The notes under the pieces are model-generated. The model ran no database searches and was not told the DNA's origin. It saw only the letters and a program-made list of their open reading frames with translations. Shown here one piece after another: positions 1 through 64,000 of a stretch of 64,000 nucleotides of DNA (within the stretch, counting starts at the first letter, position 1; the number at the start of each line of letters is the position of its first letter). Location of the stretch: assembly GCF_003790525.1 (NCBI RefSeq), contig NZ_CP033635.1; one strand, written 5' to 3'. Position numbers and translations under genes: made by a program. This DNA is from Escherichia coli. Its GTDB lineage: Bacteria; Pseudomonadota; Gammaproteobacteria; Enterobacterales; Enterobacteriaceae.

Positions 1-175
<175 letters not shown>

Positions 176-550
176 TAGCTATGTGGGTGGCTCATCGCTG
201 ACGGCATGTATGCGTAACAGAGCATCTGTATCATCCGTTTGACGTTTTCGTCGGCGATCCTGCCAGCTATTCGGACATCTTGTGAAACCCAAAGGCAGCG
301 GCTGACGAAGCTTATCCGGTATCCTCTCGCAACAAAGGTACATGTACCATCTACTTTTTGGGCGGCCATTGTCGACAGATTCTTAAGTAGAACAGCTAAG
401 TTTAGATTTAGGAAAAAGTTGTTAAAATCAAGCAAATACTTATCATCATCACTTGATTTCGTAAACGCAAAACTACGATACTATTAACAAATTCTTCTAT
501 GCATTCTTACCGAATGTTGGCGGTAGCGTGCTTAATCACTCGGATTTAGT

Positions 551-3500
551 ATGAAAAAAAATTCTTTAAATGTGATTTTGGATACTGTTTTCTCGGCGAA
601 AAGCATCAATGGTGAGAAATCTCATTCTTTTATATCGTATAAATTAGTTAAAGCTGTAGAAAATTTAAGTGGATATGACTTGGATCTTTTCCTCAATCGT
701 GCGATAAACCATCCTAACTTCCCTAGCAATATGGATTTTTCCTTACGAACAGTTTTTACAATTGAACAATCTAACACTATTGAATTTAAAAATTTCATTT
801 CAGAATTGGTGTGGTACAAGCATATTTTCATACGATATAAAAAACACCTTAATGATATATTATCGGCAAAGGCAAGACTTGAGAAGTTAGTTCTTTTCGC
901 AACAGGTAGTGAATGTATAAAATATTTAGATGAAATAGAAAGCTCTTATGGAGTTAGTTTTTGGAGCATTGATGCTCGTCTCTTAATAAATAAAGTTTTG
1001 CTTAACGAAAGCAATGGGTTATATGTTAAATCAATTCTATCTAAAACCCACTATAAACTTACAGAGTTTATGTTACAGCAGCTATTATTTAAGCATCAAG
1101 TACATAACTTTGATGATTTTTCAAAGAACCTTATAAAAATACTAGATGATATGCGCACCACTCAAGATAATGGGTATGCTAGAAATTTAGCTGATGGTAT
1201 TTCATCCTTTTTAATACCTTTAGAGTTTGATAAAAATATAGATCTCAAAAATAGAACCTTAGCACCATTTACCAACCTTCCTTTAATAGATCAATTTATC
1301 ATATTCCAGAGAACTATAAGCGATTTACAACTTCATGGAAATGGTTTAAGAAATAGCGAGTTAAGCTTAATTGCAGAAATTAACAGCTTTATTAAAAATA
1401 ACTATCTCAACAATATTTTAGATGGAAGAGAGCGTAATATAGAGAATATTGATGAACACTATAAAAGTGTTATTCGACGTTATACTATAGGTGATTATAC
1501 TGGGTGTATTTCAGAAATAAATTCAGTTCGAACGCAGAAGACAATTTTGCCATTAATTGAAATATATGCAAAATCCCATGTGTATCTTGATAAGAAAATT
1601 TCAGACTCATGCATATTCAATAAATTAACAAACTGGCTTATAGCAATTATAAAATGCGACAGACGCGCTGGAAAATACATCGATGAATTTGAACTTTTAG
1701 CATCTAAGATATATTTCAATTCAAATTCATCCTCTCTATTCTTCACATTATATAATTTAATAAGTGATAACCATAATAAATTAAACATATCTCGTATAAA
1801 TCTAACCAAAAATGGTTCCTTTGTAACATCCCTTCATTTGAATATAACAATCAAGGAACTATGGACTGAACTTGGAATAAAAGAGAATGAGATACCAAAA
1901 TATCGATTATTTAAATTCAAAGACCTAGCAAATCTATCCTTTGATGAAATCAAAAAACACTACGAAGTATACAATGATAATGTAATAATTCGCTCTGAAT
2001 ATTTAAAAGATTATACTAACTTTTTATTAGAAAATGAAAAGTATGAATTATGCATCCAATTTATAGCTGAAAACTGCATCGGCAACCCCGCAAATTATTA
2101 CTACTTCCCAATCCGAAAAATAATTGATTTTGTAAAAGACAATATTTTTGACTATGCAAGCGTGGCCTTATCTATATTGATAGATATTTTTGTCAAAAGC
2201 ACATCAAACACTTCAAATGAGCTTCTTCTCGAAAGTTATGAGAGTTTAGTAGATATTTCAAATATTAATAGGCCATCTACCCATTATTGCTCTAAGCAAT
2301 TAACTCCATTAGAGCACTATTTCCTTAAGTTTATCTGTATACCTTCCGTGATGGATTCAGACCCTTCATTCACAGGCACGGACGACTTGAAGAAGGAAAG
2401 AATTGCTATTATAGATCTATTATTAAAAGAACACGATGATGCAGATTTATTGAAAGAGAAAGACGAAATTATAGATGAAATATCATTCGAAGAAATAAAA
2501 ACAAAATATGAGACAGGAAAAATATTTGTTGATATAGAAAATTTAAAACGGGCAAAGCTTGAAAGATACAGATATTATTTTGATGCACTTAAGGATTCGC
2601 TTATTCTCGGACTAGAACCACCTGAAGACTTTGCTTTAATTACAGACGATGGGAATATCACAGCCATTCCATCTGGCGATACAAACTCTATAATCCATGA
2701 ACTTCTAAAAGAACTAATCTCCGATTTTGTTAAAAATGAAAATTACGGTCTTGATAAATATTTGAGTGCAGATATACGGCATGGTGTTTTTGAAAATCAA
2801 CTCAGATCAAGTGCTGAAAAATCGCAATTAATAACTGATATGGATGGTACTGGACAGTATTCGAAAAGCAATTTAATTATTGAGACATATCCATTAATTA
2901 ACCCTATTATAAATAACGAAATAGGGACAGCAATAGCTGATTTCTCTTATCACTTTGACATTGAATTGGCTAAAGCCAATTCCTGGTTCAATGTCAAGAC
3001 AATGCTCATAAGTGAATCACAGCAAGGTATGATTGATTTCCTCATTTCTGTTGATATGTTTAATTCATTTAAAGCAGCAGTTTCAAATCAAGCATCTTTT
3101 GAGAAGTTTTTTGACGCTTGTATTAACTTCATGTGGGAAAGAACGTTCAGATGTTTGAATGATATTAAAGAGCGATTGCATTACGAATTTAAGAGGAATA
3201 TTTTAGATTTAATTGCCACTCTTAGGCATCAAATTGATATCTATAGAAGACGTAGTTCCATGAGAGAAATCCAGGAGAAAATTGACCTCTTGGCCGAAAG
3301 CATTAATAAAGAAATTGCAACAGTCTGCGATTGGTTAAATGTACTTGAGTATAACGAGGAGAAAATATATAAAATATCATCCGTGATGCAGGCATGTAGG
3401 AAAACTTTTTTTAATATACACCATTGTTCTGATGATGCTATCGTTTTTGATTCAATGTATCATGATGATGAACCAAAATTATCTTATAAAGAAGCCAAGC

Positions 3501-3826
3501 CTCTAATCACATCAATAATAACAGCGTTAAACAATGCTATGGCCTATGGTAATAAAAAAATCTTTATCAGTATTAAGCCTGAAGAAAAGTCATGGAAAAT
3601 AACCATCAGAAATTTGATAATTGAGACAAAGAACAGAACTACCAACCAAATTTTACAAGAGATTGATGATAAAATAAAACGAGGGGATAATAGTCTAAAT
3701 ATAAAAGAAGGCGGAGCTGGAATATATAAAATATATGATTTATTATGTTCATTACCGCAAAGATTTAATGTGAATCATTGCATCCAAAATAACGAATTCA
3801 TTTTAAATATTGAGATAAAGAAATGA
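551..3826 (+). CDS. Large sensor protein with C-terminal histidine-kinase-like ATPase core (Detocs DtcA-like); N-terminal ~850 aa of unknown, probably helical-repeat, sensing function
   Basis: 1091-aa ORF, strongly AT-rich. C-terminus carries an N-box-like motif (ITALNNAMAYGN, compare EnvZ NAARYGNG) and a G2-like GGAGIY motif; a candidate H-box (ERLHYEFKRNILDL) lies ~100 aa upstream. Stop overlaps next start (ATGA at 3823-3826). Confidence 0.6.
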   Translation: MKKNSLNVILDTVFSAKSINGEKSHSFISYKLVKAVENLSGYDLDLFLNRAINHPNFPSNMDFSLRTVFTIEQSNTIEFKNFISELVWYKHIFIRYKKHLNDILSAKARLEKLVLFATGSECIKYLDEIESSYGVSFWSIDARLLINKVLLNESNGLYVKSILSKTHYKLTEFMLQQLLFKHQVHNFDDFSKNLIKILDDMRTTQDNGYARNLADGISSFLIPLEFDKNIDLKNRTLAPFTNLPLIDQFIIFQRTISDLQLHGNGLRNSELSLIAEINSFIKNNYLNNILDGRERNIENIDEHYKSVIRRYTIGDYTGCISEINSVRTQKTILPLIEIYAKSHVYLDKKISDSCIFNKLTNWLIAIIKCDRRAGKYIDEFELLASKIYFNSNSSSLFFTLYNLISDNHNKLNISRINLTKNGSFVTSLHLNITIKELWTELGIKENEIPKYRLFKFKDLANLSFDEIKKHYEVYNDNVIIRSEYLKDYTNFLLENEKYELCIQFIAENCIGNPANYYYFPIRKIIDFVKDNIFDYASVALSILIDIFVKSTSNTSNELLLESYESLVDISNINRPSTHYCSKQLTPLEHYFLKFICIPSVMDSDPSFTGTDDLKKERIAIIDLLLKEHDDADLLKEKDEIIDEISFEEIKTKYETGKIFVDIENLKRAKLERYRYYFDALKDSLILGLEPPEDFALITDDGNITAIPSGDTNSIIHELLKELISDFVKNENYGLDKYLSADIRHGVFENQLRSSAEKSQLITDMDGTGQYSKSNLIIETYPLINPIINNEIGTAIADFSYHFDIELAKANSWFNVKTMLISESQQGMIDFLISVDMFNSFKAAVSNQASFEKFFDACINFMWERTFRCLNDIKERLHYEFKRNILDLIATLRHQIDIYRRRSSMREIQEKIDLLAESINKEIATVCDWLNVLEYNEEKIYKISSVMQACRKTFFNIHHCSDDAIVFDSMYHDDEPKLSYKEAKPLITSIITALNNAMAYGNKKIFISIKPEEKSWKITIRNLIIETKNRTTNQILQEIDDKIKRGDNSLNIKEGGAGIYKIYDLLCSLPQRFNVNHCIQNNEFILNIEIKK

Positions 3827-4272
3827 AAATTCTTCTTGTTGAGGATATTGAATATAAGCGTGATAAGGTGATCGGTTTACTAGAGTCTATTTCTGCCGAT
3901 GTATCAGTCGATGTAGCTAAATCTTATGTTTCGGCAGTAAATTCCGCAACCAGTAAAACTTATGATCTTATAATATTAGATATGAGCCTTCCCACTTACG
4001 ATAAGGGGCCTAATGAAAATGGAGGTCGCTTCAGAGTGTACGGAGGGAAAGATATTATTCGCAAGTTAATGAGAGGAAAAGAGCATCCAGTAGTTGTGGT
4101 TTTAACACAACATACAACTTTTGGTGAAATTGGTGAGCAAAAAAATACTGACACTCTATCACAAGAGTTGAATGCTTTAATGGGATCAAAATTTATAGGT
4201 ATTGTAAAATATGACTCAACTAAACCTCAATGGAAAGATGAAATAAAAAAAGTCGTACAGGATTTGTTATGA
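3823..4272 (+). CDS. Stand-alone receiver (REC) domain protein (Detocs DtcB-like)
   Basis: 149 aa; KILLVEDIE N-terminal acidic pocket, YDLIILDMSLP with candidate phospho-acceptor Asp53, downstream VVVLT. Start and stop are coupled by ATGA overlaps to both neighbours. Confidence 0.6.
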   Translation: MKILLVEDIEYKRDKVIGLLESISADVSVDVAKSYVSAVNSATSKTYDLIILDMSLPTYDKGPNENGGRFRVYGGKDIIRKLMRGKEHPVVVVLTQHTTFGEIGEQKNTDTLSQELNALMGSKFIGIVKYDSTKPQWKDEIKKVVQDLL

Positions 4273-5432
4273 TTAAAATATTAATAGTTGATGACAATAA
4301 ATCTAGAATTGAAAAGCTAAAATCTAGCTTAACTGAACTCATCACAAAAAACATGATAAGGATTGATGAGAAATATACAAGTGACGCCGCAAAAATCGCG
4401 CTCAAGTTAAATCAATATGATTATTTAATTCTTGATGTCTTTTTACCTAAAAAAGATAACTATAGCCCAGATGAAAGAAATGGATTAGGTCTTTTAAAAC
4501 AAATAAATTCAGATTCTAAATTTTACTCTCCAAAAAAAATAGTTGGCATAACTGCATATCTGAATGATATATCCAGATATGAATCCGAATTCAGAGAATA
4601 TGCTTCAATTATATTCGAGGCTCGACGTAATGATACTGGATGGCTTGAATCACTCAAAAAAATCATTGAAAAGGATGTTGAATCTCAAGTAAGTTATAAT
4701 CTCAATGAAAAAGATAGTGTTTTAATAACAGTACACGGTATAAGAACCTACGCACCTTGGCAAAATACCATAGAAGAAAAAATAACCAATATATCAAATA
4801 AATTTAACTATATAAAATTCAATTATGGTTTTCTAAATATTCTTTGTTTTTTATTCCCTCCGACTAGACATCTATTTGCAAGAAAAATAATCCAAGACAT
4901 ACGAATTACAGTGGAATCAAATAAGAATAAAAGAATTTATATTATTTGTCATAGTTTTGGTACCTACCTTGTATATTGTGCCTTAAGTAAACTGACACAT
5001 ACGGATGCAAAAATTGAATGTTTAATTTTTTCTGGTAGCGTATTAAAACGTACTACCTCATTGAAAACATTAAAGCAACATTGTAATGCAATAATAAATG
5101 ACTGTGCTGTAAGTGATTATATTTTATTACTATGTAAAATGTTAGTCATTGGCTTGGGCGATGCAGGCAGAAAAGGGTTTATTGAGCCAAATGATGGTGT
5201 TTTCATTAACCGCTATTTTAAAGGAGGACATTCAACTTACTTCGAAGATAAAGATTTCATAGAAGTGAACTGGCTTCCTTTAATTTTTGACAATAAAAAT
5301 ATCGCGTCACGAGATGAAAGAAAAAATCATATTTTTTCCGATGTCACCAATGCTTTGCAAAATATAATTGAATATTTAAAAATACCAATATGGTTATTTT
5401 TTTCTTTTTTATTGATAGCACTGGTATTATAA
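4269..5432 (+). CDS. Receiver (REC) domain fused to predicted alpha/beta serine hydrolase (lipase/esterase-like) with C-terminal transmembrane anchor (Detocs DtcC-like effector, non-PNP)
   Basis: 387 aa; N-terminal REC (KILIVDDN, YDYLILDVFLP Asp56). C-terminal part has VLITVHGIRT (oxyanion-hole-like HG), nucleophile elbow ICHSFG (Ser229, nt 4953-4955), later GGHSTYF (candidate catalytic His) and a hydrophobic tail IPIWLFFSFLLIALVL. Confidence 0.6.
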   Translation: MIKILIVDDNKSRIEKLKSSLTELITKNMIRIDEKYTSDAAKIALKLNQYDYLILDVFLPKKDNYSPDERNGLGLLKQINSDSKFYSPKKIVGITAYLNDISRYESEFREYASIIFEARRNDTGWLESLKKIIEKDVESQVSYNLNEKDSVLITVHGIRTYAPWQNTIEEKITNISNKFNYIKFNYGFLNILCFLFPPTRHLFARKIIQDIRITVESNKNKRIYIICHSFGTYLVYCALSKLTHTDAKIECLIFSGSVLKRTTSLKTLKQHCNAIINDCAVSDYILLLCKMLVIGLGDAGRKGFIEPNDGVFINRYFKGGHSTYFEDKDFIEVNWLPLIFDNKNIASRDERKNHIFSDVTNALQNIIEYLKIPIWLFFSFLLIALVL

Positions 5433-5458
5433 TATCACTGCACATTAAAAATCATATT

Positions 5459-5484
5459 GGAGCTTCCCTCATAAAGCTCCAATA
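5459..5484 (+). terminator. Candidate stem-loop downstream of the three-gene operon
   Basis: GGAGCTT-ccctcat-AAGCTCC inverted repeat 27 nt after the stop at 5432; no clear T-run. Confidence 0.3.
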
Positions 5485-5911
5485 TAAAACACCATCATTT
5501 CAATAGTACCTGCAGCTAATTAAAACTAGTCAACCGAAAAAATTAATCACTTTAAACTTTAGTATGCACTTATACTTTCTTAATAATAGAAAAACACTTA
5601 CAAATAAATTAATCATGTCAATCTCCGTAACTACAACCTCGGAAAGTATGTAAACAGGAATCATTACTGAAAAAAACACGATTTCAGCAGAATTCTAGAA
5701 ATATCCTGTGCTGCTGCCGATACCAACTTTCGTATATACTACCCTTCACGTTCCTTCTCGTTTTTATAAAACTATTCATTTATAACTATCAATAGGCATC
5801 ATAACCAATGTAAGTGTAAGTACTGGTGAACGAGTGTCAATGGAGTTAAAAGTATCACTTCATCCTGCTAAATATAAGTTATCCTACGTTTTAATATACT
5901 AGAACTCAAAA

Positions 5912-6877
5912 TTAGAATGGTTTGTTAATATTAATAGATTTACCATTGATATCTTTTGACACCTTAAAAAAATCTATACCTTTTATCCACTGACATAACT
6001 GTTGTAGTGTTTCCATTGCCTGTTCTAACTCATTTTTTTCAATTCTAACGCCCCCATGATGGCTACAGGAATTTAATAATTCCTGAGCTAGAGTGATGTC
6101 ATTCTTCAGCTTATTAGGCAGACCGAGAAAATTAATCACCCTCGACAAACTCCCAAGCATTAACTTTTGATAGTCTTCTTCAAATTCCTTTTCAGCCCTA
6201 ATATTTACTAACATCAAAACATACTCAAGATAACGCCGTGCTGTATTTCCCTTTTCTTGTAACGCATCTCTATCATACTCTTTAATATCACTCAATTCCT
6301 GTAGTAGAAAATCAAACTTAGCTATTGCCAAGTTAAGATTGATGTTATGCATTAGCAATTCGGATGCATGATTGCTAACAGGTACACGATTTGGTGGACG
6401 TATCATTATAGCCGTCGTGTAACAATTTATATTTGGTATCTGTATAAATTCCTCACCGGAACGCGTAACACGTTGAACTTCTACCATATAGTGGCCAAAT
6501 TTATCAATCTCATATGACCGACAACGAGCAGAATATAATTTATTTAGCTTTTTCCTGTCTTGATAATATGATTTTATTAATACAAAAAATGCTCTTTCGT
6601 GCTCAATAATTAAAATAGTCTCTATTGAAGCATGGTACAACCATCCGTTATTCCATGTTAATTCAAGCTGTCTATTTCCATCTTTAAAATCAATTTTAGT
6701 TATACGATCCCAACTTCCTCTATCAATAAAATCGACAATATTGCGCCCAAATCCTTGATAGTTATTTTTAACAATGTGCAATAGTACTGCCTTTATTTTA
6801 TCCCAATCATGAATTTCTTTTTCATATTCACCATTTAATATATTCGTTAAATCACTGTGAAAATTTTCATATGTCAT
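5912..6877 (-). CDS. Hypothetical protein (island cargo, no recognisable motifs)
   Basis: 321-aa ORF with ATG at 6877, AT-rich like the neighbouring operon, directly downstream of the integrase on the same strand. Confidence 0.55.
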   Translation of the reverse strand: MTYENFHSDLTNILNGEYEKEIHDWDKIKAVLLHIVKNNYQGFGRNIVDFIDRGSWDRITKIDFKDGNRQLELTWNNGWLYHASIETILIIEHERAFFVLIKSYYQDRKKLNKLYSARCRSYEIDKFGHYMVEVQRVTRSGEEFIQIPNINCYTTAIMIRPPNRVPVSNHASELLMHNINLNLAIAKFDFLLQELSDIKEYDRDALQEKGNTARRYLEYVLMLVNIRAEKEFEEDYQKLMLGSLSRVINFLGLPNKLKNDITLAQELLNSCSHHGGVRIEKNELEQAMETLQQLCQWIKGIDFFKVSKDINGKSININKPF

Positions 6878-6978
6878 AAGTATCTCTTTTTAGATAAAAT
6901 TGGATTTCGACAAGTAGACGTTGATAACAACAAGACTGGTTAGATAATTTAATCATTGATGCAACGTTTAGCGTTGAA

Positions 6979-8163
6979 TCAATTGACATCATTACCAATT
7001 CTTCCAATGCAATCAGCATACCACTGCATCATCTCCCTCCGCCCTTCCAGATACAAAGCATGGTTGTACGTCCCACGAATCGCATTCTTATCGACATGCG
7101 CAAGCTGGGTTTCAATCCATGCCGTATTGAACCCTTCCTCGTGCAAAATCGTACTCATCGTGTGACGGAAACCATGCCCCGTTACCTTCCCCGTATACCC
7201 AATCCGTTTGAATACCTGATTCATACTCGCTTCACTCATCGTCTTGCGGGGATCATTTCGCCCTGGGAATACCAGTGGATATTGCCCAGATATCACCTTG
7301 AGTTGTTGTACGATTTCCAGCGCTTGGGTAGATAGGGGGACAAGGTGAGGCCGTTTCATCTTCATACGCTCTGCAGGTATTTCCCACACTGCTTTTTCAA
7401 GATCAAACTCACTCCAGAAAGCACCTCGTAGCTCGCCAGTACGAACTCCTGTAAGGATCAGCAGACGAGCGGCAAGAACAACTAACGGGCTTCCTGTGTA
7501 GCCTGCGAGAGCTTTAAAGAAGTCTGGTAACTCCTCAACAGTAAGGAAGGGATAATGCTTCGATTCATGCCCTGACATTGCGCTGGTTAGATCCGCTGCA
7601 GGATTGTATTCCGCACGACCGGTAACGATGGCGTAACGAAAGACTTCACTGCAACGCTGGCGAACCTTCTTGGCCTTCTCTGTCGCGCCACGGCTTTCCA
7701 TTCGACGTAGCACATTCAGCAGAACCAAAGGCTTGATGTCATTCACCGGCAGTTGGCCAATATAAGGGAAAATATCTTTATTGAAGGCTTCGATAATGTC
7801 GGAGGCATAACCTTCTGACCACCGGCTCACCTTCGTTCCGTGCCATTCAAGTGCCACAGCCTGAAACGTATTATTGAGCTGCACATCGCGAACCAACTTT
7901 TCTTCTTTCTTGGCAAACGATGGGTCGATACCTTCGGCCAGCTTTTTCTTGGCTTCATCACGCAGTGCCCTCGCTTGTGCAAGGGACACTGCCGGATAGA
8001 CACCAAAAGCCATACGTTTCTCTTTTCCATTGAAGCGATATTTCATCCGCCAGTATCGAGAACCAGAAGGAACAACTTCAAGATACAAGCCTGCACCATC
8101 TGCTAGCTTGTAGGCTTTCTCTCTGGGTTTAGCAGCATCTACCTGTCGAGCATTAAGCTTCAT
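6979..8163 (-). CDS. Site-specific tyrosine integrase, P4-like family
   Basis: N-terminus MKLNARQVDAAKPREKAYKLADGAGLYLEVVPSGSRYWRMKYRFNGKEKRMAFGVYP is typical of P4-type integrases; C-terminus has GHGFRHT and LAHVDKN...RGTYNH catalytic-region motifs. Start placed at ATG 8163 (AGGGAG 9 nt upstream); lies 164 bp from the tRNA 3' end. Confidence 0.9.
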   Translation of the reverse strand: MKLNARQVDAAKPREKAYKLADGAGLYLEVVPSGSRYWRMKYRFNGKEKRMAFGVYPAVSLAQARALRDEAKKKLAEGIDPSFAKKEEKLVRDVQLNNTFQAVALEWHGTKVSRWSEGYASDIIEAFNKDIFPYIGQLPVNDIKPLVLLNVLRRMESRGATEKAKKVRQRCSEVFRYAIVTGRAEYNPAADLTSAMSGHESKHYPFLTVEELPDFFKALAGYTGSPLVVLAARLLILTGVRTGELRGAFWSEFDLEKAVWEIPAERMKMKRPHLVPLSTQALEIVQQLKVISGQYPLVFPGRNDPRKTMSEASMNQVFKRIGYTGKVTGHGFRHTMSTILHEEGFNTAWIETQLAHVDKNAIRGTYNHALYLEGRREMMQWYADCIGRIGNDVN

Positions 8164-8326
8164 TGGGGGCATCTCCCTGGACCGAACACAGAATGCCCCC
8201 ACTTATGCCCCCAACTGCGACTTGATTTCGGTTGAGTCCAGTTGATAACAGGAGATAAGATACGGGCCAGAAACCGCAGTATACGGGCTTTTAGTTGATT
8301 TCGGTAGACTTGGGAAGAGTTTGAAA

Positions 8327-8402
8327 TGGTGCCGATAATAGGAGTCGAACCTACGACCTTCGCATTACGAATGCGCTGCTCTACCAACTGAGCTATATCG
8401 GC
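8327..8402 (-). tRNA. thrW: tRNA-Thr (anticodon CGU)
   Basis: 76-nt minus-strand sequence GCCGATATAGCTCAGTTGGTAGAGCAGCGCATTCGTAATGCGAAGGTCGTAGGTTCGACTCCTATTATCGGCACCA folds as a cloverleaf with anticodon loop TTCGTAA and CCA end. Confidence 0.9.
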
Positions 8403-8517
8403 CCTGAAAGGACATGATTCACGAACGTGAATCACGGTGGACAAGGTTAAAACTAACCGGGCGATGCGTCAATGGCCTTGTGAATCAAATGGCTACTTTT
8501 GCATCACCCGGTTTTAT

Positions 8518-9771
8518 TTACGCACGAATGGTGTAATCACCAATGCCGATCCACTTGTAAGTGGTCAGTGCTTCCAGGCCCATCGGGCCACGCGCGTGGA
8601 GTTTTTGTGTGCTTACCGCCACTTCCGCTCCCAGACCAAACTGGCCGCCATCGGTAAAACGCGTAGAGGCGTTAACGTAAACAGCGGATGAATCTACTTC
8701 ATTAACAAAACGCTGGGCGTTGCGCATATCGCGGGTCAGGATCGCATCGGAGTGTTGCGTGCCGTGTTCACGAATATGGGCGATAGCATCGTCAAGATCG
8801 CTGACGATTTTGACGTTCAAGTCTAATGACAGGAACTCATCGTCATACTCTTCGGCTTTAACAGCCACCACCTTCGCGGGGCCTGCCTGCAATTGCGCCA
8901 GCGCAGCAGCATCTGCGTGTAACGTCACGCCACTTTCCGCCATTTGCTTGCTTAATGCGGGCAGGAAGCTATCTGCGATGTTTTTATTTACCAGCAACGT
9001 TTCTACCGTATTACACGTGCTCGGGCGCTGAGTTTTCGCGTTGACAATCACTTTCAATGCTTCAGCGATCTCTGCACTTTCATCAACGTAAATATGGCAT
9101 ACGCCTATACCACCTGTGATTACCGGAATCGTCGACTGCTCGCGGCACAGTTTATGCAACCCAGCCCCGCCGCGTGGAATCAGCATGTCGATGTATTTAT
9201 CCATACGCAGCATTTCACTGACCAGCGCGCGGTCAGGATTATCAATCGCCTGTACTGCGCCTGCCGGTAAATCGCAGGATTTCAGGGCGTCCTGAATCAC
9301 CGCCACCGTTGCAGCGTTAGTGCGACAGGTTTCTTTGCCACCACGCAGGATCACTGCGTTACCGGTTTTCAGGCACAGCGAAGCGACATCTACTGTCACG
9401 TTCGGGCGAGCTTCATAAATCACGCCAATCACCCCCAGCGGTACGCGACGACGCTCCAGACGCAGACCGCTGTCCAGCACACCACCATCAATCACCTGCC
9501 CCACCGGATCGGCGAGGTTGCACACCTGGCGCACATCATCGGCAATGCCTTTCAGCCGTGCGGGCGTCAGTGCCAGACGGTCAAGCATCGCTTCGCTAAG
9601 GCCATTGGCACGCGCGTCAGCAACATCCTGGGCGTTAGCGTTGAGGATGATTTCGCTTTGTGCTTCCAGTTCATCGGCGATTTTTTCCAGCACGCGATTT
9701 TTTTCGCGGCTGGAGAGTTGCGCTAATTTATAAGAGGCTTGCTTCGCGGCAATGCCCATTTGTTCCAGCAT
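8518..9771 (-). CDS. proA: Gamma-glutamyl phosphate reductase
   Basis: 417-aa ORF; translation matches ProA from start ([25 protein letters not shown]...) to end. Confidence 0.95.
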
Positions 9772-9782
9772 CAGCCTGCTCC

Positions 9783-10886
9783 TTAACGGGTAATCATGTC
9801 ATCACGGTGAACGGCAACCGGGCCGTATTCATATCCCAGTATTGCATCAATTTCTTGCGAGTGGTGTCCGGCAATACGGCGTAATGCATCGCTGTTGTAA
9901 CGACTGACACCGTGGGCGATATCGCGACCTTCGAGGTTGCAAATGCGGATGACTTCACCACGCGAGAAATTGCCAGTCACGCTTTTAATCCCTTTCGGCA
10001 ACAGGGAGCTGCCGCGTTCAAGAATGGCGGCAGTTGCCCCTTCATCTACCGTGATTTCACCCGCCGGCGGCGCACCGAAAATCCAGCGTTTACGGTTTTC
10101 AAGCGGAGTCGCCTGGGCATGGAACAGCGTACCCACGGAAATGCCTTCCATCACATCACCAATAACGCCCGGCTTGCTGCCCGCGGCAATAATGGTGTCG
10201 ATACCCGCACGGCAAGCCACGTCCGCGGCCTGCAATTTGGTACTCATGCCGCCAGTTCCGAGGCCTGAAACGCTGTCACCGGCAATCGCGCGCAGTGCGT
10301 CATCAATGCCGTAAACATCTTTAATCAGTTCTGCCTGCGGATTGCTGCGCGGGTCAGCGGTGTACAAACCTTTTTGATCGGTCAGCAGCAACAGTTTATC
10401 GGCACCCGCCAGAATCGCCGCCAGCGCAGAAAGGTTATCGTTATCACCGACCTTAATCTCTGCAGTAGCGACAGCATCGTTCTCATTGATTACCGGAACG
10501 ATATTGTTATCGAGCAACGCACGCAAGGTGTCGCGGGCGTTCAGGAAGCGTTCACGGTCTTCCATATCAGCACGGGTCAGCAGCATTTGCCCGACGTGAA
10601 TGCCATAAATAGAAAACAGCTGTTCCCATAGTTGAATCAGTCGACTCTGCCCTACCGCCGCCAGCAGTTGTTTCGAGGCGATAGTCGCTGGCAGTTCCGG
10701 GTAACCCAGGTGCTCACGTCCGGCGGCGATCGCGCCCGACGTCACAATAACAATCCGATGCCCGGCGGCATGTAACTGCGCGCACTGGCGAACAAGTTCA
10801 ACGATATGGGCACGGTTCAGACGGCGCGATCCGCCTGTTAGCACACTGGTGCCGAGTTTTACCACCAGCGTCTGGCTGTCACTCAT
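9783..10886 (-). CDS. proB: Glutamate 5-kinase
   Basis: Translation from internal ATG ([19 protein letters not shown]...) gives 367 aa matching ProB; the ORF track start at 10973 is an upstream extension. Confidence 0.95.
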
Positions 10887-11074
10887 GATTCTCTGCCATT
10901 CAATTTTAGGGAAAATGATATCAAACGAACGTTTTAGCAGGACTGTCGCCGGTTGCCAACCATCTGCAAGCAAAGCATGGCGTTTTGTTGCGCGGGATCA
11001 GCAAGCGTAGCGGCAGTTGTTTACGCTTTTATTACAGATTTAATAAATTACCACATTTTAAGAATATCATTAAT

Positions 11075-11100
11075 CTGTAATATATCTTTAACAATCTCAG
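11075..11100 (+). promoter_or_regulatory. Candidate Pho box upstream of phoE
   Basis: CTGTAATATATCTTTAACAATCTCAG about 75 nt upstream of the phoE start resembles PhoB-binding direct repeats (CTGTCATA-like); recalled from phoE promoter knowledge. Confidence 0.4.
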
Positions 11101-11173
11101 GTTAAAAACTTTCCTGTTTTCAACGGGGCTCTCCCGCTGAATATTCGCGCGTTAATTAAAATCAGGAATGAAA

Positions 11174-12229
11174 ATGAAAAAGAGCACTCTGGCATTAGTG
11201 GTGATGGGCATTGTGGCATCGGCATCCGTACAGGCCGCAGAAATATATAACAAAGACGGTAATAAACTGGATATCTATGGCAAAGTTAAAGCCATGCATT
11301 ATATGAGCGATAATGACAGTAAAGATGGCGACCAAAGTTATATCCGTTTTGGTTTTAAAGGCGAAACACAAATTAACGATCAACTGACGGGTTATGGTCG
11401 GTGGGAAGCAGAGTTTGCCGGTAATAAAGCGGAGAGTGATACTGCACAGCAAAAAACGCGTCTCGCTTTTGCCGGGTTGAAATATAAAGATTTGGGTTCT
11501 TTCGATTATGGTCGTAACCTGGGCGCGCTGTATGACGTGGAAGCCTGGACCGATATGTTCCCGGAATTTGGTGGCGACTCCTCCGCACAGACCGACAACT
11601 TTATGACCAAACGTGCCAGCGGTCTGGCGACGTATAGGAACACCGACTTCTTCGGCGTTATCGATGGTCTGAACTTAACCCTGCAATATCAAGGGAAAAA
11701 CGAAAACCGCGATGTTAAAAAGCAAAACGGCGATGGCTTCGGCACATCATTGACATATGACTTTGGTGGCAGCGATTTCGCCATCAGTGGAGCCTATACC
11801 AACTCTGATCGCACCAACGAGCAGAACCTGCAAAGCCGTGGCACAGGCAAGCGTGCAGAAGCATGGGCAACAGGTCTGAAATACGATGCCAATAATATTT
11901 ATCTGGCAACTTTCTATTCTGAAACACGCAAAATGACGCCAATAACTGGCGGCTTTGCCAATAAGACACAGAACTTTGAAGCGGTCGCCCAATACCAGTT
12001 TGACTTTGGTCTGCGTCCGTCGCTGGGTTATGTCTTATCGAAAGGGAAAGATATTGAAGGCATCGGTGATGAAGATCTGGTCAATTATATCGATGTTGGT
12101 GCTACGTATTATTTCAACAAAAATATGTCGGCATTTGTTGATTATAAAATAAACCAACTGGATAGCGATAATAAGCTGAACATCAATAATGATGATATTG
12201 TCGCGGTTGGCATGACCTATCAGTTTTAA
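11174..12229 (+). CDS. phoE: Phosphate-starvation outer membrane porin E
   Basis: [21 protein letters not shown] signal peptide followed by porin sequence ending ...VAVGMTYQF; 351 aa from the second ATG. Confidence 0.95.
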
Positions 12230-12239
12230 TGGATATTGC

Positions 12240-12262
12240 CGGATGTGATGCATCCGGCACAT
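12240..12262. terminator. Stem-loop between convergent phoE and crl
   Basis: GCCGGATG-tgat-GCATCCGGC inverted repeat immediately after the phoE stop. Confidence 0.4.
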
Positions 12263-12267
12263 TTCAC

Positions 12268-12726
<459 letters not shown>

Positions 12727-13971
12727 TTAACACAATCGTTTTTCGATCCAGTCGGTGATTTCCTGAAGACCTTTGTCAAAATTCCGATACACCGGGTTAA
12801 ATGGGATCTCTAACAATTTACCGTCAGCAGATGATGAGGTGATTAAGCGTGAGTCCTCTTCCGGGCTGAACGGATCGTTCTTCCAGTAGCCTGATAACAT
12901 TGGCGTTGGGCAGCGACGTCCCAGCAATCCTTGCACTTTTAATGAATAGCGATTCAGCTCCACGCGCAACGCTTCGTCGGAAGCATCATGCATCCCCAAA
13001 CGGCTCGCCAGAACGTCAAGATACATTTCCGGCACCTGTTGCTGGCACTTAAAATCACTCAACAGGGTATGAACTACCGGACCAAGACAGGCAACCGCTT
13101 TCAGACGCGGCGATTCAAGGTATGCCAGACGCACGGCAACGTTAGCGCCGAAACGGAAACCAAAGGCCGCGACGCGAGTGTGATCTACCCACGGTACGTT
13201 AGGCAGCGCCTTTAAGACGTGCTGATGCAACAGGCTGGAGTCCTGGGTGAGCTTCCATTTTGAAGAAAAGCCCACCGACGGCATATCAATAGTCAGCATC
13301 GCAATGCCGCGCGGCGCAAAATAACGTTCATACAGGCTGTAATAGTCCGTCTGCATCGCATCCAGACCACCACACATTAATACTGTCGGGAACGGGCCAT
13401 CACCTTTCGGCATATGCAAAAAGCCGGTGATGGGCGCACCGCCGGGTACGGTAAACTCCATCTGCCGCATCGTGCCCGGCAGACGCTGAGCGGCCTCTTC
13501 ATAGGCGCGGTTTGACAAAGCCTGCGCTTGCTCGGCCAGGTCATCTCCTTTCAGATGAGGATAGGCAGCAATGTTGTACAACGTAGCCGCATGCAGCCAG
13601 TGTCGACCGCTGAGTTGCGGATCTTCTTCCGCACAGGCTTTTTGTTGCCACACCATCGCCTGGGTAGCCCACTCATAAATCCAGTTGCCGCCGCGGTAGC
13701 CAATCACCGTATCGTATAAATCATCGTCGGTACGTTCGGCATCGCTCATCACAATACGCGCCTGGACGTCGAGGATTTCACGTGGGTCAATGCCGCGCCA
13801 GATCCACATCAGACGGTTAATCATGCGATACCAGTGAGGGATGGTTTTACCATCAAGGGCCGACTGCACAGGCGGTTGTGCGCCGTGATTAAAGCGGCGG
13901 ACTAGCGTCGAGGTTTCAGGATGTTTAAAGCGGGGTTTGAACAGGGTTTCGCTCAGGTTTGCCTGTGTCAT
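12727..13971 (-). CDS. frsA: Esterase FrsA (fermentation/respiration switch protein)
   Basis: 414-aa translation [30 protein letters not shown]... matches FrsA. Confidence 0.95.
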
Positions 13972-14012
13972 GGATGCAGCCTCCAGAATACTTACTGGAA
14001 ACTATTGTAACC

Positions 14013-14047
14013 CGCCTGAAGTTAAAAAGAACAACGCCCGGCAGTGC
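14013..14047 (-). terminator. Rho-independent terminator downstream of gpt
   Basis: Minus strand reads CAACGCC-loop-GGCGTTG followed by TTCTTTTT just after the gpt stop. Confidence 0.4.
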
Positions 14048-14062
14048 CAGGCGTTGAAAAGA

Positions 14063-14521
14063 TTAGCGACCGGAGATTGGCGGGACGAATACGACGCCCA
14101 TATCCCACGGCTGTTCAATCCAGGTATCTTGCGGGATATCAACAACATAGTCATCAACCAGCGGACGACCAGCCGGTTTTGCGAAGATGGTGACAAAGTG
14201 CGCTTTTGGATACATTTCACGAATCGCAACCGCAGTACCACCGGTATCCACCAGGTCATCAATAACGATGAAGCCTTCGCCATCGCCTTCTGCGCGTTTC
14301 AGCACTTTAAGCTCGCGCTGGTTGTCGTGATCGTAGCTGGAAATACAAACGGTATCGACATGACGAATACCCAGTTCACGCGCCAGTAACGCACCCGGTA
14401 CCAGACCGCCACGGCTTACGGCAATAATGCCTTTCCATTGTTCAGAAGGCATCAGTCGGCTTGCGAGTTTACGTGCATGGATCTGCAACATGTCCCAGGT
14501 GACGATGTATTTTTCGCTCAT
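14063..14521 (-). CDS. gpt: Xanthine-guanine phosphoribosyltransferase
   Basis: 152-aa translation [50 protein letters not shown]... matches Gpt. Confidence 0.95.
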
Positions 14522-14781
14522 GTGAAGTGTCCCAGCCTGTTTATCTACGGCTTAAAAAGTGTTCGAGGGGAAAATAGGTTGCGCGAGATTATAGAGATCT
14601 GGCGCACTAAAAACCAGTATTTCACATGAGTCCGCGTCTTTTTACGCACTGCCTCTCCCTGACGCGGGATAAAGTGGTATTCTCAAACATATCTCGCAAG
14701 CCTGTCTTGTGTTGACAACATTTTCTGCTAACCCTGTGACCTGCAATACTGTTTTGCGGGTGATCGACAAGGAGACTTAAC

Positions 14782-16239
14782 GTGTCTGAACTGTCTCAAT
14801 TATCTCCACAGCCGCTGTGGGATATTTTTGCCAAAATCTGTTCTATTCCTCACCCGTCCTATCATGAAGAGCAACTCGCTGAATACATTGTTGGTTGGGC
14901 AAAAGAGAAAGGTTTCCATGTCGAACGCGATCAGGTGGGTAATATCCTGATTCGTAAACCTGCCACCGCAGGTATGGAAAATCGTAAACCGGTCGTCTTG
15001 CAGGCCCACCTCGATATGGTGCCGCAGAAAAATAACGACACCGTGCATGACTTCACGAAAGATCCTATCCAGCCTTATATTGATGGCGAATGGGTTAAAG
15101 CGCGCGGCACCACGCTGGGTGCGGATAACGGCATTGGTATGGCCTCTGCACTGGCGGTTCTGGCTGACGAAAACGTGGTTCACGGCCCGCTGGAAGTGCT
15201 GCTGACCATGACCGAAGAAGCCGGTATGGACGGTGCTTTTGGCTTACAGAGCAACTGGTTGCAGGCTGATATTCTGATTAACACCGACTCCGAAGAAGAA
15301 GGTGAAATCTACATGGGTTGTGCGGGGGGTATCGACTTCACCTCCAACCTGCATTTAGATCGTGAAGCGGTTCCAGCTGGTTTTGAAACCTTCAAGTTAA
15401 CCTTAAAAGGTCTGAAAGGCGGTCACTCCGGCGGTGAAATCCACGTTGGCCTGGGTAATGCCAACAAACTGCTGGTGCGCTTCCTGGCGGGTCATGCGGA
15501 GGAGCTGGACCTGCGCCTTATCGATTTCAACGGTGGCACACTGCGTAACGCCATCCCGCGTGAAGCCTTTGCGACGATTGCTGTCGCAGCTGATAAAGTC
15601 GACGCCCTGAAATCTCTGGTGAATACCTATCAGGAGATCCTGAAAAACGAACTGGCAGAAAAAGAGAAGAATCTGGCATTGCTGCTGGACTCTGTTGCGA
15701 ACGATAAAGCTGCCCTGATTGCGAAATCTCGCGATACCTTTATTCGTCTGCTGAACGCCACCCCGAACGGTGTGATCCGCAACTCCGACGTGGCAAAAGG
15801 TGTGGTCGAAACCTCCCTGAACGTCGGTGTGGTGACCATGACTGACAATAACGTAGAAATTCACTGCCTGATCCGTTCTCTGATCGACAGCGGTAAAGAC
15901 TACGTGGTGAGCATGCTGGATTCGCTGGGTAAACTGGCTGGCGCGAAAACCGAAGCGAAAGGCGCATATCCTGGCTGGCAGCCGGACGCTAATTCTCCGG
16001 TGATGCATCTGGTACGTGAAACCTATCAGCGTCTGTTCAACAAGACGCCGAACATCCAGATTATCCACGCGGGCCTGGAATGTGGTCTGTTCAAAAAACC
16101 GTATCCGGAAATGGACATGGTTTCTATCGGGCCAACAATCACCGGTCCACACTCTCCGGATGAGCAAGTTCACATCGAAAGCGTAGGCCATTACTGGACA
16201 CTGCTGACTGAACTGCTGAAAGAAATTCCGGCGAAGTAA
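14782..16239 (+). CDS. pepD: Cytosol nonspecific dipeptidase (aminoacyl-histidine dipeptidase)
   Basis: 485-aa ORF with GTG start and AGGAGA RBS; translation MSELSQLSPQPLWDIFAKICSIPHPSYHEEQ... matches PepD. Confidence 0.95.
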   Translation: MSELSQLSPQPLWDIFAKICSIPHPSYHEEQLAEYIVGWAKEKGFHVERDQVGNILIRKPATAGMENRKPVVLQAHLDMVPQKNNDTVHDFTKDPIQPYIDGEWVKARGTTLGADNGIGMASALAVLADENVVHGPLEVLLTMTEEAGMDGAFGLQSNWLQADILINTDSEEEGEIYMGCAGGIDFTSNLHLDREAVPAGFETFKLTLKGLKGGHSGGEIHVGLGNANKLLVRFLAGHAEELDLRLIDFNGGTLRNAIPREAFATIAVAADKVDALKSLVNTYQEILKNELAEKEKNLALLLDSVANDKAALIAKSRDTFIRLLNATPNGVIRNSDVAKGVVETSLNVGVVTMTDNNVEIHCLIRSLIDSGKDYVVSMLDSLGKLAGAKTEAKGAYPGWQPDANSPVMHLVRETYQRLFNKTPNIQIIHAGLECGLFKKPYPEMDMVSIGPTITGPHSPDEQVHIESVGHYWTLLTELLKEIPAK

Positions 16240-16249
16240 TTATTTGATT

Positions 16250-16287
16250 TGCTGCCGGATGGCGTTTAATCGCCTTCCGGCAGTTTC
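16250..16287. terminator. Stem-loop between convergent pepD and prfH
   Basis: CTGCCGGATGGCG-ttta-ATCGCCTTCCGGCAG inverted repeat followed by TTTCATCC. Confidence 0.4.
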
Positions 16288-16295
16288 ATCCTTCA

Positions 16296-16910
16296 TTATC
16301 CTTCGATAAAAGCCATCCCTGTGAACGTTCGTCGCGGGTTGCCACGTTCAATCTGGTGATGGAACATTCGCCGCTGCGATTTCAGCGCCGCGCTATTTTC
16401 CTGTTGCTGTTGTTCCAGCTTCCAGGCAATCAGTAATCGCGCCAGCCGTTTGTTAGCATGCTGACTGCGCTCTGACTGAACCTTCACGCTAATACCGGAT
16501 GCCAGATGCGTGGCGCGTACCGCCGAGTCGGTTTTATTGACATGTTGACCGCCCGGCCCCGACGAACGCAGCGTCTCATAACGGATCGCGTCGGATTGTT
16601 CCTGCTCATCAGCGGTAAAACGCCCAATGCCCAGAAACCAGTTTTTGCGCCCATGATGAGGCCGATACGGACTCGGACAAATCCACTGGATAGTGCCACA
16701 CCAGCTTTCGCTTAGAGCCCATGCGTTATCGCCATCCAGAGAAATCAGCGCCGAACGCATTGTGTCAGGATAGCGCCCCGCTTCTGTTTCCAGCACCGTT
16801 ATCGCGACGTCTTGTCGGGTAGCTTCTTTAATCAACCTGTCCAGCGCCTTTTTCACTGCCAGGCAACATTCTTCCGGCCCCTGAGCTGAGGAGAGTTGTA
16901 GCAAGATCAT
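16296..16910 (-). CDS. prfH: Peptide chain release factor homolog PrfH (full length)
   Basis: Translation from [21 protein letters not shown]... contains the release-factor GGQ motif ([16 protein letters not shown]); ATG overlaps the upstream rtcB-like stop (ATGA). Confidence 0.85.
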
Positions 16911-18058
16911 CCTTTTTTCCCTCCACTGTTTTTGAGCGTTAGCACCGGACGCAGTCGCGCGACAGGAATAATTAACCCAGCCTGCACCAGACATTGCACC
17001 ACGCTTTCAGCCGATTTATAAGCTTGTGGCGCTTCTTCAAAGATGAGTTGTTTATCGCGACAAATTACCCGGCTGCCAAGTTCAGTACGTGAGAGCTGCG
17101 TCGCTGTGTATTTCGCTGCCAGACGCCCTTTACACTCGGTGCGCCCCCATTTACGCCCAGCCCCATGCGCCAGCGAATGCAATGTTTCCTCACTCCTGAC
17201 GGGCTGAACCAGCCAGGAGTAATCACCGCGTGAACCGGGAATAATCACCAGACCGTTGTCATCCGGTGTGGCACCTTTACGATGCAACCAGCCCTGTTGA
17301 TCACCGATTCGACACGCGCTAACAAAGTTATGCGCCACATCCAGAACCGAATTACCGTTGGCCTTAATCTGTTGCATTATGCGCAAAGCGATCAGCTGGC
17401 GATTAATACGCGCAAACGCCAGCGCATCATCATGTTCCACAATATAACTTAGCGCGTCGTCACTGCCTTCAGGCAAACCATGATGCGAAAACGAGGCAAT
17501 ATGCCGCTGTAAAATAGACTGGCCCAAACCCCGCGAGCCGCTATGAACCAGCAGTTGCAGATGCTGCGCATCCAGACCTGTCAGTGCAAACAGTTCAGCG
17601 TCGATAATTTCATCAACTTGTTGCAGTTCTGCGAAGTGGTTTCCGCCACCGATGGAACCCAGCGAGCTGCGCCACGGATGCTGTGCTAACGCTGACGGCA
17701 GGTTTTCCTCCAGCCAGCTTTCTTCAGCAACGTCATCCAGCGCAGATAATCGCTTTTCAAACTTATCGGCGTTGTATTTGCGCGCGAAAATATCTGTTTG
17801 CCATAGCGCCATACCGCAGCCGATATCATTGCCGACCAGTGCCGGGTAAAAACGGCCTACGGAGAAGAACGCTGCGCCAATCGGATAGCCGCGTCCGGGG
17901 TGTAAATCTGGCATCCCTACTACGCGTTGCATGTCGGGTAAATTTGCCGTGGTGTGTAATTGTTGGATCGCTGAACTCTCGATCCACAGGTCATCAGATG
18001 CGATGGTAAGTACCGCATCAGATAAGGGACGAATATATTTGCCCATGTACCATTCCAT
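16907..18058 (-). CDS. RtcB-family RNA ligase homolog (ykfJ/rtcB2-type), full length
   Basis: 383-aa ORF translationally coupled to prfH; conserved RtcB-like His/Cys/Gly-rich segments (e.g. [19 protein letters not shown]). Start may be at the first or second ATG. Confidence 0.8.
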
Positions 18059-18236
18059 TTATGAATAAAAATCAGGAAATGGCAGACGAATCCAGGGCAA
18101 GAAAAAAAGAATTAATCCTGGAAAGGTCTGCAAAGAGTCATTGATAAAGGATTTGTCATGATTTACCTCCTTGCAGTTTGTGGAATAAGAAAACGCGCAC
18201 ATACTAGGCGGGCGTTATTTTCTTTGCAAGCTGGAT

Positions 18237-18689
18237 TTAATGTTGCGGTTTATATCGCATATAAAAATTAGTAAACCACGCTCCCCGGCATTCAACGCGC
18301 TGCTGCTTAACTGTCTGAAAACCATAACGTTCAAAAAAGGGTTTTGCGGTTATGCTGGCGTCCACCGTAAGTTCGGATTCAGACTTAATCAAAGGTTTTA
18401 ACAAAGCGCTGGCAACCCCGCGTCGGGTGTATTCAGGTTCAACAAATAACATATCGATATAATGTCCAATGCGGGTAATAAAACCAACCGGTTGTGCATT
18501 AATAACTGCAACCCGCACTTGTGATTTCGCGAGTTTCTCCTTCCAGCGAGATTCGTCAATCTGCGCCCAGGCGGCAATTTGTTGTGGTGAATAATGCTGA
18601 CTGGCGGTCATCGTAACCGCTCTAAGGAAAATAGCGCATAGTTGCTGAAAATCGCCAGGCTGATAGTTTCTTATTTGTATGTTATTCAT
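18237..18689 (-). CDS. yafP: GNAT-family N-acetyltransferase YafP
   Basis: 150-aa translation MNNIQIRNYQPGDFQQLCAIFLRAV... matches YafP of the dinB operon. Confidence 0.85.
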   Translation of the reverse strand: MNNIQIRNYQPGDFQQLCAIFLRAVTMTASQHYSPQQIAAWAQIDESRWKEKLAKSQVRVAVINAQPVGFITRIGHYIDMLFVEPEYTRRGVASALLKPLIKSESELTVDASITAKPFFERYGFQTVKQQRVECRGAWFTNFYMRYKPQH

Positions 18690-18698
18690 AATATAAAT

Positions 18699-19098
18699 TC
18701 AAAAACGCATGCGAAACGCTTCTGCCATTTTCCCAATTTTATGCATTTGGTTGTTATCTCGAGCCAGTTTATGAGGTTCAGGTTTCAGAATGGCAATGAG
18801 CAACCATGCTTGCTCATCAAACGCACCCTGACAATATACCAAATGCGCTTCGTCATTCGTTCTGCTGAATTGGCGCAACTGTGGCGGAAATGGATTATTC
18901 ACATTTGCCAGATGAATATGAGCAACTCGCTCAAATTTGATTAATGGCCAGGTAAACGAGTCGTCGTAGGAGTGCATCGCGACCAAATATATCTGGCAAA
19001 ACACCGTCACGCTTATAGGAAATAAAATCCGCCGTTAACGCATCAAGTTCCTCTGCTGTAAGTTGCAGGCGAATAAGTTTTGTTTTGAATACCCGCAT
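18699..19098 (-). pseudogene. yafO: yafO toxin gene interrupted by a single-base frameshift
   Basis: ATG at 19098, coupled to the yafN stop, encodes MRVFKTKLIRLQLTAEELDALTADFISYKRDGVLPDIFGRDAL, then stops after 13 more codons. The rest of YafO (YDDSFTWPLIKFERVAH...FRMRF) continues in the +1 frame; the frames meet at a CTCC run near 18969-18972. Confidence 0.6.
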
Positions 19099-19100
19099 CC

Positions 19101-19394
19101 TTATTCCTTAAAGTCATTGAAATCATCATCCGTCATATCATTAAGATATTGTTCAGCGCGGCGTGTAATTTCCTCTAATCTTGCGGCACTCGGACGGAAG
19201 CGCGCCTTAACCAGTTTTTTCTCCTCTTGTTCAGCAAGCATGTCCATTAACGCTTCAAATGCGCTGGCACTTAAGAGATATCCTGCGGGGCGATTATTAG
19301 AAAGAACCGCAACCGGTTGATCAATAAAGTATTTAGCTGGGTTTTTACGTAACTCAGTGATATTGACCGATTTTTCAGCGAGAATTCGATGCAT
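19101..19394 (-). CDS. yafN: Antitoxin YafN
   Basis: 97-aa translation MHRILAEKSVNITELRKNPAKYFIDQPVAVLSNNRPAGYLLSASAFEAL... matches YafN. Confidence 0.85.
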   Translation of the reverse strand: MHRILAEKSVNITELRKNPAKYFIDQPVAVLSNNRPAGYLLSASAFEALMDMLAEQEEKKLVKARFRPSAARLEEITRRAEQYLNDMTDDDFNDFKE

Positions 19395-19445
19395 ACAGTG
19401 ATCCCCTCATAATAATGCACATCAGAATATACATAATAGTATACA

Positions 19446-20501
19446 TCATAATCCCAGCACCAGTTGTCTTTCCATTTGAGGGTCAAGTAACGTCACATGC
19501 AGCCCCACCAGACGCACACCGCGCCCGCCGCGACGTTCATCCCAGGTTTTACGCGCGGTGGCGATTAGATCAGCTTTATTCAGCCGCGGCCAGACGTGCT
19601 CCTGAGTGGTTTGCTGAAAATCATCAAACTTTAATTTCACCCCCTGGCGAGCAATCAGTAAATCAGGTTTTACCTTTGCCAGACGGCGTTCAAGTTCAGG
19701 ATACAGCCGCTCGATAATCGCTTCACATTCAGACCAGTGATGAATATCTTCCGCCATCGTGCGTTCCACGCCGACGGATTTTCGCAACCGTTCACTGTTA
19801 ACGTCGCGCTCGTCAATCCCCTGACTACGCTCCCACAAAATGCGGCCAAATTTGCCAAAACGTTTGAGCAGAGTCACCAGATCACACTTTTGCACATCAC
19901 CGCAGGTCCGCAGCCCCATCGCTTCCAGTTTTGCCGCCGAGACTTTGCCGACGCCGGGAATTTTTGCCAGCGGTAAGGTTTGCAGAAATGCCGGAACTTC
20001 TGCCGGAGTAATCACAAACTGACCGTTGGGTTTATTCATGTCGGAAGCAATTTTGGCGAGAAACTTTACCGGCGCAACGCCCGCAGATGCCGTCAGTTGC
20101 AGCTCGTTAAAGATCGTCTGACGGATTTCCTTGGCGATGAGGGTCGCAGAACCGTGGCAATGCACACTATCGGTGACGTCGAGATAGGCTTCATCCAGTG
20201 ATAACGGTTCAATGCGCGAGGTATAGCGCGAGAAAATTTCGCGGATATGATTTGAGGCTTCTTTGTAGGCGTCAAAGCGCCCCGGAAGCAAGGTGAGATG
20301 TGGGCATAATTTGAGTGCCATCCCTGTCGGCATAGCGCTGCGTACGCCAAATTTACGCGCGGGATAATTGGCGGTGCTGATCACCCCCCGACGTTCGCGG
20401 CTGCCGCCAATAGCAATAGGGATATCGCGCAGGGCGGGATTGTCGCGCATCTCCACCGCTGCGAAAAAGCAGTCCATATCCACATGAATGATTTTACGCA
20501 T
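19446..20501 (-). CDS. dinB: DNA polymerase IV
   Basis: 351-aa translation [34 protein letters not shown]... matches DinB. Confidence 0.95.
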
Positions 20502-20517
20502 TGCTCACCTCTCAACA

Positions 20518-20533
20518 CTGGTAAAGTATACAG
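20518..20533. promoter_or_regulatory. LexA (SOS) box upstream of dinB
   Basis: CTGGTAAAGTATACAG fits CTG-N10-CAG about 20 nt upstream of the dinB start. Confidence 0.7.
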
Positions 20534-20571
20534 TGATTTCAGGGTTTGAGAAATGCGTAAAGATTCAGCAT

Positions 20572-21495
20572 TTAACGCGTTCGCTGTGAAAGCACCTGCT
20601 GCTTATCCAGCTTTTGCACCAGCGGCTGCACCACTTTATCCCCATGCTGACCAAAGTATTGATACAGCGTATCGGACGCGCTTTTAGTCAGCACCATAAT
20701 CTCAATGCGCCGGTTGCCCGCGCTTTGCGGATTTTTCGCGTCCAGCAGCATCTGGTCCGCCATTGCGCTCACCTGCATCACTTTATCTTCCGGCATTCCT
20801 GCCTCTTCCAGCACCCGACGAGCCGAAAGCGCGCGGTCACCCGAAAGGTTCCAGTTGTTGTAGATATTGTTTTTGTAGGCCATCGCATCGGTATGCCCGG
20901 TAATAATAATTTTGTTATCGAGCGAGTCGAACACTGGCGCGAGCTCCACCAGCAGCGTTTTAAAGAACGGCATAATCTGCGCGCTGCCACGTTCGAACAT
21001 ATTGCGATTCTGGTCGTCTTTAATCAGCACGCGTAATCCCTGCGGGACAATCTCCATCTCCAGATTCGCTTCCATATGCGCATCACGGGCAATGGTGTTG
21101 ATACTGGTTGCCAGCTCACCAAGCTCGGTGGCGGATTTCTTCTTCAGCAGCGCCGTTTTCTCGTTGACGTCGCGCGCTTTTTTCTCCGTCTCTTCCGGCA
21201 CTGCCACGGTGGCAGGTTTTGACGGATGAGACGGGCTGATTTTATTTAACGGCGACAGCCCGCCACCGTTAAAAATCGACTGCCCGTGTAGCGCGGCGAT
21301 AATGCTTTCACGCTCGGATTTACTGACGCTGTTGACAATCCACAGCGTCATAAACAGCGCCATCATTGCCAAAGTAAAATCGGCGAACGCCACCTTCCAC
21401 GCCCCGCCGTGGTGCCCGGCATGATTCTTTTTGATCTGCCGCCGGACGATGGTGGTTTTTGCCCCACGCTCGCGGCGGTTGCCCGTCTTTCTCAT
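20572..21495 (-). CDS. lafU: Lateral flagellar motor stator protein (MotB homolog), full length
   Basis: Translation from MRKTGNRRERGAKTTIVRRQ... has a single transmembrane segment and an OmpA-like C-terminal domain; ATG overlaps the lafT stop. Confidence 0.9.
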   Translation of the reverse strand: MRKTGNRRERGAKTTIVRRQIKKNHAGHHGGAWKVAFADFTLAMMALFMTLWIVNSVSKSERESIIAALHGQSIFNGGGLSPLNKISPSHPSKPATVAVPEETEKKARDVNEKTALLKKKSATELGELATSINTIARDAHMEANLEMEIVPQGLRVLIKDDQNRNMFERGSAQIMPFFKTLLVELAPVFDSLDNKIIITGHTDAMAYKNNIYNNWNLSGDRALSARRVLEEAGMPEDKVMQVSAMADQMLLDAKNPQSAGNRRIEIMVLTKSASDTLYQYFGQHGDKVVQPLVQKLDKQQVLSQRTR

Positions 21496-21497
21496 GC

Positions 21498-22361
21498 TTA
21501 TTCTTGCTCCAGCATCGCATTCACCCACGCGTCGAGGTTGGCGAACGTCGGTTTGGACGCCAGATGCAGCAACTTACGCCCGGCGTCCACCGCCAACAGC
21601 GTCGGTTTGCCGCCCGCCTGGGCCACCAGCACGGTACGCACACACTCCAGCAGCGAATGTTCCGCCCGCGCCTGCTGTTCCATGGCGTTGGCGAGCGGGT
21701 CCATCAGGCAGTAGCAAATAAACACGCCTAAAAATGTCCCCACCAGCGCTGCCGCCACTTTCAGGCCAATCAGGGCGATAGAACCGTCAATTGACTGCAT
21801 GGTGATGATGATGCCCAGCACCGCCGCGCAAATACCAAATCCCGGCATCGCTTCGGCGGTCCGTTGCAGCGAGCGTGACGGCGTTAACAGCGACTCTTCA
21901 GCGGTGTCCAGCTCCTGATCGAGAATGCCTTCCAGTTCATGGGCGTCGATTTTACCCATCGCCATCAGGCGAAAGTTATCGGCAATAAAAGTCACCAGCC
22001 GCTTCTGGGTTAACACCAGCGGGTATTTCTGGAAAACGGTACTCTCTTCCGGCTGCTCAATATGCTGATCCAACATCCGCAGACCGCCGTTTTGTACCAT
22101 TTCAAGCAACTCATACAGGCACATTAATAGCTGGCGCTGAAACTCCGGCCCGAGCTGTTTTTTACTGATCACGCCTTTAATTTGATGGGCAATCTCTTTC
22201 AGCACATGTTTCGGGTTCCCAATAATCATCGCCCCGAAACCCGCACCCAAAATAATGATCATTTCCGCCGGTTGCCAGATAGCCACTAATTGCCCGCCCG
22301 CTTCAAAATAACCGCCAAATACGCAGCCGAGCACCACCAGTAAACCTAATATTTTTTGCAT
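21498..22361 (-). CDS. lafT: Lateral flagellar motor stator protein (MotA homolog)
   Basis: 287-aa multi-pass membrane protein with MotA-like sequence, directly upstream of the MotB homolog. Confidence 0.9.
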   Translation of the reverse strand: MQKILGLLVVLGCVFGGYFEAGGQLVAIWQPAEMIIILGAGFGAMIIGNPKHVLKEIAHQIKGVISKKQLGPEFQRQLLMCLYELLEMVQNGGLRMLDQHIEQPEESTVFQKYPLVLTQKRLVTFIADNFRLMAMGKIDAHELEGILDQELDTAEESLLTPSRSLQRTAEAMPGFGICAAVLGIIITMQSIDGSIALIGLKVAAALVGTFLGVFICYCLMDPLANAMEQQARAEHSLLECVRTVLVAQAGGKPTLLAVDAGRKLLHLASKPTFANLDAWVNAMLEQE

Positions 22362-22373
22362 GATTTCTTCACT

Positions 22374-23093
22374 TTAATTCGGATAGACAAAATCACGAAT
22401 TTTCTGCGCGATCTGTTTATTCAGTTGACAAATTCGGGCCTCGGTTAGCCCTAATACCAGCGCAATCTCTTTGAGATTCATCTCATGCTGGTAATACATG
22501 GAGAGGATCAGTTGCTCTTTTTCGCTTAATTGTGAAAGCGCGTGTTGCAACATTTGCTGGGTGACAAACTGATCTTCCAGTTCCCGGCCAGCAAGCGGAA
22601 TGCCTGGCCCTTCGCCGTTCAGCAGTTCGTCAAGGCTGGCGAGCGTTTCCGCCCCTTCCAGTTGCTGATATTCGAGATAATCTTCATGCGAGATCCCTTC
22701 CACGGCCAGTTCTGACCACTCAGGCTCGTGCCCCAGTTTTTTACGCGTTTCGCGAATCAGGTCTTTCATCTGATGATATTTCTGTCGCAGCTGGCGCGGT
22801 CGCCAGTCGAGAGCGCGCAGCTCATCCAGGATCGCACCGCGAATACGGTGCACGGCATAGCCCGCAAAACCTTCGTCCGGCAGCCCGTAGCGGCGAATGG
22901 CATTAAGCAGCCCCATTAACGCCGTTTGTTCCATATCCTGACGATCAATAATGCAATTACACTGCGGGGCAAGTTGCCGCACCACTTTACGCACCAGTGG
23001 TAAATAGGCCTGCAAGTAGTGGCTCTCCTGCTGCGGGGTTAATACCGGCGCGGCAGCAAATTCTTCTGACTCGAATAATACGTCCTGTAGCAT
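22374..23093 (-). CDS. lafS: Lateral flagellar sigma factor (FliA/sigma-28 homolog)
   Basis: 239 aa with sigma-70 family regions 2 and 4 (e.g. ...LKEIALVLGLTEARICQLNKQ...). Confidence 0.9.
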   Translation of the reverse strand: MLQDVLFESEEFAAAPVLTPQQESHYLQAYLPLVRKVVRQLAPQCNCIIDRQDMEQTALMGLLNAIRRYGLPDEGFAGYAVHRIRGAILDELRALDWRPRQLRQKYHQMKDLIRETRKKLGHEPEWSELAVEGISHEDYLEYQQLEGAETLASLDELLNGEGPGIPLAGRELEDQFVTQQMLQHALSQLSEKEQLILSMYYQHEMNLKEIALVLGLTEARICQLNKQIAQKIRDFVYPN

Positions 23094-23112
23094 GTTTATA
23101 TCCGCCTGGTGA

Positions 23113-23580
23113 TTACTGGAAGACCACTTTTTTCACCAGCAAATCCTTATACGGTGCGCTCATTTTGCGACGCTGAAGATCTTTCTTTAGCGCATCAGAA
23201 ATCAGTTTGCGGATGGCAGATATTTTCATGCCCCGCAAATCTTCAAATTTCATTTCCGTCAGGCATTCAACCGCAATACTTTGATACAATGGCTCCTGAT
23301 GTTTTATTTTTTCCGCTTCTTTGTCACTGGCAACCACCATCACTAATTCCGCCGACAAATAATGGTCCGCGCCGTTGTTGTCATGCAGCGTGACAATGGT
23401 TTCCGGCAGCGTCACAAACACGCTTTTGCTTTCATCCAGGGTTTCCACCGCTTCCGTCCGCGCAACGGCAGTCGGTTTTCCTTTTCCGGCATAATGATGC
23501 CAGACACCCCATCCAGCTCCAGCGCCGACCACCAACGCCAGAACGGCGCTGACCACGCCCGCCACCACGATTTTCTTCAT
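23113..23580 (-). CDS. lafF: Flagellar basal-body-associated protein (FliL homolog)
   Basis: 155 aa with N-terminal transmembrane segment and FliL-like sequence. Confidence 0.8.
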   Translation of the reverse strand: MKKIVVAGVVSAVLALVVGAGAGWGVWHHYAGKGKPTAVARTEAVETLDESKSVFVTLPETIVTLHDNNGADHYLSAELVMVVASDKEAEKIKHQEPLYQSIAVECLTEMKFEDLRGMKISAIRKLISDALKKDLQRRKMSAPYKDLLVKKVVFQ

Positions 23581-23587
23581 ATTGCCT

Positions 23588-24649
23588 TTACACTTTGATC
23601 AAAACGGATTCGTTCTGTTGAAATTGAGGCGCATCATCAAGCTGTAAGGCGGCACTCACCTCTTCCTGCTGATGGCCCGACTGTTGTTGCTGTTGCGACT
23701 GCCCTTCGGAGGAGACCTGTACGTTCACCTCCATAAAATTTTGCGCCGTCAGATGCTGGCGGAGATCGTCGCTAAACTGCTGTAACGCGCGGCAAACTTC
23801 ACTTTGGTTCGCGCCGATGTGCACCATCAGTTTGCCGTTGTCGAGTTGTACGGCGATCTCGAGCTTGCCAAGCGACGGTGGATCGAGACGGATGGTGGAG
23901 ATCTGCTGTTGTTTGTTGAGCTGAAAGTGGATCTGATCTTTCAACAGCGTCGTCAGTTTTTCGCCCAGTTCGTCCATCGAAAGCGTGGCTGGTTTGGCGA
24001 CAATCTCCTGATGTTCGCTGACCAGATCCGGCGTCTTAACCTGCAACACCGCACGCGCAATAACCGGTTCGCTGTCCGGCACTTTTTCCGTTTTACGCTC
24101 GACCTGCGGGCGCGCGTTCACACGGGTTAGTTCAGGTTTCGGGCGAGCTGGCTGTGTTGAGACGCGCGGCTGCGTCGGTGCAATGGCATGTAAATCTTCA
24201 CTGGCGTAAGTCGCCAGTCTGGCCTGCTGTTCGGGTTTCGCCTGCGGCAACTGACTGATCAGCTCCTGCAACTGCGGCGGCAACGGCGTGAGTTCCTGCT
24301 GCTGCGTCGGGCGTTGCGCCGCGTTTTGCACCACCGCTTTCGTCAATTGCTGGATAACCGGCGATGTTGCGACGTTTCGCGGCTGCGGCGTGTCCTGATG
24401 CGGCGCGGCAGGTTGCGGAAGTAACAGCGCCATTAGCGCCTGCATCGCCACCGGATCGTTCTCCTGCGGGCGCGTCGCCTGTTGCTGACTGGTTTTTGCG
24501 CTATGAACGCGCTCCGCCACCGCCGCGACCGCCATTTTCGGCAGGGTAAACGCGGGCGCGTTTTCACTACTCACCGGCGGTAAAATATCCGCTTTCAGCG
24601 ACGCCGTTTCCGCAAGTGTTCCGAGCGTGGCAAGCAATGCCGGATTCAT
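23588..24649 (-). CDS. lafE: Hook-length control protein (FliK homolog)
   Basis: 353 aa, Pro/Gln-rich central region with a conserved C-terminal domain; position after the fliT/fliS homologs. Confidence 0.75.
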   Translation of the reverse strand: MNPALLATLGTLAETASLKADILPPVSSENAPAFTLPKMAVAAVAERVHSAKTSQQQATRPQENDPVAMQALMALLLPQPAAPHQDTPQPRNVATSPVIQQLTKAVVQNAAQRPTQQQELTPLPPQLQELISQLPQAKPEQQARLATYASEDLHAIAPTQPRVSTQPARPKPELTRVNARPQVERKTEKVPDSEPVIARAVLQVKTPDLVSEHQEIVAKPATLSMDELGEKLTTLLKDQIHFQLNKQQQISTIRLDPPSLGKLEIAVQLDNGKLMVHIGANQSEVCRALQQFSDDLRQHLTAQNFMEVNVQVSSEGQSQQQQQSGHQQEEVSAALQLDDAPQFQQNESVLIKV

Positions 24650-24957
24650 GACTTCTCCGAAAGTAAATTAACAATTGAGTAGGCCAGTACGCCTTCCTGA
24701 TGCCGCTGATGCTGTTCCATACGCGCCTTCAACACTTCTGCACGCTGCTCGCGCCGTTTAATCAGGGCATTAAACGCGCCGTACAGCTGCGCCTTCACCG
24801 CACACAACTGCGCCGCGTCGGTTTCCGCCGCCACGTAATCGTGAAACTGGCGCATCAACTGCTGATGCAGTGCCGGAAGGCGTCGCCAGCGTTGCTTGTC
24901 GAGGGCTTCGTTCATCGCTTCAACCAGCGCGAAAAGTTGCCTGCGTTGTTTTTCCAT
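24646..24957 (-). CDS. lafD: Flagellar chaperone (FliT-like)
   Basis: Small helical protein between the FliS and FliK homologs. Start placed at ATG 24957; the track start at 24999 is a GTG that would overlap lafC. Confidence 0.55.
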   Translation of the reverse strand: MEKQRRQLFALVEAMNEALDKQRWRRLPALHQQLMRQFHDYVAAETDAAQLCAVKAQLYGAFNALIKRREQRAEVLKARMEQHQRHQEGVLAYSIVNLLSEKS

Positions 24958-24961
24958 CGTC

Positions 24962-25354
24962 TTAACCCAGCTTGCCCGAAAGCCCTTCCCAGCCTTCACG
25001 CAGGTTGCTTAAGATCAGCATCACTTCATCGATTTTCTCTGCCGACAGTTCGCCACTGGCTTCATACAAGCGATACACGCAGTGGTCATAGAGGCGAGAA
25101 AGATTCACCACCAGCTCGCCACCGGTTTCAAACTCCAGCGAACTGGTGAGCGCATTGAGAATGTCGATGCATTTATTGATGCTCTGGGCTTTCTTCTCGA
25201 AACGCCGCCCTTCAATGTGGCTTCTGGCGCGTTCCAGCTCGTCCATCAGGCCAGAAAACAGCACCAGCACCAGTTCAAGAGGCGATGCCGCAGCGGTACG
25301 CGCCGCGAGATCGACCTCTTTGTATTGCGAATAGCCATCCTGTACTTGGTACAT
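24962..25354 (-). CDS. lafC: Flagellin-specific chaperone (FliS homolog)
   Basis: 130-aa translation MYQVQDGYSQYKEVDLAARTAAASPLELVLVLFSGLMDELERA... is FliS-like. Confidence 0.85.
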   Translation of the reverse strand: MYQVQDGYSQYKEVDLAARTAAASPLELVLVLFSGLMDELERARSHIEGRRFEKKAQSINKCIDILNALTSSLEFETGGELVVNLSRLYDHCVYRLYEASGELSAEKIDEVMLILSNLREGWEGLSGKLG

Positions 25355-25376
25355 CTTTAGGGATATTCCTTCTGAG

Positions 25377-26693
25377 TTACGCGAATGCCGCCATGCTGGC
25401 TTTCATGGTGTACACCTCAACCAGCGTGTTGGTGTACTCCTCCAGATAACGGTCGTAGTTGGCGTTATAGGTATCGGTAAGCTGATCGCCTTCGTCCTGA
25501 ATTTTGCTCATCTGATCGTCAATGTTCTGCTGGCGCAGGGTGATGATGCCGTTGCTGGAGTCGGTATAGGTGTCAATAAGGCTGTCCATCTGCGCCACCA
25601 TGCTGTTATCGCCGACGAAAATAGAGGTCAGGCCGTCGGGATCGCTCTTCATCGCGTCGTTGAACTGGTCTGAATCAATCTGTAAATGGCCGTGAGAATC
25701 GAGCGTAATGCCATAGTCGACAATCGACACGCCGTTGTAGCTGGCATGGGCGATGTCATCGAGCTGGTTTGCCAGTGAGCTGAGTCCGGCGTCGCCTGCA
25801 AATACCCCGGCGCTGGTACTGTCATCACCGTGGGTGGTCAGCGAATCAACCGTATCAATCAAGGTGTTATATGCATCGACAAAGGTCTGTACTTTCTCCT
25901 GGCTGGCGCTGGAATCTTCGCTGATGTTAAAGGTAGTGAGATCGCTGTCAGAATCGCTGACTTCGGTGAAAGTCATGGTGACGCCGGGGATCACATCATC
26001 AAAGGTATTGCTGCTATTAGTGATCTCTGGCCCCGTGGCGCTGCCGAGATGAATAATCGCGTCCTGGGCGGAGGAAACATCCGTAGCAACAGGCGCGCTG
26101 GCGCTGTCGTTGCTGGCGTCATGCCCCGTTACGCTCACCGAAAATGCGCTCTGCGCCCCGGTGCTATCGGAGGTGAGCATAATCGTGGTGGTGCCGTCGG
26201 TTTTTACCAGTGCCGCCGACACGCCCGGATTGTCATCAGAGTCGTTAATCGCATTCACCAGTTCACTGGCGTCGATAAAACCGTCGCCGTCACCGTTTTG
26301 ATCCGCCGCCGACAGATCGATATCCATGGTGCTGCCGCCCATCGTCAGTTCGAAGGTGCCGGTAGCGGAAAAGGCGTCGTCGCCCATACTGAACGTGGTT
26401 TGCTGCCCCTGTGCCAGTTGCTCAACGAAAAATGAGTAGCTTCCCGCCTGCGCCTGGGAATTGGCGGAAACGGTCGCCGAGTCATTATTGCTGGTGGCGG
26501 CAAACGTCACCGGGCCGTCAGTATCGCTGTTCAGCGCGTCAACGGCGCTCTGAAAATCGCTCAACGCTGAGCTGAGCGAGTCCAGGCCGCTGCTTTCCGC
26601 ATCCAGCTCGCTCTGCTTCTCCTGCAAGTTTGCCGCCTGAGTGGCAACATCCGCATAGGCGATTTCTTGCGCAATGGTTCTTGGGTTGATCAT
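25377..26693 (-). CDS. lafB: Flagellar filament cap protein (FliD homolog)
   Basis: 438 aa with FliD-like N- and C-terminal heptad regions. Confidence 0.85.
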   Translation of the reverse strand: MINPRTIAQEIAYADVATQAANLQEKQSELDAESSGLDSLSSALSDFQSAVDALNSDTDGPVTFAATSNNDSATVSANSQAQAGSYSFFVEQLAQGQQTTFSMGDDAFSATGTFELTMGGSTMDIDLSAADQNGDGDGFIDASELVNAINDSDDNPGVSAALVKTDGTTTIMLTSDSTGAQSAFSVSVTGHDASNDSASAPVATDVSSAQDAIIHLGSATGPEITNSSNTFDDVIPGVTMTFTEVSDSDSDLTTFNISEDSSASQEKVQTFVDAYNTLIDTVDSLTTHGDDSTSAGVFAGDAGLSSLANQLDDIAHASYNGVSIVDYGITLDSHGHLQIDSDQFNDAMKSDPDGLTSIFVGDNSMVAQMDSLIDTYTDSSNGIITLRQQNIDDQMSKIQDEGDQLTDTYNANYDRYLEEYTNTLVEVYTMKASMAAFA

Positions 26694-26725
26694 TGATGAC
26701 TCCGGATAACGATGTCAGGTTATTG

Positions 26726-26740
26726 GCAAAAGGCGTGCCA
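26726..26740 (-). promoter_or_regulatory. Sigma-54 (-24/-12) promoter upstream of lafB
   Basis: Minus strand reads TTGGCACgccttTTGCC, i.e. GG-N10-GC matching TGGCAC-N5-TTGC; predicted start ~20 nt upstream of the lafB ATG, with GGAG RBS in between. Confidence 0.5.
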
Positions 26741-26828
26741 ATAATTTTTATGTGAATAATCAATAAATTGAAAAAGGGGCGGAAATGGTGTTTCCGGTCT
26801 GGCGGAAAAAAGCCTGCCGCTGAAAGCA

Positions 26829-26854
26829 CAACACCGCCCGCAGGCGGTGTTGTT
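26829..26854 (-). terminator. Stem-loop downstream of lafA
   Basis: ACAACACCGCC-cgc-AGGCGGTGTTGT inverted repeat about 45 nt after the lafA stop, next to a REP element. Confidence 0.4.
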
Positions 26855-26856
26855 CG

Positions 26857-26890
26857 TAGCCGGATAAGGCGTTTACGCCGCATCCGGCAA
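26857..26890. repeat. REP (repetitive extragenic palindrome) element
   Basis: GTAGCCGGATAAGGCGTTTACGCCGCATCCGGCAAG matches the REP palindromic unit. Confidence 0.6.
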
Positions 26891-26898
26891 GTCCGCCA

Positions 26899-27813
26899 TT
26901 ACTGCAGCAGGCTGGAAACCATGCTGGACATGCTGTTGGACTGTTTCAGCATGGTGATGCCGGTCTGCATCAGCACCTGCTGTTTAGTCATGTTGGACGC
27001 TTCCGTCGCGTAGTCGGTATCCATAATGTTACCGATAGCGACTTCGGTGTTGTCCTGCATACTGGTCAGGTTATTAGCGGTGTCGTTCAGACGGTTGATA
27101 GACGCCCCCAGCTTGGACTGGATCTGCGAAACATCATCCATCGCGGTAGAAATGCTGGTGATCATCTGGTTAGCCGAGCCAGACGCAGTCAGCTCAGTAC
27201 CGCCAGAAACGCCTGCGGTGCCAGTGGTGTCAGCCTGATCCGCACTGAAGGAGTTGCTGATAGCAGAAAGATCCGTCACCAGGGTATTCAGCTGGCTTGA
27301 AATATTCACGGTCATGGTGTCGGAAGATTCCGCGCCCACCTGGAAAGTTACTGCGCTCTGGAACAGACCGTCAGTACCGGTGTTGCTGGTACCGGAAACA
27401 CCGAACAGGTTGGTGCCGCCGTAAGTGGTGTTTTGCAGCATGTCAGACATCTGCTGACCCAGTTCATCGTATTCGTCCTGCATCGCCTGCAGATCGTCGT
27501 CGCTGTAGGTGCCGTTCGCTGCCTGAGTTGACAGGTCTTTCATACGACCCAGCACATCAGACATTTCGTCGAACATGCTGTCAGCGGTTTGCAGCATCGC
27601 GGTGGCATCATTGATGTTGCTCAGCGCCACACCCATACCGCTGGACTGTGCTGTCAGACGGTTAGCAATTTGTTTGCCTGCGGCGTCATCGGCAGAAGAG
27701 TTAATCCGGTTACCCGTTGCCAGGCGTTCCATAGATGTAGACAGAGAAGAGCTGCTTTTACTGATTGCATTAACGGCGGCCATTGAGGCGTTATTGGTGT
27801 TAATAGATAACAT
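26899..27813 (-). CDS. lafA: Lateral flagellin
   Basis: Translation from MLSINTNNASMAAVNAISKSS... has conserved flagellin N- and C-terminal domains (ends ...MSSMVSSLLQ); AGGAG RBS upstream of ATG 27813. Confidence 0.9.
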   Translation of the reverse strand: MLSINTNNASMAAVNAISKSSSSLSTSMERLATGNRINSSADDAAGKQIANRLTAQSSGMGVALSNINDATAMLQTADSMFDEMSDVLGRMKDLSTQAANGTYSDDDLQAMQDEYDELGQQMSDMLQNTTYGGTNLFGVSGTSNTGTDGLFQSAVTFQVGAESSDTMTVNISSQLNTLVTDLSAISNSFSADQADTTGTAGVSGGTELTASGSANQMITSISTAMDDVSQIQSKLGASINRLNDTANNLTSMQDNTEVAIGNIMDTDYATEASNMTKQQVLMQTGITMLKQSNSMSSMVSSLLQ

Positions 27814-27858
27814 GATACTGCTCCTTGGGATTAATCGTTTTCGTTTCGATACCCTGTA

Positions 27859-27885
27859 AAAACGACACCTCAGGAGCAAACTTAA
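27859..27885 (-). promoter_or_regulatory. Candidate sigma-28-type (LafS-dependent) promoter upstream of lafA
   Basis: Minus strand reads TTAAGTTT-N11-GTCGTTTT about 45 nt upstream of the lafA ATG; shares a motif with sites upstream of lfgK and lfgM. Confidence 0.3.
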
Positions 27886-28299
27886 AATCGCCGTTAAAAT
27901 TTTTTCGCCACGTATTATCCGATGCCACTTTTAGCTAAAAAAAAGCAGAGTTTAAATTCAGATAAAAAGATTATTAGCAATATCTGCCACATGGCCAGGT
28001 ATCAAAATATGTCTTTATCAAATGCTTGATATAGTTAAGATTGTCATCAATTATCGCGTTTTGTTCTCAATGTACTGATGCCAAAATTTACATTGCGTTG
28101 CAAATAGTACACATTTGGCTATTGTACCTGTCCTGTCATTTCGTTACATTTCCACGCCATATAGTGATTAAGAATAATCCTATTACCATAAAATATTAAT
28201 TATCACGCAGAAAAATCATCTTCTCAGGGACGTATAAGACTGTGCTTTATGCAAAGCACTATCAGGAAACATTTATCCCTTGCTAAGGTAAACTCAACT

Positions 28300-29142
28300 A
28301 TGAGTATTATTATCAACAACTGGCGGATGGACCCGTCGCTTAATGCCTTAATACATTGCGAAACGGGTGAAACACGTCGTCTCGGCGAATACCATTTTAT
28401 TTTGCTGGAAACATTAGCAAAAAATGCCGATGTGGTTTTATCGCGATCTTATTTATGTGCCGAAGTATGGAAGAACCGCATAGTCGGCGGTAACAGCCTG
28501 CCGACGGCGATCCATGCGTTGCGCGTTGCTATCGACGATGATGGCAAACAACAGAACATTATTAAAACAATTCCGAAGAAAGGTTACTTGTGCAATAAAG
28601 AGTATGTGTCTTTGCCGGAGTCATCGCCTGCAGAAGCGCTGATTATTACCGACCAGATACAAGATACAGCCCCAGAAGAGATATCTTCGACAACACCGCC
28701 TGTACCTGTTAGAAAAAAACATAAAGGACTGATGGGGTTAGCGTTGACCGCGGCTGTTATATTTATTGGCTCGACCGTGGGGTATTCACACTTGAAAAGT
28801 ACACCTGACGCCCCGCAACTGGTAAAAGAGTCAATTAACAGTCCAAGAATAAAAATATTTCATCTTAGTTCTGGAAAGGAAAATAATTCCGTACCGTTAC
28901 TGTCACAAACCCTCGAACCAGGAAAAGACAAACTCGATAATTTATTGTCAGCGCATAATATGACAATGACAACCTATTATAAATATGTTCGTAACCGACT
29001 GGAAAGCGATATTGTTCTGCGTAACCAGTGCAACGGCAGCTGGCAATTAACCTTTAATGTGGAAGGTTGGCAGAACAGCGATATTAATAGCGCGATGTAT
29101 CAGAATTTGGAGAAGTTGTTAAATACTGTGCAGAAATGCTGA
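28300..29142 (+). CDS. lafZ: ToxR/CadC-like transmembrane transcriptional regulator
   Basis: N-terminal winged-helix DNA-binding domain (…LGEYHFILLETLAKNADVVLSRSYLCAEVW…IKTIPKKGY), one transmembrane segment (GLMGLALTAAVIFIGSTVGY), periplasmic C-terminus. Start could also be the ATG at 28249. Confidence 0.7.
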   Translation: MSIIINNWRMDPSLNALIHCETGETRRLGEYHFILLETLAKNADVVLSRSYLCAEVWKNRIVGGNSLPTAIHALRVAIDDDGKQQNIIKTIPKKGYLCNKEYVSLPESSPAEALIITDQIQDTAPEEISSTTPPVPVRKKHKGLMGLALTAAVIFIGSTVGYSHLKSTPDAPQLVKESINSPRIKIFHLSSGKENNSVPLLSQTLEPGKDKLDNLLSAHNMTMTTYYKYVRNRLESDIVLRNQCNGSWQLTFNVEGWQNSDINSAMYQNLEKLLNTVQKC

Positions 29143-29157
29143 TGAGTGCCAATATAT

Positions 29158-29194
29158 GCCGGATGCGACGCTAAACGCGTCTTATCCGGCCTAC
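29158..29194. repeat. REP element
   Basis: GCCGGATGCGACGCTAAACGCGTCTTATCCGGCCTAC. Confidence 0.5.
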
Positions 29195-29200
29195 CGATAA

Positions 29201-30178
29201 TTACCCCAATAAATTCCTCACCGTCTGGCTGGAAATTCGCGCCTGACCGTTCACAGCCTGCAATAAAACCTGATAGTTATGATTGGCGCTATCAAGCACG
29301 CCGCCGAGGTTTTCCGACGCCTGCACCGCGTTTTCCGTTTGCGGGAAGCGGGACATGCCGTCGATCAATTGGCGGGCTTTTTCCTGCTGCACCGCCATCT
29401 GCGCGCGCTGCTGATTAATGTTTTCCAGCATTTGAGAAATCCCCGCCCCGCCCTGTTGCAGGCTTTGCGCTAAGCGGTCCGCCTGTGACGGCTCGGCAAA
29501 GGTTTTCAGCGGCATAAATGCTGATTTATCGCCATCGGTGCGCACGCTTAAGCTGCGCTCGATGTCAGGCCACTGTTTTTCAGTGGTGGAGAAACTGATG
29601 CCATCCGCTTGCTGATGTACCTGCACGCCCACGCGGCGCAGAGCGTTGGTCAGCCGCGTCTGGTACTGCGCGGCGTTGTCATCCTCAGACAGCATCACCG
29701 CCGAAAGCTGAGTCTGCCGCCCGTCAGAGACGCTGAACATGCGCGTTCCCGGCGTGGGATTGTGTACCAGATTCGTCAGATCCGGCGAGTGAAAAGTCAC
29801 CCGCGCTTCCCCCTGCAACACTGGCTGCAACTGGCGGTCCACCGCGCCGCCGGAAAGCGCGGTGCGTTTGTCCAGCATCTGCATCAGCGCTGAACTCTGC
29901 GCCTGCCCGCCCTTACGCTGGCTGTGACGGTAATCGAGCAACTGCTGTTCCAGTTGCCCGAGATAGTGATCCGCCTGCTGCAACGTGGTGAGCTGATCGT
30001 TAAGCTGCACACTGTAACGCTGCGGGCGAGTGGTAATCAGCGGCGAGGCCGGATATTCACTCGCCGTCGCCGGGAGTTTTTGCCGCACCGCCTGAGTGGG
30101 CGCAACGGTTGACGACGATACCGCAGCGCTATGCGCGCCGCCGGTGGCGAGTGATGAAGATGTAAGTCCGACCTGCAT
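29201..30178 (-). CDS. lafW: Flag-2 protein LafW (putative hook-associated/flagellar protein)
   Basis: 325-aa Gln-rich ORF immediately downstream of lfgL in the same operon; assignment follows Flag-2 gene order rather than a recognised motif. Confidence 0.65.
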   Translation of the reverse strand: MQVGLTSSSLATGGAHSAAVSSSTVAPTQAVRQKLPATASEYPASPLITTRPQRYSVQLNDQLTTLQQADHYLGQLEQQLLDYRHSQRKGGQAQSSALMQMLDKRTALSGGAVDRQLQPVLQGEARVTFHSPDLTNLVHNPTPGTRMFSVSDGRQTQLSAVMLSEDDNAAQYQTRLTNALRRVGVQVHQQADGISFSTTEKQWPDIERSLSVRTDGDKSAFMPLKTFAEPSQADRLAQSLQQGGAGISQMLENINQQRAQMAVQQEKARQLIDGMSRFPQTENAVQASENLGGVLDSANHNYQVLLQAVNGQARISSQTVRNLLG

Positions 30179-30194
30179 ACGGTTCCTGAAAGAG

Positions 30195-31124
30195 TTAGAG
30201 AACGCTGAATAAATTCAACTCACTCACTTTCGAGTAAGTCTTGAGGGTAGCTTCCATTGCCACTTCCAGTCCGGTAAAGGTGATCGACGCCGGGCCGTAA
30301 TCGAGATCCTGTAAAGAACCAATCAACTCATCATTAGAGGTAGAAATATCGGTCTGCGCATCGCTCAGCATCGACATGGTGTTCTGCGTCTCGCCAAGCG
30401 ACGCAATCGAGGCGTTGAGATCGTCCGAAGCGGTATCCACCACATCAACGGCGTTCTGAAGATCGCTCTGCACCTGCGGATCTGCCGGATCGACGTCCGG
30501 GTTTTGCAGCTCCTGCGACAGGGAATTAAGGGTGTTGAGCACGTCTAAATTACTGCCGAAGAAATCGCTCGCCGCCACGTTGGTGTCCACTTCCACGCCG
30601 TTCGACACGGTGGTCTGGCGGTGATCGCTGTTGCCCTGGTAGCTGTAGCTGTCGGTCACGCCGTCGCCGTCATCGTCCACCGCCACAATCGGCGGCTGAT
30701 CGTTGATGGTACCGCCAAACACGTAATGCCCGTCTTCGTCCTGATAATTGAGCGCCGCCACCATCGATTCGGTGAGCGACTGAATATCCTGCCCGAGGCT
30801 TGCGAGCGAATCAGCGGTATTGGTGCCGTTCGCCGCTTCCAGCAGGTCGTCGCGCACCGCCAGCAGGCTGTTGTTGACGCCATCGAGAATCGACTCCTGC
30901 TGGCTTAACCCCGCCGACGCAGAGTCAATATTGCTTTGATACTGCTCAATCGCCGACTGCTGGCGGTTCAACTGGGTGATACGCGTGGCGGCGATCGGGT
31001 CATCCGACGGCTGCAAAATTTCCTTGCCGGTTGCCATCTGCTCGACCACATGCGCCAGAGAGCCGGAGAGATTATTAAAACTTTGCGTCATCGAGACGTA
31101 GGTTTGTTGGGTGGTTACTCGCAT
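30195..31124 (-). CDS. lfgL: Hook-filament junction protein (FlgL homolog)
   Basis: Flagellin-like N- and C-terminal helices; start at ATG 31124 (GGGAG RBS) rather than the overlapping ORF-track start. Confidence 0.85.
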   Translation of the reverse strand: MRVTTQQTYVSMTQSFNNLSGSLAHVVEQMATGKEILQPSDDPIAATRITQLNRQQSAIEQYQSNIDSASAGLSQQESILDGVNNSLLAVRDDLLEAANGTNTADSLASLGQDIQSLTESMVAALNYQDEDGHYVFGGTINDQPPIVAVDDDGDGVTDSYSYQGNSDHRQTTVSNGVEVDTNVAASDFFGSNLDVLNTLNSLSQELQNPDVDPADPQVQSDLQNAVDVVDTASDDLNASIASLGETQNTMSMLSDAQTDISTSNDELIGSLQDLDYGPASITFTGLEVAMEATLKTYSKVSELNLFSVL

Positions 31125-31138
31125 TTTCGCGCTCCCGC

Positions 31139-32515
31139 TTAGCTGCACATTTCCAGCACCGAATCGAAAATCTCGGCCCCGGCGGAAATGACTTTCAGAT
31201 TAGCTTCATAAATTTGTTGATAGGTGATCAGGTTCACCGCTTCTTCGTCCATGCTGACGCCGCTGACGCTGCTCTGCTGGTTTTGCGCCTCAGAATAAAC
31301 ATTGGACGCGGCATCGACTTCCGTCTGGTTTTGCTGGCTGTAAATGCCGATGTTGCTGATGATCGACGAGCACGCCTGCCCGACCGTCACGCTGCCAAGG
31401 TTGGCTATCTCCAGCGGTTCGGTGGAGATGTTGATCAGCGCCTGAAGGTTGTCGCTGTTACCGCTTTCATCCGGCGAACTGGAGAACGCCAGCTCATCGG
31501 CGGTGATATCCGGGTTAACGGTCAGCGGGCCATCGGCGTTGCTGGCGTCATAAATAAACAGCGGCTCGCCGGGGTTACCGTTGAGATCGTAGCCCTGCGC
31601 CAGCTGGTTGTTGACCGCATCGGCAAACTGCAACGCCATGCTGTTGATGGTGTCGGTCAGCGGCGTCAGCACGTCGTTTTGATAATCAAACAGTGCGCCT
31701 AATGAACCGCCGGTGTCGGTAGTCATCGTCGAGGTGGTGCCAGCGAAAGTCAGCGACATGGTCGGCGTGCCATCGGCGTTGGTTTCCAGCGCGATGGTCG
31801 AGCTTTGCTGCCCGCTCACCAGCGGTTGACCGTTTTTCAGGGTGACGTTGTAGTTGCCCTGGTCGTCGATATTGACCTGCACATCCATCATCCCGCTCAG
31901 TTCTTCCACCATCTGATCGCGGGCGTCGTACAGCGCGGAGGCGTTATCGCCGTTGGCTTCGGCCTGGGCGATTTGCTGGTTATAGCTGGCGATGCCGCTG
32001 GTAAGCGTGTTGATTTGCGACACCATTGCCTGCTGCTGGCTGATGATTTCCGTGCTTTGCGAGTCGATGTAATCCAGCGTGTTGTCGATACGCAACGACA
32101 GCGCCCCGGCTTCGCTGATCACCTGTTCGCGCAGGGCGGAATCATCGGGGCTGGTGGTCGCTTCGTTGAGGGCGGCGAAGAAGTTATCGAAGCCGACGCT
32201 CAGGCTGCTGTTATCGTCGCTCAGTACCGCTTCCAGTTGCGTGAGATACCCCTGCTGGGTGCTGTAATAGCCGTAATCGCTGGCGGCATACCACACCTGA
32301 TTCACCTGATACTGGTTAGAGACGCGGCGAATGCTGTCGACCTGCACGCCGTTACCGGCGCTGTTCGGCGAACCACCGCTGGCGCCGATGGTGCTGATCT
32401 CCGCCACCTGACGGGTGTAGCCCGTGGTCATGGCGTTGGCGGTGTTTTGCGCCGTGACGTTCAGCTCTACCTGCGCGGTTGATGCGCCGCTGTAGCCGAT
32501 GTTAATCATGTCCAT
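31139..32515 (-). CDS. lfgK: Hook-associated protein 1 (FlgK homolog)
   Basis: 458 aa; N-terminus ...INIGYSGASTAQVELNVTAQNTANAMTTGY and C-terminus ...LITYQQIYEANLKVISAGAEIFDSVLE are FlgK-like. Confidence 0.9.
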   Translation of the reverse strand: MDMINIGYSGASTAQVELNVTAQNTANAMTTGYTRQVAEISTIGASGGSPNSAGNGVQVDSIRRVSNQYQVNQVWYAASDYGYYSTQQGYLTQLEAVLSDDNSSLSVGFDNFFAALNEATTSPDDSALREQVISEAGALSLRIDNTLDYIDSQSTEIISQQQAMVSQINTLTSGIASYNQQIAQAEANGDNASALYDARDQMVEELSGMMDVQVNIDDQGNYNVTLKNGQPLVSGQQSSTIALETNADGTPTMSLTFAGTTSTMTTDTGGSLGALFDYQNDVLTPLTDTINSMALQFADAVNNQLAQGYDLNGNPGEPLFIYDASNADGPLTVNPDITADELAFSSSPDESGNSDNLQALINISTEPLEIANLGSVTVGQACSSIISNIGIYSQQNQTEVDAASNVYSEAQNQQSSVSGVSMDEEAVNLITYQQIYEANLKVISAGAEIFDSVLEMCS

Positions 32516-32547
32516 GTTGGATCCTTACCGGTAAATCGTGCCGGTTA

Positions 32548-32575
32548 AAAGCGGCGTGAAGATGGGGAATCTTAA
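32548..32575 (-). promoter_or_regulatory. Candidate sigma-28-type (LafS-dependent) promoter upstream of lfgK
   Basis: Minus strand reads TTAAGATT-N12-GCCGCTTT about 30 nt upstream of the lfgK ATG. Confidence 0.3.
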
Positions 32576-32595
32576 GTTCCGTAAACCGGGTGCCA

Positions 32596-32920
<325 letters not shown>

Positions 32921-32935
32921 CCGAACGTCGGAGCC

Positions 32936-33235
32936 TCATTTATGCTTCGGCGACAACTGCTTCACAATCATCGCCGCAATCCCAATCCCGTGCTGCTGCG
33001 CCAGGGTGTTACACAACTCATCGTCATAAAACCCCTGCATCATGCGCACCGAATCGCTGTTAAACGGGTTATCTTTCGAATCAAACAACTCGTTGGTTTT
33101 ACGCATCTCTTTCAGCATGTTGCGTAAAAAAATCGCCTCAAACTGCTCCGCGGCCTGCTTAATATCATTGGCCTGAACCTTCGGCCCCATTAACGCATCG
33201 CTGCCATCAATCCCGCCGCTGGCGTTCACTTTCAT
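32936..33235 (-). CDS. lfgJ: Rod-binding protein (FlgJ N-terminal domain homolog)
   Basis: 99 aa with FlgJ rod-binding-like sequence; ATG overlaps the lfgI stop. Confidence 0.75.
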   Translation of the reverse strand: MKVNASGGIDGSDALMGPKVQANDIKQAAEQFEAIFLRNMLKEMRKTNELFDSKDNPFNSDSVRMMQGFYDDELCNTLAQQHGIGIAAMIVKQLSPKHK

Positions 33236-34335
33236 CAGATCACCTCCAGGTCGGCATCCAGCGCGCCCGCCTCATGCAGCGCCTGTAAAATCGACATAAT
33301 GTCGTCCGGCGTCGCGCCCAAACTGTTCAACGCATTGACCAGCGTTTTCAGGCTGCTCGACTCCGGCAAACTCACCACGCCCGGGCGCGCATGATTCACC
33401 GCGATATTGCTCTGCGGCGTTACCGCCGTGCGCCCGCCTGCAAAGGCATTCGGCTGGCTGACGTTGCTGGTTTCGTTAATCGAGACGGTCAAACTGCCGT
33501 GCGACACCGCCGCCGCATGCAGCGCAACGCCATCGCCCATCACCACCGTGCCGGTACGCGAGTTAAACACCACGCGGGCGCGGATTTTCTCTGCCTGCAC
33601 CTGTACATCATCCAGTTGCGACATAAATGCCACCCGCGCGCCGGGGCTGGTGGGCGCGCGCACGCTGACGTTGGTGGAGCTCTGCGCAGTAGCAATGCCG
33701 CCAAACGAGGCATTAATCGCCGCCGCAATATTGTTGGCATCTTTAAACGACGGACGTTTCAGGTTGAGGGTGATAGTGTCGCCCATCTGAAAATCGCTGG
33801 GGATCTCGCGCTCTACCGTTGCGCCGTTAGGAATTAACCCGGCGGTTGGCGTATTAACCGTTACGCTCGAACCGCTGGCCCCGGTGGCATTCATCCCGCC
33901 CACCACCACGCTGCCCTGCGCCAGGGCATACACTTCGCCATCCGCGCCGTGCAACTGGGTCAGCAACAAAGTGCCGCCACGAATACTTTTGGCATCGCCA
34001 ATCGACGAAACGGTGACATCAATGGTCTGCCCGCGCGAGTACATCGGCGGCAGCGTGGCGCTCACCGCCACCGCGGCGACGTTTTTCACCTTCGGGTCGA
34101 TTTTATTCGGCAGTTGCACGCCAAACTGGCGCAGCATATTGGTGATGGTCTGGTTGGTGAATTTGACCTGGTTTTTATCGCCCGTGCCGTCGAGGCCGAC
34201 CACCAGGCTGTAGCCGACCAGTTGGTTTTCACGCACGCCCTGTACGTTGACCAGCGATTCCAGCGATTGCGCCAGCGCCACGCCAGGTAGCGCCAGGCTC
34301 ACGGTGATTACTGCGGCCTTTATCCAGTTTTGCAT
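33235..34335 (-). CDS. lfgI: Flagellar P-ring protein (FlgI homolog)
   Basis: Signal peptide [22 protein letters not shown] then FlgI-like sequence; start at ATG 34335 with GGAGAG RBS. Confidence 0.9.
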
Positions 34336-34349
34336 TGCACTCTCCGGCA

Positions 34350-35014
34350 TTAAATCGGGAACAGAGGATGGTTAAACAGCCGCGTCAACCAGCCTGCGGC
34401 GTTGGCGTCGCTTAACGCGCCGCGTCCGGCATAGGAGATGCGGGCATCGGCGATCCGCTGGGAGGAAACCGAGTTGTCGTTCTGGATGTCGTCGGCGCGC
34501 ACCAGGCCGCTTAAGCGGATGTACTCATCGCCCTGGTTGAGGGTCAGCCATTTTTCGCCGCGAATTTCCAGGATGCCGTTAGGCTGCACCGCATGGACGG
34601 AAACGGTGATCTCCCCGCGCAGGCTGTTCTGCTGCTGGGAAGTGGCACTGCCGTCAAAGTCGCGGTTGGCGTCGATAGAGCCGGAAAGCTTATCTTTGGT
34701 GTGTCCAAAAATCGTTGGCGCGCCGATATCGACGGTGTTGCTTTTGCCGAAGTTGGTTTTCGCCTGTTTGCTCGACTGGGTGGATTCTTCGAGGATCACC
34801 GTCAGGATATCGCCCACGCGGTAAGCCCGCCGGTCGGCAGTTAGCGACCAGTTGTAGCCGGTTTCAAACACGCCCCCGGCACGCCCGTCTGCCGGAGGCG
34901 GCGCTTCGGTGGTTGGTGGCGCAAAGTATGCGTCGTCTTTTTTGACCAGAATGGCCTGCGATTCACACCCGCTAAGCAGGGGAAGCAGCGCCACCAGCCA
35001 GAGATAATTTTTCA
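34350..35014 (-). CDS. lfgH: Flagellar L-ring lipoprotein (FlgH homolog)
   Basis: Lipoprotein signal (LLPLLSGC) and FlgH-like body. Start placed at GTG 35014; the longer ORF-track start translates the upstream REP element. Confidence 0.8.
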
Positions 35015-35052
35015 CGTTCTGCCTGTTTAAATACAGTGAGTTATGTGCTCTT

Positions 35053-35090
35053 GTAGGTCGGATAAGACGTGTCAGCGTCGCATCCGACAT
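35053..35090. repeat. REP element
   Basis: GTAGGTCGGATAAGACGTGTCAGCGTCGCATCCGACAT. Confidence 0.5.
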
Positions 35091-35097
35091 TTCGGCC

Positions 35098-35883
35098 TTA
35101 CAGCGTCTGACTGATGTACTGCAACATATCGTCCGCAGCCGACACCATTTTGGCGTTCATCTCGTACGCCCGTTGCACCGTAATCATCGCCACCATCTCG
35201 TTGACGATATCCACGTTCGAGCCTTCGAGCGCGTTGTCCTGCAAGGTGCCAAGCCCATCTTCGCCCGGTACGCCTTCGGTCGGCTGACCGCTGGCAGCGG
35301 TTTCCAGATACAGGTTGTCGCCCTCGGCGGAAAGCCCCGCCGGGTTAGCGAAGTTCACCAGTGTCAGTTGCCCTAACTCGGTCACATCGCTGTCGCCGGG
35401 TAAGATCGCCGTCACCGTGCCGTCCTCACCAAACGCAACGTTAGTCGCCCCCGCCGGAACGTCGATTTCCGGTTGTAACGGCAAACCCTGCGAGTTAGTC
35501 AACACGCCGTCGGCGTTCACCTGCAAGTTGCCATCGCGGGTATAGGCGATATCGCCGTTAGCCTTTTGCACCTGCAAAAATCCCTGTCCCATAATGGCGA
35601 CATTCATGGCGTTGTCGGTGGTCTCAACGTTGCCTTCGGTGAAGGTTTTCTGGGTACCGACAATGCGTACGCCGCTCCCGAATTGCAGCCCGGTCGGCAT
35701 GATGTTGTTCTGGTCGAGCATCGCGCCCGGCGCTTCCTGGGTCTGGTAGAACAGATCCTGAAACATCACCCGATCGCGCTTGAAGCCGGTGGTGTTAACG
35801 TTGGCGATGTTGTTGGCAATCGCGCTCATTTCAGCATCCTGCGCCGAGAGGCCGGTTTTGCTGATCCATAGTGCTGCGTTCAT
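35098..35883 (-). CDS. lfgG: Flagellar distal rod protein (FlgG homolog)
   Basis: 261 aa; N-terminus MNAALWISKTGLSAQDAEMSAIANNIANVNTTGFKRDR and C-terminus ...ITVQRAYEMNAKMVSAADDMLQ are FlgG-like. Confidence 0.9.
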   Translation of the reverse strand: MNAALWISKTGLSAQDAEMSAIANNIANVNTTGFKRDRVMFQDLFYQTQEAPGAMLDQNNIMPTGLQFGSGVRIVGTQKTFTEGNVETTDNAMNVAIMGQGFLQVQKANGDIAYTRDGNLQVNADGVLTNSQGLPLQPEIDVPAGATNVAFGEDGTVTAILPGDSDVTELGQLTLVNFANPAGLSAEGDNLYLETAASGQPTEGVPGEDGLGTLQDNALEGSNVDIVNEMVAMITVQRAYEMNAKMVSAADDMLQYISQTL

Positions 35884-35915
35884 GGTGGTAAATTCCGTGT
35901 TATTTTTGGGCCGCA

Positions 35916-35952
35916 GTTGCCGGATGCGGCGTGAACGCCTTATCCGGCCTAC
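35916..35952. repeat. REP element
   Basis: GTTGCCGGATGCGGCGTGAACGCCTTATCCGGCCTAC. Confidence 0.6.
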
Positions 35953-35961
35953 GATGTGCGG

Positions 35962-36699
35962 TTACGAGCCGCGCAATAAGCGGTTGCCCGCGTCGCTGAT
36001 ATCTTCGGCTGTTTTCATCATCTTGATCTGCGCTTCAAACTGGCGGTTCATGGCGATGGACGACATCATTTCGCTCACCGCCGAGACGTTGCTGCCTTCG
36101 AGAAAACCGCCGCTGACTTTGATGTTTTCATCGCGCTGGGCCGGAATGCCGTCGCTAGTCACCAGCATCCCTTCAGGATTTTTCGCCAGGTTAGCGACCG
36201 GGATATCCACCAGCTTCAGGCGGTCGATATCCATCGTGGCGGTCACGTCGCCGTCATCAGGCGTCACCGACAGCGTGCCGTCGCTGCCAAACGAGGCAAT
36301 GGCGTTCGGCGGCAGAATGATCGGGCCGTTATCCCCCAGCACCAGATTGCCGTCGATGGTCAGTTGCCCCTGATCGTCCTGCTGAATGTTGCCGTTGCGG
36401 GTATAGACTTCGTTGCCGTTTTTATCCTGCACCGCAATGTAACCCGCGCCCTGAATCGCCACGTCCAGCGGGCGTTCGGTTTTCTCCGCCACACCCGTGC
36501 TGTCGTTCACGCCGCTGGCCCCTTCCTGCGCCATATAGCGAGTGTCGAAGCCGCCGCCTTTCACCTTGTCATTGGTCGCCATTGCCATATCGGCGCGAAA
36601 ACCGTTGGTGTTGACGTTCGCCAGGTTGTTGGCGCTAATCTGCTGCTCATACAACGTCTGAGAAGCCCCGCTCAGGGCGGTATAAATCAAGCGATCCAT
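35962..36699 (-). CDS. lfgF: Flagellar proximal rod protein (FlgF homolog)
   Basis: 245 aa with rod-family N-terminus (…ANNLANVNTNGFRAD) and C-terminus. Confidence 0.9.
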   Translation of the reverse strand: MDRLIYTALSGASQTLYEQQISANNLANVNTNGFRADMAMATNDKVKGGGFDTRYMAQEGASGVNDSTGVAEKTERPLDVAIQGAGYIAVQDKNGNEVYTRNGNIQQDDQGQLTIDGNLVLGDNGPIILPPNAIASFGSDGTLSVTPDDGDVTATMDIDRLKLVDIPVANLAKNPEGMLVTSDGIPAQRDENIKVSGGFLEGSNVSAVSEMMSSIAMNRQFEAQIKMMKTAEDISDAGNRLLRGS

Positions 36700-37901
36700 T
36701 ACATTGCCCGGAACAGCGCGTCATCGAGCTGCGTGCTGGTGGCGATCACTTTGGTGTTGGCCTGATAGTTACGCTGGGCGGTCATCAGGTTGACTAACTC
36801 GCTGGTGATATCGACGTTAGAGCTTTCGAGCACGCCCGACGACAGCGTGCCGCAGGAACCGGAGCCGGGAACGCCAATCAGCGGCGTGCCGGATTCCCCA
36901 GTTTGTACCCACGCGGTGCCGCTCACCGCTTCGAGTCCGTTTTCATTCGGGAAAGTCGCCAGCACCACCTGGCCCTGCAACATGCGCTCGCCGTTGCTGT
37001 AGGTAGCGTAAACTTTGCCATCGTCATCGACCTGCACACCGTTTTGCGTAGCGGAGGCGTAGCCGTTGGCGGCGTTGGTGGTGACCGAAAATTCAGAGCC
37101 GTATTGCGTACAGGTGGAGTAATCGACGGTTAAGTCGATGGGTGCGGCGGCGTCGGTCTGAAACTCAATGGTCTGCGGCGTGGTTGGCGAAGTCAGCTTC
37201 CCGGTGTTCGGGTCGAAGGTTAACGTCGTCGCCGGAACGCCGGTCTGCTGCTGACCGTCGAAGGTGTACTGCACTTCCCAGGTGTTGTCGCTGGTTTTGG
37301 TGAAGTACTGGCATACCGAGTGTTCGTTACCTAATGAGTCGTACACCGTGGTGGTGTAGCTGTCGGTATACGAGCTGCTGTTGGTCGCGTCGAACGGTAC
37401 GGTAGTGCGGTCGATAGCGTCGTCGCTGGCATCGAAGTTGGCGGTAAAGGTCAGGCTGCTGCTGGCCTGCGCCGGAATATTGCCAGTTTTGATCTGGATA
37501 TCGGTGACTGTACCGGTTTGCAGAGTGCCCGTGTCATCGACCGGATAGCCCTGCAAATAAGCGCCTGAGGCGTTGACGATATAGCCGTTTTTGTCGGTTT
37601 CAAACGATCCGGCGCGGGTATAAGAAATGTTGCCCGCGCTGTCGCAGGTAACAAAAAAACCGTCGTCGTTAATCGCCAGATCCAGCGCGTTACCGGTGGA
37701 TACCAGCGAACCGCCGCGCGAAATACTTTGCGCGGTGCCTGCCACGCTGACGCCCATCGCCTGACTTCCGGCATACATGGCTGAAAACTGGGTGGTCATC
37801 GACTTATAGCCTACCGTTCCGGCGTTGGCGATGTTGTTACTGATCCCGTCCAGCTGTTCGTTAACGGCATTCAGCCCCGTTGCGGCAATTTCATAACTCA
37901 T
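36699..37901 (-). CDS. lfgE: Flagellar hook protein (FlgE homolog)
   Basis: 400 aa with FlgE-like termini (N ...ISNNIANAGTVGYK; C ...LVNLMTAQRNYQANTKVI). Confidence 0.9.
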   Translation of the reverse strand: MSYEIAATGLNAVNEQLDGISNNIANAGTVGYKSMTTQFSAMYAGSQAMGVSVAGTAQSISRGGSLVSTGNALDLAINDDGFFVTCDSAGNISYTRAGSFETDKNGYIVNASGAYLQGYPVDDTGTLQTGTVTDIQIKTGNIPAQASSSLTFTANFDASDDAIDRTTVPFDATNSSSYTDSYTTTVYDSLGNEHSVCQYFTKTSDNTWEVQYTFDGQQQTGVPATTLTFDPNTGKLTSPTTPQTIEFQTDAAAPIDLTVDYSTCTQYGSEFSVTTNAANGYASATQNGVQVDDDGKVYATYSNGERMLQGQVVLATFPNENGLEAVSGTAWVQTGESGTPLIGVPGSGSCGTLSSGVLESSNVDITSELVNLMTAQRNYQANTKVIATSTQLDDALFRAM

Positions 37902-37923
37902 TGTTTCTTCCTGTTAATTGTTC

Positions 37924-38637
37924 TTACGCCACATCACTGTCGGCATCGGGTACGCCAAACTGGCTAATCATGGTGAACGGCACTTCACCTACACCGGCAA
38001 CGTTAAGTACCGGGGAGCTGCCGTCGAGCGGGATGCGCACATCTTCCACTTCGCCGGAGACTTCAATCGGCACCTCTTCTTCCCCGGTGTTGGTCACCAC
38101 CGAGACGTCGTAATCGCCCGGCGGGATACCGTAATCCGCGGGATTCACCGAGAAATCCACCTGGCCTGGCCCGACGGACGAACTCCCTTCCGGGATCAGC
38201 GACACCGTATAGTCATCGCCTGCGGCATCGGTAAAGTGGAGATCGGCGGTGGTACAGGCGTCGTCAAGCGTGGCGCGACCGTTAATGGTCTGGTCACTCA
38301 CCTGCAAGGCGGTGGTCTGCACCATAATGTCGTCGCCCACCAGGTTGCCGAGCGCCATCACCTGAATGTTGCTCATCAACACCGCGTTGGTATTCGCCTG
38401 CACGCTCATCTCTTCCATCATCGCCACCTGCGCCATTGACGAAAGCTGGTCGATATATTCGGTGGCGTCAGTCGGGTCGGTCGGGTCCTGGTTTTGGATC
38501 TCAGCGACAAACAGCGTCAGGAAGGTATCGACGGGCGAGCTATCGCTGCTGCTTGTCGTGTCGCTGGCCGCCACATTATTGCTTTCCGGCGTGGCGGTCG
38601 GCTGCGGTGATTGCGCATTCAGCGCCAGGGTATTCAT
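37924..38637 (-). CDS. lfgD: Hook-capping/assembly protein (FlgD homolog)
   Basis: 237 aa with FlgD-like N-terminal region (…DTFLTLFVAEIQNQDP…); position between flgC and flgE homologs. Confidence 0.85.
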   Translation of the reverse strand: MNTLALNAQSPQPTATPESNNVAASDTTSSSDSSPVDTFLTLFVAEIQNQDPTDPTDATEYIDQLSSMAQVAMMEEMSVQANTNAVLMSNIQVMALGNLVGDDIMVQTTALQVSDQTINGRATLDDACTTADLHFTDAAGDDYTVSLIPEGSSSVGPGQVDFSVNPADYGIPPGDYDVSVVTNTGEEEVPIEVSGEVEDVRIPLDGSSPVLNVAGVGEVPFTMISQFGVPDADSDVA

Positions 38638-39068
38638 CAGGCTTCTCCCAGTTTCAGCAGGCTTTGCTGCATACTTTTCACGTTGTTGAGCACATCGACG
38701 TTAGTTTCAAAATCGCGCGAGGCCGACATCATGTCCGCCATCTGTTCCACCACGTTGACGTCGGGATACCAGACATCCCCGTTAGCATCGGCGAGCGGCG
38801 AATGTGGTTCATAGCGTTTCACCGCCCCGCCGGTTTGCAGCACGTCCTGCACCTGCACACTGGCACCGTCAATGGCATGACGATGTGTACCCGCCAGCAA
38901 ACTGTGGTGATACACCGCCGCAAACACCGGGCTGCGCGCTTTATATGCCTGCGCCTCGCTGCTGGCGGGCGCATTAGCATTCGCCAGGTTACTGGCGACG
39001 GTATTCAGACGTAGCGTTTGCGCCGTCATCGCCGAGCCGGAAATCTGATAGATATCAGTAAATGACAT
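38637..39068 (-). CDS. lfgC: Flagellar proximal rod protein (FlgC homolog)
   Basis: 143-aa translation MSFTDIYQISGSAMTAQTLRLNTVASNLANANA... is FlgC-like. Confidence 0.9.
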   Translation of the reverse strand: MSFTDIYQISGSAMTAQTLRLNTVASNLANANAPASSEAQAYKARSPVFAAVYHHSLLAGTHRHAIDGASVQVQDVLQTGGAVKRYEPHSPLADANGDVWYPDVNVVEQMADMMSASRDFETNVDVLNNVKSMQQSLLKLGEA

Positions 39069-39070
39069 GC

Positions 39071-39406
39071 TTATTTCCCTTCAATGGCCTCTCTGATGCC
39101 GCTGATTTGCAGATTCAGAAAGGTCAGACTGCTTTGATAATCCATACTATTTTGTGAAAACCGCGCCTGCTCGCTGTTCAGCTCCACGGTGTTGCCATCT
39201 TCCGACGGCTGCATCGGCACGCGGTACTGGACATCCACCGCCGCGTTATTTGCCCGTTGCATCTCCCTGGCAAAATCAATATCTTTAGCCTTGAAATTTG
39301 GCGTATCGACGTTCGCCAGATTCGCAGTCAGTAGCTCGGTCCTCTCAAGACGTAACTTCACTGCCTGCGGATGCACTCCCAATGCCTGTTGAAAACTGAT
39401 CCCCAT
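39071..39406 (-). CDS. lfgB: Flagellar proximal rod protein (FlgB homolog)
   Basis: Start placed at ATG 39406 (MGISFQQALGVHPQAVKLRLERTELLTANLANVDTPNFKAKDIDF...), which aligns with the FlgB N-terminus and lies downstream of the predicted sigma-54 start site. Confidence 0.8.
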   Translation of the reverse strand: MGISFQQALGVHPQAVKLRLERTELLTANLANVDTPNFKAKDIDFAREMQRANNAAVDVQYRVPMQPSEDGNTVELNSEQARFSQNSMDYQSSLTFLNLQISGIREAIEGK

Positions 39407-39442
39407 TTCTTGCGTCACTCCCGCTTCAATCCGCATACGCTA

Positions 39443-39458
39443 AGCAATCGCTGTGCCA
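39443..39458 (-). promoter_or_regulatory. Sigma-54 (-24/-12) promoter of the lfgB operon
   Basis: Minus strand reads TTGGCACagcgaTTGCT, an exact fit to TGGCAC-N5-TTGC; predicted start ~26 nt upstream of the lfgB ATG. Confidence 0.55.
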
Positions 39459-39487
39459 ATTTTTAAGTGACTGATGAGAAAGGGTTT

Positions 39488-40225
39488 ATGAGTTTTCAAT
39501 TTTGCAGGCGGAAGTTTTATTTCCTCCTGGCGCTGGCCTTACCGGGCTACGCCGCCGTCCATCCCGTGCAACATAGCGCGCGGGAACAAATCAACGCCCA
39601 GGTACTGAATACCGCGAGCCAAAAAATTGAATCGCTGGCGCAGCAGCGGCAATGGCATGACTATCGCTACACCTTTAAGGTCTATATTCCGTCGCAGATT
39701 GCGACCGCCGCGCCCTGTACAACGTCACCCGGCGTCACGCTGACGTCGCCTGCGGAAATCGCCCTTAACCGGATGAACTTCACCGTCAGTTGCCCGCAAA
39801 GCTGGCAGATGAACGTCGCGGTGCGCCCGGATGTTCTGGTACCGGTGGTGATGGCAAAGTCACTGGTTGCCCGCGATACGCCGCTCACGGCAAATGATGT
39901 GGAGCTGAAGCCCTACAACGTCAGCGCCCAGCGTCGCGATGTGTTGATGGAGCTCGATGACGCAATTGGTTTAAGCAGTAAGCACGCGTTGCAACCGGGC
40001 AGACCAATCACCAAAGAAGAGCTGGTTTCGCCAGTGCTGGTCGAACGCGATCAGCCGGTGATGATTGTTTACCAGAGCGCGGGGATCACCGCCTCGATGC
40101 CCGGCGTGGCGCTGAAAAATGGTCGCAAAGGGGAAATGGTGAAAGTACGTAACGTCAGCAGCCAGCGGGTCATTAGCGCGAGGGTGGCGGAAAGCGGCGT
40201 GGTGACAACGGTAAGCGCGGAGTAA
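39488..40225 (+). CDS. lfgA: Flagellar P-ring assembly chaperone (FlgA homolog)
   Basis: Translation from MSFQFCRRKFYFLLALALPGYAAVHP... has a signal peptide and a FlgA-like C-terminal domain; divergent from lfgB. Confidence 0.8.
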   Translation: MSFQFCRRKFYFLLALALPGYAAVHPVQHSAREQINAQVLNTASQKIESLAQQRQWHDYRYTFKVYIPSQIATAAPCTTSPGVTLTSPAEIALNRMNFTVSCPQSWQMNVAVRPDVLVPVVMAKSLVARDTPLTANDVELKPYNVSAQRRDVLMELDDAIGLSSKHALQPGRPITKEELVSPVLVERDQPVMIVYQSAGITASMPGVALKNGRKGEMVKVRNVSSQRVISARVAESGVVTTVSAE

Positions 40226-40239
40226 TTTGCGCAGGCGAT

Positions 40240-40267
40240 TAAAGTTTTGCCGCCTGTTAACCGCTTT
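40240..40267 (+). promoter_or_regulatory. Candidate sigma-28-type promoter upstream of lfgM
   Basis: TAAAGTTT (exact sigma-28 -35 consensus) then N12 then ACCGCTTT, about 40 nt upstream of lfgM; the -10 half matches the lfgK candidate, not the classical GCCGATAA. Confidence 0.3.
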
Positions 40268-40304
40268 ACCGGAGTAACCCACCCAATACCGAGACGAGGT
40301 TACG

Positions 40305-40583
40305 ATGAAAATCACCCCGACGATGCCAGGCAATCGCCCGACAGCCACAATGGCAGGCTCCAGTCAGCCGCGCAAAAGCACGGCGACCACCGCCACGACG
40401 CTGAGCGCCGACGACATTACCCAGGCGGGATTGCAGTCTGCCCAGCAAACGCTGAACGACCAGCAAGAGAGCGATATCGACAGCGACAAAGTGGCGCAAA
40501 TGCAAGCGATGCTGGCGTCCGGCAGCCTGCAAGTGGACACCGAACAGTTAGCCAGCGACATGCTGAGTTTTTTCCAGAACTAA
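40305..40583 (+). CDS. lfgM: Anti-sigma-28 factor (FlgM homolog)
   Basis: 92-aa acidic, Gln/Ser-rich protein with a FlgM-like C-terminal helical region. Confidence 0.8.
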   Translation: MKITPTMPGNRPTATMAGSSQPRKSTATTATTLSADDITQAGLQSAQQTLNDQQESDIDSDKVAQMQAMLASGSLQVDTEQLASDMLSFFQN

Positions 40584-40595
40584 GAGGCCGATGAA

Positions 40596-41024
40596 GTGAG
40601 TATCCGGTTACAACAGGTGAAGGCGTTGTTGCAGGGCATTCGTGACGACGACGCACTGTACGATTCCCTGCGCGAACTTCTCCAGCGTCAGCGGATGTGC
40701 ATGATTCGCCGCGCCAGCGAAGATCTGCTGGCGGTAAACGACGAGATAACGCAGCACTATGAGCAGTTGCATGGGCATAGCCATCAGCGGCACAGCCTGC
40801 TGAAAATGCTTAATGTCAGTGTAAATCGTGACGGTCTGGCGCAGGTTTTTGCCTGGCTTCCGGCTGTGCAAAAAGCAGCAGCACAACAGTTGTGGCAACG
40901 CCTTGAGCAAAAAGCGGAACGCTGCAAAGCCTACAACGACAAAAACGGCGAGCTGTTGATTCGCCAGTATGAATTTATTCAGTCTTTTTTAGGCGGCGAA
41001 ACAGATTTTCTGTACCAGGAATAA
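40596..41024 (+). CDS. lfgN: Flagellar export chaperone (FlgN-like)
   Basis: 142-aa helical protein after lfgM, GTG start with AGAGG RBS. Confidence 0.7.
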   Translation: MSIRLQQVKALLQGIRDDDALYDSLRELLQRQRMCMIRRASEDLLAVNDEITQHYEQLHGHSHQRHSLLKMLNVSVNRDGLAQVFAWLPAVQKAAAQQLWQRLEQKAERCKAYNDKNGELLIRQYEFIQSFLGGETDFLYQE

Positions 41025-41151
41025 CGACAATTCCTTCCCCCATCGCGGAAACGGATTTTCCGCCTGATTCTCAATCCCTTGTTTTTGATTACAAAAATTC
41101 CCGGCACGCTTATTGCACATTCCGCAAAGTAATAAAGACTGGAAGCCACCT

Positions 41152-42081
41152 ATGAGTTTTATTGAACGTTACGAACCGGAATACGTGCGCAATTTTATGA
41201 CGCAATATCCCGATTCGCCTTTGTACGTCCGCAAGGTCTGGAAGAATGAGATTCGCCAGAGCCTGGCATTGACCGATATTGAAAGTTGCAAAGCGGTGCT
41301 CAACGATGCCAGGGCCTTTGATTTACAGCTCACCTACCGCCCTGTGGAAGACAATGCCGCCGAGCTATCCGCGCGCGATGCGATAGTAAACCAGGCCATT
41401 TTGAGCACCCTTACGCTCCCCGATTTAACCCCGGAGCTTTCCCTGTATGCCGTCGGGATTTTGCTCTCCCGCGCCAGTAAAATGCCGGGCAGAGACGGAG
41501 ATATTCTTGCCCGCTTGACGACGCTGCCACAGGCGCTGGGGGATCATGCACAAAAAGGCACGCTACAGGCACAGTTCGCCCAACTCCCACCCGTGCCACA
41601 ACTGGCGCGCCAACTGGTGACGCTGCTCGGGAGTTTTGCGTTTGACTGGTCGATTTTGCCGGAAAGCCCGCGCAAAGCCTCGCTACCGTTGCAGGTGACT
41701 TTGCTGACGTTGCATGACGCCAACAGCGAAGCTTTGTTGCAACAGCAGCTTAAGGTGCAGTGGCAAACCACCTGGCAACAGCATTTTGCCGCCGCGCCGT
41801 GGATGATGCGCAACTGGCTGATTTACCGCGTTTATCACGACGTGATTGGGCAGGCAGACGGAGCAGATTATTGCCCGCTGGTGTGTGATTTTTATCTCAT
41901 CCGCACGTTAATCAGTTTATGGACGCTGGATGGTTCACCGCTGCGGAAGGAGGATATTTTCGCCCTTTTTGCGGTGTTTGAACGCTGGCGAGAGAGTGAA
42001 AATGCTGCGGCGATTCGCCAGCAGCTCCAGTCGTTATGTGCGGCAGAGCCGCTGCTGTCAGCATTTTCGCTGCTGACGTGA
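41152..42081 (+). CDS. Hypothetical protein within the Flag-2 cluster
   Basis: Open frame from MSFIERYEPEYVRNFMTQYPDSPLYVRK... with core-like composition; no recognisable motif. Confidence 0.55.
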   Translation: MSFIERYEPEYVRNFMTQYPDSPLYVRKVWKNEIRQSLALTDIESCKAVLNDARAFDLQLTYRPVEDNAAELSARDAIVNQAILSTLTLPDLTPELSLYAVGILLSRASKMPGRDGDILARLTTLPQALGDHAQKGTLQAQFAQLPPVPQLARQLVTLLGSFAFDWSILPESPRKASLPLQVTLLTLHDANSEALLQQQLKVQWQTTWQQHFAAAPWMMRNWLIYRVYHDVIGQADGADYCPLVCDFYLIRTLISLWTLDGSPLRKEDIFALFAVFERWRESENAAAIRQQLQSLCAAEPLLSAFSLLT

Positions 42082-42101
42082 GTCGCTCTGTGCGCGCTTT
42101 T

Positions 42102-42210
42102 CCCCTCCCCCTAACCCTCTCCCCAAAGGGGCGAGGGAACCGATCGAGCACGGTGTTAAAATCGGCGCTGGTTTTCTCCCTCTCCCTGTGGGAGAGGGTC
42201 GGGGTGAGGG
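42102..42210. repeat. GC-rich palindromic intergenic repeat, two inverted copies (boxC-like; family name uncertain)
   Basis: CCCCTCCCCCTAACCCTCTCCCCAAAGGGGCGAGGG and its inverted partner CTCCCTCTCCCTGTGGGAGAGGGTCGGGGTGAGGG; same motif recurs at 53408 and 63851. Confidence 0.5.
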
Positions 42211-42256
42211 CATCAGCACGCATATTCATCACATTCACCCATTAACTCACCCAAAC

Positions 42257-44704
42257 ACCATGCCAACACCAACCATTATCAAAACACTCGCCACCCAGCG
42301 CGAAAAACCGTCCGTCAGCGTCATCACGCCAACCTGGAACCGCAGCGCATTCCTGCCGTACCTGCTTTATATGTACCGCTATCAGGACTACCCGGCAGAC
42401 CGCCGCGAACTCATCATCCTCGACGATTCCCCTCAAAGCCATCAACACATCATCGACCGCCTGACCAATGGCACACCGGAAGCCTTCAACATCCGCTACA
42501 TCCATCACCCGGAAAAACTGCCGCTGGGCAAAAAACGCAATATGCTCAACGAACTGGCGCGCGGCGAATACATCCTCTGCATGGACGATGACGACTACTA
42601 CCCGGCAGATAAAATCTCTTACACCATCGCTATGATGCAAAAAAACCGGGCGCTCATCTCCGGTTCCGACCAGATCCCCATCTGGTACAGCCACATCAAT
42701 CGCATCTTTCAAAGCCGCAGCTTCGGCCCGCATAACATCCTCAACGGCACCTTTTGCTATCACCGTAACTACCTGAAAAAGCACCGCTACGATGACGATT
42801 GCAATTTAGGCGAAGAGAAAAGTTTCACCGACAATTTCAGCGTTAACCCGCTACAACTGCCCGGCGAGCGCACGATTTTGTGTATCTCGCACAGCCACAA
42901 CACCTTTGATAAAGACTTTATTCTCGGGGCCAGCACGCCAGTAAACGCGACGCTTACGGATATCGTCCGCGATCCGCTGCTCCGCAATGCTTATCTGAGT
43001 CTGCATAACGCCACTCATCATCAGGCGATCCAGTATCAGGCGATCGATCAGATCGTTCTGCTGAATCTGGATAAACGCCCGGATCGCTTACAGCAGATCC
43101 GTGAAGAACTCACATTGCTGCATATTCCTCCTGAGAAGATCACCCGCCTTGCCGCCAGTGAAAATGAAAACGGTCAACGGGGCCGCCAGCAATCACACTT
43201 GCAGGCACTGCGTCTGGCGCAACAACGCGGCTGGCAAAACTACCTGCTGCTGGAAGATGACGCGGTTATTCTCAAACAGGAGAAACATATTCAGGTGCTG
43301 AACGCGCTGCTGGCGAGCCTGGCGAAAATTCCCTGGCAGGTGATGATCCTCGGCGGCGAAATTTCGCAGGGAACGATGCTAAAAAGTTTGCCTGGGCTGG
43401 TGCACGCGCGGGACTGCCGCAAAGTGTGCGCTTATCTGGTGAACCGCCGCTACTACCCGCAGCTGGCGCAGCAGATGAACAACGATGAGCATTCGCTGGA
43501 AGACGGCTGGCAGCCGCTGCTGCGCACCGACAAATGGCTGGCCTGTTACCCGAGCCTTTGTTATCAGCGACCGGGCTTTAGTGATATCGAGAAAAAAGCG
43601 ACTGATAACATTAACCACTACTTCAATAAGTTACCCGTAGCCACCAAGCCATCTACATTACCTATCGCCGATACCATCGGCTTTTTTATGGAAACCTCAT
43701 TCCACTACGCGCTCTACCGCCCAATCATCACCGCCCTGCAGGCGCAGGGGCAGAGCTGTACGCTGGTGATCAATGACCGCGTATTTAAACCATTTCTGGA
43801 TGAAATGCTGGCGACGCTAAAAAGCATCGACGATCCGCAGCTCAAAGGAATGCGCTTATCTGAAATGCAGGCACACGGTCAGCGAGTAAAATGCCTGGTC
43901 AGCCCCTATCACACGCCTGTGCTCAGTGGCCTTTCCCCCCTGAACATTCGCGCCATGTACGGCTTAGCCAAAGAAACGTGGAACCACGCCGACTGGAACC
44001 GTTTTTATCAGCGCATTTTGTGTTACAGCCACTACAGCCAGCGGGCGCTGGCACATTTCGGCAGCGCAATAGTGGTCGGCAACCCGCGCTTCGACGCCTG
44101 GCATAACGCCACGTTCGACCGCGCGTTGCCGGAAAATATCAAACTGGACGAGCGTAAACCCACCGTACTCTACGCCCCAACGTTTGGCGCATTAAGCTCC
44201 CTGCCCCACTGGGCAGAAAAATTGGGGCGCTTAAGCGATGATGTGAACCTGATTTGCAAACTGCACCACGGCACCTGCTCGCGCCCGGAAGAAGCTGCAT
44301 CGCTGGCCCTGGCTCGCAGGCATTTAAAACAGCGCACCGACTCCGCCCGTCACACGCTGGCGCTGCTGGCAAAGGCCGATTACGTGCTGACCGATAACAG
44401 CGGCTTTATTTTCGATGCTATTCACGTTGATAAGCGGGTGATCCTGCTCGACTTTCCGGGCATGGCAACGTTGCTCGACGGTGAGAAAAGTTACTCCACG
44501 CCCGAAAGCGCCGACCAGCGAATCCGCGAAATATTGCCGGTGGCTCATGATGTTGCGGAACTGCGTTATTTGTTGTCAGAGGCGTTTGACTGGGGTGCGG
44601 TGCAGGCGCGGCTTACGAAGATTCGTCATCACTATTGCGATGCGTTTATGGATGGCAAGGCGGGAGAACGGGCAGCGATGGTGATTGTGGAGGCACTAGG
44701 GTAA
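42257..44704 (+). CDS. Multidomain glycosyltransferase: N-terminal GT-A family 2 domain, second GT-like domain, C-terminal TagF/TagB-type CDP-glycerol glycerophosphotransferase-like domain
   Basis: VSVITPTWNR...ILDDSP...CMDDDDYY (GT2 fold with DxD), ILLEDDAVIL in the middle, and C-terminal KPTVLYAPTFGALSS resembling the TagF-family LYAPTxR motif. Start at ATG 42257; the track start lies in the upstream repeat. Confidence 0.7.
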   Translation, partial: TMPTPTIIKTLATQREKPSVSVITPTWNRSAFLPYLLYMYRYQDYPADRRELIILDDSPQSHQHIIDRLTNGTPEAFNIRYIHHPEKLPLGKKRNMLNELARGEYILCMDDDDYYPADKISYTIAMMQKNRALISGSDQIPIWYSHINRIFQSRSFGPHNILNGTFCYHRNYLKKHRYDDDCNLGEEKSFTDNFSVNPLQLPGERTILCISHSHNTFDKDFILGASTPVNATLTDIVRDPLLRNAYLSLHNATHHQAIQYQAIDQIVLLNLDKRPDRLQQIREELTLLHIPPEKITRLAASENENGQRGRQQSHLQALRLAQQRGWQNYLLLEDDAVILKQEKHIQVLNALLASLAKIPWQVMILGGEISQGTMLKSLPGLVHARDCRKVCAYLVNRRYYPQLAQQMNNDEHSLEDGWQPLLRTDKWLACYPSLCYQRPGFSDIEKKATDNINHYFNKLPVATKPSTLPIADTIGFFMETSFHYALYRPIITALQAQGQSCTLVINDRVFKPFLDEMLATLKSIDDPQLKGMRLSEMQAHGQRVKCLVSPYHTPVLSGLSPLNIRAMYGLAKETWNHADWNRFYQRILCYSHYSQRALAHFGSAIVVGNPRFDAWHNATFDRALPENIKLDERKPTVLYAPTFGALSSLPHWAEKLGRLSDDVNLICKLHHGTCSRPEEAASLALARRHLKQRTDSARHTLALLAKADYVLTDNSGFIFDAIHVDKRVILLDFPGMATLLDGEKSYSTPESADQRIREILPVAHDVAELRYLLSEAFDWGAVQARLTKIRHHYCDAFMDGKAGERAAMVIVEALG

Positions 44705-44715
44705 AACGCGCAAGT

Positions 44716-44813
44716 GCCTGATGCGCTTCGCTTATCAGGCCTACGCGACCTTGCAATGTATTGAATTTGTAAGGATTTGTAGGCCGGTTAAGGCGTTTAC
44801 GCCGCATCCGGAA
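44716..44813. repeat. BIME (two REP palindromes in opposite orientation)
   Basis: GCCTGATGCGCTTCGCTTATCAGGCCTAC ... GTAGGCCGGTTAAGGCGTTTACGCCGCATCCGGAA. Confidence 0.6.
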
Positions 44814-45029
44814 CGAACAACGCACTTAACTACCCTCTGATTTCAAACTCATCGCTTTATGACTGGTGAATCGGTAAAAGTCGTAGATTGTGGGGGAGCG
44901 ATCTTTATGAATTCTGAAAAAACCTGAATCTTGCTAAACATATTGCTTATCATAAATATAGGTTACACACTATAACAATTATTGCGTAATTTAACATTTT
45001 GTTAAAATTGATAGGGCATAAACGATAAC

Positions 45030-45851
45030 ATGACTTATGATAAAAAAGTAACTTCCGGTACAACAAGCCAGAAACAAAACAACATTGTCACTCAAAAAAT
45101 ATCTCGCCCAAAGGAATTGTTTCTATTATTTTGGGTTGATGAGTCCGGTGATAGCCGACGTTCTATTTTTGAAGAAGCATGTCTGACGCGTTATTTCAAC
45201 ATCCTTTACTCCCCCGAGTATAAAAAAGAAACACAGATAGTTTACCATTTATCAATTAACACATTTAATCAAATCAAAGAAATATTAGAAATCTTTATAA
45301 ACAAGAATGGAGGTATAACCAAAGCAAAAGTTAAAGAAGTCAGTTTATTCTCACATGGGGGGCCAATTCATGGTCCTACAACCTCAGACTCTGTAAATAC
45401 ACCTTCCGTGCCTAAATACCCACAACAAATGGACATAATCGGAGGATGGGATTCAATTGATTTTAACTGGTCAAATAACGCTATGTTTGTTATGTATGGT
45501 TGTCGCACTAGTTATGCAAGTGATGATTCAGGACAAGGTTTTGCCAGTAAATTATCCCTATTAGATAATTTTAAGGACGTTAATGTCTGGGGACAAACAG
45601 AAAGTACTTATCCATCTTATTTCCCAGATATTAGGACAACTTCGATTATGAGGTCAATAAATATAGGTTGGTCTTTTTCACCAACATACATGGTTGCCAG
45701 TTCTGAAGGTCAAGGATGGGATGCCTTATTTCCGGATGATAAAAATCCACTAAAGTCTCTCCCTATGCAGTGTTATAATAATGGGAAATTGATTTTAACC
45801 TGCGATCAAAGCAGTTTTAATGATCACCGGAAGAATAAATCAAATGATTAG
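45030..45851 (+). CDS. Hypothetical protein, AT-rich insert inside Flag-2
   Basis: 273-aa ORF, markedly more AT-rich than neighbours; candidate His (SLFSHGGPIHG) and Cys (VMYGCRTSY) motifs noted but not assignable. Confidence 0.5.
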   Translation: MTYDKKVTSGTTSQKQNNIVTQKISRPKELFLLFWVDESGDSRRSIFEEACLTRYFNILYSPEYKKETQIVYHLSINTFNQIKEILEIFINKNGGITKAKVKEVSLFSHGGPIHGPTTSDSVNTPSVPKYPQQMDIIGGWDSIDFNWSNNAMFVMYGCRTSYASDDSGQGFASKLSLLDNFKDVNVWGQTESTYPSYFPDIRTTSIMRSINIGWSFSPTYMVASSEGQGWDALFPDDKNPLKSLPMQCYNNGKLILTCDQSSFNDHRKNKSND

Positions 45852-46383
45852 TATTATATTGAGAAGCTTGATTCTATTATTCATGATAATAGTGTATCCA
45901 GATTATAATAAAAACCTACCTGCCTTTGAAGTATATGGGGAAAATGACATACTTAAGGATATGGTTATTAATATGAAAACTTATAGTAACCATAGTAAGA
46001 AAAACTCTTCCCCAACAACTATAGTGCAAACCATCCTTTTTAAAGGGAATATACAGCAAGTTTTTGAAAGCAACGATATGGGTGCAGAGAGCTTCTTTTT
46101 TTCTTATAATAACAAGGTTGAAACGCTGGTAACAGACGCTTTCTTTTTGAATAGAAAATTAGACAAACTGCATGATGCAAATATTTTTGAAGTTATAAAG
46201 CATGGGGAAAATATCGTTATTAGATATTACAAATGCAAAATTGAATATATGAAAAAAGAAAAATCTATCGAAATAGAGATATCAACAAACAAAAACAGTT
46301 ATTTTAGCAAAAATGGAATAAAACAAAAAGACACAAATAAATATAACACATATTTCTTCAATTACTTTGAGGCTCAAAAATAA
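45820..46383 (+). CDS. Hypothetical protein with N-terminal hydrophobic segment, AT-rich insert inside Flag-2
   Basis: 187-aa ORF overlapping the end of the previous gene; N-terminus MISIILRSLILLFMIIVYP looks like a signal or membrane anchor. Start uncertain. Confidence 0.45.
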   Translation: MITGRINQMISIILRSLILLFMIIVYPDYNKNLPAFEVYGENDILKDMVINMKTYSNHSKKNSSPTTIVQTILFKGNIQQVFESNDMGAESFFFSYNNKVETLVTDAFFLNRKLDKLHDANIFEVIKHGENIVIRYYKCKIEYMKKEKSIEIEISTNKNSYFSKNGIKQKDTNKYNTYFFNYFEAQK

Positions 46384-46394
46384 ATTTTATTTTG

Positions 46395-46790
46395 TCATGC
46401 TTTCCCCCTAATCACCTCAATAATCCCCGTCGTCGACACCGACGGCGTGCGGGGGAAATACACTACCTCACAAATATACGCGAAGCTGTCAAACTTTCCT
46501 GCCCAGTCATCGCCCATCACTAAAATATCCGCACTGTACCCCCGCAGATACTCCGCTTTCTGCTCCAGCGACTCTTCCAGAAATACGCCATCCACGCACG
46601 CCAGCCCGGCGATGATCGCCATGCGGTCATCCTGAGGGTAAACCGGTGCCCTGCCCTTTTTGGCGATGTTCAGGGCATCGGACGATACGCCGACCAGCAG
46701 CCGTTCGCCCAGCGTGCGGGCGCGTTGTAAAAGGCGCAGATGACCGACATGAAACACATCGAAGGTGCCGAAGGTGATGACCGTTTTCAT
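46395..46790 (-). CDS. Cytidylyltransferase (glycerol-3-phosphate cytidylyltransferase TagD-like)
   Basis: 131 aa; MKTVITFGTFDVFHVGHLRLLQRAR carries the HxGH nucleotidyltransferase motif; start is 3 nt after the lfiJ stop. Confidence 0.8.
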   Translation of the reverse strand: MKTVITFGTFDVFHVGHLRLLQRARTLGERLLVGVSSDALNIAKKGRAPVYPQDDRMAIIAGLACVDGVFLEESLEQKAEYLRGYSADILVMGDDWAGKFDSFAYICEVVYFPRTPSVSTTGIIEVIRGKA

Positions 46791-46792
46791 GG

Positions 46793-47227
46793 CTACTCCG
46801 CTAACTTATGCCGCAGCCAGCACTGGACGGCGATGTCATCCACCGCTTTTTGCGCTTTCGCCGTGGCACTTTCTTGCTGCTCGCGGCGTTTGTCGTCCAA
46901 CGTCAGGGCCACCACTTTCTCTTCGCACGCCGCCGCCGTCAGGTTTTTCTGCATTCGCGTGGCTTTGATGTTAGCCAGCGTTTTTTCCTGCTCCTGCCAG
47001 GCGATCACCTTGCGCAAGGTGCCTTTGTAGTCGCTGACGTTTTTCAGCGATTCCACCGACGCTGCCGCGCCCGCAGATGTTTTCTCCACCAGGTAGCCTA
47101 ATGCTTTGATATTGTTGTCATAACCCGCACAAATCTGTTTTTGCTTTGCCAGCTCGACGGTTTTGTCTTTGACCGATTTATCCCGCAGGCGCTGCAACTG
47201 CGCCAGGGTGTCGATGATTTGTCGCAT
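46793..47227 (-). CDS. lfiJ: Flagellar export protein (FliJ homolog)
   Basis: 144-aa coiled-coil protein directly after the FliI homolog. Confidence 0.75.
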   Translation of the reverse strand: MRQIIDTLAQLQRLRDKSVKDKTVELAKQKQICAGYDNNIKALGYLVEKTSAGAAASVESLKNVSDYKGTLRKVIAWQEQEKTLANIKATRMQKNLTAAACEEKVVALTLDDKRREQQESATAKAQKAVDDIAVQCWLRHKLAE

Positions 47228-47229
47228 GG

Positions 47230-48567
47230 TTACTGTTCTGCCTTTTTGACGCCAGGAAAGAGAATTTGCAGGCGGCTTTGCACCAGTTCGAGGGAGGCGG
47301 GTTCGCGCATCTCCTGGCGCAAAAAACGCTCGATAGCCGGGAACATTTTCACCGCTTTGTCGACGCTGGCGTCCGCGCCTGCCACATAACCGCCGAGTGG
47401 GATCAGCGGTTTGATCTCCATGTAGGCGGCGTAGTTTTGCTTTAACGCGCGGGCGGATTGCTGATGTTCCAGGCTGGTGACCTGGTTCATGCAGCGGCTG
47501 ATCGACTGGCCGATATCAATGGCCGGATAATGCCCCGCTTCCGCCAGTTTGCGGGTTAATACGATATGCCCGTCCAGCACCGCACGGGCGCAGTCGACAA
47601 TCGGATCTTGCTGGTCGTCGCCTTCCGCCAGCACGGTGTAGATGGCAGTCATCGATCCCGCGCTTTCGCTGTTGCCTGCGCTTTCGACCAGTTTGGGGAT
47701 CATGCCGAATGCCGACGGCGGATAGCCTTTGGTGGCGGGTGGTTCGCCAAGCGAGAGCGCAATTTCACGCTGCGCCATCGCATAGCGGGTCAGGGAATCC
47801 ACCAGCAGTAAAACGTGATGCCCGCGGTCGCGAAACCAGGCGGCGACGGAGTGGCACAGTTCGGTGGCTTTCAGGCGCATCAGCGGCGATTCATCGGCGG
47901 GCGCGACGACGACGATAGACTTCGCCAGCCCGTCCGCGCCCAGTGAGTGGTCGATAAACTCTTTCACTTCGCGCCCGCGTTCGCCAATCAGCCCGACCAC
48001 CACGATGTCGGCTTTGGTCTGGCGGGTGATCATCCCCAGCAGCACGCTTTTCCCGACGCCGCTGCCCGCCATCAGCCCGACACGCTGGCCTTTGCCGATG
48101 GTCAGCAGGCCGTTGATCGCTTTCACGCCCACGTCCAGCGGTTCGTCCACCGAACGGCGGGTTAAGGGATTAACCGACGGCGGCAGCGGCGGCAGAAGGT
48201 CGTTGCCGTTCAGGCGGCCTTTGCCATCCAGCGGTTCGCCGAGGCCGTTAACCACGCGGCCTAACCAGCTTTCGCCAATCAGGATGTCGTGGGCTTTTTC
48301 TTCCGGGAAGACGCGCGCCCCCGCCATCAGGCCGACCGGCTGTTTAAACGGCATTAAGTAAGTGATATCGCGATTAAAGCCTACGGCCTGCGCGTCGATA
48401 AGCGTGTGGTTGGCGCTTTCGATGCGACACAGCTGCCCGGTCATTAGCGGGCAGCCGACGCTCTCCAGCAGGATGCCATTAAGGCGCACCAGCCGCCCGG
48501 CGACGCGGGCCAGCGGGATCGACTCCAGCGAGCGCAGGGCGTTATCGAAAGCGGAAAAATCACTCAC
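47230..48567 (-). CDS. lfiI: Flagellum-specific ATPase (FliI homolog)
   Basis: 445 aa with Walker A (GLMAGSGVGKS) and F1/T3SS-ATPase-like sequence. Confidence 0.95.
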   Translation of the reverse strand: MSDFSAFDNALRSLESIPLARVAGRLVRLNGILLESVGCPLMTGQLCRIESANHTLIDAQAVGFNRDITYLMPFKQPVGLMAGARVFPEEKAHDILIGESWLGRVVNGLGEPLDGKGRLNGNDLLPPLPPSVNPLTRRSVDEPLDVGVKAINGLLTIGKGQRVGLMAGSGVGKSVLLGMITRQTKADIVVVGLIGERGREVKEFIDHSLGADGLAKSIVVVAPADESPLMRLKATELCHSVAAWFRDRGHHVLLLVDSLTRYAMAQREIALSLGEPPATKGYPPSAFGMIPKLVESAGNSESAGSMTAIYTVLAEGDDQQDPIVDCARAVLDGHIVLTRKLAEAGHYPAIDIGQSISRCMNQVTSLEHQQSARALKQNYAAYMEIKPLIPLGGYVAGADASVDKAVKMFPAIERFLRQEMREPASLELVQSRLQILFPGVKKAEQ

Positions 48568-49270
48568 CCTGTGACTCCGGCGTTAGCGTCTCTTGTAGCG
48601 CGGTCATGCATTGTTCCAGGCGGTGCTCGCAGCCGATATCCAGTTCGGATTTATCGGTGATCACCCGGCATTCACCCGGCGGCAGATCCGGCGAAGGCGT
48701 CAGCCCCCATTCGCTGACCTTTTCCGGCACCGCGTCGCGCAAGCGGTTAAATTCTTCCGTACTTAGCATCACTTGGAGGGTCTCCGGCATTGCCGGGAAG
48801 GCCGCCAGTGCCTCTTCCACCAGCGCCAGCAACTGCGTCGGTTGCAGCGCCAGTTCGCAGCGGATCACCTGGCGGGTGACTTTTTCCACCAGTTGCAGCA
48901 AATCTTCCCGCTGTTTGCGTTCGATATGGGCGAGAAAGTCGTTCACTTTTCCGCTGATGGCTTCCAGCGGCTGTGCCGCGTCAACAAACTGTTTGCGCCC
49001 TTCCTGCTGCCCGGCGAGGCTGCCTTCGGTGTAGCCCTGGCGTCGCCCCTCGGCAAAACCTTGTTGATGACCTTCGCTAAAGCCCTGCTCCTGGCCTTCG
49101 GTCATTCCCTGAGCAAACCCTTTTTGCAGCCCTTCCTGAAAACCGTCCATCAACTGGCGCTGGTAATCGGCGGCGCTAATGCTGGCGGTGAGCGGTTCTC
49201 CGGTCACCGCACGCTGGCGCGGCGGAAAACGGTGCAGGCGATAGCGCCCGCGCAGTGTTTCAATGGTCAT
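48560..49270 (-). CDS. lfiH: Flagellar assembly protein (FliH homolog)
   Basis: 236 aa with Gly/Glu/Gln-rich repeats and a FliH-like C-terminal domain; sits between fliG and fliI homologs. Confidence 0.8.
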   Translation of the reverse strand: MTIETLRGRYRLHRFPPRQRAVTGEPLTASISAADYQRQLMDGFQEGLQKGFAQGMTEGQEQGFSEGHQQGFAEGRRQGYTEGSLAGQQEGRKQFVDAAQPLEAISGKVNDFLAHIERKQREDLLQLVEKVTRQVIRCELALQPTQLLALVEEALAAFPAMPETLQVMLSTEEFNRLRDAVPEKVSEWGLTPSPDLPPGECRVITDKSELDIGCEHRLEQCMTALQETLTPESQGE

Positions 49271-49272
49271 GG

Positions 49273-50283
49273 TTACTCCGCCGTCTGTTCCGCAAAGAGC
49301 TGTAGCTGAATTTCGCCCGCCTCTTCCAGTTCACGGGCAATGCCCATGATTTCGCGGCGGATCTGTTCGATACGGCTGACCGGCACCGGCCCCAGACGCG
49401 CGGTGATCGCTTCCAGTTGCTGCGCCTGACGTTTTGGCATCACCGCGTAAATGGAACGGCGCAACAGGGCTTCGGTGCCTTTCAGCGCTACCGCCCAGTC
49501 TTCCATCGGTACTTCGTCGAGCAGACGTCGACGCACCTCTTCGTTCTGGCGGCTGAGGATAAAGAAGTCGTACATCTCATCCTGAAGCTGCTCCAGCACG
49601 TCTTCGTCGCGCTCGCGCATCTGGTCGAGGATCACCTGCTGGTTGCCCTGGAAGCGGTTGACGATATCCGCCGCCTGTTTGATGCCTTTCACCTTCGAGC
49701 CGTGCTCCGAAAGCACCGACAGGCCGCGTTCAATCAGCCTGTCCAGTTCATCCACCACGTCGCGGTTGACGTCGTTGAGTTTCGCCACCCGATAGAGAAT
49801 TTCGTTTTGCACCGATTCATTGAGATACGAGAGCACCGCCGCCGAGATTTCCGGCGTCAGAAACGCGAGGAATACTGCCTGCAATTGCAGATGCTCTTCG
49901 GAGATCAGCATCGCCAGCTGGCGCGGTTCCACCCATTGCAGTCGCGCCATCCGCGAGCGGATCTCATCGCCGTAGATGCCGTTGATCACGCTGCTGGCGA
50001 TCTCGGTGCCTAGCGCTTTGTTGAGAATGCCCTGCAACATAGATCGCGACGCGCCATTGATCCCGCTCTGTTCGCGGAACTCATCAAAGAAGTTGTTGAT
50101 CACTTTGCGCGCCATGCTGGTTTTGACACCGGAAAGCCGCGCCATGTTTTCGCTCAGGCGCACCACTTCTTCGCGGCTGAGTTTTTGCATCACCGTCGCC
50201 GCCGCTTCTTCGCCAAGGCACAGTAGCAGGATCGCCGCCTGTTCCAGGTAGCTGTTGCTCTTATTTGTTGTCAATTCGCTCAT
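49273..50283 (-). CDS. lfiG: Flagellar rotor protein (FliG homolog)
   Basis: 336 aa; MSELTTNKSNSYLEQAAILLLCLGEEAAATVMQKLSREEV... is FliG-like. Confidence 0.9.
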   Translation of the reverse strand: MSELTTNKSNSYLEQAAILLLCLGEEAAATVMQKLSREEVVRLSENMARLSGVKTSMARKVINNFFDEFREQSGINGASRSMLQGILNKALGTEIASSVINGIYGDEIRSRMARLQWVEPRQLAMLISEEHLQLQAVFLAFLTPEISAAVLSYLNESVQNEILYRVAKLNDVNRDVVDELDRLIERGLSVLSEHGSKVKGIKQAADIVNRFQGNQQVILDQMRERDEDVLEQLQDEMYDFFILSRQNEEVRRRLLDEVPMEDWAVALKGTEALLRRSIYAVMPKRQAQQLEAITARLGPVPVSRIEQIRREIMGIARELEEAGEIQLQLFAEQTAE

Positions 50284-51907
50284 TGCTGGTGATCCATTGT
50301 CTGAGAACTTCGGCTACGCGATCGGTGTCGCTCATGGCCAGTTTTTGCAGGAACTCGAGTTTTACTTCGAGGCCGGAACTCTGGGACGGCAGGCTGTCAT
50401 CGCCGGGCAGCGACGGCAGATCGACGTTTTTGCGTTCCTCTTCCGGCATGGCAATCCACGGTTCGCTGACAGCTTCCGGTTCTGGTGTGATAACCGGCGC
50501 ACGTACCGCCGTCAGCCGTTTCATTACCGGGCGCACCACAAAGAACAGCAACAACAGCGCCAGCAGGCCGCAGCCAATCAGCCGCACCCAGGCCAGCACG
50601 CTGTCGTCTTTCCACAGCGGAATAATTGGTTCGACCGGCACCGCCTGCGGCACAAAGTTAAGCAGCGATAAGGTGAGATTGTCACCGCGCTGGACGTCGA
50701 TCCCGGCGGCATTGTTCAGCAACGCGGTCAGTTGCGTGGTCTGCTCCGGCTTCCAGTTTTTCAGCGCCGGAGCGTTTTGATTGAGCACCACCGCCACGTT
50801 AAGGCGTTTCACCGCAAAGCCGGGATGCTGAATATGCTGGACGCTGCGGTCGTAAGAGTAATCGCGCTTGCTTTCGCTGTGTTTCGAAAGGGCTTCCGGC
50901 GAGCGGTTTTCTTCCGTACCGTTGGTCATCTGATTCGCTGCAATCGGCGGACGGTTACTGAGCGAACCGGGCACACCCATCGCCACCTGATTGGTATCGC
51001 TGTCCAGCACGTTTTCTTCGCGGTTGATTTTCGGCGCGTCGCCGTAGTGTTCCTGAGTTTCATCGATATTACTGAGGTCGAGATCCGGCATGACGCTGAC
51101 GCGGTAATTCCCGCTGCCGACCAGCGAATCCAGCACGTTCGCCACGCTGGCGCGGGTTTTGTCCTGAATATCTTTGAGGATCTGATCGCGTTTACGGGTA
51201 GCGGCTGAAACCGCTTCGCCCGCGCCAATGCCGTCGGTCAGCAGATTTCCCGCCTGATCGACGACGCTAACTTTGCTGGCGTGCAGCCCCGGAATGCTGC
51301 CGGAAACCAGATGCACAATGGCGTTCACCTGGTCCATATTCAGCTTCGCGCCGTAATGCAGACGCACCACCACCGAGGCGCTGTTTTGCGGCTCATCGCT
51401 GACCACAAACGAGCTCTCTTCGTTGAGCGCCAGATGCACCCGCGCGCTCTCCACCGCGTCCAGCGACATAATGCTCTGCGCCAGCTCCCCTTCGAGGCTG
51501 CGTTTGTAGCGCACGTTCTGCACGAACTGGCTGCTGCCGAGCACTTCGTCTTTGTCCATCAGCTCGTAGCCGCTGGGCAAGATCGCCTGCACGCCTTTCG
51601 CGGCAAGGGTCATACGCGTTTTCGACAGTTCATCTTCCGGCACCAGAATCTGCCCGCTTTGCGGGTCGATGCGGTAGCTGAGCTTTTCGCCGTCCAGCAC
51701 GGTGACAATCTGCGACACGGGCAGATTTTCCTGGCGTCCGTAGAGCGAGACGTAGCCGCGATTACCGGTCCACAGTACGCTGACGATAATTGCCGTCGCC
51801 GCAACGGCAAGCCCCACTCCCGCCATCAATGCCCAGCGTTTGTTATCTGCAAGACGCAGTCGAAACGCCGGAAACGCCTGGGTTAACTTCTTTATTTGTG
51901 CATTCAT
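50261..51907 (-). CDS. lfiF: Flagellar MS-ring protein (FliF homolog)
   Basis: 548 aa with N-terminal and C-terminal transmembrane segments and FliF-like periplasmic domain. Confidence 0.9.
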   Translation of the reverse strand: MNAQIKKLTQAFPAFRLRLADNKRWALMAGVGLAVAATAIIVSVLWTGNRGYVSLYGRQENLPVSQIVTVLDGEKLSYRIDPQSGQILVPEDELSKTRMTLAAKGVQAILPSGYELMDKDEVLGSSQFVQNVRYKRSLEGELAQSIMSLDAVESARVHLALNEESSFVVSDEPQNSASVVVRLHYGAKLNMDQVNAIVHLVSGSIPGLHASKVSVVDQAGNLLTDGIGAGEAVSAATRKRDQILKDIQDKTRASVANVLDSLVGSGNYRVSVMPDLDLSNIDETQEHYGDAPKINREENVLDSDTNQVAMGVPGSLSNRPPIAANQMTNGTEENRSPEALSKHSESKRDYSYDRSVQHIQHPGFAVKRLNVAVVLNQNAPALKNWKPEQTTQLTALLNNAAGIDVQRGDNLTLSLLNFVPQAVPVEPIIPLWKDDSVLAWVRLIGCGLLALLLLFFVVRPVMKRLTAVRAPVITPEPEAVSEPWIAMPEEERKNVDLPSLPGDDSLPSQSSGLEVKLEFLQKLAMSDTDRVAEVLRQWITSNERIDNK

Positions 51908-51911
51908 AGGG

Positions 51912-52253
51912 TTAGATCGACATACTCATCAGATCGTTAAATCCGGTGGCGATTTTGTTGCGCACCTGCACCAGCGCGGAGAAAGAGAGCGACGCCTGCT
52001 GGCTGGCGATCATCGCCCCGGCGAGGTCATCACTTTTGCCCGTGTCGACAGCCGTTTGCTGCTGCTCCGCCACCTGCTGGAACTGGTCAACGTGACCGAG
52101 CGCGCCGGACATAATACGGTTAAACGACACGTCCGGGTCGGTGGAACTGAAGGTCATGGCGGGTAGCACTGGCGCCTGGGCGTTGGCCTGCATCCGCTGC
52201 ACGTCCTGCATAATTTGCGCCTGCATGGTGCTGTTGATTGTGGTAATGCTCAT
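51912..52253 (-). CDS. lfiE: Flagellar hook-basal body protein (FliE homolog)
   Basis: 113 aa with FliE-like C-terminus (…ASLSFSALVQVRNKIATGFNDLMSMSI). Confidence 0.85.
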   Translation of the reverse strand: MSITTINSTMQAQIMQDVQRMQANAQAPVLPAMTFSSTDPDVSFNRIMSGALGHVDQFQQVAEQQQTAVDTGKSDDLAGAMIASQQASLSFSALVQVRNKIATGFNDLMSMSI

Positions 52254-52267
52254 TTTTAACTTCCGGG

Positions 52268-53254
52268 TCAGGAGAAAACTTCGATACCGTGCTTGCGCAT
52301 GGAGGCCAGTCGATAGCGCAGTGCGCGCGGGGTAATGCCTAACAGGTCAGCGATTTTGCTGCGGTTGCCCTGATATTTACGCATCAGGTCGGCGATATAT
52401 TGATACTGCGCGCTTCGTCCGTGCTGGCCTAAATCGCCGGTTTCGGCAATGTGGACGGCGGGCTGAACAGGCCATTGCAGTTCACTGTGGTCAGCAATAT
52501 CGGTGTCCGGCAGGCCTAATGCATCCGGGTAAATTACGCCGTCGCGATTTAAAATCATTCCCCGCTGAATGGCGTTTTCCAGTTGGCGAACGTTACCGGG
52601 CCAACGGTAATTGAGCAGCGCACGGCGGGTGGATTCGGACAGGGTGATATTTTTCACCAGCACCGTGGAGTATTTTTTAATAAATGACTCTGCCAGCGGA
52701 ATAATATCGTTCAGACGTTCACGCAGCGGCGGCATGGTAATAGGAATCACCGCCAGACGATAATAGAGATCTTCACGAAAACGTCCGGCGGCAACTTCCT
52801 GCTCCAGGTTTTTATTGGTGCAGGCAATCAGGCGAAAATTGAGTTTGATTTGTCGGTTGCTGCCTAATCGCTCAACCTGTTGTTCCTGCAACACGCGTAA
52901 TATTTTGGCCTGTAGCGCCAGCGGCATTTCACCAATTTCATCGAGCAATAAGGAGCCGTTATTTGCCAGTTCCATTTTTCCTGGCACGCTGGCAATTGCG
53001 CCGGTAAATGCGCCTTTGTCGTAGCCAAATAACGTCGATTCCAGCATATTTTCCGGGATCGCCGCGCAGTTCACGCCGATATAGGGCGCATTATCATTTT
53101 CACCAAAGGCTACGGTGTGAATATATTTCGCCACGCACTCTTTCCCCGCGCCGGTTTCGCCCTGAATGAGCACCGGCACGTTAAAGGCGGCGACACGCTT
53201 TGCCAGAGTAAAAGCGTTAATGCTGGAAGCGGCAGTTGCAATAAGTTCAGACAT
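52268..53254 (-). CDS. lafK: Sigma-54-dependent transcriptional activator of lateral flagella (AAA+ domain plus C-terminal HTH, no N-terminal receiver domain)
   Basis: 328 aa; Walker A GETGAGKE at residues ~30-40, GAFTGA sigma-54 contact motif, C-terminal Fis-type HTH (SKIADLLGITPRALRYRLAS). No coding potential upstream for a receiver domain. Confidence 0.9.
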   Translation of the reverse strand: MSELIATAASSINAFTLAKRVAAFNVPVLIQGETGAGKECVAKYIHTVAFGENDNAPYIGVNCAAIPENMLESTLFGYDKGAFTGAIASVPGKMELANNGSLLLDEIGEMPLALQAKILRVLQEQQVERLGSNRQIKLNFRLIACTNKNLEQEVAAGRFREDLYYRLAVIPITMPPLRERLNDIIPLAESFIKKYSTVLVKNITLSESTRRALLNYRWPGNVRQLENAIQRGMILNRDGVIYPDALGLPDTDIADHSELQWPVQPAVHIAETGDLGQHGRSAQYQYIADLMRKYQGNRSKIADLLGITPRALRYRLASMRKHGIEVFS

Positions 53255-53407
53255 AGGGTGAACAATATAAGTAGCGACAATAATCAGGATGTTCTGAAGC
53301 GTATCACCGGCGGGATTAACAAGTTCGAATTAAACGATAATAAAAACATTATTTGATGGTAAACAATTAGTTAGATATTAATACTGTTAATTTGGACATC
53401 TGTGATG

Positions 53408-53446
53408 CCCCCTCACCCTAACCCTCTCCCCGGATGGGGCGAGGGG
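53408..53446. repeat. GC-rich palindromic intergenic repeat (boxC-like), single copy
   Basis: CCCCCTCACCCTAACCCTCTCCCCGGATGGGGCGAGGGG between divergent lafK and lfiM. Confidence 0.4.
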
Positions 53447-53626
53447 ACAGACCGCAGACTGATTGGCGAAAATCACTCCCATTAAGCAATTAATCGATTA
53501 ATTATTTTTTCACCCTATTAATAATTTGCCCCTTTCACTCCCCCTCTATTTAATACCTCACCTTGTGTCACAGCCGGATTTGCGTGCACAGAAACACCCA
53601 TACCATTACAGCAGAGAAAGTAAGCC

Positions 53627-54478
53627 ATGCTGAAGTACAGTAAAACGCCAGGCATCTTTAAATTAGAAGGTAATCGGCTCGGACGCCCCTACCATCGCCT
53701 GCCGACCCTGTTTACGGGGAATTTTGACGTGATTGATTCGCATCTTGGCAGCTACTTTCTCAAAAAGCATCGCAGCAATATCACCTTAAAAAAGATTGGC
53801 TGCGAAATGGATATTATTAATAAAAACGCCGAACTGATGGTTTCCCAGGTCGGGCATCTGGCGTTTGATATTGATCGCTCCTTATTGTTAATGCTGCTGG
53901 GCAATTTTTATGGTCTGGAGTCCTCTCTTGAAGAGGCGAAAGCGCATAACGGGCTGCCGACCAAAACCGAAACTCGTTTAAAAAACCGACTCGCGCTGGA
54001 TATCTGCACGCTGATATTTAATCTGCAAACCTCCGGTATTGCGCTGAAATTAAAACTGGACAGCAGCACGGTGATTACCCACTGGGCGTATCAATTAACC
54101 TTTACCCTTGCGGGCGATGAAGAGAGCAGTTTCCGTATTTTGCTCGACGACGCCCACACCGATTTTATTTTGAATCTGATCCGCCACAGCGAGCACAGTA
54201 AACCGCAGCAGGTGGCGAAATCCGTTAATAAACCGGCCCTGATTAAAGAAATCATCCGCTCCCTGCCGCTGACCCTGAACGTCAAAATCGCCGAGCTATC
54301 GATGAATGTCGCCGATCTGGCGCAGATAAAAGCCGGGGATATTTTACCCATCTCGCTGGGAGAAACGTTCCCGGTGGCGATTGGGCAATCTGAATTATTT
54401 AGCGCCCTGATTGTGGAAGACAAAGACAAACTGTTTTTGTCGGAGCTGGCGGGCAAGAATGAGAATAGCCATGAGTAA
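53627..54478 (+). CDS. lfiM: Flagellar switch protein (FliM homolog)
   Basis: 283 aa with C-terminal SpoA-like segment (LAQIKAGDILPISLGE). Confidence 0.85.
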   Translation: MLKYSKTPGIFKLEGNRLGRPYHRLPTLFTGNFDVIDSHLGSYFLKKHRSNITLKKIGCEMDIINKNAELMVSQVGHLAFDIDRSLLLMLLGNFYGLESSLEEAKAHNGLPTKTETRLKNRLALDICTLIFNLQTSGIALKLKLDSSTVITHWAYQLTFTLAGDEESSFRILLDDAHTDFILNLIRHSEHSKPQQVAKSVNKPALIKEIIRSLPLTLNVKIAELSMNVADLAQIKAGDILPISLGETFPVAIGQSELFSALIVEDKDKLFLSELAGKNENSHE

Positions 54479-54842
54479 ACAAGACGATATTTTAGCCGGG
54501 GATTTTGGCCTCGCCGATGAAGTTGCGCCTGTCACGAAATCCGCCGACGCCGAAACGCTGGTCACCCGCCTGGAAGACCGCTTTTCCGACTCGATGACGC
54601 TGCTGAAACGCATTCCGGTGACCTTAACGCTGGAAGTGTCGTCGGTGGAAATTATGTTAGCCGACCTGCTTAACATCGACGACGACACGGTGATTGAGCT
54701 GGATAAGCTCGCCGGGGAGCCGCTGGATATCAAAGTGAACAATATCCTGCTGGGCAAAGCGGAAGTGGTGGTGGTCAACGAGAAGTACGGCCTGCGCGTG
54801 CTGGAGTTTAACACCCGCGATATCAACGACCTGGCACCATGA
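54471..54842 (+). CDS. lfiN: Flagellar switch protein (FliN homolog)
   Basis: Translation from MSKQDDILAGDFG... with SpoA domain (…LGKAEVVVVNEKYGLRVLE); ATG overlaps the lfiM stop. Confidence 0.85.
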   Translation: MSKQDDILAGDFGLADEVAPVTKSADAETLVTRLEDRFSDSMTLLKRIPVTLTLEVSSVEIMLADLLNIDDDTVIELDKLAGEPLDIKVNNILLGKAEVVVVNEKYGLRVLEFNTRDINDLAP

Positions 54843-55591
54843 AACGCCGCACTCAACTGGCGCTGGGCCTTGGGCTGCTGGCGCTTGCGCCGCTGGCGTT
54901 GGCCCAGGGTGGCGATATTGCGCTACTTAACGTGGTGACCCACGGCAACACTCAGGAGTACAGCGTCAAAATTCAGGTACTGATTCTGATGACCCTCGTC
55001 GGTTTGCTGCCGACGATGGTGCTGATGATGACCTGCTTTACGCGCTTTATTATCGTGCTGTCGCTGCTGCGCCAGGCGCTGGGGCTGCAACAAACGCCGC
55101 CAAACCGCATTCTGATTGGTATTGCGCTCTCACTCACTATGCTGGTGATGCGCCCTGTCTGGCTCAATATTTACGACCACGCGGTAGTGCCGTTTGAAAA
55201 CGATCAGATTACCCTGACCGATGCGTTAAGCACCGCCGCGACGCCGCTAAAACGCTTTATGCTGGCGCAGACCGACAAAAAAGCGATGGCGCAAATCATG
55301 ACCATCGGCGGCGCGAAGGGCAATGCCGCCGACCAGGATCTCACGATTGTGGTGCCCGCCTATGTGTTGAGCGAGCTGAAAACCGCTTTCCAGATTGGCT
55401 TTATGATTTACATCCCGTTTCTGGTTATCGACCTGATTGTCGCAAGCGTACTGATGGCGATGGGGATGATGATGCTGTCGCCGCTGATTGTTTCGCTGCC
55501 CTTTAAACTGATGCTGTTTGTGCTGATCGACGGCTGGTCGCTGACCATCGGCACGCTCACCACCAGCATTCGCGGGCTGGGGCTGGGCTGA
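54839..55591 (+). CDS. lfiP: Flagellar export apparatus protein (FliP homolog)
   Basis: 250 aa with signal peptide and FliP-like membrane core; ATGA overlap with lfiN. Confidence 0.9.
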   Translation: MKRRTQLALGLGLLALAPLALAQGGDIALLNVVTHGNTQEYSVKIQVLILMTLVGLLPTMVLMMTCFTRFIIVLSLLRQALGLQQTPPNRILIGIALSLTMLVMRPVWLNIYDHAVVPFENDQITLTDALSTAATPLKRFMLAQTDKKAMAQIMTIGGAKGNAADQDLTIVVPAYVLSELKTAFQIGFMIYIPFLVIDLIVASVLMAMGMMMLSPLIVSLPFKLMLFVLIDGWSLTIGTLTTSIRGLGLG

Positions 55592-55593
55592 TT

Positions 55594-55866
55594 ATGTTGA
55601 CCGTAGACGTAGCCGCCGACATTGTCGCCAGTGGCATAAAAGTGGTGATTTTGCTGGTTTCGGTGCTGGTGGTGCCAAGCCTGCTGGTCGGCCTGCTGGT
55701 GAGCGTGTTCCAGGCGGTGACGCAGATTAACGAACAGACCCTGAGCTTTTTGCCGAGGCTGATTGTCACGCTGGTGGTGCTGGGGGTGTGCGGCAAATGG
55801 ATGATTATCCAGTTGCATGATCTCTGCATTCATCTGTTTAGTCAGGCCGCCCTGCTGGTGCATTAA
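55594..55866 (+). CDS. lfiQ: Flagellar export apparatus protein (FliQ homolog)
   Basis: 90-aa two-helix membrane protein, FliQ-like. Confidence 0.9.
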   Translation: MLTVDVAADIVASGIKVVILLVSVLVVPSLLVGLLVSVFQAVTQINEQTLSFLPRLIVTLVVLGVCGKWMIIQLHDLCIHLFSQAALLVH

Positions 55867-55867
55867 G

Positions 55868-56650
55868 ATGCGCACAAGCGACGTTACGCAACTGACGGAT
55901 TTGGCGCTGGGGCTGTGGTTTCCCTTCGTGCGCATTATGGCGTTTCTGCGCTATGTGCCGGTGCTGGATAACAGCGCCCTGACCGTGCGTGTGCGGATTA
56001 TTTTGTCGCTGGCGCTGGCAATCATCATCACGCCGTTAATTCCGCATCCCATTCCCCACGATCTGCTATCGCTCAACAGTCTGATCCTGACGGTGGAGCA
56101 AATTTTATGGGGCATGTTATTCGGATTGATGTTTCAGTTTCTGTTTCTGGCGCTGCAACTCGCCGGGCAAATTCTCTCGTTCAATATGGGGATGAGCATG
56201 GCGGTGATGAACGACCCAAGCAGCGGCGCATCGACCACCGTGCTGGCGGAGTTAATTAACGTCTATGCGATCCTGCTGTTTTTTGCCATGGACGGGCATC
56301 TGCTGCTGGTAAGCGTGCTGTATAAGGGTTTCACCTACTGGCCGATTGGCAACGCGCTGCATCCGCAAACCCTGCGCACCATCGCGCTGGCCTTTAGCTG
56401 GGTGCTGGCGTCCGCATCACTGCTGGCGCTGCCGACCACTTTTATCATGCTGATTGTGCAGGGCTGCTTTGGCCTGCTTAACCGCATTGCGCCGCCGCTG
56501 AACCTTTTTTCGCTCGGCTTTCCCATCAACATGCTGGCGGGGCTGGTTTGCTTCGCCACCCTGCTCTACAACCTGCCGGATCACTATCTGCATCTGGCGA
56601 ATTTTGTGTTGCAGCAACTCGACGCGCTGAAAGGTCACTATGGCGGATAG
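55868..56650 (+). CDS. lfiR: Flagellar export apparatus protein (FliR homolog)
   Basis: Multi-pass membrane protein; start at ATG 55868 just after the lfiQ stop. Confidence 0.85.
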   Translation: MRTSDVTQLTDLALGLWFPFVRIMAFLRYVPVLDNSALTVRVRIILSLALAIIITPLIPHPIPHDLLSLNSLILTVEQILWGMLFGLMFQFLFLALQLAGQILSFNMGMSMAVMNDPSSGASTTVLAELINVYAILLFFAMDGHLLLVSVLYKGFTYWPIGNALHPQTLRTIALAFSWVLASASLLALPTTFIMLIVQGCFGLLNRIAPPLNLFSLGFPINMLAGLVCFATLLYNLPDHYLHLANFVLQQLDALKGHYGG

Positions 56651-57779
56651 CAGCAGCGAAGAAAAAACAGAGAAACCCTCGGCGCAAAAGCTGCGTAAAG
56701 CGCGTGAAGAGGGGCAACTGCCGCGCTCGAAGGATATGGGGCTGGCGGCGAGCCTGTTTGCGGCGTTTGTGGTGATCTCCAGCAGCTTCCCGTGGTATGC
56801 CGATTTTGTGCGTGAGAGTTTTATCAGCGTGCATCAGTACGCGCAGGAGATTAATAACCCGGATGTGATCGGCCAGTTTCTGCGCCATCACCTGTTAATT
56901 CTCGGCAAGTTTATTCTTACCTTGCTGCCGATGCCCGCCGCCGCACTGCTCTCCTCGCTGGTGCCTGGCGGCTGGCTGTTTCTGCCGAAAAAAATCCTCC
57001 CTGATTTCAGCAAAATTAGCCCGTTAAAAGGGATTGGGCGACTGTTTTCCAGTGAGCATCTGGCGGAAACGGGAAAGATGACAGTGAAGTCGGTGGTGGT
57101 GCTGGTGATGCTGTGGGTAAGCCTGCGCAATAACTTTGCCGCCTTTCTCGGCCTGCAGGCGCTGCCGTTCAAACTGGCAATTAACGATGGTTTATCGCTC
57201 TACGCCAGCGTGATGCGCAACTTTGTCATCCTGTTTATCTTCTTTGCGCTTATCGACGTGCCGCTGGCGAAAGCCCTGTTTACCAAAGGGCTGAAGATGA
57301 CCAAGCAGGAGCTGAAAGAAGAGTACAAAAATCAGGAAGGCAAGCCGGAAGTGAAGGCGCGCGTGCGACGGCTGCAACGGCAGCTGGCGATGGGGCAAAT
57401 CCGCAAAGTGGTGCCGAAAGCCAACGTGGTGATCACCAACCCGACCCACTACGCCGTGGCGTTGCAGTATGACCAGTCTCGCGCCGCCGCGCCGTTTGTG
57501 GTGGCAAAAGGCACCGATGAAATCGCCCTCTATATTCGCCAGGTCGCCGCTGAGAATCAGGTGGAAGTGGTCGAGTTCCCGCGGCTGGCGCGCTCGGTTT
57601 ACTACACCACGCAGGTGAACCAACAAATTCCGTTTCAGCTTTACCGGGCCATCGCCCACGTTCTGACCTACGTCCTACAAATGAAACACTGGCGCGAGGG
57701 CGCACAGCCGCGCCCGGCCCTGAACAGACATATTTCCATTCCCAAAGAGGTGCTTAAACTGGATGGCGAAAACAACTAA
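56640..57779 (+). CDS. lfhB: Flagellar export apparatus protein (FlhB homolog)
   Basis: 379 aa with the NPTH autocleavage motif (VITNPTHYAVAL). Confidence 0.9.
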   Translation: MADSSSEEKTEKPSAQKLRKAREEGQLPRSKDMGLAASLFAAFVVISSSFPWYADFVRESFISVHQYAQEINNPDVIGQFLRHHLLILGKFILTLLPMPAAALLSSLVPGGWLFLPKKILPDFSKISPLKGIGRLFSSEHLAETGKMTVKSVVVLVMLWVSLRNNFAAFLGLQALPFKLAINDGLSLYASVMRNFVILFIFFALIDVPLAKALFTKGLKMTKQELKEEYKNQEGKPEVKARVRRLQRQLAMGQIRKVVPKANVVITNPTHYAVALQYDQSRAAAPFVVAKGTDEIALYIRQVAAENQVEVVEFPRLARSVYYTTQVNQQIPFQLYRAIAHVLTYVLQMKHWREGAQPRPALNRHISIPKEVLKLDGENN

Positions 57780-59856
57780 ATCGTTCCTCGCGCTGCTGCG
57801 CGGCGGCAATCTCGGCGTGCCGCTGGTAATACTGTGTATTCTGGCGATGGTTATTCTGCCGCTGCCGCCTGCGCTGCTGGATATTCTGTTCACCTTCAAC
57901 ATTGTGCTGGCGGTGATGGTGCTGCTGGTGGCGGTGTCGGCGAAAAGGCCGCTGGAATTCAGCCTGTTCCCGACCATTTTGCTGATCACCACTTTAATGC
58001 GCCTGACGCTCAACGTCGCCTCCACGCGCGTGGTGCTGTTACACGGGCATCTCGGCGCGGGCGCGGCGGGTAAGGTAATTGAGTCGTTTGGTCAGGTGGT
58101 GATTGGCGGCAACTTTGTCGTCGGTTTCGTGGTGTTTATCATCCTGATGATCATCAACTTTATCGTCGTCACCAAAGGGGCCGAGCGTATTTCCGAGGTT
58201 TCTGCCCGCTTTACCCTGGACGCGATGCCCGGTAAACAGATGGCGATTGACGCCGATCTTAACGCCGGATTGATCAACCAGGCGCAGGCACAAACCCGGC
58301 GTAAAGATGTTGCCAGCGAGGCCGATTTCTACGGCGCAATGGACGGGGCATCGAAGTTTGTGCGCGGCGATGCCATCGCCGGGATGATGATTCTGGCGAT
58401 CAACCTGATCGGCGGCGTCTGTATCGGGATCTTCAAATACAACCTGAGCGCCGACGCCGCCTTCCAGCAATATGTGCTGATGACTATCGGCGACGGGCTG
58501 GTGGCGCAGATCCCGTCCCTGCTGCTCTCCACCGCGGCGGCAATTATCGTCACCCGCGTCAGCGACAACGGCGATATCGCCCATGACGTGCGCCACCAGC
58601 TGCTGGCAAGTCCGTCGGTGCTCTACACCGCCACCGGGATCATGTTTGTGCTGGCGGTGGTGCCGGGGATGCCGCATCTGCCATTTTTGCTGTTCAGCGC
58701 CCTGCTTGGCTTTACCGGCTGGCGGATGAGCAAACGCCCGCAGGCGGCGGAGGCGGAGGAGAAAAGCCTCGAAACGCTGACCCGAACCATCACCGAAACC
58801 AGCGAGCAACAGGTCAGTTGGGAAACCATTCCGCTGATCGAGCCCATCAGCTTAAGCCTCGGCTACAAGCTGGTGGCGCTGGTGGACAAAGCGCAGGGGA
58901 ACCCGCTCACCCAGCGGATTCGCGGCGTGCGGCAGGTGATATCCGACGGTAACGGCGTGCTGCTGCCGGAGATCCGTATTCGGGAAAACTTCCGTCTCAA
59001 GCCCAGCCAGTACGCCATTTTCATCAACGGCATTAAGGCTGATGAAGCGGATATTCCGGCGGATAAACTGATGGCCCTGCCCTCCAGCGAAACCTACGGC
59101 GAGATTGACGGCGTACTGGGGAATGACCCGGCATATGGGATGCCGGTCACCTGGATTCAGCCTGCGCAGAAAGCGAAGGCGCTGAATATGGGGTATCAGG
59201 TGATCGACAGCGCCAGCGTGATTGCTACCCATGTAAATAAGATTGTGCGCAGCTATATTCCTGATTTATTTAACTATGACGATATTACGCAGTTGCATAA
59301 TCGTTTGTCGTCGATGGCACCGCGACTGGCGGAAGACTTAAGCGCGGCGCTCAATTACAGCCAGTTGCTGAAAGTGTATCGCGCGCTGCTGACCGAAGGC
59401 GTTTCCCTGCGCGATATCGTCACCATCGCCACCGTGCTGGTCGCCAGTAGTGCGGTGACTAAAGATCATATCCTGCTGGCGGCCGATGTGCGCCTGGCGC
59501 TGCGGCGCAGTATCACCCATCCGTTCGTTCGCAAGCAGGAGCTGACGGTGTATACGCTGAATAATGAGCTGGAAAATCTGCTGACCAACGTGGTGAATCA
59601 GGCGCAACAGGCCGGCAAAGTGATGCTCGACAGCGTGCCGGTGGACCCGAATATGCTTAACCAGTTCCAGAACACGATGCCGCAAGTGAAGGAGCAGATG
59701 AAAGCGGCGGGGAAAGACCCTGTGCTGCTGGTGCCACCGCAGTTGCGCCCTTTGCTGGCGCGCTATGCGAGATTGTTTGCGCCGGGGCTGCATGTGCTGT
59801 CGTATAACGAAGTGCCGGACGAGCTGGAGTTGAAGATTATGGGGGCGTTGATGTAG
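57763..59856 (+). CDS. lfhA: Flagellar export apparatus protein (FlhA homolog), full length
   Basis: 697 aa with N-terminal membrane domain and FlhA cytoplasmic domain. Confidence 0.95.
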   Translation: MAKTTKSFLALLRGGNLGVPLVILCILAMVILPLPPALLDILFTFNIVLAVMVLLVAVSAKRPLEFSLFPTILLITTLMRLTLNVASTRVVLLHGHLGAGAAGKVIESFGQVVIGGNFVVGFVVFIILMIINFIVVTKGAERISEVSARFTLDAMPGKQMAIDADLNAGLINQAQAQTRRKDVASEADFYGAMDGASKFVRGDAIAGMMILAINLIGGVCIGIFKYNLSADAAFQQYVLMTIGDGLVAQIPSLLLSTAAAIIVTRVSDNGDIAHDVRHQLLASPSVLYTATGIMFVLAVVPGMPHLPFLLFSALLGFTGWRMSKRPQAAEAEEKSLETLTRTITETSEQQVSWETIPLIEPISLSLGYKLVALVDKAQGNPLTQRIRGVRQVISDGNGVLLPEIRIRENFRLKPSQYAIFINGIKADEADIPADKLMALPSSETYGEIDGVLGNDPAYGMPVTWIQPAQKAKALNMGYQVIDSASVIATHVNKIVRSYIPDLFNYDDITQLHNRLSSMAPRLAEDLSAALNYSQLLKVYRALLTEGVSLRDIVTIATVLVASSAVTKDHILLAADVRLALRRSITHPFVRKQELTVYTLNNELENLLTNVVNQAQQAGKVMLDSVPVDPNMLNQFQNTMPQVKEQMKAAGKDPVLLVPPQLRPLLARYARLFAPGLHVLSYNEVPDELELKIMGALM

Positions 59857-59967
59857 GTATCCGGCATCTGCGCACAACCGCCGGATGCGGCGTGAACGCC
59901 TTATCCGGCCTACCGTTCAGGCACGATTCGTAGGCTAAGCGTAAGCGCATCCGGCATCGGCGCGCAA
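59855..59967. repeat. BIME (three REP palindromes) between lfhA and rayT
   Basis: GTAGGTATCCGGCATCTGCGCACA, CCGGATGCGGCGTGAACGCCTTATCCGGCCTAC, CGTAGGCTAAGCGTAAGCGCATCCGGCATCGG. Confidence 0.6.
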
Positions 59968-60465
59968 TTATACAATGATACGCTCCCCGGCACTAAAATC
60001 CGTTACGTCCCCCGCCCAATCGATGGGATATAACCCCTTCGCGACATCGCGATGAAACGTTGAGAATGGCCAATCACTCACTTGCTTTACCCAGCCATGT
60101 TTTACTGGATTTATATAAATATAATCAACATGATGGCGATAGTCTTTGGTATTGCGGATGGCGTGCTCCCAAAAACGCGGTTGCCAGATATTTTGCAATC
60201 CACAAGCATGGGTGAACTGTTTTTTAATCTCCCGCCAGCGAGAGGAAAAATCATCATCGCTTTCGGGTAATGTCCAGATACAGTGCATATGCTCCGGCAA
60301 AACTACCCAGGCGTTAATTTCAAAAGGTCTGGCTCGCTTAACGTTAATAATGACTTTACGGAGCATCTGGAACTGAGCGGTCAGAAGATGGCTTCGACGA
60401 TTTCGTAGGTTAACCGTGAAAAACCAGGTTCCCCCTTTGATGTAATAACGACGATATTCAGACAT
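59968..60465 (-). CDS. rayT: REP-associated tyrosine transposase (RayT/TnpA-REP)
   Basis: 165-aa translation MSEYRRYYIKGGTWFFTVNLRNRR...VVLPEHMHCIWTLPE... with the HuH motif (PEHMHCIW); flanked by REP elements on both sides. Confidence 0.85.
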   Translation of the reverse strand: MSEYRRYYIKGGTWFFTVNLRNRRSHLLTAQFQMLRKVIINVKRARPFEINAWVVLPEHMHCIWTLPESDDDFSSRWREIKKQFTHACGLQNIWQPRFWEHAIRNTKDYRHHVDYIYINPVKHGWVKQVSDWPFSTFHRDVAKGLYPIDWAGDVTDFSAGERIIV

Positions 60466-60560
60466 GGCGACTCCTTTTTCTCAACGGTAAGAAGAAAAGG
60501 AAAGGTCGGCAATGAGGTGATGGAATAACGGGAAAGCGGCTCGCATAAACGCACAGATTT

Positions 60561-60643
60561 GTAGGCATGATAAGACGCGCCAGCGTCGCATCAGGCATCG
60601 GTGCACAATTGCCGAATCCGGCGTGAACGCCCTCTCCGTCCTA
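60561..60643. repeat. BIME (two REP palindromes) between rayT and yafL
   Basis: GTAGGCATGATAAGACGCGCCAGCGTCGCATCAGGC ... GCCGAATCCGGCGTGAACGCCCTCTCCGTCCTAC. Confidence 0.6.
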
Positions 60644-61390
60644 CAAAATCGTCTCTTCCGTCAAAATCCGCCGCGCGCCTAAAAAATGATCCTGCCAGAA
60701 AGGTTCAGCTAACCGGCTTATCCGAATGGTTTCGCCGGTACGTGGTGACTCGATAAACTGACCGTCTCCCAGATACACCCCCATATGATCGGCTATCTCG
60801 CGGCTGTGAATATGGAAAAACAGCAAATCTCCCCGGCGCAGGTCGTTGTTCGCCACAATCGTTGCCCGATGGTAGTGATACATCTCATTGGCTGTGCGCG
60901 GGAGCTTCGCCTCAAGGATCTTGTTGTAGGCATAAAAAACCAACCCGCTACAGTCGAAGCCTTTATCGGGCCGCGTGCCGCCCCAGACATAAGGCTTGCC
61001 AAGCTGCTGCTCCAGGCGGTGAATCGCCACTTCGGTGATGTTGTGTAGATGGTCGCTGCTTAAGAAATGGTTGTTCTCCGCCAGCGCCTGCCAGCGTCTG
61101 TCACTCGCCTTGAGCGGCGCAGGAAACCATTCTGGATGCTGTTTTATCTGTTCGCGGTTGTGCTGGCGCAGCGCCTTTCTGCTTTCGGCATTGCCTTCCA
61201 CAATATAGCCGGCCTGCTTTTTCAGATGAGTTTGGTACTGTTTTAATAAACGCGCACGGTTTTGCATCCGCTGGCGGGCGGCGTAGCTGAAAGAGATATG
61301 TGATGTGGTGGCGCTGGCAAATGAAGAAAACGGCAAGCAAAGCAACAATAATCCCGACAACACAAAAGAGGGAATCGACGGCAAGGACAT
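60641..61390 (-). CDS. yafL: NlpC/P60-family lipoprotein YafL
   Basis: Lipoprotein signal (…LLLCLPFSSFA) and NlpC/P60 catalytic region (DCSGLVFYAY); start at ATG 61390. Confidence 0.85.
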   Translation of the reverse strand: MSLPSIPSFVLSGLLLLCLPFSSFASATTSHISFSYAARQRMQNRARLLKQYQTHLKKQAGYIVEGNAESRKALRQHNREQIKQHPEWFPAPLKASDRRWQALAENNHFLSSDHLHNITEVAIHRLEQQLGKPYVWGGTRPDKGFDCSGLVFYAYNKILEAKLPRTANEMYHYHRATIVANNDLRRGDLLFFHIHSREIADHMGVYLGDGQFIESPRTGETIRISRLAEPFWQDHFLGARRILTEETIL

Positions 61391-61567
61391 ACTCAATAAT
61401 GGCTGGTCATGCATTGATGTTGCAGTGTATCCCGGCCCGTACCTGAACAAACTTAATAAACCATTATTATAAAATTAATAAATATATTTCAGTTAATTAT
61501 GTAAAAACATCCGTTTATTAAATTACTCATGGATTGTCGCTGTTGCTCATTTGAGCTACAATTCAAG

Positions 61568-61583
61568 CTGAATAAATATACAG
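61568..61583. promoter_or_regulatory. Candidate LexA box upstream of dinJ
   Basis: CTGAATAAATATACAG fits CTG-N10-CAG about 17 nt upstream of the dinJ ATG. Confidence 0.5.
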
Positions 61584-61599
61584 CACAGGAGATATCCCA

Positions 61600-61860
61600 A
61601 TGGCTGCTAACGCGTTTGTTCGCGCCCGAATCGATGAAGATCTGAAGAATCAGGCGGCGGACGTACTGGCCGGGATGGGGCTGACCATCTCTGACCTGGT
61701 TCGCATAACCCTCACAAAGGTCGCGCGTGAAAAGGCATTGCCGTTTGATTTACGCGAGCCTAATCAATTAACTATTCAATCAATCAAAAACAGCGAAGCT
61801 GGCGTTGGTATTCATAAGGCCAAAGACGCCGATGATTTATTTGATAAATTAGGAATTTAA
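61600..61860 (+). CDS. dinJ: Antitoxin DinJ
   Basis: 86-aa translation MAANAFVRARIDEDLKNQAADVLAGMGLTISDLVRITLTKVAREKALPFDL... matches DinJ. Confidence 0.9.
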   Translation: MAANAFVRARIDEDLKNQAADVLAGMGLTISDLVRITLTKVAREKALPFDLREPNQLTIQSIKNSEAGVGIHKAKDADDLFDKLGI

Positions 61861-61862
61861 AT

Positions 61863-62140
61863 ATGATTCAAAGGGATATTGAATACTCGGGACAATTTTC
61901 AAAGGATGTAAAACTTGCACAAAAGCGTCATAAGGATATGAATAAATTGAAATATCTTATGACGCTCTTATCAATAATACTTTACTGCTTCCAGCTGTTT
62001 ATAAAGACCACCCGCTGCAAGGTTCATGGAAAGGTTATCGCGATGCTCATGTCGAACCGGACTGGATCCTGATTTACAAACTTACCGATAAACTTTTACG
62101 ATTTGAGAGAACTGGAACTCACGCGGCGCTATTTGGGTAA
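61863..62140 (+). pseudogene. yafQ: yafQ toxin gene interrupted by a single-base frameshift
   Basis: N-terminus MIQRDIEYSGQFSKDVKLAQKRHKDMNKLKYLMTLL is YafQ. After CTCTTATCAATAAT the frame shifts; the remainder (INNTLLLPAVYKDHPLQGSWKGYRDAHVEPDWILIYKL...AALFG) continues in another frame to TAA at 62138-62140. Span is 278 nt, not a multiple of 3. Confidence 0.6.
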
Positions 62141-62295
62141 AGCCCGCTGCCGATGAAATTTGTAAACCCTGCGCCGACAGGCTTGCGTAAAACTCTTTTG
62201 GTGATAATGTGAGCCTTCCAAATCCAGACTATTCCGATTTGGGATCCATTTTGCCGTCCTGGCGTGTGTAACCGTTTTATCAAGGAATAAGCAGT

Positions 62296-63036
62296 ATGCG
62301 TAAAATCGCATTAATTCTTGCGATGTTGTTGATCCCGTGCGTTTCGTTTGCCGGTTTGCTGGGCAGCAGTAGCTCGACCACGCCAGTGAGCAAAGAGTAT
62401 AAGCAGCAGTTGATGGGATCCCCTGTCTACATCCAGATCTTCAAGGAAGAACGTACGCTCGATCTCTACGTCAAAATGGGCGAGCAATATCAACTGCTCG
62501 ACAGCTATAAAATCTGTAAATATTCCGGCGGCTTAGGGCCAAAACAGCGTCAGGGCGATTTCAAAAGCCCGGAAGGGTTTTATAGCGTCCAGCGTAATCA
62601 GTTAAAACCAGACAGCCGTTACTACAAAGCGATTAATATTGGATTCCCAAACGCCTATGACCGTGCGCATGGTTATGAAGGGAAATACCTGATGATTCAC
62701 GGCGATTGTGTTTCCATCGGCTGCTACGCGATGACCAATCAGGGTATTGATGAGATCTTCCAGTTCGTTACTGGTGCGCTGGTGTTTGGTCAGCCGAGCG
62801 TGCAAGTGAGTATTTACCCGTTCCGTATGACCGACGCCAATATGAAGCGCCATAAATATTCCAACTTTAAGGACTTCTGGGAGCAACTGAAGCCAGGCTA
62901 CGACTACTTTGAGCAAACCCGTAAGCCACCGACCGTTTCTGTGGTCAATGGCCGTTACGTGGTCAGCAAGCCGTTAAGCCACGAAGTTGTGCAGCCACAA
63001 CTGGCATCAAACTACACGCTCCCCGAGGCAAAATAA
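62296..63036 (+). CDS. yafK: L,D-transpeptidase-fold protein YafK
   Basis: Signal peptide [19 protein letters not shown] and YkuD-type catalytic motif ([14 protein letters not shown]). Confidence 0.9.
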
Positions 63037-63774
63037 GCGCCATTCACCTGGCATAATCTTTTGCCAGGTTTCATTGCCCGTCAGCGGCTGTGTCGCAATC
63101 ACCGTGACCACATCATTCGGTGTGGTCTGCGAGCTGAAGTCGATTTCCACATCCTGATCCAGCAACGTTGCCACGCCAAACGGCGCGCGGCGGGTGATCC
63201 AGTGTAAATTAGTCGAGCAATACGCCATTACATAGCGCCCGTCAGAAAGCAGCATGTTGAAAACGCCCTTCTGCCGCAGTTCATCCGCCAGTGAGGCGAT
63301 ATATTTAAACACTGCCGCCATGTTGCCCGGTGTGCGCGGGTAACGCTGCGTTAATTTATGCAGGAGCCAGCAAAAGGCTTTTTCGCTATCGGTTTCACCG
63401 ACCGGGCGGAAGTTGCCGGTTTCCAGTGATTTGTAGCCCGTCAGTTGTCCATTATGGGCATAAGTCCAGTTACGCCCCCATAACTCGCGGGTAAACGGGT
63501 GAGTATTTTCCAGCGCCACCTCGCCCCGATTAGCCTGGCGAATATGAGCCACCACCGAACAGGATTTTATCGGGTAGTCCTGGACAAGTTTGGCGATGGG
63601 GGAATTAAAGCTGGGTTGCGGATCTTTAAATGTGCGACAGCCTTTACCTTCGTAAAAGGTAATGCCCCAGCCATCTTTATGTGGCCCGGTTCCACCACCA
63701 CGCTGTACAAGTCCGGTGAAACTAAAGCAGATATCGGTAGGGACGTTGGCGCTCATCCCGAGCAATTCGCACAT
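63007..63774 (-). CDS. yafJ: Class II glutamine amidotransferase YafJ
   Basis: Translation from [19 protein letters not shown]... (N-terminal nucleophile Cys2), 255 aa. Confidence 0.9.
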
Positions 63775-63850
63775 GGGTAACCTCCACAACAGCGGGAGCG
63801 CATGGCCCCCGGCGAAGATTGATTAAAAAGTACAAAGGTTCAGGCTGTTA

Positions 63851-63886
63851 CCCTCACCCCGGCCCTCTCCCTGAAAGGGAGAAAAG
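63851..63886. repeat. GC-rich palindromic intergenic repeat (boxC-like), single copy
   Basis: CCCTCACCCCGGCCCTCTCCCTGAAAGGGAGAAAAG between yafJ and gmhA. Confidence 0.4.
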
Positions 63887-63889
63887 ACC

Positions 63890-64000
63890 TTACTTAACCA
63901 TCTCTTTTTCAATTAACTGGATCAGGATATGGATCACTTTAATGTGGATCTCCTGAATGCGGTCGGCATAACCAAAGTGCGGTACGCGAATTTCGATATC
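63890..64000 (-). CDS. gmhA: Phosphoheptose isomerase, C-terminal fragment (partial, truncated by window edge)
   Basis: Minus-strand translation ...[36 protein letters not shown] then stop matches the GmhA C-terminus. Confidence 0.8.

What the first reader, a model, noticed from the sequence alone, without database searches (positions are those of the whole stretch)
45030..46383. AT-rich two-gene insert inside the otherwise GC-balanced flagellar cluster
Seen in sequence: two overlapping ORFs (273 aa and 187 aa) are far more AT-rich than the flanking flagellar genes and are bounded on the left by a BIME. The first has His- and Cys-containing motifs (SLFSHGGPIHG, VMYGCRTSY); the second starts with a hydrophobic segment. 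Inference: a laterally acquired cargo pair, possibly a small hydrolase/toxin with a secreted or membrane partner, or simply part of the ancestral Flag-2 locus with unusual composition.
Basis: inference. Interest (0 to 1): 0.45.

Follow-up and report, generated by a model that had tools for sequence, protein, structure and literature searches.

The report
Orphan T6SS toxin–immunity gene pair
The AT-rich two-gene insert in the E. coli lateral-flagella (Flag-2) cluster has nothing to do with flagella: it is most likely a mobile bacterial-warfare cassette encoding a caspase-like cysteine-protease toxin of the kind fired by type VI secretion systems, followed by its exported immunity protein.

Summary
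Two co-directional overlapping genes (45030-45851, 273 aa; 45844-46383, 179 aa) have 29-37% GC against 53-65% in the flanks, and a BIME lies on their left. They are cargo, not Flag-2 core. Among 5,426 complete E. coli genomes this pair fills the site in 129, a diverged allele in 2, an unrelated AT-rich block in 408, and the site is empty in 683.

Gene 1 has no NCBIfam match and only a weak Pfam DUF4347 hit. A profile search shows its domain as the C-terminal tip directly after the RHS core in 10 of 13 long relatives, fused to Hcp in two, and as a stand-alone gene right after vgrG in three loci. Its AlphaFold model (pLDDT 93.6) best matches the P. aeruginosa T6SS effector Tce1, then clan CD peptidases. 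His109 and Cys158 are near-invariant.

Gene 2 always follows gene 1 homologues and usually carries a lipoprotein signal. Its model is an anchored β-sandwich with no known relatives.

Best reading: an orphan T6SS effector–immunity cassette, probably acting in the target's periplasm. Secretion, toxicity, substrate and a T6SS in the host are untested. It is a new member of a known kind.

The parts
44716..44811 (.). BIME: two inverted REP elements (44716-44744 and 44779-44811) after the glycosyltransferase stop codon. It forms the left border shared by all states of the site.
   Evidence: Sequence. The same REP pair is present at the empty site of strain E32. The stretch matches about 5,380 E. coli genomes. 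IS621 is inserted here in strain 18AR0366.
44812..45029 (+). AT-rich leader upstream of ORF1, presumed to hold the promoter and RBS. It is absent from the empty site.
   Evidence: 87-98% identical to the diverged L005 allele. 44812-44920 is also shared with the unrelated AVS0543-type block. The consensus scan found no + strand sigma-70-like site in this stretch, so the promoter is inferred, not shown.
45030..45851 (+). ORF1, 273 aa: a stand-alone polymorphic-toxin / T6SS effector domain with a caspase-like (clan CD) fold and no signal peptide.
45030..45147 (+). Conserved 5' part of ORF1 (codons 1-39). Residues 1-27 are low-confidence in the model, are shared by stand-alone homologues and are missing from RHS-fused ones. 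This may be a loading or adaptor segment, and it is the left recombination arm of the cassette.
   Evidence: 95-98% identical to L005 before identity drops to 50-75%. pLDDT is 59-85 for residues 1-30.
45351..45356 (+). Codons for Ser108-His109 (tca cat). His109 is the predicted catalytic histidine, directly after β-strand 99-107.
   Evidence: Near-invariant in A3 and A4. Strand position from the DSSP of the model.
45498..45503 (+). Codons for Gly157-Cys158 (ggt tgt). Cys158 is the predicted catalytic cysteine, directly after β-strand 147-155.
   Evidence: G157 is invariant and C158 at least 90% conserved in 73 sequences; C158 is invariant in A4. Model.
45844..46383 (+). ORF2, 179 aa: predicted exported or membrane-anchored β-sandwich immunity protein, translationally coupled to ORF1 by an 8-nt overlap.
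   Evidence: Homologues follow ORF1 homologues in L003, L005, L006, L010, L011, L016 and L017. The aligned position holds a Cys after the hydrophobic segment in 7 of 11 A5 members, and a lipobox or TM anchor is found in most database relatives. Model.
46384..46409 (.). Right junction of the variable segment. It includes the stop and the last two codons of the convergent tagD-like cytidylyltransferase gene (stop at 46395-46397 on the - strand).
   Evidence: Homology to the empty site resumes at 'ctaatcacctc', about 46410. The tagD C-terminus reads ...RGKA here...RGLL in E32 and ...RGHF in AVS0543.

Best explanation
The insert is an orphan effector-immunity cassette of the polymorphic-toxin / type VI secretion (T6SS) kind, lodged in variable region 1 of the Flag-2 locus. 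It has no role in flagella. ORF1 is a cytoplasmically made toxin with no signal peptide and a caspase-like (clan CD, DUF4347/Tce-related) cysteine-peptidase fold that uses His109 and Cys158. A T6SS would carry it into neighbouring bacteria, most likely as VgrG-associated cargo, and it would cleave a target in their periplasm. ORF2 is made by coupled translation and exported to the periplasmic side of the inner membrane. Most relatives are lipoproteins; this allele is probably an uncleaved anchor. There it would bind and block incoming toxin, protecting the producer and its kin. Different alleles of the toxin domain plus immunity gene are swapped at this site by homologous recombination. The left arm is the conserved first ~40 codons of ORF1 with its leader, and the right arm is the end of tagD.

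Shown here: cargo status, the link of the family to RHS, Hcp and VgrG, the fold, the conserved dyad, the obligatory gene pairing, export signals on the partner, and the allele-swap pattern.

Inferred: secretion, toxicity, peptidase activity, periplasmic site of action, and immunity by binding.
For: (1) Cargo. The site is filled by this pair in 129 complete E. coli genomes, empty in 683, filled by a diverged allele in 2 and by an unrelated AT-rich block in 408. GC is 0.29-0.37 against 0.53-0.65 in the flanks.

(2) Polymorphic-toxin domain. A profile search of 1.84 billion representatives gave 338 relatives. In 10 of 13 long relatives the domain starts 1-21 residues after the TIGR03696 RHS-associated core, and the consensus shows ...DPxG directly before the domain. 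Two relatives are fused to Hcp/TssD, one to Hint and one to LysM. An AFDB relative is fused to peptidase M23.

(3) vgrG linkage. Stand-alone homologues start right after vgrG in L006 (Phage_GPD / base_V / Gp5_C). The same holds in L017 of Aquimarina, where the upstream gene hits DUF2345 and VgrG_rel. In L016 the upstream gene shares its C-terminal repeat module with the L006 VgrG, E 2e-13.

(5) Immunity. An ORF2 homologue follows the toxin gene in every close locus long enough to show a downstream gene. Aquimarina has three tandem paralogues. Most members carry a lipobox Cys or TM anchor. Even the non-homologous partners of distant members carry export signals.

(6) Allele swap. Against L005 the flanks are 91-96% identical, but 45150-46405 is only 50-75% identical. 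dS is 1.36 in the cassette against 0.24-0.28 in the flanks, and ORF1 dN/dS is 0.15.

(7) Precedent. Flag-2 VR1 is a published cargo hot spot and holds VgrG+Rhs+Imm26 in one E. fergusonii strain (PMC6993521). 'Tox-Caspase' is a predicted polymorphic-toxin class (PMC3482391). A 44%-identical paralogue pair lies between ISAs1 copies in E. coli O158:H23. From my own knowledge of the K-12 map, that position is where K-12 carries RhsE.
Against: There are no experimental data for secretion, toxicity or immunity. There is no vgrG, hcp, PAAR or rhs gene near the pair in the window. In the near-identical strain SMS-3-5 the two T6SS insertion sites I checked, aspV and metV, hold no T6SS; the rest of that genome was not checked. 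The only studied structural relatives, Tce1 and Tce2, have no immunity gene, were not toxic when expressed in E. coli, and look anti-eukaryotic (PMC13323088). Sequence similarity to DUF4347 is weak: E 6e-4, with 3 of 73 members at E ≤ 0.001. This allele of ORF2 has Tyr where most relatives have the lipobox Cys. No clan CD enzyme with a periplasmic bacterial target is known to me, so the substrate is a guess. No promoter was identified.
Confidence: 0.75

Rival explanations
1. Defensive orphan. In these E. coli strains the cassette is kept mainly for ORF2, which protects against attackers carrying this toxin family. ORF1 is not delivered because no matching T6SS or VgrG is present. This overlaps with the best explanation about what the genes are; it differs on how they are used.
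For: The pair is far from any T6SS gene in the window. The aspV and metV sites of SMS-3-5 lack a T6SS. Orphan immunity genes are common in polymorphic-toxin systems (PMC3482391).
Against: ORF1 is full length with an intact dyad, and dN/dS is 0.15. A useless toxin gene would be expected to decay. The rest of the genome was not searched for a T6SS.
Confidence: 0.3
2. Anti-eukaryotic effector. ORF1 acts like Tce2 or the CPD-type proteases inside host or predator cells, and ORF2 is not an immunity protein.
For: The closest solved structure is Tce1. Tce2 is toxic in yeast but not in E. coli.
Against: The co-varying, exported partner gene is obligatory, and tandem partner paralogues occur in one locus. 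Together with RHS-tip architectures these are hallmarks of antibacterial effector-immunity pairs. Tce1 and Tce2 lack any such partner.
Confidence: 0.1
3. Flag-2 accessory genes, for example a peptidase that processes lateral flagellin or its glycan, with a membrane partner.
For: The pair sits in VR1 among flagellin-modification genes: a FliB-like methylase, a glycosyltransferase and TagD.
Against: It is present in only about 10% of scorable E. coli Flag-2 sites. The same pair lies between nfo and fruA in Superficieibacter and after vgrG elsewhere. The domain forms RHS tips. The composition is foreign.
Confidence: 0.03
4. An intracellular toxin-antitoxin or anti-phage abortive-infection pair unrelated to secretion.
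For: It is a two-gene, overlapping, AT-rich island. Caspase-like and CHAT proteases do occur in defence systems (CHAT hits).
Against: There is no PADLOC or PHROG match of note. The partner is exported or lipidated in most members, so it could not neutralise a cytoplasmic toxin. The family's architectures are RHS, Hcp and VgrG.
Confidence: 0.04

Closest known systems
Tce1 (PA0256) and Tce2 (PA2372), DUF4347-type putative cysteine-protease cargo effectors of the P. aeruginosa H3-T6SS (PMC13323088; PDB 9qpe)
   Different: Identity is only 14% and no sequence-level match appeared in the PDB search. Tce1 and Tce2 have no immunity gene, are not toxic in E. coli, and are Hcp-lumen cargo thought to be anti-eukaryotic. 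The ORF1 family always has an exported partner gene, occurs as RHS tips, and lies next to vgrG.
'Tox-Caspase' polymorphic-toxin domain class of Zhang, Aravind et al. 2012 (PMC3482391)
   Same: Caspase-like fold with H and C as conserved residues. It sits as the C-terminal-most domain of polymorphic toxins, including RHS and T6SS-delivered ones, in Proteobacteria and Bacteroidetes.
   Different: The immunity families listed for that class are Imm36 and Imm57. ORF2 matches no Pfam family and has a different predicted fold, an anchored β-sandwich. I could not check whether this exact family was in their set.
Clan CD autoprocessing cysteine protease domains (peptidase C80: TcdA/TcdB CPD, MARTX CPD)
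   Different: CPDs are internal, InsP6-activated processing domains of large host-directed toxins. ORF1 is a terminal or stand-alone toxin domain paired with an immunity gene. No InsP6-site comparison was possible.
Periplasm-acting T6SS effector-immunity pairs (Tae/Tai amidases, Tle/Tli lipases) and Rhs orphan toxin-immunity modules (own knowledge of these families)
   Same: The genetic logic is the same: a toxin without a signal peptide, an adjacent lipoprotein or periplasmic immunity gene, vgrG linkage, and orphan copies elsewhere in the chromosome that are exchanged by recombination.
   Different: The catalytic fold differs. Tae are papain-like/NlpC-P60 and Tle are α/β-hydrolase or PLD enzymes. 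There is no homology to any of them.

Membership tests
Polymorphic-toxin / T6SS effector-immunity module | The toxin domain occurs as the C-terminal tip of delivery proteins (RHS, Hcp, VgrG, PAAR), or its gene lies next to vgrG or hcp. | tested here: met
   The RHS core lies directly before the domain in 10 of 13 long relatives. There are two TssD/Hcp fusions. Stand-alone homologues lie directly after vgrG in L006, L016 and L017.
Polymorphic-toxin / T6SS effector-immunity module | An adjacent, co-directional partner gene travels and co-varies with the toxin domain (the immunity gene). | tested here: met
   ORF2 homologues follow ORF1 homologues in every close locus long enough to show a downstream gene. 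The toxin domain plus ORF2 diverge together as one block against L005. Aquimarina has three tandem paralogues.
Polymorphic-toxin / T6SS effector-immunity module | A T6SS (or other delivery machine) and a cognate carrier are present in the same genome. | tested here: inconclusive
   There is none in the 64-kb window. There is none at the aspV or metV sites of SMS-3-5. The rest of the genome could not be searched.
Polymorphic-toxin / T6SS effector-immunity module | T6SS-dependent secretion, toxicity to non-immune cells, and neutralisation by the partner. | not testable with these tools
   Needs experiments.
Clan CD cysteine peptidases (caspase/hemoglobinase fold) | α/β caspase-like fold. | tested here: met
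Clan CD cysteine peptidases (caspase/hemoglobinase fold) | A catalytic His then Cys, each just after a hydrophobic β-strand. | tested here: met
   H109 follows strand 99-107 and C158 follows strand 147-155. Both are at least 90% conserved in 73 sequences and invariant in 43 fused relatives. Residue-by-residue superposition on a solved dyad was not available.
Clan CD cysteine peptidases (caspase/hemoglobinase fold) | Peptide-bond hydrolysis or transpeptidation activity. | not testable with these tools
   Needs biochemistry.
Pfam DUF4347 (PF14252) | A significant match to the family HMM. | tested here: inconclusive
   E 6.3e-4, 20 bits, covering residues 70-178 only. Only 3 of 73 family members reach E ≤ 0.001. 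This is best described as an outlying sister family of DUF4347.
Tox-Caspase with Imm36/Imm57 immunity (Zhang et al. 2012) | The partner belongs to Imm36 or Imm57. | tested here: not met
Flag-2 core or accessory flagellar genes | Conserved across Flag-2 loci and homologous to flagellar or flagellin-modification proteins. | tested here: not met
   The site has this pair in 129 genomes, is empty in 683 and holds another block in 408. There is no flagellar family match. The pair is found outside flagellar loci.
Known anti-phage defence / TA systems | A match to PADLOC models, and a cytoplasmic antitoxin. | tested here: not met
   No PADLOC hit at E ≤ 1. The partner carries export signals.

The most novel reading that the evidence does not exclude
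ORF1 would define the first antibacterial clan CD (caspase-fold) T6SS/Rhs toxin that kills from the periplasm. It would cleave peptidoglycan stem peptides or an essential envelope protein. The occasional LysM and M23 fusions of the domain hint at the cell wall. A new β-sandwich lipoprotein inhibitor family would block it. The conserved 27-residue N-terminal tag would specify loading onto VgrGs that carry a particular C-terminal repeat module.
Probability: 0.4. Interest if true: 0.65.

Novelty: new member of a known kind. Interest (0 to 1): 0.4.

Why it matters
It assigns a concrete, testable function to two 'hypothetical' genes carried by over a hundred sequenced E. coli strains. It also shows that the Flag-2 VR1 hot spot collects interbacterial-warfare cassettes as well as flagellin-modification genes.

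The toxin family has 338 representative relatives across Gammaproteobacteria and Bacteroidota. It lies outside current Pfam and NCBIfam models, and its only studied structural relatives, Tce1 and Tce2, lack immunity genes and look anti-eukaryotic.

An immunity-paired, probably periplasm-acting branch would widen what caspase-like proteases are known to do in bacterial competition. It would also give a tractable E. coli system, toxin plus inhibitor, for finding the substrate.

Tried and rejected
- NCBIfam, PADLOC and PHROG scans of both proteins gave nothing useful.
- The first word-indexed homology search found only 7 clusters and made the family look tiny. The exhaustive profile search corrected this to 338 relatives.
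- A PDB sequence search with the family profile found nothing credible.
With the shallow alignment it gave only two loci.
- No terminal inverted or direct repeats bound the insert, so it is not a transposon.
- The promoter/terminator scan was uninformative.
- An α/β-hydrolase (lipase) reading of 'FSHGG' was considered and rejected. Residue -2 from the Ser is Leu, Ile or Val rather than Gly, and all strong fold matches are clan CD, not α/β-hydrolases.
- A papain-like amidase reading was rejected because the order is His then Cys.
- Plasmid carriage was checked. Only truncated Acinetobacter fragments turned up.
- Literature searches for this family, for an antibacterial caspase-like T6SS effector, and for T6SS loci of SMS-3-5 found nothing specific.
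- Browsing the aspV and metV sites of SMS-3-5 found no T6SS.
- The AVS0543-type alternative block shows no similarity to ORF1 or ORF2 and has no NCBIfam match.

Full report
**What is in the sequence**

The window is an E. coli chromosome almost identical to strain SMS-3-5: 99.9% over the query. The region is the Flag-2 lateral-flagella locus between rayT and dinB. The finding sits between a large glycosyltransferase gene (ending at 44704, + strand) and a convergent TagD-like cytidylyltransferase gene (46395-46790, - strand) that heads the fliJ-fliI-fliH block.

- ORF1 is 45030-45851 (273 aa).
- ORF2 ends at 46383. The resulting 8-nt overlap (ATGATTAG) is also found in three homologous loci, so 45844 (179 aa) is the likely start.
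- GC falls to 0.29-0.37 over 44800-46450, against 0.53-0.65 on both sides.
- The left border is a real BIME, two inverted REPs at 44716-44811. It matches nearly every E. coli genome.

**Cargo, not flagellar core**

In strain E32 the glycosyltransferase, the same BIME and the cytidylyltransferase are separated by only 117 bp. Comparison puts the variable segment at window 44812-46409. Its right end lies inside the last two codons of tagD, whose C-terminus differs with the state of the site.

States of the site among 5,426 complete E. coli genomes:

| State of the site | Genomes |
|---|---|
| Empty | 683 |
| This pair | 129 |
| Diverged allele of the pair | 2 |
| Unrelated 2.9-kb AT-rich block with three other small ORFs | 408 |
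| IS621 inserted in the BIME | at least 1 |

- No inverted or direct repeats bound the insert.
- The position is variable region 1 (lfiJ-lfgN), which De Maayer et al. describe as a cargo hot spot. In one E. fergusonii strain it holds VgrG, an Rhs protein and Imm26 (PMC6993521).
- The same gene pair lies between an nfo-like gene and fruA in Superficieibacter electus, with no flagellar genes nearby.

**What ORF1 is**

Standard libraries fail. There is no NCBIfam, PADLOC or PHROG hit, and only a weak Pfam DUF4347 hit (E 6e-4, residues 70-178). A word-indexed search found 7 clusters. An exhaustive profile search found 338 representative relatives.

Architectures of the relatives:
- In many relatives the domain (profile positions ~27-270) is the C-terminal end of a longer protein.
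- In 10 of 13 long relatives tested, the TIGR03696 RHS-associated core ends 1-21 residues before the domain.
- An alignment of 43 fused relatives shows the ...DPxG core ending directly before the domain.
- Two relatives carry an N-terminal Hcp/TssD domain, one a Hint domain and one a LysM domain.
- An AlphaFold DB relative is fused to peptidase M23.

Gene neighbourhoods of the stand-alone homologues:
- In L006 the homologue begins immediately after a complete vgrG gene.
- In L017 (Aquimarina muelleri) it follows a VgrG C-terminus, which hits DUF2345 and VgrG_rel.
- In L016 it follows a gene whose C-terminal repeats match those of the L006 VgrG, E 2e-13.
- A 44%-identical paralogue pair in E. 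coli O158:H23 lies between two ISAs1 copies in the yncG-pptA interval. From my own knowledge of the K-12 map, that is where RhsE sits.

These are the architectures and neighbourhoods of a polymorphic-toxin / T6SS effector domain.

**Fold and active site**

With a 73-sequence alignment, AlphaFold2 gives pLDDT 93.6 and pTM 0.90.

- Foldseek against AFDB50 returns family members named 'DUF4347' or 'RHS repeat-associated core', then caspase-family proteins.
- His109 (in FSHGG) follows strand 99-107 and Cys158 (in YGC) follows strand 147-155. The order is His then Cys, as in clan CD. Both are at least 90% conserved in the 73 sequences and invariant in the 43 fused relatives.

Two other readings of the motifs were rejected. 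In the lipase (GxSxG) reading, the residue two before the Ser should be Gly, but it is Leu, Ile or Val, and the strong fold matches are clan CD rather than α/β-hydrolases. The papain-like reading fails because those enzymes have Cys before His.

The paper describing Tce1 and Tce2 aligns their His/Cys with the TcdB CPD dyad. It reports no immunity genes and no toxicity in E. coli, and dyad-dependent toxicity of Tce2 in yeast (PMC13323088). Zhang et al. 2012 had predicted a 'Tox-Caspase' class of polymorphic toxins (PMC3482391).

**What ORF2 is**

ORF2 has no family match.

- A homologue follows the toxin gene in every close locus long enough to show a downstream gene: L003, L005, L006, L010, L011, L016 and L017.
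- Aquimarina has three tandem paralogues.
- In 7 of 11 aligned members a Cys lies at the end of the N-terminal hydrophobic segment, in a lipobox-like context (LTGC, LPGC, LQGC, LTSC...). Most further relatives have a lipobox or TM anchor.
- The window's allele has Tyr at that position (VYPDY), so it is probably an uncleaved anchor.
- Distant family members have non-homologous partners, and these also carry export signals: FSAC in L021 and a signal-anchor in L015.

A toxin without a signal peptide paired with an exported partner is the usual pattern of periplasm-acting T6SS effector-immunity pairs. That statement rests on my own knowledge of the Tae/Tai and Tle/Tli systems.

**Allele dynamics**

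L005 is an Escherichia contig carrying a second allele at the same site.

| Segment | Nucleotide identity, L005 vs window |
|---|---|
| Flagellar flanks | 91-96% |
| Leader and first ~40 codons of ORF1 | 92-98% |
| 45150-46405 (toxin domain plus ORF2) | 50-75%, with sharp breaks at both ends |

Synonymous divergence is 1.36 in ORF1 against 0.24-0.28 in fliI and tagD. ORF1 dN/dS is 0.15. The two alleles are therefore old, both are under purifying selection, and they were exchanged by recombination using the conserved arms. This is the standard behaviour of polymorphic toxin cassettes.

Residues 1-27 are low-confidence in the model and are conserved only in stand-alone members, including the vgrG-linked ones. 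They may be a loading tag; this is inference.

**Mechanism proposed**

- ORF1 is made in the cytoplasm, loaded on a T6SS (most likely through a VgrG) and injected into neighbouring cells.
- There the His109/Cys158 dyad cleaves an envelope target.
- ORF2, anchored on the periplasmic face of the inner membrane, binds and blocks incoming toxin.
- The LysM and M23 fusions hint weakly at the cell wall as the target.

**Limits**

- Nothing here shows secretion, toxicity or immunity.
- No T6SS gene lies in the window.
- The aspV and metV sites of SMS-3-5 have no T6SS, and the rest of that genome was not checked. The pair may therefore serve mainly as defensive immunity in some hosts.
- The DUF4347 sequence link is weak.
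- The catalytic equivalence rests on the fold match and conservation, not on a residue-level superposition.

**Verdict**

This is a real, laterally acquired two-gene cassette. It is best filed as an orphan T6SS/polymorphic-toxin effector-immunity pair, with a caspase-like cysteine-peptidase toxin and a new exported immunity family. It is a new member of a known kind, of moderate interest, with a clear experimental path.

Noticed in passing
L018:2086-4997 (E. coli AVS0543, same site between the glycosyltransferase and tagD): A third state of the site. It is an unrelated 2.9-kb AT-rich block (GC about 0.31-0.39) with three small ORFs (133, 182 and 115 aa) that have no NCBIfam match and no similarity to ORF1 or ORF2. 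It is present in 408 complete E. coli genomes, often with IS1 or IS2 inserted. It shares window 44812-44920 with the SMS-type state. It might be another orphan immunity or toxin array.
   Followed up: partly
L019:3915-4895 (E. coli 18AR0366): An IS621 (IS110 family) copy sits in the BIME between the glycosyltransferase and tagD genes at an otherwise empty site.
   Followed up: no
L011:11365-12769 (E. coli O158:H23 CFIAFB20140388): A paralogous toxin-immunity pair (263 aa, 44% identical to ORF1, plus a 188-aa ORF2 homologue) lies between an intact and a frameshifted ISAs1 copy in the yncG-pptA interval. From memory of the K-12 map, that is the RhsE position. Only 2 of 5,426 complete genomes carry it nearly full length.
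   Followed up: partly
window 45895-45903 (ORF2 codons 18-20, P-D-Y): This allele of ORF2 has Tyr where 7 of 11 aligned homologues have the lipobox-like cysteine (LPGC, LTGC, LQGC...). It is probably not lipidated and may stay as a signal-anchor.
   Followed up: partly
window 46395-46409 (3' end of the tagD-like gene, - strand): The last two residues of the cytidylyltransferase change with the cassette state: ...RGKA here, ...RGLL at the empty site, ...RGHF with the AVS0543 block, and a longer tail in L005. The recombination junction therefore lies inside the gene.
   Followed up: partly
L006:2400-2624 and L016:200-847: The vgrG genes directly upstream of two ORF1 homologues end in one to three copies of a ~45-residue module, (D/E)DE(I/V)PYAxTxY...DG...G(I/T)TDxxG(Y/F)T. 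It is a candidate effector-docking domain specific for this toxin family.
   Followed up: partly
L017:1789-3563 (Aquimarina muelleri): Three tandem ORF2 paralogues follow the toxin gene. The first has no signal peptide and the other two have lipoboxes.
   Followed up: no
window 42091-42222: An inverted pair of 49-nt GC-rich repeats (71% complementary) lies between the FliB-like methylase gene and the glycosyltransferase start. The stretch matches 4,389 E. coli genomes at a median of 6 places each, so it is a dispersed extragenic repeat. It looks boxC-like, from memory. It makes the mechanical ORF for the glycosyltransferase start too early (GTG 42188). PGAP places the start 72 nt downstream, at about 42260.
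   Followed up: partly
window 41113-42081: The ORF upstream of the glycosyltransferase is only a weak match to flagellin lysine-N-methylase FliB (E 6e-10, 39 bits against a cutoff of 85). PGAP annotates it as hypothetical.
   Followed up: no
L022:6019-6944 (Acinetobacter sp. YH12138 plasmid pYH12138-1): A truncated copy of the toxin domain (its C-terminal half, 43% identity) with a downstream 172-aa ORF lies on a mobilizable plasmid, among HipA and BrnT toxin-antitoxin genes and an Imm41 immunity gene.
   Followed up: no

Follow-up and report, generated by a model that had tools for sequence, protein, structure and literature searches.

We have examined the LafK activator of the Escherichia coli Flag-2 flagellar locus as it is encoded in a 64,000-nucleotide stretch of DNA (the window; contig NZ_CP033635.1). 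Annotation was taken from the record of strain SMS-3-5 (NC_010498.1), which is 100% identical to the window over positions 51900-53700, and in which PGAP lists the identical open reading frame as WP_001292208.1, a 'sigma-54 interaction domain-containing protein'. The gene and its surroundings contain the following features.

51912..52253, minus strand: lfiE (FliE homolog), starting 14 bp past the lafK stop; ORF list and PGAP
52268..53254, minus strand: lafK coding sequence, 328 aa, ATG start; ORF list, PGAP (SMS-3-5) and Pfam
52304..52405, minus strand: HTH_8 (PF02954), Fis-type DNA-binding, LafK residues 284-317; Pfam E 2.3e-8
52517..52723, minus strand: AAA_lid_14 (PF25601), residues 178-246; Pfam E 1.1e-19
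52739..53239, minus strand: Sigma54_activat (AAA+; PF00158), residues 6-172; Pfam E 1.3e-63
Residues 102-109, minus strand: Walker B, LLLDEIGE; motif positions
52997-53014, minus strand: GAFTGA (sigma-54 contact loop), exact, residues 81-86; motif positions
53138-53161, minus strand: Walker A, GETGAGKE, residues 32-39; motif positions
53255..53626, no strand assigned: lafK-lfiM intergenic region, 372 bp, non-coding; three-frame translation
About 53403..53460, no strand assigned: copy of a dispersed G/C-rich hairpin repeat; genome counts and inverted repeat
53627..54478, plus strand: lfiM (FliM/FliN family), divergent from lafK; ORF list and PGAP

[quoted passage not shown] With its stop 14 bp ahead of lfiE, lafK is placed at the head of a lafK-lfiEFGHIJ operon, and none of the genes in the SMS-3-5 Flag-2 locus is flagged as a pseudogene. 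The lfhA end of the locus is adjoined by rayT, a REP-associated transposase gene, in both SMS-3-5 and 042. Within the same part of the window, which spans rayT and yafQ at about 59968-62140 (252902-255074 of the record), yafQ, the toxin gene of dinJ-yafQ, is frameshifted in SMS-3-5.

The earlier note on this DNA had described LafK as an activator that starts about 30 residues before Walker A, carries GAFTGA and a C-terminal HTH, and has no N-terminal regulatory domain, and this description is borne out: the motifs and HTH_8 lie at the positions given above, a Pfam scan of the 328-residue protein finds no N-terminal domain, and the ATG is the earliest possible start downstream of an in-frame stop. 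With an AAA+ domain bearing Walker A and Walker B, and with GAFTGA, LafK has the sequence characters of an enhancer-binding protein. It does not qualify as a response regulator of the NtrC family, as it has no phospho-accepting receiver and the annotation of the Flag-2 locus shows no adjacent histidine kinase. Walker A has alanine as its fifth residue in every E. coli LafK sequence inspected, whereas threonine takes this place in the orthologs of Citrobacter, Hafnia, Budvicia and Atlantibacter (GETGTGKE) and in the Vibrio, FlrC and FleR proteins used for comparison (G-x-S-G-T-G-K-E). The alanine is probably harmless, as this position varies in other AAA+ proteins.

The lafK-lfiM intergenic region must hold the promoters of both genes. 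All three of its minus-strand frames are closed by stops over the 372 bp, and its GC content is 41% compared with 51% for the window, in agreement with the earlier description of an AT-rich spacer without a minus-strand coding frame. The repeat that had been noticed there is also real, and is a copy of a hairpin repeat that occupies a median of 13 sites per genome in 5,399 genomes. The full 81-bp query (window 53395-53475, the repeat copy together with its flanks) matched in 57 genomes only, and most other strains have a REP/BIME pair at this intergenic site instead, as seen in alignment with O111 and YA-1. An Rfam search of the intergenic region gave a sub-threshold chance match only.

One reading of so short a protein is that it is a strain-specific truncation, a pseudogene or the product of a mis-called start, and in strain YA-1 PGAP does call a pseudogene ('hypothetical protein', 94 nt) between lafK and lfiM, in the orientation of lafK. 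We reject this call as a domain relic; it sits on the REP/BIME pair, which is absent at the SMS-3-5 site. Relics of a receiver were sought by tblastn of six receiver or N-terminal domains (those of FleR, FlrC, Vibrio LafK, Aeromonadaceae LafK, and Pseudomonas fragi P0136, P0139) and of Vibrio MotY against the whole 64-kb window, and the best match had an E value of 0.24, with none of these chance-level matches falling within the intergenic region. Neither three-frame translation nor tblastn reveals an upstream exon-like segment, which the earlier note had considered as a way in which its description might fail. The same searches bear on the proposal that the receiver has been split off as a separate protein that is encoded in the locus and docks on LafK. 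The six domains find only chance-level matches in the 64 kb, the annotation of the Flag-2 locus lists neither a response regulator nor a kinase, we found no point in favor of such an arrangement, and we consider it very improbable.

The short form of LafK is widely shared. The region is found in 1,276 of 5,426 complete E. coli genomes, and in four annotated strains the protein has either 328 residues (SMS-3-5, O111:H- 11128 and YA-1) or 326 residues (042, the strain on which the definition of Flag-2 is based). The nearest protein clusters are all 326-328 aa long, one of them alone comprising 1,606 sequences, and the Enterobacterales orthologs, which span at least four families, are 324-348 aa with the same three Pfam domains; they come from Citrobacter, Leminorella, Enterobacter, Atlantibacter, Scandinavium, Pseudescherichia, Siccibacter, Budvicia, Pragia, Hafnia, Pantoea, Erwinia and Regiella. 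Between SMS-3-5 and O111 there are 43 synonymous and 9 non-synonymous differences in lafK, and the resulting dN/dS of 0.058 identifies it as a selected, working gene. Set against these observations, together with the closed upstream frames and the lack of any receiver relic by tblastn, the idea of a truncation, pseudogene or mis-called start has scarcely any likelihood. The orthologs are equally short, and the short LafK is therefore the ordinary state and no peculiarity of this sequence, which settles the doubt in the earlier note as to whether it was normal for Flag-2: E. coli and related bacteria normally have the receiver-less protein, and it is conserved among them.

Activators of this kind are familiar from other systems. 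HrpR and HrpS act as a hetero-oligomer in the control of type III secretion, and FleT of Rhodobacter sphaeroides, the product of the first gene of a fliE-containing operon, has no DNA-binding domain. A 2011 survey of sigma-54 activators grouped LafK with PspF, HrpR/HrpS and FleT as 'type Ic', without a signal-recognition domain (PMC3162934), HrpR/HrpS and FleT being set beside LafK here by description. The absence of a signal domain from LafK is thus already catalogued and known in substance. The published statement fits the enterobacterial protein literally, and the Vibrio protein keeps a degenerate receiver, as described below.

Some longer proteins in the collection resemble LafK with additional domains. 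We reject P0047, P0065 and P0118 (462-463 aa) and P0078 (521 aa), which carry receiver or ACT domains, as assembly chimeras in which the N-terminal part of E. coli NtrC or TyrR is fused to the C-terminal part of LafK on short metagenome contigs, with the joins at the conserved activator motifs FREDLYYRL, PPLRER and WPGNVRQLEN. Such NtrC::LafK and TyrR::LafK chimeras could mislead surveys of domain architecture. P0009 (446 aa) is likewise rejected as a longer LafK, and is a lafK-lfiE read-through fusion.

The earlier note had also called the architecture PspF-like, which holds for the layout of the protein but not for its sequence or its gene position. PspF, like LafK, is an AAA+ core followed by an HTH, without an N-terminal domain and about 325-330 aa long. 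However, the best match of LafK among solved structures is to the AAA+ domain of Vibrio cholerae FlrC (4QHS, E 1.3e-74), followed by NtrC1 (about 1e-66), FleQ (about 1e-63) and the more distant PspF (about 5e-53), and LafK falls well below the cut-offs of the curated PspF families (235.8 versus 443.55 bits for TIGR02974 and 205.4 versus 529 bits for NF008622). PspF is also encoded within the psp operon, where PspA acts as its negative regulator, whereas LafK is in a flagellar setting (lfiE-J and lfiM-R) in which no PspA-like gene is annotated. No NCBIfam family matches LafK at its cut-off, and the best partial matches, to NifA and FlbD, reflect the shared core only.

Outside E. coli, the best tblastn matches in PLSDB are a chromosome-2 gene of Vibrio campbellii, Pseudomonas aeruginosa fleR and Aeromonas caviae flrC, each at 48%. 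Two PLSDB entries that are labelled as plasmids, NZ_CP050465.1 (V. campbellii, 2.06 Mb, with lateral flagellar genes) and NZ_AP026896.1 (A. caviae, 4.94 Mb), are chromosomes, and both are almost unannotated there. A homolog search of 1.84 billion representatives returned scores that do not separate orthologs from paralogs, because the AAA+ core is so conserved, and which are informative only when combined with gene context. The order of genes in P. aeruginosa is fleQ-fleS-fleR-fliE-fliF-fliG, and the lateral region of V. campbellii contains, in this order, fliM_L (divergent), a motY-like gene, a gene for a 444-aa activator, fliE_L, fliF_L and fliG_L; the slot upstream of fliE is also seen in an Aeromonadaceae MAG and in P. 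fragi. Sequence and gene order therefore put LafK in the FleR/FlrC slot, and by these two measures it is assigned to the FlrC/FleR-LafK lineage. FlrC (Vibrio and Aeromonas) and FleR (Pseudomonas) share about 46-50% identity with LafK over the core and the same position before fliE, but they differ in having a canonical receiver (the DD pair, phospho-Asp, Thr and Lys) and an adjacent kinase, FlrB or FleS.

The closest comparison is with LafK of Vibrio, where the lateral flagellar genes are sigma-54 dependent. The Vibrio and E. coli proteins are 48% identical over all 328 residues, share the AAA+, lid and HTH_8 domains, and are both encoded in the slot before fliE or fliE_L, and we regard E. coli LafK as orthologous to the LafK of other lateral systems, with moderate clade support. 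The V. parahaemolyticus and V. campbellii proteins differ in being 443-444 aa long with an N-terminal pseudo-receiver, and motY_L lies just upstream of the gene; in E. coli the divergent lfiM is upstream, and LafK starts at the equivalent of Vibrio residue 123. This Met1 aligns 3-5 residues ahead of the AAA+ domain, with the receiver and linker cleanly missing. Relative to Vibrio, E. coli is without motY_L and also without the first third of lafK at its 5' end, and a single deletion could explain the two absences.

The N-terminal domain of the Vibrio protein is itself degenerate. V. campbellii LafK (444 aa) gives a weak Response_reg match (E 3.5e-4, residues 7-113), and in alignment other residues stand in place of its acidic pair, phospho-Asp, conserved Thr and conserved Lys, whereas FleR and FlrC keep all four. 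Its homologs, fragments aside, are 436-521 aa long (nearly all 437-468) with a patchy Response_reg signal, and are found in Vibrio, Grimontia, Enterovibrio, Photobacterium, Thaumasiovibrio, Aeromonadaceae, Gallaecimonas, Thalassomonas, Thalassotalea and Marinobacter. A degenerate receiver of about 120-145 aa is present in LafK-type proteins of Vibrio, Aeromonadaceae, Alteromonadales, Marinobacter and P. fragi. In the Aeromonadaceae MAG, flhB-flhA is followed by the gene for a receiver-bearing LafK of 450 aa and next by fliE, and P. fragi has a 468-aa activator beside fliE in which the N-domain is fully degenerate; no adjacent kinase was seen at the lateral loci examined. The N-domain of these long relatives nevertheless aligns with the FleR and FlrC receivers, including the conserved G-A-x-D-Y-L-x-x-P-F segment. 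The alignment that the earlier note had proposed, with orthologs from Vibrio, Aeromonas and strain 042, thus sets a protein of nearly the same length in 042 against LafK proteins that keep a degenerate receiver in Vibrio and Aeromonadaceae.

In a neighbor-joining tree of 315 core columns, the enterobacterial proteins form a clade with bootstrap support of 100 that groups first with P. fragi P0136 (68), followed by the Vibrio-type clade (40) and by P0155 and P0139 (64 and 73), all of these being separate from FleR and FlrC; the deep nodes have weak-to-moderate support (40-73%). The near relatives outside Enterobacterales all carry the N-domain, apart from P0155 (368 aa, from a genome with a fragmented flhA), and loss is the parsimonious reading because nearly every near relative keeps the domain. 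The loss of the receiver most likely took place in the common ancestor of the Flag-2 loci of enterobacteria, and the domain was most likely non-functional beforehand. Loss of an ancestral receiver had been offered as an alternative in the earlier note, and it is the better-supported reading in that the enterobacterial clade nests among receiver-bearing proteins, although the support from the tree is moderate only.

Short activators in the slot before fliE are also found in other lineages. A Steroidobacteraceae MAG (L004, 2663-5038) and an ENA contig (L005, 3312-5011) encode receiver-less proteins of 336-345 aa, each preceded by a second activator gene. A Pseudomonadales MAG (L006/L007, 1772-5400) has fleQ, a HisKA/HATPase kinase gene (251 aa), the receiver-less P0201 (350 aa) and fliE, in which P0201 starts 6 bp past the kinase stop, such that a histidine kinase is encoded beside an activator without a receiver for it to phosphorylate. 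Their occurrence in unrelated lineages, and the weak support for the deep nodes of the tree, would suit a model in which LafK was ancestrally domain-less, like PspF, and the N-domain of about 120 aa in Vibrio, Aeromonas and Pseudomonas was gained later. We consider this improbable, in that a homologous domain of receiver fold, which aligns with those of FleR and FlrC, is common to all of the nearest long relatives, and a single loss is a more parsimonious explanation than repeated gain of one fold at one junction. In the tree, moreover, the remaining short proteins are scattered singly among long ones, which suggests that the receiver has been lost from this slot repeatedly and independently.

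We see about an even chance that enterobacterial LafK is the end point of a stepwise decay, in a single orthologous slot before fliE, of a two-component receiver. This decay would run from a canonical receiver with its kinase (FleS-FleR and FlrB-FlrC), through an orphan pseudo-receiver (LafK of Vibrio, Aeromonadaceae, Alteromonadales, Marinobacter and P. fragi), to none (Enterobacterales). In polar systems the slot is filled by an activator with a canonical phospho-accepting receiver that is paired with a kinase; in the lateral-type systems just named the receiver is kept in degenerate form, with no adjacent kinase at the loci examined; and in the enterobacterial ancestor a clean deletion most likely removed it to within 3-5 residues of the AAA+ domain. 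The explicit series from canonical receiver to pseudo-receiver to none within a single gene slot is a modest addition to what was known.

The presumed targets of LafK can be considered from the sigma-54 promoter sequences in the window, of which three are well placed.

39444..39458, minus strand: TGGCACAGCGATTGC, exact sigma-54 consensus, 37-52 bp before lfgB, whose annotated start is at 39406; presumed LafK target
26726..26740, minus strand: TGGCACGCCTTTTGC, exact sigma-54 consensus, 32-47 bp upstream of lafB (fliD); presumed LafK target
41102..41116, plus strand: CGGCACGCTTATTGC, sigma-54 consensus with one mismatch, 35-50 bp before the first variable-region gene (41152); possible LafK target

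The exact sequence TGGCAC-N5-TTGC occurs only twice in the 64 kb, before lafB and lfgB and in the correct orientation. At one mismatch or fewer there are 11 matches in the window compared with 6.6 +/- 2.7 in shuffles, which is not an enrichment, and the argument for these targets rests on the position and orientation of the sites and not on the number of matches. The site before the variable region, a glycosyltransferase cluster, suggests that flagellin-modification genes may be co-regulated with hook and basal-body genes. A search for a 12-mer activator site common to the upstream regions of the three promoters did no better than shuffles, and a loose sigma-28 pattern scan gave noise only. 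A consensus scan of the lafK-lfiM intergenic region found nothing convincing for sigma-70, and there is no good sigma-54 consensus before lafK or lfiM, the best being a 7/12 match at 53585-53600 (minus strand). The lack of a sigma-54 site here agrees with the LafK-independence of the fliM_L operon in V. parahaemolyticus (PMC3930126) and the sigma-70 dependence of the class I lateral genes of Aeromonas (PMC4481668).

We think it likely that LafK is a normal, functional Flag-2 activator of the FlrC/FleR-LafK lineage that consists of the AAA+ and Fis-type HTH domains only, the receiver having been lost. The functions of the Walker motifs, GAFTGA and the HTH are well established in the sigma-54 activator family, and since all are intact, LafK should bind DNA, form a ring and open sigma-54 closed complexes with ATP. 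Having no input domain in cis, it would be expected to assemble and hydrolyze ATP whenever it is made. The dose of LafK, set by a non-sigma-54 promoter in the lafK-lfiM region, would then decide the firing of the lfgB, lafB and variable-region promoters. As the annotated locus also includes no kinase, the simplest interpretation would be that LafK is always competent and is dosed by transcription of lafK, in line with the constitutive activity, unless controlled in trans, that the earlier note had proposed. The anatomy of LafK, its conservation, the purifying selection, the kinship with FlrC and Vibrio LafK and the promoter matches are observed here; the constitutive activity, the assignment of promoter targets and the direction of change, as a loss, are what we infer from the sequences. 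Some sigma-54 activators of the NtrC type need the receiver in order to assemble, so that loss of the domain could lower LafK activity rather than free it.

A further consideration is that LafK may be restrained by a protein acting in trans and not merely by its level of expression. Receiver-less or atypical activators provide precedents in PspA-PspF, HrpV-HrpS and FleN-FleQ, and the locus encodes an uncharacterized 'transcriptional regulator', ECSMS35_RS01370, at the LafZ position, together with several hypothetical proteins. In V. parahaemolyticus, LafV represses surface-sensing genes when LafK is present (PMC9303241). However, no PspA-, HrpV- or FleN/FlhG-like gene is annotated in the Flag-2 locus, and we regard restraint in trans as possible but rather unlikely. 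Such a restraint would be compatible with an always-competent LafK dosed by its own transcription, and does not exclude it.

The short LafK is the standard, selected form of this activator, and not a lesion or an annotation error. The control of Flag-2 in enterobacteria is accordingly to be sought in the transcription of lafK or in a partner acting in trans, and not in a phosphorelay, and the comparison with Vibrio LafK offers a natural series of receiver-domain decay. If the stepwise decay is true, E. coli LafK would be naturally 'unlocked', and ectopic expression of lafK alone should switch on an otherwise silent Flag-2 system. Expression of lafK would then be a simple handle on the Flag-2 locus.

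Follow-up and report, generated by a model that had tools for sequence, protein, structure and literature searches.

The frameshifted yafQ gene that adjoins an intact dinJ gene in this Escherichia coli chromosome raises the question of whether the toxin has genuinely been lost and, if so, how a toxin gene came to decay beside a preserved antitoxin gene. In the window, which denotes the whole 64,000-nt stretch of DNA that was analysed, the genes are arranged in the order yafL, dinJ, yafQ, dpaA and yafJ, as they are in both K-12 and SMS-3-5, with only 2 nt separating dinJ from yafQ (Table 1). The DinJ protein (WP_000729708.1) is annotated in RefSeq in the strains SMS-3-5, ST648, MS6198 and XDL. 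The region 5' of dinJ corresponds to the K-12 sequence save for one T/C difference at 61595/6; this T/C change, 5 nt 5' of the dinJ ATG (61595), is also carried by the yafQ-deletion haplotype. The LexA-type box in this region agrees with the binding of LexA at the dinJ promoter, as the literature is summarised in PMC4996492. Within DinJ itself, three of the four amino acid differences among six dinJ alleles fall at residues 69-71 (window positions 61804-61812), which read IDV in K-12, VGI in the window, VGV in AR_0077 and VDV in O157.

Table 1. Positions of the features of the dinJ-yafQ and yafN-yafO loci within the window
Feature	Position	Strand	Description	Basis
Promoter-like site of the dinJ-yafQ operon (putative)	61534..61562	+	TTGTCG-17-TACAAT	Consensus scan
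LexA-box-like palindrome	61568..61583	+	CTGAATAAATATACAG (CTG-N10-CAG)	Read from sequence
dinJ antitoxin gene	61600..61860	+	Intact, 86 aa	ORF; TIGR02384, 83.7 bits; WP_000729708.1
yafQ pseudogene	61863..62140	+	278 nt, ATG at 61863, TAA at 62138-62140; 1-nt deletion	Window read; RefSeq 'frameshifted' in SMS-3-5, ST648, MS6198 and XDL
Residual frame-0 ORF of yafQ	61863..62072	+	36 YafQ residues + 33 out-of-frame residues = 69 aa	Translation; stop 62070-62072
Deleted T, codon 35 of yafQ	61965..61967	+	CTT CTT in K-12, CTC TT here	Alignments to K-12 and intact relatives
yafO pseudogene	18699..19098	-	400 nt; +1 C at 18969/18970	Alignment; RefSeq 'frameshifted' in SMS-3-5
yafN antitoxin gene	19101..19394	-	Intact	SMS-3-5 annotation mapped on the window; alignment

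Alignment against the dinJ-yafQ region of K-12 MG1655 (approximately 98% nucleotide identity) contains a single gap, with GCTTCTTATC in K-12 corresponding to GCTCTTATC in the window, and the relatives with an intact gene, AR_0077 and E7-1N7, keep the extra T at this site. The tract affected is a TT dinucleotide or, depending on how it is read, a two-unit CTT repeat, and does not constitute a homopolymer run. The first thirty-six residues of YafQ are retained because CTC TTA still encodes Leu-Leu, with codons 1-36 matching K-12 YafQ except for Y12F before the two diverge. The frame-0 translation begins MIQRDIEYSGQFSKDVKLAQKRHKDMNKLKYLMTLL and proceeds through unrelated residues to the stop at 62070-62072, and the rest of YafQ (INNTLLLPAVYKDH...ALFG and the stop codon) lies in another frame, where the reading of the 3' part (...INNTLLLPAVYKDHPLQGSWKGYRDAHVEPDWILIYKLTDKLLRFERTGTHAALFG and the stop codon) ends at 62140. 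When the frame is conceptually repaired, the protein differs from K-12 YafQ by only Y12F and P42L. The first-pass annotation had described a yafQ span of 278 nt with 36 YafQ codons, its remainder in another frame to 62140, beside an intact dinJ, all of which is borne out here. It had, however, supposed that the missing base was an A at TTATC, and the comparison with the yafQ of relatives which it had proposed (K-12 and the intact AR_0077 and E7-1N7) places the loss at 61965-61967 as a single T in codon 35 (CTTCTT to CTCTT).

The coding capacity of the two genes was compared against protein family models. DinJ is encoded by an uninterrupted ORF and scores 83.7 bits against the RelB/DinJ model TIGR02384 (cut-off 45.65) over residues 1-84 of 86, and can be assigned to this family. 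The frame-0 product of yafQ reaches 27 bits against TIGR00053, the NCBIfam model of the RelE/YoeB-fold toxin YafQ, well below the cut-off of 87.25, with only profile positions 1-35 matched. The conceptually repaired 92-aa YafQ scores 115.3 bits, above the same cut-off, and its sequence is nearly the same as that of YafQ in the solved structures 4ML2, 4ML0 and 4Q2U. The cleavage of mRNA by YafQ and its toxicity require H50, H63, D67, H87 and F91 (PMC4652777), and the codons for all five residues lie 3' of the frameshift. A search for ATG, GTG or TTG in the C-terminal frame, from its upstream stop (61943) as far as 62140, found none, and internal restart of translation was rejected as this frame has no canonical start codon. 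The gene occupies the position of its ortholog, directly 3' of dinJ and between yafL and dpaA, with 98% DNA identity to K-12 yafQ. This synteny and identity, together with the failure of its product to match the family, therefore identify a yafQ pseudogene and not a functional member of the YafQ family.

A second toxin gene in the window is also frameshifted, as the first-pass annotation had noted. In yafO, which is located beside the intact antitoxin gene yafN, the K-12 sequence GCACTCTAC is replaced by GCACTCCTAC at 18969/70, and an exact 61-mer across the inserted C occurs in 24/5,426 complete genomes. The yafQ-deletion carriers M160133, EC488, ST648 and MS6198 have a yafO of intact length, so that the yafQ and yafO lesions are separate and nested, and the inserted C in yafO is a real event that is younger than the yafQ deletion. 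Simultaneous frameshifting of the two genes was rejected on the same grounds. Among the approximately 70 CDSs annotated in SMS-3-5 for the 64-kb stretch, yafQ and yafO are the only pseudogenes (probability approximately 4e-4, calculated post hoc).

The yafQ deletion is a genuine, inherited lesion and did not arise from sequencing error, since it is found in 157 genomes, no indel separates the window from SMS-3-5, and RefSeq likewise records the gene as 'frameshifted'. The whole 64 kb aligns with SMS-3-5 (NC_010498) in segments of 49,842, 8,901 and 5,441 nt that together contain six mismatches and no gaps, and many complete genomes match the 641-bp dinJ-yafQ locus at 100% identity. An exact 61-mer centred on the deletion is present in 157/5,426 complete E. 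coli genomes, whose sources span several continents and comprise wastewater and rivers as well as humans, dogs, poultry, cattle and a pangolin, and which were sequenced in many laboratories, while the intact 62-nt version, with the T present in the same local haplotype, occurs in eighteen other genomes and is annotated as an intact 92-aa YafQ in AR_0077 and E7-1N7. SMS-3-5 is a capillary-sequenced genome from 2008. That the true yafQ is an intact 279-nt gene, with both its missing T and the extra C in yafO being errors of sequencing or assembly, is accordingly so improbable that it hardly needs to be entertained. Indel errors do occur in complete assemblies, and in the ST648 record both dinB and yafP bear the label 'frameshifted', whereas the two genes are intact in the near-identical MS6198. 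However, the identical yafQ deletion recurs in all of the above carriers, SMS-3-5 included, its tract is just 2 nt long, and the allele alignment places four derived SNPs on the one haplotype that carries it. It is neither a private lesion nor accompanied by other indels relative to close relatives, as would be expected of an artefact. The first-pass annotation had attributed the two single-base indels in short repeat tracts to a possible systematic sequencing error. The indels themselves proved real, occurring in 157 (yafQ) and 24 (yafO) genomes, but the tracts are of only 1-2 nt, which weakens the notion of repeat tracts, and the 289 homopolymer runs of at least 5 nt in the window include none with an indel relative to SMS-3-5, and the idea of systematic error is refuted. 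For the strain ST648 record (NZ_CP008697.1, locus positions 6179-8444), the 'frameshifted' dinB and yafP are probably assembly indel errors. Recoding, by which a programmed -1 ribosomal frameshift or transcriptional slippage would yield full-length YafQ at a low level from a regulated and not a dead toxin gene, has a similarly negligible probability. A -1 slip after CTC TTA would restore the exact wild-type peptide ...MTLLINN..., but a search for X XXY YYZ heptamers across 61863-62072 found none at or near 61965. The sole example, AAAGGGA at 61870, is 95 nt away from the lesion and does not have the required register. Furthermore, there is no long run of A or T at the lesion on which transcription could slip, and the intact sister alleles show yafQ to have been a plain ORF ancestrally. 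Because the catalytic residues are all encoded downstream, in a frame that has no canonical start codon and is reached by no slippery site, an active YafQ is predicted not to be made from the 278-nt allele, and from its sequence the allele can be regarded as that of a dead toxin.

The distribution of the module was determined using a 641-nt query against a collection of 5,426 complete E. coli genomes. The query is covered to at least 80% in 3,325 genomes, while the module is absent from about 2,060 (~38%), in which the last 45 nt of the flank alone match. Besides the window allele (157 genomes), a 2-nt deletion in codons 7-8 is found in 296 genomes (O157:H7; e.g. ATCC 35150) and a 9-nt deletion combined with K48* (LR-06 type) in 220 genomes, and yafQ is interrupted by ISVsa5 in strain Z1323CEC0017 and by IS1A in strain KFu022, with dinJ intact in each of these four other cases. 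RefSeq labels the other dead alleles 'frameshifted', 'internal stop' or 'incomplete'. The three commonest lesions are carried by at least 673/3,325 module-bearing genomes (20%), counts which the repeated sampling of clones, O157:H7 among them, has inflated, and yafQ appears intact in most of the module-bearing genomes (roughly 80%). Counted as distinct lesions, and not from a phylogeny, there have been at least five independent inactivations of yafQ within E. coli. The yafQ of strain SJ3, which is 6 nt shorter and annotated as encoding an intact 95-aa protein starting inside dinJ, was left out of the lesion count. By comparison, dinJ shows at least 80% query coverage in 3,324/3,328 dinJ-bearing genomes (~99.9%) and is exactly 261 nt long in 59/59 of the sampled rows with full coverage. 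In the one dinJ-deleted genome that was inspected, LF3-1, yafQ is already dead and of the LR-06 type. The loss of dinJ in LF3-1 occurred via an IS1-associated rearrangement. Among six alleles, the ratio of nonsynonymous to synonymous substitutions is 6:1 in yafQ and 4:6 in dinJ (Fisher p = 0.13), a pattern which leans towards relaxed constraint on yafQ, although it is not significant and is suggestive only. Searches of the literature found no explicit description of the window yafQ deletion or of the O157:H7 yafQ frameshift.

The deletion lies within a block of shared sequence. Between the window and the ST648 and MS6198 genomes there are zero differences over 61392-62648 (1,257 nt, including dinJ and the deleted yafQ), whereas the flanks of this block differ by ~2%, with seventeen SNPs upstream in yafL and twenty-six downstream in dpaA and yafJ. 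At the SNP density of the flanks, the chance of a SNP-free block of 1,257 nt is approximately 7e-12. AR_0077, in which yafQ is intact, has most of the flank SNPs of the ST648 type but shows seven differences within the central block. Because the block is free of SNPs, its flanks differ and AR_0077 combines ST648-like flanks with another centre, this indicates that the null allele resides on a short recombinant block common to lineages that differ elsewhere, with homologous recombination having had breakpoints near the module. Mosaic sequence of this kind is widespread in E. coli, and the block alone does not show selection.

The locus is, with high probability, the chromosomal dinJ-yafQ type II toxin-antitoxin (TA) operon of an SMS-3-5-like strain which has undergone ordinary toxin-first decay following the ancestral loss of a T. 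The T would have been deleted from codon 35 of yafQ in an ancestor, after which a product of 36 native and 33 unrelated residues, ending at 62072, would be made, and the ribosome-dependent mRNA interferase would be absent, leaving the toxin dead. With the promoter, the LexA box and dinJ unchanged, DinJ would probably still be produced as an orphan antitoxin and repressor. Continued expression of DinJ is probable. In O157:H7 Sakai, induction of the dinJ-yafQ transcript accompanies entry to stationary phase (PMC2241611), and the complete genomes of O157:H7, the same serotype as Sakai, carry the 2-nt-deletion allele of yafQ. Lesions would be expected to gather first in the toxin gene because loss of the antitoxin would be tolerated only once the toxin is inactive, and the lineage would later have gained the separate +C frameshift in yafO. 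The idea that chromosomal TA modules decay through mutants with an inactive toxin is an established one, with ccdO157 as an example (PMC7167474; PMC2654758). In terms of the order of loss, the single dinJ deletion inspected, that of LF3-1, sits on an already dead yafQ. The intact dinJ of the present lineage carries no statistical weight alone, because the allele is so close to its intact relatives (about 6 substitutions in 1.26 kb).

The same lesions could also have been favoured by selection. Adaptive loss, in which active YafQ would be costly, null alleles would be favoured and would spread partly by homologous recombination, and DinJ would be kept for a toxin-independent role (autorepression, a lowering of RpoS through repression of cspE, or the neutralisation of incoming YafQ-family toxins), is an unlikely account of the locus, though one to which several observations lend themselves. 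These include the five or more independent lesions and the frequency of the three commonest, the near-universal full length of dinJ, the deletion being on an identical block within divergent flanks in SMS-3-5-like and ST648-like strains, the coincidence (estimated post hoc, as above) that the only two pseudogenes in the window are both toxin genes, the contrast in substitutions between yafQ and dinJ, and the toxin-independent regulatory action of DinJ on cspE and RpoS that has been published (PMC4996492). However, an asymmetry between toxin and antitoxin is equally expected from neutral toxin-first decay, as antitoxin loss is counter-selected for as long as the toxin is alive; the substitution contrast does not reach significance; mosaic blocks of ~1.3 kb are routine in E. 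coli; and the large majority of module-bearing genomes retain an apparently intact yafQ. A more specific form, in which there was recurrent selection for the loss of yafQ (at least five null alleles, some fixed in O157:H7, ST648 and SMS-3-5), DinJ was kept for a toxin-independent task (cspE/RpoS regulation or protection from incoming YafQ-family toxins) and the null haplotype was moved between phylogroup F lineages as a ~1.3 kb block, is somewhat less likely again. In a plasmid collection, the matches of at least 95% identity are F-prime plasmids or very large records with a chromosomal segment and not natural plasmid TA modules, and the other seventy plasmid records fall below 90% identity (sixty-eight at 60-80% and two at 80-90%), with genera including Klebsiella, Enterobacter and Sphingobium. 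An anti-addiction role for orphan DinJ is neither supported nor excluded by this search, and regulation of cspE/RpoS is not established as the reason for DinJ retention. The recurrent yafQ lesions and the preserved dinJ accord with the suggestion in the first-pass annotation of selection against active toxins, but selection is not demonstrated, because neutral toxin-first decay gives the same pattern; neutral drift and selection for toxin loss are indistinguishable in these data. Adaptive loss, if true, would change the evolutionary cause and not the identity of the feature.

The feature itself is already known, being an annotated, lineage-fixed pseudogene of a well-studied toxin, and does not represent a new kind of system. 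Toxin-first decay of the dinJ-yafQ operon nevertheless has practical consequences. As the deletion is genuine, it is not to be 'corrected' during the polishing of assemblies. TA surveys that rely on ORFs or on lenient HMM searches can mis-score the locus, the 69-aa remnant matching the YafQ model at E = 5e-6, and lenient pipelines may count the dead allele as a toxin. In PMC10790755, YafQ is scored as highly prevalent in phylogroup F. Carriers among the SMS-3-5-like and ST648-like strains are predicted from their gene sequences to have no YafQ activity, and the SMS-3-5 subclade would also be without YafO. Work on persistence, stress and phage defence that assumes the K-12 complement of TA systems would be affected by the absence of YafQ and YafO in such strains. 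With ~20% of modules carrying a dead yafQ, dinJ rarely lost and the module absent from ~38% of genomes, the locus also offers a natural example of toxin-first decay.

Several neighbouring features of the window were observed. A complete Flag-2 (lateral flagella) cluster extends from lafU to flhA (~20572-59856), between dinB and rayT/yafL. Elsewhere this cluster is represented by lafU/lfhA pseudogene remnants in K-12 and by a lafU-flhA remnant in ST648 and MS6198, both of which are without the Flag-2 cluster that the window keeps. An integrase-bounded islet (~550-8402) is situated by a tRNA-Thr gene (~8327-8402) and has its integrase at ~6979-8163. Its other products include a hypothetical protein of 1,091 aa together with a response regulator and an alpha/beta hydrolase, and the edge of the window carries an IS3 element. 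Downstream of yafP, intact genes for an rtcB-family RNA ligase and prfH (release factor H) are located at ~16296-18046 on the minus strand, where K-12 has the pseudogene ykfJ.

The closest known counterpart of the locus is the K-12 dinJ-yafQ operon (b0226-b0225), which encodes a ribosome-dependent mRNA interferase and shares with the window locus its position between yafL and dpaA, its promoter, its LexA box and the 2-nt spacing of the two genes. In K-12, growth in the cold is impaired when dinJ is deleted, a defect that depends on YafQ (PMC4996492). The K-12 operon is distinguished from the window locus in that the one-T deletion in the latter removes residues 37-92 from the YafQ product, and in DinJ residues 69-71, which are VGI in the window and IDV in K-12. 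Similarly, in the other yafQ pseudogenes of E. coli (O157:H7, LR-06, IS1A and ISVsa5) the same gene is dead at the same locus beside a dinJ encoding the full 86 aa, but the window lesion is at a different position and in a different lineage, and is independent of these. The ccdO157 system (Mine et al. 2009, Genetics), as it is related in PMC7167474 and PMC2654758, provides a further parallel, in which a type II module of the chromosome likewise decays within a species, by a proposed inactive-toxin route, although on the same accounts CcdB is a gyrase poison whereas YafQ is a RelE-type RNase. [quoted passage not shown] The dinJ gene of the window resembles these in remaining intact with no functional toxin as its partner, and differs from them in that the remnant of its toxin gene, still almost of full length, continues to adjoin it.
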